The notes below the pieces were generated by a model, which saw only the letters and a program-made list of their open reading frames with translations, was not told the origin of the DNA and did no database searches. DNA of 10,946 nt, from assembly GCA_963753345.1 (NCBI GenBank), contig CAVWBU010000017.1, positions 1 through 10,946 on the forward strand, given 5' to 3'. Source of the DNA: an uncultured Fibrobacterota bacterium. Its GTDB lineage: Bacteria > Fibrobacterota > Chitinivibrionia > Chitinivibrionales > FEN-1185. Both the position numbers and the translations under genes were made by a program. The first letter of the stretch is position 1; each line of letters starts with the position of its first letter. Below, in pieces: positions 1 to 10,946 of this stretch.

Positions 1-131
1 CCTACCAGGTGCGGCCGGTTGCGGTGCACAAGGCGCAGGAGCCGCTGCTTGAGGCCGAGACCGGGCCGAAAAAGGCGCGGAAGACATTCCTCGTCAGGAA
101 GATCGCGAAAATCGGAGTGGGGGCGCCATGA
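1..131 (+). CDS. 3' end of an upstream gene (partial, product unknown)
   Basis: The frame starting at 3 is open to TGA 129-131 (YQVRPVAVHKAQEPLLEAETGPKKARKTFLVRKIAKIGVGAP*) with GC3-rich codons. The stop overlaps the dnaE ATG (ATGA), typical of translational coupling. Confidence 0.6.
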   Translation, partial: YQVRPVAVHKAQEPLLEAETGPKKARKTFLVRKIAKIGVGAP

Positions 132-3100
132 GCAAACGAAGCAATTTCGTCCACCTGCACAATCACACCGAATACAGCTTTCTCGACGGCGCGATACGGA
201 TCAAGAACCTCGTGGCAAAGGCGAAGGAGTTCGGCATGCCGGCGCTCGCCATCACCGACCACGGCGGCCTGTTCGGCGCGGTCGAGTTCTTCAACGCCTG
301 CCTTGCCGAAGGCATCAAGCCGATCATCGGCTTCGAGGCGTATGTTGCGCCGCAGTCGCGGCTTGACAAGGCCAAGACCGGCGAGGAAAACTACCACCAC
401 CTCATCCTTCTCGCGCGCAACAACGAGGGCTACAAAAACCTCATGCAGCTTTCGAGCATCGGCTACCTCGAAGGGTTCTATTATAAGCCCCGCATCGACA
501 TGGAAGTGCTGAGGAAGTATTCGGCCGGGCTCATCGCCACGAGCGCCTGCGTGGCGGGCGCCATCCCGCGCGCGCTGCTCGGGGGCGATGTGAAGAAGGC
601 GCAGGCCCTTACCGAGGAGTACATTGACATTTTCGGAAAAGAGAACTTCTACTTCGAGCTGCAGAACCACGGCATCGACCGGGAGATCGTGGCGTTCGAC
701 GAGCTCATCAAGCTCGGCAGGCGCATGAACGTCCCGTTCATCGTCGCCAACGACGCGCACTACCTTACCAGAGAAGACGCCGACTCCCACGAAGTCCTGT
801 TGTGCATCCAGACCCAGACCACCATGGACGACCCGGGCAGGTTCCGCTTCGGTTCCGACCAGGTCTATTTCAAGTCGCCCGCGGAAATGGCCGCGCTCTT
901 CCCGGACATTCCCGAGGCGCTTGCCAACACCATCGCCATTGCCGAGCGCTGCAGCGTGGACCTCAAGGTGCCCGCGCAGCTGCCCAAGACCTCAGTTCCT
1001 TCCGGATTTGCAAACGAGGCGGAATACCTGACGCACCTTGCGCGCTCCGGGCTCAGGGAGAAGTACCCGCACGTCACGCAGGGCATCGAGGACCGGCTCG
1101 GATTCGAACTCAGTGTCATCTGTAAAATGGGCTTCGAGGGGTATTTCCTTATTGTCTACGATTTCGTCCACGCCGCCCGGGAACGCGGCATCATGACCGG
1201 CTGCCGCGGGTCGGCCGCCGGAAGCCTTGTCGCCTACGCGATCGGCATCACCGACGTCGATCCCATCAAGTTCGACCTGCTGTTCGAGCGGTTCCTCAAC
1301 CCGGAGCGCATCGACATGCCCGACGCGGACATAGACTTTGCCGACCGCGACCGGCACACGATCATCGAATACGTGATTGACAAATACGGGCGCGATTCGG
1401 TGAGCCAGATCATCAACTTCGGCCGCATGAAGGGTAAGATGGTGGTGCGCGACGTGGCGCGCGTCATGGGGATCTCGGTCGCCGAGGCCGGGAAACTTGC
1501 GGGCATGGTCGATAAGGACCTTTCCACGTCGCTGTCGAACAACGGCGAGCTTGCGGCCGCCGTGAGGACCAACCCGAAATACGCAGACCTTTTCCGCCAC
1601 GCGCGCGCGCTCGAAGGGCTCACGCGCCAGGCGGGCATGCACGCCGCCGGCGTGATCATCGCGCCCGGGCCGGTGGTCAACTGGGCGCCGCTGTTCAAAC
1701 AGCCCGACACCGGCGTGGTCATGACGCAGTTCGACATGAATGACGTGAAGGAGGTCGGGCTCATCAAGATGGACTTCCTCGGCCTCATCACCCTCACCAT
1801 CCTCCAGGACACGCTCAAGCTTATCAAGGACAACGGCGGGCCTGCGATCGACCTGTGGAAGCTGCCCGACCGCGATCCCGAAACCATGGCCCTGCTTGGC
1901 AGAGGGGAAACCGTGGGCGTGTTCCAGTTCGAATCGCAGGGCATGCAGGACAACCTGAGGAAGCTCAAGCCGGACGGTATGGACGACCTCATCGCCATGA
2001 ATGCGCTTTACCGCCCCGGCCCCATGGAAGAGATCCCGGTCTACATCCATCGCAAGCACGGCAGGGAAAAGGTCGAGTACAAACACCCGCTCATCGAGGA
2101 GATCCTCAGGATCACCTACGGCGTGATCGTGTACCAGGAGCAGGTGATGCGCATCGCGCAGGAAATGGGCGGCTTCACCCTGGGCCAGGCCGACATCCTC
2201 AGGAAGGCGATGAGCAAGAAGGACGTTGACAAGATGGAGGCCATGCGCAAGAAGTTCATGGAGGGCGCGGCGAAGAAAAAGGTAAGCGGGAAGGCGGCGG
2301 AGGAGATTTTCGACCGCATGGCAAAGTTCGCCGAATACGCCTTCAACAAGGCGCATGCCACGGTCTACGCGCACGTGGCGTACCAGTGCGCGTACCTCAA
2401 GGCGCATTATCCGCTTGAGTTCCTCACCGCGAACCTGTCAAGCCTGCTTGAGGACCAGGACGAGGTGCTCACCATAAAGAACGAGGCCGAGCGGATGGGC
2501 GTGCGCATCCTGCCGCCCGATATAAACGCCAGCGACTTCGCCTGCTCCATGGACCAGGGAAGGATACGGCTCGGTCTCGGCACCATCAAGAACGTGGGCA
2601 AGGCCGCCGTCTCTATCCTCGACGCGCGGAAGAAAAAGGGAAGATTCTCCAGCCTCTTCGAGCTGTGCTCCTCGGTCGATTTGCATCTTGTCAATAAGAA
2701 ATGCCTCGAATCGCTGGTGTATGCAGGCGCGCTCGACTGCCTCAAGGGCACGCGCGCCCAGCTGTTCGCGAGCATCGACGCGGCCATCGACTACGGCGGC
2801 TCGTTCCAGAAGGACCGGGCGACCGGCCAGACGAGCCTCTTTGACACGGGCGACTCGTCTGCGCAAGGCGCGCAAGGCGCGCAGAGCGCGCCCCCGGAAC
2901 CGCCCCTTGCCGGGGTGGAGCCGTGGCCCTACAACGAGCTGTTGGCAAAGGAGAAAGAGGTGCTCAATTTCTACGTGAGCGGGCACCCGCTGGAGCGGTT
3001 CCAGGACGAGATCCGCGGGTTCGCCGACATTTCCCTCAAGCTGGAATCGCTTGAGAAGGCAAGGGAGGGGCAGAACCTCACCGTGGGCGGCATCGTGACG

Positions 3101-3583
3101 TCGGTAAAGTCGCATGTCCAGCGCGACGGCAGGCTCATGGCGTTTCTCGAAATCGAGGACTTCGACGGCTCCATGGAACTGCTCGCGTTCGGCGACGCGT
3201 TTGAGAAGTTCAAGCACCTGCTGGCGCTTGACGCCATGATACTCGTGCGCGGCCAGGTGTCGGTGCGGGAAGGCGACAAGAAGCCGAAGCTCAAGGTTGA
3301 CAACGTGATCGCGCTTTCGGAAACGCGCGGGAAGCTCGCGCGGAGCGTGCACGTGCGGCTCAAGACCCAGGGGCTCGAGGAAACGTTTGTAAAGGGCCTG
3401 TACGACGAATGCGCCGGAACGCCGGGCGAGTGCAGTCTTGTGCTCCATCTCCTGACTGAGGAGGAGAACGAGTACCGCGTCAAGGCGAGGAACGTGACGC
3501 TCAGCGCGGCAAAGGAAACCATAGAGTCGCTCAGGAAACGCGTCGGAAAGGAAAACGTGTGGATCAGCAAGGCCGCGGCATGA
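128..3583 (+). CDS. dnaE: DNA polymerase III subunit alpha
   Basis: 1151 aa. PHP domain (HLHNHTEYS, TDHG, NDAHY), GCRGSAAGS, LLFERFLNPER, catalytic MPDADID, KMDFLGL, GVFQFES, ALYRPGP, YAFNKAH, clamp-binding QTSLF and a C-terminal OB fold. No intein-sized insertion. Confidence 0.98.
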   Translation: MSKRSNFVHLHNHTEYSFLDGAIRIKNLVAKAKEFGMPALAITDHGGLFGAVEFFNACLAEGIKPIIGFEAYVAPQSRLDKAKTGEENYHHLILLARNNEGYKNLMQLSSIGYLEGFYYKPRIDMEVLRKYSAGLIATSACVAGAIPRALLGGDVKKAQALTEEYIDIFGKENFYFELQNHGIDREIVAFDELIKLGRRMNVPFIVANDAHYLTREDADSHEVLLCIQTQTTMDDPGRFRFGSDQVYFKSPAEMAALFPDIPEALANTIAIAERCSVDLKVPAQLPKTSVPSGFANEAEYLTHLARSGLREKYPHVTQGIEDRLGFELSVICKMGFEGYFLIVYDFVHAARERGIMTGCRGSAAGSLVAYAIGITDVDPIKFDLLFERFLNPERIDMPDADIDFADRDRHTIIEYVIDKYGRDSVSQIINFGRMKGKMVVRDVARVMGISVAEAGKLAGMVDKDLSTSLSNNGELAAAVRTNPKYADLFRHARALEGLTRQAGMHAAGVIIAPGPVVNWAPLFKQPDTGVVMTQFDMNDVKEVGLIKMDFLGLITLTILQDTLKLIKDNGGPAIDLWKLPDRDPETMALLGRGETVGVFQFESQGMQDNLRKLKPDGMDDLIAMNALYRPGPMEEIPVYIHRKHGREKVEYKHPLIEEILRITYGVIVYQEQVMRIAQEMGGFTLGQADILRKAMSKKDVDKMEAMRKKFMEGAAKKKVSGKAAEEIFDRMAKFAEYAFNKAHATVYAHVAYQCAYLKAHYPLEFLTANLSSLLEDQDEVLTIKNEAERMGVRILPPDINASDFACSMDQGRIRLGLGTIKNVGKAAVSILDARKKKGRFSSLFELCSSVDLHLVNKKCLESLVYAGALDCLKGTRAQLFASIDAAIDYGGSFQKDRATGQTSLFDTGDSSAQGAQGAQSAPPEPPLAGVEPWPYNELLAKEKEVLNFYVSGHPLERFQDEIRGFADISLKLESLEKAREGQNLTVGGIVTSVKSHVQRDGRLMAFLEIEDFDGSMELLAFGDAFEKFKHLLALDAMILVRGQVSVREGDKKPKLKVDNVIALSETRGKLARSVHVRLKTQGLEETFVKGLYDECAGTPGECSLVLHLLTEEENEYRVKARNVTLSAAKETIESLRKRVGKENVWISKAAA
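2861..2887 (+). repeat. In-frame 9-bp tandem repeat (GCGCAAGGC x2 + GCGCAGAGC) encoding AQGAQGAQS in the DnaE linker
   Basis: Read directly from the sequence; it follows the QTSLF motif at 2828-2842. Confidence 0.8.
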
Positions 3584-4338
3584 ACGGCATGGTAACCGCA
3601 CTTCACACGGCGGCAATCTGCGTGTGGGCGGCGGCGGCGTCCGTGGCGTACGGCACGGTCGCGCTGTGCGCGGCGCCCTTCAGCAACAGATTCGCGCGTT
3701 TTATCGCCCATTTGTGGTGCGTCCATTTGACGTCGCTGAGCGGCATCCGGGTGAAGATAACGGGCGGGGAGAAACTTGACAGAAAAGAGCGATACGTTTT
3801 TGTCGCGAACCACCAGAGCTATTTCGACATTCCGGTGCTGTACACGGGCCTTCCGTTTGCCCTGAGCTTTATTGCTAAAAAGGAATTGTTTTTCATCCCG
3901 TTTTTCGGATGGGGCATTGCGGCCATCGGTCATATCTGGATCGACCGCGACAACGCGCGCGCCGCGCGGAGTTCCATCACGCGCGCCATTGCCATGCTCA
4001 AACGCAAAAACATTTCGCTGATGCTGTTTCCCGAGGGAACGCGCAGCGTTTCGGGCGAGATGGGTGAGTTCAAGCGCGGCAGCTTCGCGCTCGCCCTCGA
4101 AGCCGGCGTGGCCGTGGTCCCGCTTTCCCTCCGCGGCACGCGCGACATCCTTCCGAAACACAGCGGCCTGCTGAGGCCCGGCACGGCCACCATTGTGGTC
4201 GGCGACCCTATCCCGCCGTCCGAGATCGCATCGCTTGACAAAGCGAAGTTGTCGGAAATGATGAGGGAGAGGATATTGCGGGGGATGGAAAAGAGTGAAA
4301 GTGAAAACGTGGTTGTTGATGATCCGCAACAGCGCTAA
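3580..4338 (+). CDS. plsC: 1-acyl-sn-glycerol-3-phosphate acyltransferase (lysophospholipid acyltransferase family)
   Basis: NHQSYFD (HX4D), FIAKKEL, HIWIDR and FPEGTRS motifs plus an N-terminal hydrophobic segment. Start placed at ATG 3580, overlapping the dnaE stop (ATGA), rather than GTG 3559. Confidence 0.9.
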   Translation: MNGMVTALHTAAICVWAAAASVAYGTVALCAAPFSNRFARFIAHLWCVHLTSLSGIRVKITGGEKLDRKERYVFVANHQSYFDIPVLYTGLPFALSFIAKKELFFIPFFGWGIAAIGHIWIDRDNARAARSSITRAIAMLKRKNISLMLFPEGTRSVSGEMGEFKRGSFALALEAGVAVVPLSLRGTRDILPKHSGLLRPGTATIVVGDPIPPSEIASLDKAKLSEMMRERILRGMEKSESENVVVDDPQQR

Positions 4339-4426
4339 GGATATTCGACCCACACAGATTTGACAAAGCTCGCAAACCACTTCGCCGCAAACACAATAAC
4401 CGTAAAACCAAACCATGGAGCACCCG

Positions 4427-4789
4427 ATGCCATCCGAACTCGATGTCCTCATAGAAGAATCCCTTCGCCTCCGTCAGGAAGTCCAGCGCATGCAGGAGCA
4501 GTACGACGGAAAGCGCGGCCGCATCCTGGAACTCATGACCGCGGACAACCGGCGGGAATACCGATACGGGCAATGCAAGGCGGTGCGTACCGAGGCGATT
4601 ATCCTGGAAAGCGTTTCAAAGGAATTGTTTGTCAAGGCGCTTCAGGAAGTGGATATTCCGAGGGAGAAGAAGGTGTTTATTTGGAATAAATCAATAAAAG
4701 AAATTAAAAGGCCGGAGATGGTGATATTGAGGACCGCAGGGGGAAAGGGGAGGAAGGAAGAGGACGTGACGGTGATTGATGGGGAGTGA
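4427..4789 (+). CDS. Hypothetical protein, 120 aa, with an N-terminal coiled-coil-like helix
   Basis: GGAG at 4417-4420 precedes ATG 4427. Protein-like composition (ELDVLIEESLRLRQEVQRMQEQY...). No family confidently recognised. Confidence 0.7.
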   Translation: MPSELDVLIEESLRLRQEVQRMQEQYDGKRGRILELMTADNRREYRYGQCKAVRTEAIILESVSKELFVKALQEVDIPREKKVFIWNKSIKEIKRPEMVILRTAGGKGRKEEDVTVIDGE

Positions 4790-4833
4790 ATTTTAATGGT
4801 TGGATAAGGTGGTTAATCACGAAATAATTCCCG

Positions 4834-5070
4834 CTATTTGCTGATAAGGATCTTTTCAAACGAAGAATAGGTCTTGTAGTCACACTGGATTACATACTCG
4901 CCTGCGGGCAACATACTTGTGATGTTGTTGTTGCCTTTTGTCAATTTTCCAGACAAAAGGGATTTGCCGTTTATGGCAAACACCCCAAAAAGGCCGTTAT
5001 CTGGGGATTGGATGATAAGCCGCGAGCCTTTGGCGATGGTCCTGCTAAGGACTTGGGGGACAATCAGAGT
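4834..5070 (-). CDS. -1 frame extension of the FG-GAP gene: putative T9SS type A-like C-terminal sorting domain (78 aa)
   Basis: Manual translation: TLIVPQVLSRTIAKGSRLIIQSPDNGLFGVFAINGKSLLSGKLTKGNNNITSMLPAGEYVIQCDYKTYSSFEKILISK*, with TAG at 4834-4836. It matches the CTD pattern (F/Y)xxxG(K/R)...LxxGxY(V/I)...KxxxxK. There is no canonical start near its 5' end, and the frame is closed upstream by TAA at 5077-5079. Confidence 0.75.
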   Translation of the reverse strand, partial: TLIVPQVLSRTIAKGSRLIIQSPDNGLFGVFAINGKSLLSGKLTKGNNNITSMLPAGEYVIQCDYKTYSSFEKILISK

Positions 5071-5441
5071 TTTTTTTTAGTAAGGACCGGGGTGTATGAG
5101 TATACTTTGTAGTTGATGACAAGTTCCTTTTTCCCGTCGCCATTGAAATCGCCGACAGCTTGGACTGCGCCCCCATTACTAACTTCCAGGAGAATTGTTT
5201 CCTTCTTTACTGAGTAGACACACATCTTTTCAATAGTAGTTGTTCCGTCAAAATATAATGTCTCATATGCAATGTCATCAGATCCATCCCCATCAAAATC
5301 GCCAACGTTTTGAGGGGGGGCGCCACTGACCAAACATCCTGGACAATCCACTGGAATTGGCAGGCTGGTTTGCGCAAAGCAAACAACGGCAAAAACCAGA
5401 ACAACCCCACATCCGATCATGCCGCCAATTCTGTTGACCAT
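5064..5441 (-). CDS. Secreted FG-GAP/VCBS-like repeat protein (short, frame-0 form, 125 aa)
   Basis: AGGAGG at 5447-5452 precedes ATG 5441. Signal peptide ...LVFAVVCFA|Q, two Ca-binding-type repeats VGDFDGDGSDD and VGDFNGDGKKE, and a CPGC motif. Ends ACT AAA AAA AAA CTC TGA. Confidence 0.85.
   Translation of the reverse strand: MVNRIGGMIGCGVVLVFAVVCFAQTSLPIPVDCPGCLVSGAPPQNVGDFDGDGSDDIAYETLYFDGTTTIEKMCVYSVKKETILLEVSNGGAVQAVGDFNGDGKKELVINYKVYSYTPVLTKKKL
5070..5078 (-). other. A9 homopolymer: candidate transcriptional-slippage, -1 frameshift or phase-variation site
   Basis: T9 on the + strand at 5070-5078. One extra A, or a -1 shift, joins the FG-GAP ORF to the CTD-like ORF. Confidence 0.65.
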
Positions 5442-5511
5442 AGTTGCCTCCTGCGTCAGTAAGCAGATTCATTCAAATGCTGTTCGTTGTCAAAAAGCCT
5501 GTTCACTGATG

Positions 5512-5540
5512 ATTATATCCTTTATACTCTTTGCAGGCAA
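5512..5540 (-). promoter_or_regulatory. Putative sigma70 promoter of the FG-GAP gene
   Basis: TTGCCT (5540-5535), a 17-nt spacer, then TATAAT (5517-5512), about 70 nt upstream of ATG 5441. Confidence 0.6.
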
Positions 5541-5565
5541 GAACAAAAGCAATTTCTTCCCAGAC

Positions 5566-5587
5566 TGTCAACTCTCAACTCTTTCTC
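5566..5587. repeat. Heptamer repeat copy A (TGTCAAC TCTCAAC TCTTTCTC)
   Basis: Seen directly, just downstream of the flavodoxin stop. Shares its TCAACTCTTTCTC tail with copy C. Confidence 0.6.
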
Positions 5588-5613
5588 CGCCACTGGGAAA
5601 AATAGATTATTGA

Positions 5614-6156
5614 TTATTCAGCCACCTTCCTCACAAAATTCTCAAACCTCTCCCTAATTTCCCCCTTAAAATTCTCCTCCGCCAACCTCGTCTTCATCAT
5701 CGCATTCCCGTCCGCCCTTTTGTCCTCCGCTAGAACCAGCCCTATCGGGAAAGCTTCACAGCGAATGCATTTGTTCCCAAGCATGTCTCTAATCTTGTCA
5801 AAGACGAGGTCATGTCCGAACTTTTGACGTTTAGCGGCGTCGGTGCTCCCGCAGCACGTGGCAAAATACAGCCTCTTGACGTCCTTATGGTATTTGCGGA
5901 TAAAGTCATACAATGGTGAAATAACCTGGCCCATCCAGATGGGACTGCATACGATTATCCGATCATATTCACCCACTTTGTGGCTGAGGGCTTTGATTCC
6001 AAGACTTGTTTTAGTCAATGAGAAGAGGATCAAGAAGGGAAAAAGGCTCAATCTTGGCTTGATCGCTTCAATGTCGCAATTCAATTCCTTGGCAACCTTT
6101 TCGGCAAGATACTTGTTGTTGCCGCTATTTGAATAATAAGCAACTAAGGTTTTCAT
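5614..6156 (-). CDS. Flavodoxin-family protein
   Basis: MKTLVAYYSNSGNNKYLAEKVA (FMN phosphate loop), YDRIIVCSPIWMG and FATCCGS. AAGGAG lies 7 nt before ATG 6156; GTG 6159 is an alternative start. Confidence 0.85.
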   Translation of the reverse strand: MKTLVAYYSNSGNNKYLAEKVAKELNCDIEAIKPRLSLFPFLILFSLTKTSLGIKALSHKVGEYDRIIVCSPIWMGQVISPLYDFIRKYHKDVKRLYFATCCGSTDAAKRQKFGHDLVFDKIRDMLGNKCIRCEAFPIGLVLAEDKRADGNAMMKTRLAEENFKGEIRERFENFVRKVAE

Positions 6157-6216
6157 CACCAGGCTCCTTTACGCCCAAAAATGATTGCTAAATATCCAAT
6201 ACAGTACATGTTTCAC

Positions 6217-6237
6217 TGTCAACTGTCAACCGTCAAC
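6217..6237. repeat. Heptamer repeat copy B (TGTCAAC TGTCAAC CGTCAAC)
   Basis: Seen directly. The third unit contains the TGA stop (6233-6235) of the EFR1-type gene. Confidence 0.75.
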
Positions 6238-7018
6238 CCCTCACCATAATGTCCCTTATTTTGACATCAGGATGGTGATAGCGGGTCCGTCCCGCTGTGT
6301 GTTTCCCATACTGAATAGCTTGTGTGGGACACCAATGAAGGCAGGCAAAGCACTGCTCGCAATGATGCTGCCATGCCGGCCGGTGTTCATTCATTTTGAT
6401 ATTGTTGACAGGGCACACCTGCTCGCACACGCCGCAGCCATTGCAGTTTGAATCCGCCGTAAACTGTTTGTCCATACCTGGAATCTTCGGCGCAGAGCGC
6501 CGGTACATTATTCCGCTGAACAGCCAATTGACCGAGGGCCACCCTTGATACATACTTTTCTCACGTTTTTCGATTGCAGCGCAGATTTCATCGATCCTGC
6601 GAGCTGCCTTTTCAAACCTGATCTTCTGTTTTTCCGGCGCCGTGGCGCCGCCGAGCGGAGTGTAGTTGTCAACCATGGTGACGGCGAAACCGGCCGCCAG
6701 CGTCAATCCCCGTTTCGAAAAGAGTTCGGCTGCCTGAGTGAGCGTGGAACAGGGCATGCCGCCATGCGCGGCCACCGCAAACACGTATGCATCGGCTGGA
6801 ACTTTTAACTTCTCAATGAGTCGGGTGACAATCAGGGGCAGACCGAATATGTACACCGGGAAAACAAGGCCTATTCTCGGAGTGCCCGGCGATGGGTGTG
6901 CGGCATCCGGGTGGGCCATATGAACAAGTTTGGTATCGCCCAGTTTTGCTGCAATCTCCCGTGCGACTACGAAAGAATTACCCGTACCTGAGAAGTAGTA
7001 GATTGTCGTGCCTGTCAT
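6233..7018 (-). CDS. EFR1-family ferredoxin (N-terminal flavodoxin-like domain plus C-terminal 2x[4Fe-4S] domain)
   Basis: YYFSGTGNS, GLVFPVY, MVDNY, CNGCGVCEQVCP, CEQCFACLHWCP and C-terminal RYHHP. AAGGAG lies upstream. Confidence 0.9.
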   Translation of the reverse strand: MTGTTIYYFSGTGNSFVVAREIAAKLGDTKLVHMAHPDAAHPSPGTPRIGLVFPVYIFGLPLIVTRLIEKLKVPADAYVFAVAAHGGMPCSTLTQAAELFSKRGLTLAAGFAVTMVDNYTPLGGATAPEKQKIRFEKAARRIDEICAAIEKREKSMYQGWPSVNWLFSGIMYRRSAPKIPGMDKQFTADSNCNGCGVCEQVCPVNNIKMNEHRPAWQHHCEQCFACLHWCPTQAIQYGKHTAGRTRYHHPDVKIRDIMVRG

Positions 7019-7097
7019 TGCATGCTCCTTTTTATCAGAAGAATGGTTTTAGTATTGGGATCTATGTCTTTCCGTGGTTTTCTGTCGGGTCTTCTGC

Positions 7098-7133
7098 TAT
7101 CAGCTGTCAACCGTCAACTGTCAACTCTTTCTC
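7098..7133. repeat. Heptamer repeat copy C (TATCAGC TGTCAAC CGTCAAC TGTCAAC TCTTTCTC)
   Basis: Seen directly, immediately downstream of the kinase stop (7136-7138). Confidence 0.75.
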
Positions 7134-7135
7134 TT

Positions 7136-8137
7136 TTACAACAACTTCCGTATCCTCTTCCACCCCTCATCCGGTATCTGCGCCCCCACCACCTGGCACA
7201 CTTCGTATCCGCAGGCCGCGCCGATCTGTCCTGCTTTGTCAACAGGGTACCCGTTGACAAGCCCGTACAAAAACCCGCTCGCCCACAAATCGCCCGCGCC
7301 CGTGGTGTCGACGGCCGAACCGTCGCCCATGATTCCAATGCTTGCCTTTTTCCCCTTATGGATAATATGGCTTCCCCGTTTGCCCACCTTGACAACTGCG
7401 GTTTCGGCTTTCCGCGCCAGCGTTTCGAGCGCCTGTATCTCGTCTTTGTGGCCGGTGAATGCGGCTGCCTCATCCTCATTGGCAATAAGAATGTCCACGT
7501 ACTCGCGCACCAGATCATCAAGAATGCTTTTTGACGCCTCAACCACGGTGTAGGATGCGAGGTCGAGCGACACGAGCGCGCCGGCATTCTTTGCGGCCGC
7601 AAGAGCGGCGCGGATGAGCGCTTCGTTGAACAGCAGATAGCCTTCGATGTGCACGAGCGCGGCGTCTTTGAACCGATCGGCGAGCAGCTCCTCGGGCTTT
7701 GTCTCGCCCGATGCGCCGAGAAACGTGAACATTGACCGCTGCGCGTCGGGCGTGATGATCGACAGCACGCGGCCGGTTGATGAAGGAGAAACCAGCAATT
7801 GCGGCTCGACGTTGTTCGCAACGAGTGCCTTTTCGAGAAGCGCGCCAAGTTCGTCGTTGCCGCGCTTGCCCACAAAGCGCGCTGGCCCGCCCAGCCTACC
7901 AATGCCGATGATGGTGTTGCACGCCGATCCTCCGGGAACAATGGAGGGTTTTTCCGAGGACTTTTCCACGGTGCTGTCGATGAACCCCGCGCTCTGGACA
8001 AGCGTCATGCCGCCTTTTTTCGCGCCGGTCTGTGCGAGAAAATCATCGGTTTCTTTGATGAGAATATCAACGAGGGCGGATCCAATGCCGACAATGAGAT
8101 TTTGTTGCGATGTCTTTCTTTCTACGATTTTATTCAT
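7136..8137 (-). CDS. PfkB/ribokinase-family kinase, adenosine kinase-like
   Basis: GIGSALVDI, KKGGMTLV, PGGSACNT, TPDAQRSM, ANEDEA and DTTGAGDLWASGFLYG (PfkB signature). Start placed at ATG 8137 because the longer GTG 8215 extension runs through AT-rich spacer and into a structured element. Confidence 0.92.
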   Translation of the reverse strand: MNKIVERKTSQQNLIVGIGSALVDILIKETDDFLAQTGAKKGGMTLVQSAGFIDSTVEKSSEKPSIVPGGSACNTIIGIGRLGGPARFVGKRGNDELGALLEKALVANNVEPQLLVSPSSTGRVLSIITPDAQRSMFTFLGASGETKPEELLADRFKDAALVHIEGYLLFNEALIRAALAAAKNAGALVSLDLASYTVVEASKSILDDLVREYVDILIANEDEAAAFTGHKDEIQALETLARKAETAVVKVGKRGSHIIHKGKKASIGIMGDGSAVDTTGAGDLWASGFLYGLVNGYPVDKAGQIGAACGYEVCQVVGAQIPDEGWKRIRKLL

Positions 8138-8181
8138 TGGACTTCTTTCTGATAATGATACTTGGATATCAAATATATAAA

Positions 8182-8288
8182 TTGGGCGTTTCCCTCGCCG
8201 TGCTCGGGCCGCCACGGCCCTATGCCGCTTACGCGGCGGGTCCGGGCGGCATCCCGCTATAGCGGGACTTCCAGTCGCCCCTAACGCG
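8182..8288 (+). ncRNA. Structured RNA or repeat element resembling the Acido-Lenti-1 / Flavo-1 motifs
   Basis: Starts TTGGGCGTTTCCCTCG and ends CCCCTAACGCG; GCGTT 8186-8190 can pair with AACGC 8283-8287. Internal hairpins GCCGC-TTAC-GCGGC (8224-8237) and TCCCGC-TATA-GCGGGA (8252-8267). The family assignment is from recalled consensus, not a search. Confidence 0.55.
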
Positions 8289-8375
8289 CGGTAACAGAAA
8301 GCTCATTAGTCAATTACTTCTTCTCGCGCCGATCGGCATCCGCAACAAAATCGATATCCGCATGTTCTCTTTTGA

Positions 8376-8415
8376 TTCTAAACTCTTCAACTATTCAACC
8401 TTTCAACTTTTCAAC
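8376..8415. repeat. Octamer tandem repeat with TCAAC core (TTCTAAAC TCTTCAAC TATTCAAC CTTTCAAC TTTTCAAC)
   Basis: Seen directly; an 8-nt-period variant of the heptamer repeats. Confidence 0.7.
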
Positions 8416-8425
8416 TGCTCTTCTC

Positions 8426-8536
8426 GGGTGCCGCCACAACAATGCATGGTCTTGCATCTGCTTTGTCAAGGCGGCTACCCAGGAGGGGGTGACGAAGGAC
8501 GCCGAAGGCGGCCGTAGGCAGGGGGATACCTCCCCC
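8426..8536. other. GC-rich multi-hairpin element (REP-like or structured RNA) downstream of the hydrolase gene
   Basis: GGGTGCCGCC (8426-8435) pairs with GGCGGCTACCC (8470-8480), enclosing ACAA/TTGT and ATGCA/TGCAT. Also CGCC-GAA-GGCG (8500-8510) and GGGGG-ATACCT-CCCCC (8521-8536). Confidence 0.55.
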
Positions 8537-8561
8537 AACTAAATCATTGATTTTATATATA

Positions 8562-10694
8562 CTATTTATCAACCGCTATCTCGGACCTCAATGGATTCAG
8601 CCGCGAGTCCCAGGGAAACACGTAGTAATCCTGGGGCTGCGCCGGCGTCGGCGCCTGTTCCGCGGAGAGCGGCGCCACAGGCTTGCCGTTGGGCCATGTT
8701 CCCATGAAGCAAGTTTCCCTCCCATGGCCGAAAACAAAAGCCTTTGCCTTGAGGTTATTGTCGAACGTGTACGCCGCAAGAGCGTCGAACAACCGGTACA
8801 CGCCGTAGTAATCGAGCGCGTCCTCTTCGGCGCGCGGGTCAAACGGGCCTTTTGGCGTATTGTGATCCGCCTTAAGCCTGCAGGACCCAAGCGAGTCGCT
8901 GTTGATCATGATGAAATTCTTTTCCGCGGCCGGAATGTTTATCGTGTTGAATAGGGAAATCGCCATCCGGTGGTCGTTGACGTGGTCTTCCGCGAAGACC
9001 TCCATAAGAAGTTTGACGCGGGAGGGAAACAGCCGGAGTTTCGTCCTGTCGATCTCGTAGCTGTACCAGGGAGCCATAAGGTGGAGGAACACGCCGTTGG
9101 CTCCCCAGTTCTTATCGACGATCGCCCACAAGGCAAGAGCGGGGATCGCGCCCGCGCCGAATGAGTGACCCGCGAACCCGATTCTCGTTGTGTCAATTCT
9201 GGCGCGGAAATTGTCCACCGCGGTTTCGAACCCCGCCTCTATGGTGGCATATTTCTTGACTTCCCTGGGGTCGCCGCCGGCGGCCATTTGGTAAGGAGAA
9301 AACACCACCACATATCCTTTGCTTACCATGTGGTTGATAAGCGGCAGATACTGCTGCGGGCTTGACGAGGCGTAGCCGTGGCTGAAGAAAATGAGCGGCC
9401 GCGGCGCGGGTGCGTTCTGGGGGGTAAAGACATGGACGTAATGGCCGGGCCAGAGCGGCTGGGGAAGGCTGTCGACCGCCATCTGCCAGGGCCCTGCCGA
9501 GCCGAACCCTTCTTCTATGGGCGGAATGGCGCACAGCGAAGTGTCTTTCGGTGCTTTGCGATGGGCCCGGCGCTCCCGGATTTTTTCCCGTTCAAATTCC
9601 CAGTAATTCTTGGATGTCTTTCGCGCATAATAAAACTTGTTTTTGGGCGTTTCGGGCAAGAACGTGGGCGACACGTCCCTGCGGGGATTGAGCGGATCTT
9701 CCCACACGTTGACATACGGCGGTGTGCGCGAGGTGTCGGGCGAGCGGGTGACGATGCATTCGCGCACGGGCCGTTTATCGGGCCAGGTCCCCATGTAGCG
9801 TTGCCCCGCGTTGCCGGTGTCGAGGGCCATTCTCCTTGCCGAAGCGTCGCCGCGGAAAACATAGTCCGCAATCGCATCAACAAATTTATAAACGCCGTAG
9901 AAATCGAGGGCGTTTTCCGCGCCGTTCTTGTCGGCCGGACCTGCGGGCACGAAATGGTCCGCGATAAGCCGGTATCCGGATATGGAATCGCTCTGCAGTT
10001 CCACGAACAGCTTCTGGCTGTCCGGGATGGCGATGTTGTCGAACAGGTCGACCGCCATGCGCCGGTCGTTCACCTTGTCGCTGCGGAACGTTTCCATGAT
10101 GAGGTATGCCTTTGCAGGGAACGCTTCGAGTTCGTCCTGGGTGATGAAATGGGAATACCAGGGCGCCATGATGTAGAGAAACACGCCGTTTTCTCCCCAC
10201 TGGTTTTCGATGATGCTGCGCCATGCGATTGCAGGCACGGCACCGCCGCCGTGAGAATGGCCCACGATCCCGATTCTTGTCGTGTCGATGCATGAGCGGA
10301 ACCTCTCCACGGCGGCCTCAAACCCTGCCATGAGGATGCCGTATTTTCTCCGCTGCCCGCGCTCGGCGGCAATGCTTTTGTACGGAGAGAACACGAGAAC
10401 GTGGCCGCGGCTCACGATGTTGGTGATAAGCGGCCCGTACAGGACAGGGGCCGTTGCCCCGATCCCGTGACAGAAGAGAATAAGCGGATACTTGTTTGCG
10501 GTGTCTGCGGGATGAAAAACATAAACGTTTTTTCCCGCCCACTGGGGGCTGGAAACGCTGTCGCACACCACGGCGTGCGGTCCGTTTGCCCCGAAGCCGG
10601 AAAGCGGACGGGGGATGGGCCATTCGTCGCCGGCGACGGCTGCTCCGCACGCGAGAGTCGCGTAAAGCAGGAAGGCACGGCGACACGCGGTCAA
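8562..10694 (-). CDS. Secreted protein with two tandem alpha/beta-hydrolase domains (chlorophyllase/cutinase-like)
   Basis: Signal peptide (RRAFLLYATLACGAAVA|GD). Two homologous halves each carry FxHG, DTTRIG-x-x-GHSxG, DxVNDxRMA and ADH. Start is probably TTG 10694 (GAGG upstream, just after the dtd stop); the ORF track extends it to TTG 10718. Confidence 0.88.
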   Translation of the reverse strand: MTACRRAFLLYATLACGAAVAGDEWPIPRPLSGFGANGPHAVVCDSVSSPQWAGKNVYVFHPADTANKYPLILFCHGIGATAPVLYGPLITNIVSRGHVLVFSPYKSIAAERGQRRKYGILMAGFEAAVERFRSCIDTTRIGIVGHSHGGGAVPAIAWRSIIENQWGENGVFLYIMAPWYSHFITQDELEAFPAKAYLIMETFRSDKVNDRRMAVDLFDNIAIPDSQKLFVELQSDSISGYRLIADHFVPAGPADKNGAENALDFYGVYKFVDAIADYVFRGDASARRMALDTGNAGQRYMGTWPDKRPVRECIVTRSPDTSRTPPYVNVWEDPLNPRRDVSPTFLPETPKNKFYYARKTSKNYWEFEREKIRERRAHRKAPKDTSLCAIPPIEEGFGSAGPWQMAVDSLPQPLWPGHYVHVFTPQNAPAPRPLIFFSHGYASSSPQQYLPLINHMVSKGYVVVFSPYQMAAGGDPREVKKYATIEAGFETAVDNFRARIDTTRIGFAGHSFGAGAIPALALWAIVDKNWGANGVFLHLMAPWYSYEIDRTKLRLFPSRVKLLMEVFAEDHVNDHRMAISLFNTINIPAAEKNFIMINSDSLGSCRLKADHNTPKGPFDPRAEEDALDYYGVYRLFDALAAYTFDNNLKAKAFVFGHGRETCFMGTWPNGKPVAPLSAEQAPTPAQPQDYYVFPWDSRLNPLRSEIAVDK

Positions 10695-10707
10695 GGCAAA
10701 GACCTCT

Positions 10708-10946
10708 CTATGCGTCAAGCACGAACGTCACGGGTCCGTCGTTGACAAGCTCAACATCCATCATGGCGCCGAATAAGCCCGTTTCAACGTTCTGTACGCG
10801 GTTCTTGATCCGGCCCACAAAATATTCATACAACTCGTTGCCCTTTTCCGGGCCTGCCGCATCCGTAAAGCTGGGCCGGCTGCCTTTTGCGCAATCGCCG
10901 TAAAGGGTGAACTGGGAAACAATAAGCGCGCCGCCGCCGGTGTCGA
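10708..10946 (-). CDS. dtd: D-aminoacyl-tRNA deacylase, 3' part (5' end outside the window)
   Basis: Manual translation from 10944: [83 protein letters not shown] and NDGPVT are diagnostic. Not in the ORF track. Confidence 0.96.

Follow-up and report, generated by a model that had tools for sequence, protein, structure and literature searches.

Why should a gene for a small secreted protein close two codons past a run of nine adenines, when a long open frame resembling a secretion signal lies directly behind that run in another register? The window (the whole stretch of DNA that was analysed, 10,946 nucleotides from an uncultured Fibrobacterota bacterium) carries such a gene on its minus strand. 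We favour programmed slippage at the A9 run as the explanation: the gene would encode a small cargo of the type IX secretion system (T9SS), whose C-terminal sorting domain (CTD) is deliberately kept out of frame. We put the probability of this reading at roughly 0.6.

Two reading frames meeting at an A9 run

At the junction the minus strand reads CTT ACT AAA AAA AAA CTC TGA, the A9 run occupying positions 5070–5078 (minus strand) as three AAA lysine codons that form the proposed slip site. The zero-frame ORF (5064..5441, minus strand) encodes 125 aa, ends in ...TKKKL and is closed by TGA at 5066–5064. The −1 frame is interrupted by TAA (5079–5077) at the head of the run and thereafter stays open for 80 codons (KK plus 78) up to TAG at 4836–4834, the open part with its stop spanning 4834..5076 on the minus strand. 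The initial annotation counted 78 open codons, starting from the T that follows KK, which agrees with our count. With one extra A at the run, the product would measure 124 + 78 = 202 aa, and either A10 or A7 would join both frames. Positions of the junction, the ORF and the stops confirm the initially described anatomy of an A9 run with an out-of-frame extension, and the product lengths of 125 and 202 aa are reproduced, as is the lack of a start codon at the 5′ end of the extension.

Codon-usage scoring switches frame across the run. Upstream of it, frame 0 scores best (0.21 vs. −0.28 and −0.75), and downstream the −1 frame does (0.36, with no stops, vs. −0.72 and −0.60 in the other two frames, with 3–4 stops). 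A sigma-70-like promoter match (TTGCCT-17 nt-TATAAT; 5512..5540, minus strand; 10/12 consensus matches) is located approximately 70 nt upstream of the ATG; it is a match to consensus only, in a region holding five such sites vs. 2.0 expected. A terminator scan returned one weak match, located within the CTD frame; chance alone predicts 1.5, and the match was disregarded.

The zero-frame product comprises a Sec-type signal peptide (M1–A23; 5373..5441, minus strand) that leaves Gln at position +1 of the mature protein, two FG-GAP-type repeats and the lysine tail. The signal peptide call derives from sequence reading and conservation rather than from a dedicated predictor: a hydrophobic stretch followed by ..FAQT or ..FSQT is kept in 18 family members, with Q24 nearly invariant. 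The ORF matches the Pfam families FG-GAP (PF01839; 31.5 bits, cut-off 22.1, best stretch residues 95–111) and FG-GAP_3 (PF13517; 27.8 bits, cut-off 26.9). It possesses two calcium-loop motifs, DxDxDGxxD (aa 48–56; 5274..5300, minus strand), in which D48, D50, G51 and D52 are invariant among 18 aligned sequences, and DxNxDGxxE (aa 98–106; 5124..5150, minus strand), in which E106 is invariant in an alignment of the same size. The AF2 model of the 125-aa product has a pLDDT of 82.1; the folds nearest to it are integrin alpha and PL11 propeller blades, with no match at E ≤ 0.001.

The extension had been taken for a T9SS CTD, an identification that stands for the family, while the window's own copy falls short of the formal threshold. 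The latter scores 20.1 bits against TIGR04183 (E 4.7e-4; cut-off 23) and 13.6 bits against PF18962 (E 0.086; cut-off 27). Nevertheless, TIGR04183 matches all five family CTDs at E ≤ 1 (best E 1.1e-8), and the CTD of a relative, G042, reaches 32.4 bits, above the cut-off. Five CTD frames, from the window and four other genomes, align at 27–38% identity. AF2 predicts the window CTD (79 aa to the stop) to be an all-beta sandwich of eight strands with no helix (pLDDT 85.2, pTM 0.72). A Foldseek search with this model retrieves generic Ig-like sandwiches, the T9SS cargo CTD 8glk_D appearing at rank 14 (E 6e-3, TMq 0.57); the predicted fold is consistent with a T9SS type A CTD but lacks specificity. 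Since the CTD frames align with one another, match TIGR04183, are modelled as a beta-sandwich and hold the best coding score, the view that the −1 frame encodes a genuine T9SS type A C-terminal sorting domain is supported.

Translocon and sortase genes of the T9SS, which the claim of a sorting domain presupposes, are present in the host genome. SprA (404.6 bits, cut-off 200) and PorU (494.4 bits, cut-off 420) both exceed their cut-offs, and 147 CTD matches are found genome-wide; more than 140 of the other CTD genes carry the domain in frame. A PorV-like protein stays below its cut-off (110 vs. 250 bits), and the GldM model has no match in this genome and is likewise silent in every control genome. 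Two short-frame CTD matches in the same genome (C26:76186 and C19:115988) are frame breaks without a homopolymer and represent a separate phenomenon.

The run and the frame offset in relatives

A homologue search of the order covered 81 genomes, eight of which gave a match. A-run loci number five and come from three families: the window genome (G000) and G003 (f1), G008 (f2), and G070 and G056 (f5). The run is found at the homologous place in all of them, as pure A9 in G000, G003, G008 and G070 and as A10 in G056, and at each of the five loci, four other species included, an intact CTD lies out of frame behind it. The register of the run varies. The window, G008, G070 and G056 each need one A more to reach a CTD in the −1 frame, whereas in G003 the A9 is read as ACA AAA AAA AAC, with two lysine codons only, and the CTD is in +1, needing one A fewer. 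Preservation of the A9 length despite this differing register suggests that selection acts on a run of 9 nt or more, rather than on the lysines or on a −1 heptamer.

The distant relative G022 encodes a 202-aa in-frame fusion, in which residues 124–201 correspond to the CTD profile (hhalign 97.9%, E 6.4e-13), indicating that the FG-GAP part and the CTD form one protein. Two relatives depart from the common arrangement: G042 has its CTD out of frame (−1) without an A run, and G020 has A7 only, followed by a frame that is not CTD-like. A tblastn search of the window's own genome with both protein parts found only the locus itself and no paralogue. The phylum-wide search matched 11 of 296 genomes; the three outside the order are FG-GAP proteins in frames of 708–772 aa that do not belong to the family, and a match in G050 (377-aa frame), lost at E ≤ 1e-5, was discarded as generic. 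Pattern scans of metagenome and genome contigs yielded 166 and 214 fitting stretches, respectively, with no relatives among them. A second round of contig scans found 35 and 25 loci, every one of them generic-looking FG-GAP and none with nine or more A's (0/60); A8 was seen in five of the 60, in no case adjoining the match.

At the protein level, the family set consists of 48 proteins from public data, 80–170 aa in length, 43 of which stop right after KKK or within three further residues. The DNA-level basis is the five A-run loci; for the other approximately 43 proteins the A run is deduced from the KKK-stop ending. The out-of-frame poly-A junction ahead of a CTD, initially noticed at this one locus, is present in all five close homologues with DNA. 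None of the 48 proteins has the CTD in frame, nor does any family-level match (E < 1e-14, lengths of 63–286 aa searched) carry one. Entries P0183–P0261, except P0188 and P0222, are FG-GAP proteins of 161–286 aa with about 50% query cover and were excluded by their Pfam lists and coverage. A search of longer proteins with the CTD profile, itself a weak search, gave three matches, all to unrelated proteins of 1095–1251 aa, and no 200-aa fusion.

Several observations indicate that the arrangement exceeds chance, namely the scarcity of 9–11-nt A/T runs, the frame-switching codon scores and the recurrence in four other genomes. The 4.5-Mb genome of the window contains only 44 A/T runs of 9–11. Among in-frame KKK of its long open frames (a count that leaves out giant poly-A/T stretches), 5 of 194 are written as pure A9, vs. 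6.8% expected; pure A9 for KKK is avoided elsewhere in this genome. A genome-wide scan for runs of at least nine A's at frame switches singled out the window site as the sole clear case, and the A8 candidates from the frame-switch scan look like ordinary gene boundaries. Five other A9 or A10 runs fall within long frames without any break, which shows that runs of this kind do not throw the assembly out of frame.

This last point bears on the main alternative raised in the initial annotation, namely that the true gene is in frame and the break reflects a miscounted homopolymer, in sequencing or in assembly, or else a mutation that arose recently in this metagenome-assembled genome (MAG). The window is indeed a 10.9-kb contig in a 55-contig MAG, and the assembly has other frame breaks (in two CTD genes and a SprA-like gene) and odd giant A/T runs, so that an error would be conceivable for this genome taken alone. 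A search of public sequencing runs gave ten, each with a small share (at most 0.17) and none from RNA; contigs built from reads cover only 4600–4900 and 5529–5700, and none spans the junction (4933–5524). However, the explanation is very unlikely because the arrangement is conserved: the same break is present in the assemblies of four other species and in dozens of metagenome proteins, and G003 would need a correction of the opposite sign, in addition to the steady frame at the other A9/A10 runs of this assembly.

Alternatively, the run could be a DNA-level phase-variable (contingency) locus, at which replication slippage alters the length and the assemblies show the OFF state. A coding homopolymer of 9–10 nt in a gene for a surface or secreted protein is a classic substrate for phase variation, homopolymer runs are described as hypermutable in PMC1088944, and the length does differ among species (A9 in four, A10 in one). 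Still, we consider this improbable, as the ON state is found at none of the five A-run loci and in none of the 48 family proteins, though fused lengths fell within the searched range. One run length in three would be ON, which makes an all-OFF outcome in about 45 independent clusters extremely unlikely, and the run is nearly fixed at nine over three families.

A further possibility is that the short CTD-less protein alone is functional and the CTD frame is an untranslated relic of an in-frame ancestor. Only the short form is found among the database proteins, an ancestor-like in-frame form exists in G022, and the downstream frame of G020 appears decayed. But a relic would not remain open for about 80 codons and CTD-like in five species at the level of identity given above, would not hold the best coding score and would not retain a disfavoured pure-A run, and we regard this option as decidedly improbable. 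If slippage is the correct reading, the same database picture amounts to a systematic annotation error, in which all 48 entries are truncated and the CTD frame goes unannotated throughout.

How one gene may yield two forms

We hypothesize that tagged and untagged forms are made by deliberate slipping. The cell probably makes both, because the relatives share the out-of-frame tag behind the run. Standard decoding would produce the 125-aa precursor, in which the signal peptide is followed by a calcium-loop domain of approximately 100 aa with two FG-GAP repeats and by the tail KKKL. The major form, this precursor, would cross the inner membrane by Sec and, having no CTD, should remain periplasmic. 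Less often, the run would gain one A or lose two during expression, and the resulting minor form of 202 aa would carry the type A CTD of about 78 aa, which SprA and PorU would recognise, leading to outer-membrane export. The slipping machine is most likely RNA polymerase, which would realign the RNA on the T9 template; in many bacteria slippage starts to show once a run reaches nine A's or T's. The ribosome could arrive at an identical protein by slipping −1 on A_AAA_AAA.

Folding of the flanking RNA revealed no conserved structure at the site among the five loci. The z-scores were 0.22, −2.96, 0.00, 0.65 and −0.02 for the 80 nt downstream and 0.65, −0.93, −2.09, 0.74 and 0.52 for the 60 nt upstream, falling below −2 at one locus of five in either case. 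The absence of conserved flanking structure fits plain homopolymer slippage.

The long form could instead come mainly from the ribosome, with faithful transcripts, through a programmed −1 frameshift on A_AAA_AAA or through ribosome sliding on poly-A. Four loci (the window, G008, G070 and G056) read A_AAA_AAA in the zero frame, have the CTD in −1 and reach the zero-frame stop at most two codons later. The heptamer pattern X_XXY_YYZ is found even without an A run in G042, whose last two zero-frame codons are A_AAC_CCG and whose CTD is again in −1, and G020 has A_AAA_AAC. Moreover, Escherichia coli dnaX attains by ribosomal frameshifting the same end as Thermus dnaX by slippage, according to PMC1088944. 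Against this, G003 needs a shift of +1 (or −2), which a −1 slip cannot provide, and a heptamer is enough for −1 frameshifting, yet at least nine A's are present at all five loci. There is also no conserved downstream hairpin, the z of −2.96 being confined to one locus of five, and no Shine-Dalgarno-like stimulator upstream in the window. We give the ribosomal route some weight but consider it unlikely.

Returning to polymerase slippage, the approximately 100-aa domain amounts to only about two propeller blades, so the untagged majority may co-assemble with the tagged minority. We speculate, with little confidence, that this is an obligate two-isoform family, in which the rate of slippage at an A9 of constant length would determine what share of a periplasmic mini-propeller protein receives the T9SS tag and untagged copies might be exported piggy-back, with one CTD per complex; gating of sorting signals by A9 runs may even be a widespread and so far overlooked level of T9SS regulation in FCB-group bacteria. 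Complex prediction with three copies of the N-terminal domain gave a score of 0.09, vs. a mark of 0.42, which speaks neither for nor against binding.

If the slippage reading is true, one gene would supply both a periplasmic and an exported form, their proportions dictated by errors of the polymerase (or ribosome), and would do so family-wide in uncultured Fibrobacterota. In present annotation pipelines such genes come out as short hypothetical proteins. The locus would also lend itself to asking how much CTD-tagged protein the T9SS needs, being small and easy to mutate: the replacement AAG AAG AAA keeps the lysines and breaks the run.

Comparison with known systems

Homopolymer slippage is already known as a route to two proteins from one gene; our literature search found no report of slippage deciding whether a cargo carries a type IX secretion signal. 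The proposed mechanism resembles that of Shigella flexneri mxiE, where slippage takes place on a run of Us (PMC1088944). As described in PMC1088944 and PMC4256274, in mxiE, and also in spa13, mxiA and spa33, a homopolymer is located where overlapping frames meet in a gene of a secretion pathway, and in mxiE one non-templated base in some mRNAs leads to a longer protein, as proposed here. Unlike the Shigella genes, which encode a type III regulator and machine parts, the gene described here would encode cargo, and the slip would decide whether the sorting domain is present.

Citrobacter rodentium tssM1, a gene of the type VI secretion system, likewise has a poly-A tract a few bases before a premature stop and gives rise to a short and a full-length variant, produced at A11 with about 20–25% slippage; both forms and their ratio matter (PMC4256274). 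That gene, in contrast, encodes a structural membrane protein of the machine and is reported from two species only, whereas the present arrangement appears family-wide (48 members) and the added part would be an export signal.

The closest match in run length is Thermus thermophilus dnaX, in which slippage at exactly nine sense-strand A's generates two products, tau and gamma, with a common N-terminus (PMC1088944). The direction is opposite: the slipped product of dnaX is the shorter one and the long form is templated, whereas in the present gene it is the short form that is templated. The heptamer variant of G042 would parallel the alternatives of slippage or frameshifting known for dnaX, and would be a natural parallel should G042 prove to be a ribosomal site.

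In its overall architecture the 202-aa form would resemble ordinary T9SS type A cargo (TIGR04183/PF18962), with a signal peptide at the N-terminus and, at the C-terminus, a beta-sandwich of about 78 aa. Type A CTDs are described as seven-stranded Ig-like sandwiches in which strand 3 is followed by a conserved Gly and the C-terminus is basic/hydrophobic (PMC11285876), and the window CTD shares both the Gly and the character of the C-terminus with ordinary cargo. Unlike in ordinary cargo, the CTD is reachable here solely by a change of frame.

An FG-GAP gene and a second frame meeting at A9

The minus strand of the window contains a 125-aa ORF (5441..5064), hereafter the zero frame, whose sequence reads as a hydrophobic signal peptide ending in ..CFA before QT, two DxDxDG loops (aa 48–56 and aa 98–106) and the tail ...YSYTPVLTKKKL. 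Pfam assigns it to the FG-GAP proteins (PF01839, 31.5 bits vs. a cut-off of 22.1; PF13517, 27.8 vs. 26.9). It terminates in the junction CTT ACT AAA AAA AAA CTC TGA, with the A9 run at 5070–5078 on the same strand. The -1 frame is closed by a TAA (5079–5077) overlapping the head of the run, as the initial annotation had noticed, and then stays open for 80 codons up to a TAG at 4836–4834. Minus-strand reading also bears out the layout described in the initial annotation, in which the two frames meet at A9; one additional A would give a 202-aa product. A codon-usage score trained on the long frames of the genome itself (G000) ranks frame 0 best upstream of A9 and frame -1 best downstream, where the latter scores 0.36 with 0 stops, vs. 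-0.72 and -0.60 with 3–4 stops in the other two frames.

An AlphaFold2 model of the N domain comprises approximately two FG-GAP propeller blades and a disordered KKKL tail (pLDDT 82.1); a fold search places propellers of integrin alpha and PL11 closest to it, none significantly. In the family protein alignment A6, the residue that follows the predicted signal-peptidase site, Gln24 (window 5370–5372; ..FSQT/FAQT..), hardly varies, and a conserved IPxP comes after it. This resembles the N-terminal Gln, or pyroglutamate, common in proteins secreted by Bacteroidota.

The window is a complete 10.9-kb contig (C17) of G000, which has 55 contigs, 4.5 Mb and 56% GC. The neighbours are housekeeping genes encoding DnaE, an acyltransferase, flavodoxin-like and Fe-S proteins, a PfkB kinase and a hydrolase. 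A 124-aa ORF (4415–4789, plus strand), possessing no Pfam match, converges on the end of the second frame. Contigs of relatives from two public soil/peat sequencing runs (X3, X4) match the flanks (4601–4789 and 5633–5700) at ~90% and diverge at 4789 and 5633; these relatives have the FG-GAP/CTD gene missing or replaced between conserved neighbours.

The second frame as a probable type A sorting domain

The initial annotation described the extension as a T9SS-like C-terminal sorting domain (CTD). Taken alone, its 80 aa match TIGR04183 weakly (E 4.7e-4; 20.1 bits, below the cut-off of 23), and PF18962 with E 0.086. The identification is strengthened by four orthologous frames: all five family CTD frames, the window's included, match TIGR04183 at E ≤ 1, the best at 1.1e-8. 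An AlphaFold2 model built from the five-sequence alignment (pLDDT 85.2, pTM 0.72) is all-beta with 8 strands. Foldseek against the PDB retrieves Ig-like sandwiches, six of them at E ≤ 0.001, all E. coli MalQ chains, and places the T9SS cargo CTD 8glk_D at rank 14 (E 6e-3, TMq 0.57); the predicted fold is consistent with a T9SS CTD, without being specific for one. The five frames share a Gly after strand 3 and a C-terminal K-I-x-I-x-K; the corresponding elements of T9SS CTDs are described as functionally relevant in one study (PMC11285876). The profile matches and the all-beta model uphold the original description, and we read the second frame as a type A CTD of the ordinary kind.

T9SS genes, presupposed by that description, are plentiful in G000, which has SprA (404.6 bits), the PorU sortase (494.4 bits) and 147 TIGR04183 matches at E ≤ 0.01. 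A PorV-like protein scores under its model's cut-off, and the GldM model matches neither G000 nor any control genome.

Conservation of the junction

We searched 81 genomes of the order, which represents the whole class, and 296 genomes of the phylum at the DNA level. Homologues are patchily distributed, occurring in 8 of the 81 genomes, G000 included; further phylum-level matches were only large generic FG-GAP proteins and were rejected as family members. Whether an out-of-frame poly-A junction precedes the CTD in relatives could thereby be answered positively, as five of the eight (G000, G003, G008, G070 and G056) share the window's architecture, each with a signal peptide, a run of at least 9 nt and an open CTD frame of 79–80 codons. 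Their junctions are ACT A9 CTC TGA in G000 (family f1 within the order), GAT A9 CTC CAC TAA in G008 (f2), and AGT A9 GTC CGA TAA and AGT A10 GC CCC TGA in G070 and G056 (both f5); in these four, one A more joins the frames. In G003, from the same genus as G000, the junction is ACA AAA AAA AAC (A9, only two Lys codons), the zero frame continues 12 codons further, and it is the +1 frame that encodes the CTD, reached with one A fewer. The CTD frames of the relatives are 27–38% identical to the window's.

The other three homologues differ. A distant member in G022 (locus L026, 1483–2091) encodes an in-frame 202-aa FG-GAP and CTD protein with an interrupted A7 (..TLPKKSKYKRVIIPKK..); the CTD profile aligns to its residues 124–201 (hhalign 97.9%, E 6.4e-13), and it likely represents an ancestral or alternative state. 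G042 (L025, 1477–2060) possesses an intact CTD (TIGR04183, 32.4 bits) in the -1 frame and lacks an A run. Read together with the preceding base, the final two codons of its zero frame give A_AAC_CCG, an X_XXY_YYZ pattern immediately followed by TAG, which may be a ribosomal frameshift site in place of A9 or a plain frameshift mutation. In G020 (L021, about 1119–1620) an A7 junction, CAA AAA AAC CGT TGA, opens a -1 frame starting AKKPLIK as in the other loci, its remainder not being CTD-like; the MAG is fragmented, and this copy of the gene has possibly decayed.

A first protein search retrieved a single relative, P0002 (64% identity, same ending ...TLTKKKL). When 1.84 billion representatives were searched with a profile, the best 150 matches listed comprised 15 small single-domain proteins (116–163 aa) and 135 large multi-repeat FG-GAP proteins. 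Another such search, of a 5.8-billion-protein set, added at least 29 members (E ≤ 6.9e-15) and two weaker ones among the best 120 of 160 matches (E ≤ 1e-5), ~75 weaker matches being left out as generic FG-GAP by their Pfam lists. By the source names attached to two of its members, the family belongs to Fibrobacterota (Chitinispirillaceae). Among the matches listed, 43 of 48 family proteins (80–170 aa) end in KKK plus 0–3 residues; the exceptions are the G003 protein (A9 confirmed in DNA), one with KKK plus 7 residues, a chimera with a DUF559 tail, one stopping before the domain's end and one ending ..GVVKN. No family-level match listed is long enough for a CTD, though 63–286 aa were eligible, and a CTD-profile search of longer proteins found no fused form (weak evidence). 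Classic ON/OFF phase variation is improbable, since not one ON allele occurs among the five loci and 48 proteins.

Pure A9 encodes 5 of the 194 KKK in G000's long open frames, vs. 6.8% expected from Lys codon usage, so codon usage does not account for the family's pure-A runs. Another five runs of A9/A10 (C2:2357, C16:163013, C21:148554, C24:43903 and C26:144120) are embedded in frames that remain open for >150 codons in either direction; the assembly shows no general tendency to miscount runs of this kind. It does have flaws, namely two other CTD genes and a SprA-like gene switching frame without a homopolymer, and giant T/A stretches; the case for the frame break therefore stands on the relatives, not on the window contig. 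The two CTDs (C26:76186–76368 and C19:115988–116143) are out of frame with the cargo domains upstream of them, one a BNR-like repeat protein, the other a pectate-lyase-like beta-helix, no homopolymer occurring at either break. The SprA-like gene (C31:31635–38067) matches the SprA model in frame 2 (open 31635–34115) and frame 0 (open 33118–38067), with no homopolymer ≥6 between the matches, and could be explained by a frameshift, by an indel in the assembly or by the presence of two genes. The giant homopolymers, up to 2132 nt (C16:165548–167729, C16:173562–174277, C18:146537–148150, C32:67142–67252 and C45:3240–3287), are probably assembly or data artefacts.

Conservation in relatives does not fit an error in the frame break, which the initial annotation had regarded, together with a recent mutation, as the main alternative and which we consider very unlikely. 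It is likewise at odds with the CTD being a relic, a highly improbable reading. The A9/out-of-frame CTD arrangement is a real feature.

Proposed slippage at the run and comparison with known systems

G003 keeps A9 despite its other codon register and the opposite direction of the needed shift, and no conserved RNA structure flanks the run in the five loci; together with the run length of at least 9 nt in all five, these sequence comparisons point to selection on the homopolymer itself. Nine is the length where bacterial RNA polymerase slippage becomes evident in many genomes, and the Thermus dnaX run is also nine long (PMC1088944). In C. rodentium tssM1, a poly-A just before the stop gives ~20–25% longer product, and both forms can be needed (PMC4256274). 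Because the homopolymer looks selected and has these dnaX and tssM1 precedents, we favour transcriptional slippage at A9, with a probability of roughly 0.6. With A_AAA_AAA as the slip site, -1 frameshifting by the ribosome would yield the identical protein in four of the five A-run loci; it cannot produce the long protein in G003. The G042 heptamer hints at possible use of the ribosome in some lineages instead. We regard the ribosomal route as rather unlikely.

Under transcriptional slippage, the templated product, lacking the CTD, would be expected to stay periplasmic. The slipped product, which carries the CTD, would be a substrate for export through SprA and for processing by PorU, and the exported fraction would depend on how often slippage takes place. 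We speculate that oligomers could mix tagged and untagged forms, an idea prompted by the incomplete propeller in the N-domain model.

Full-text literature searches returned no relevant work linking type IX secretion to slippage in transcription, to frameshifting or recoding, or to homopolymer-based phase variation. As in mxiE and tssM1, slippage would lengthen the family's product, and the run length is that of Thermus dnaX. The combination is new: the putative recoding site lies exactly at the cargo/CTD boundary and is maintained across a family whose close members are never in-frame.
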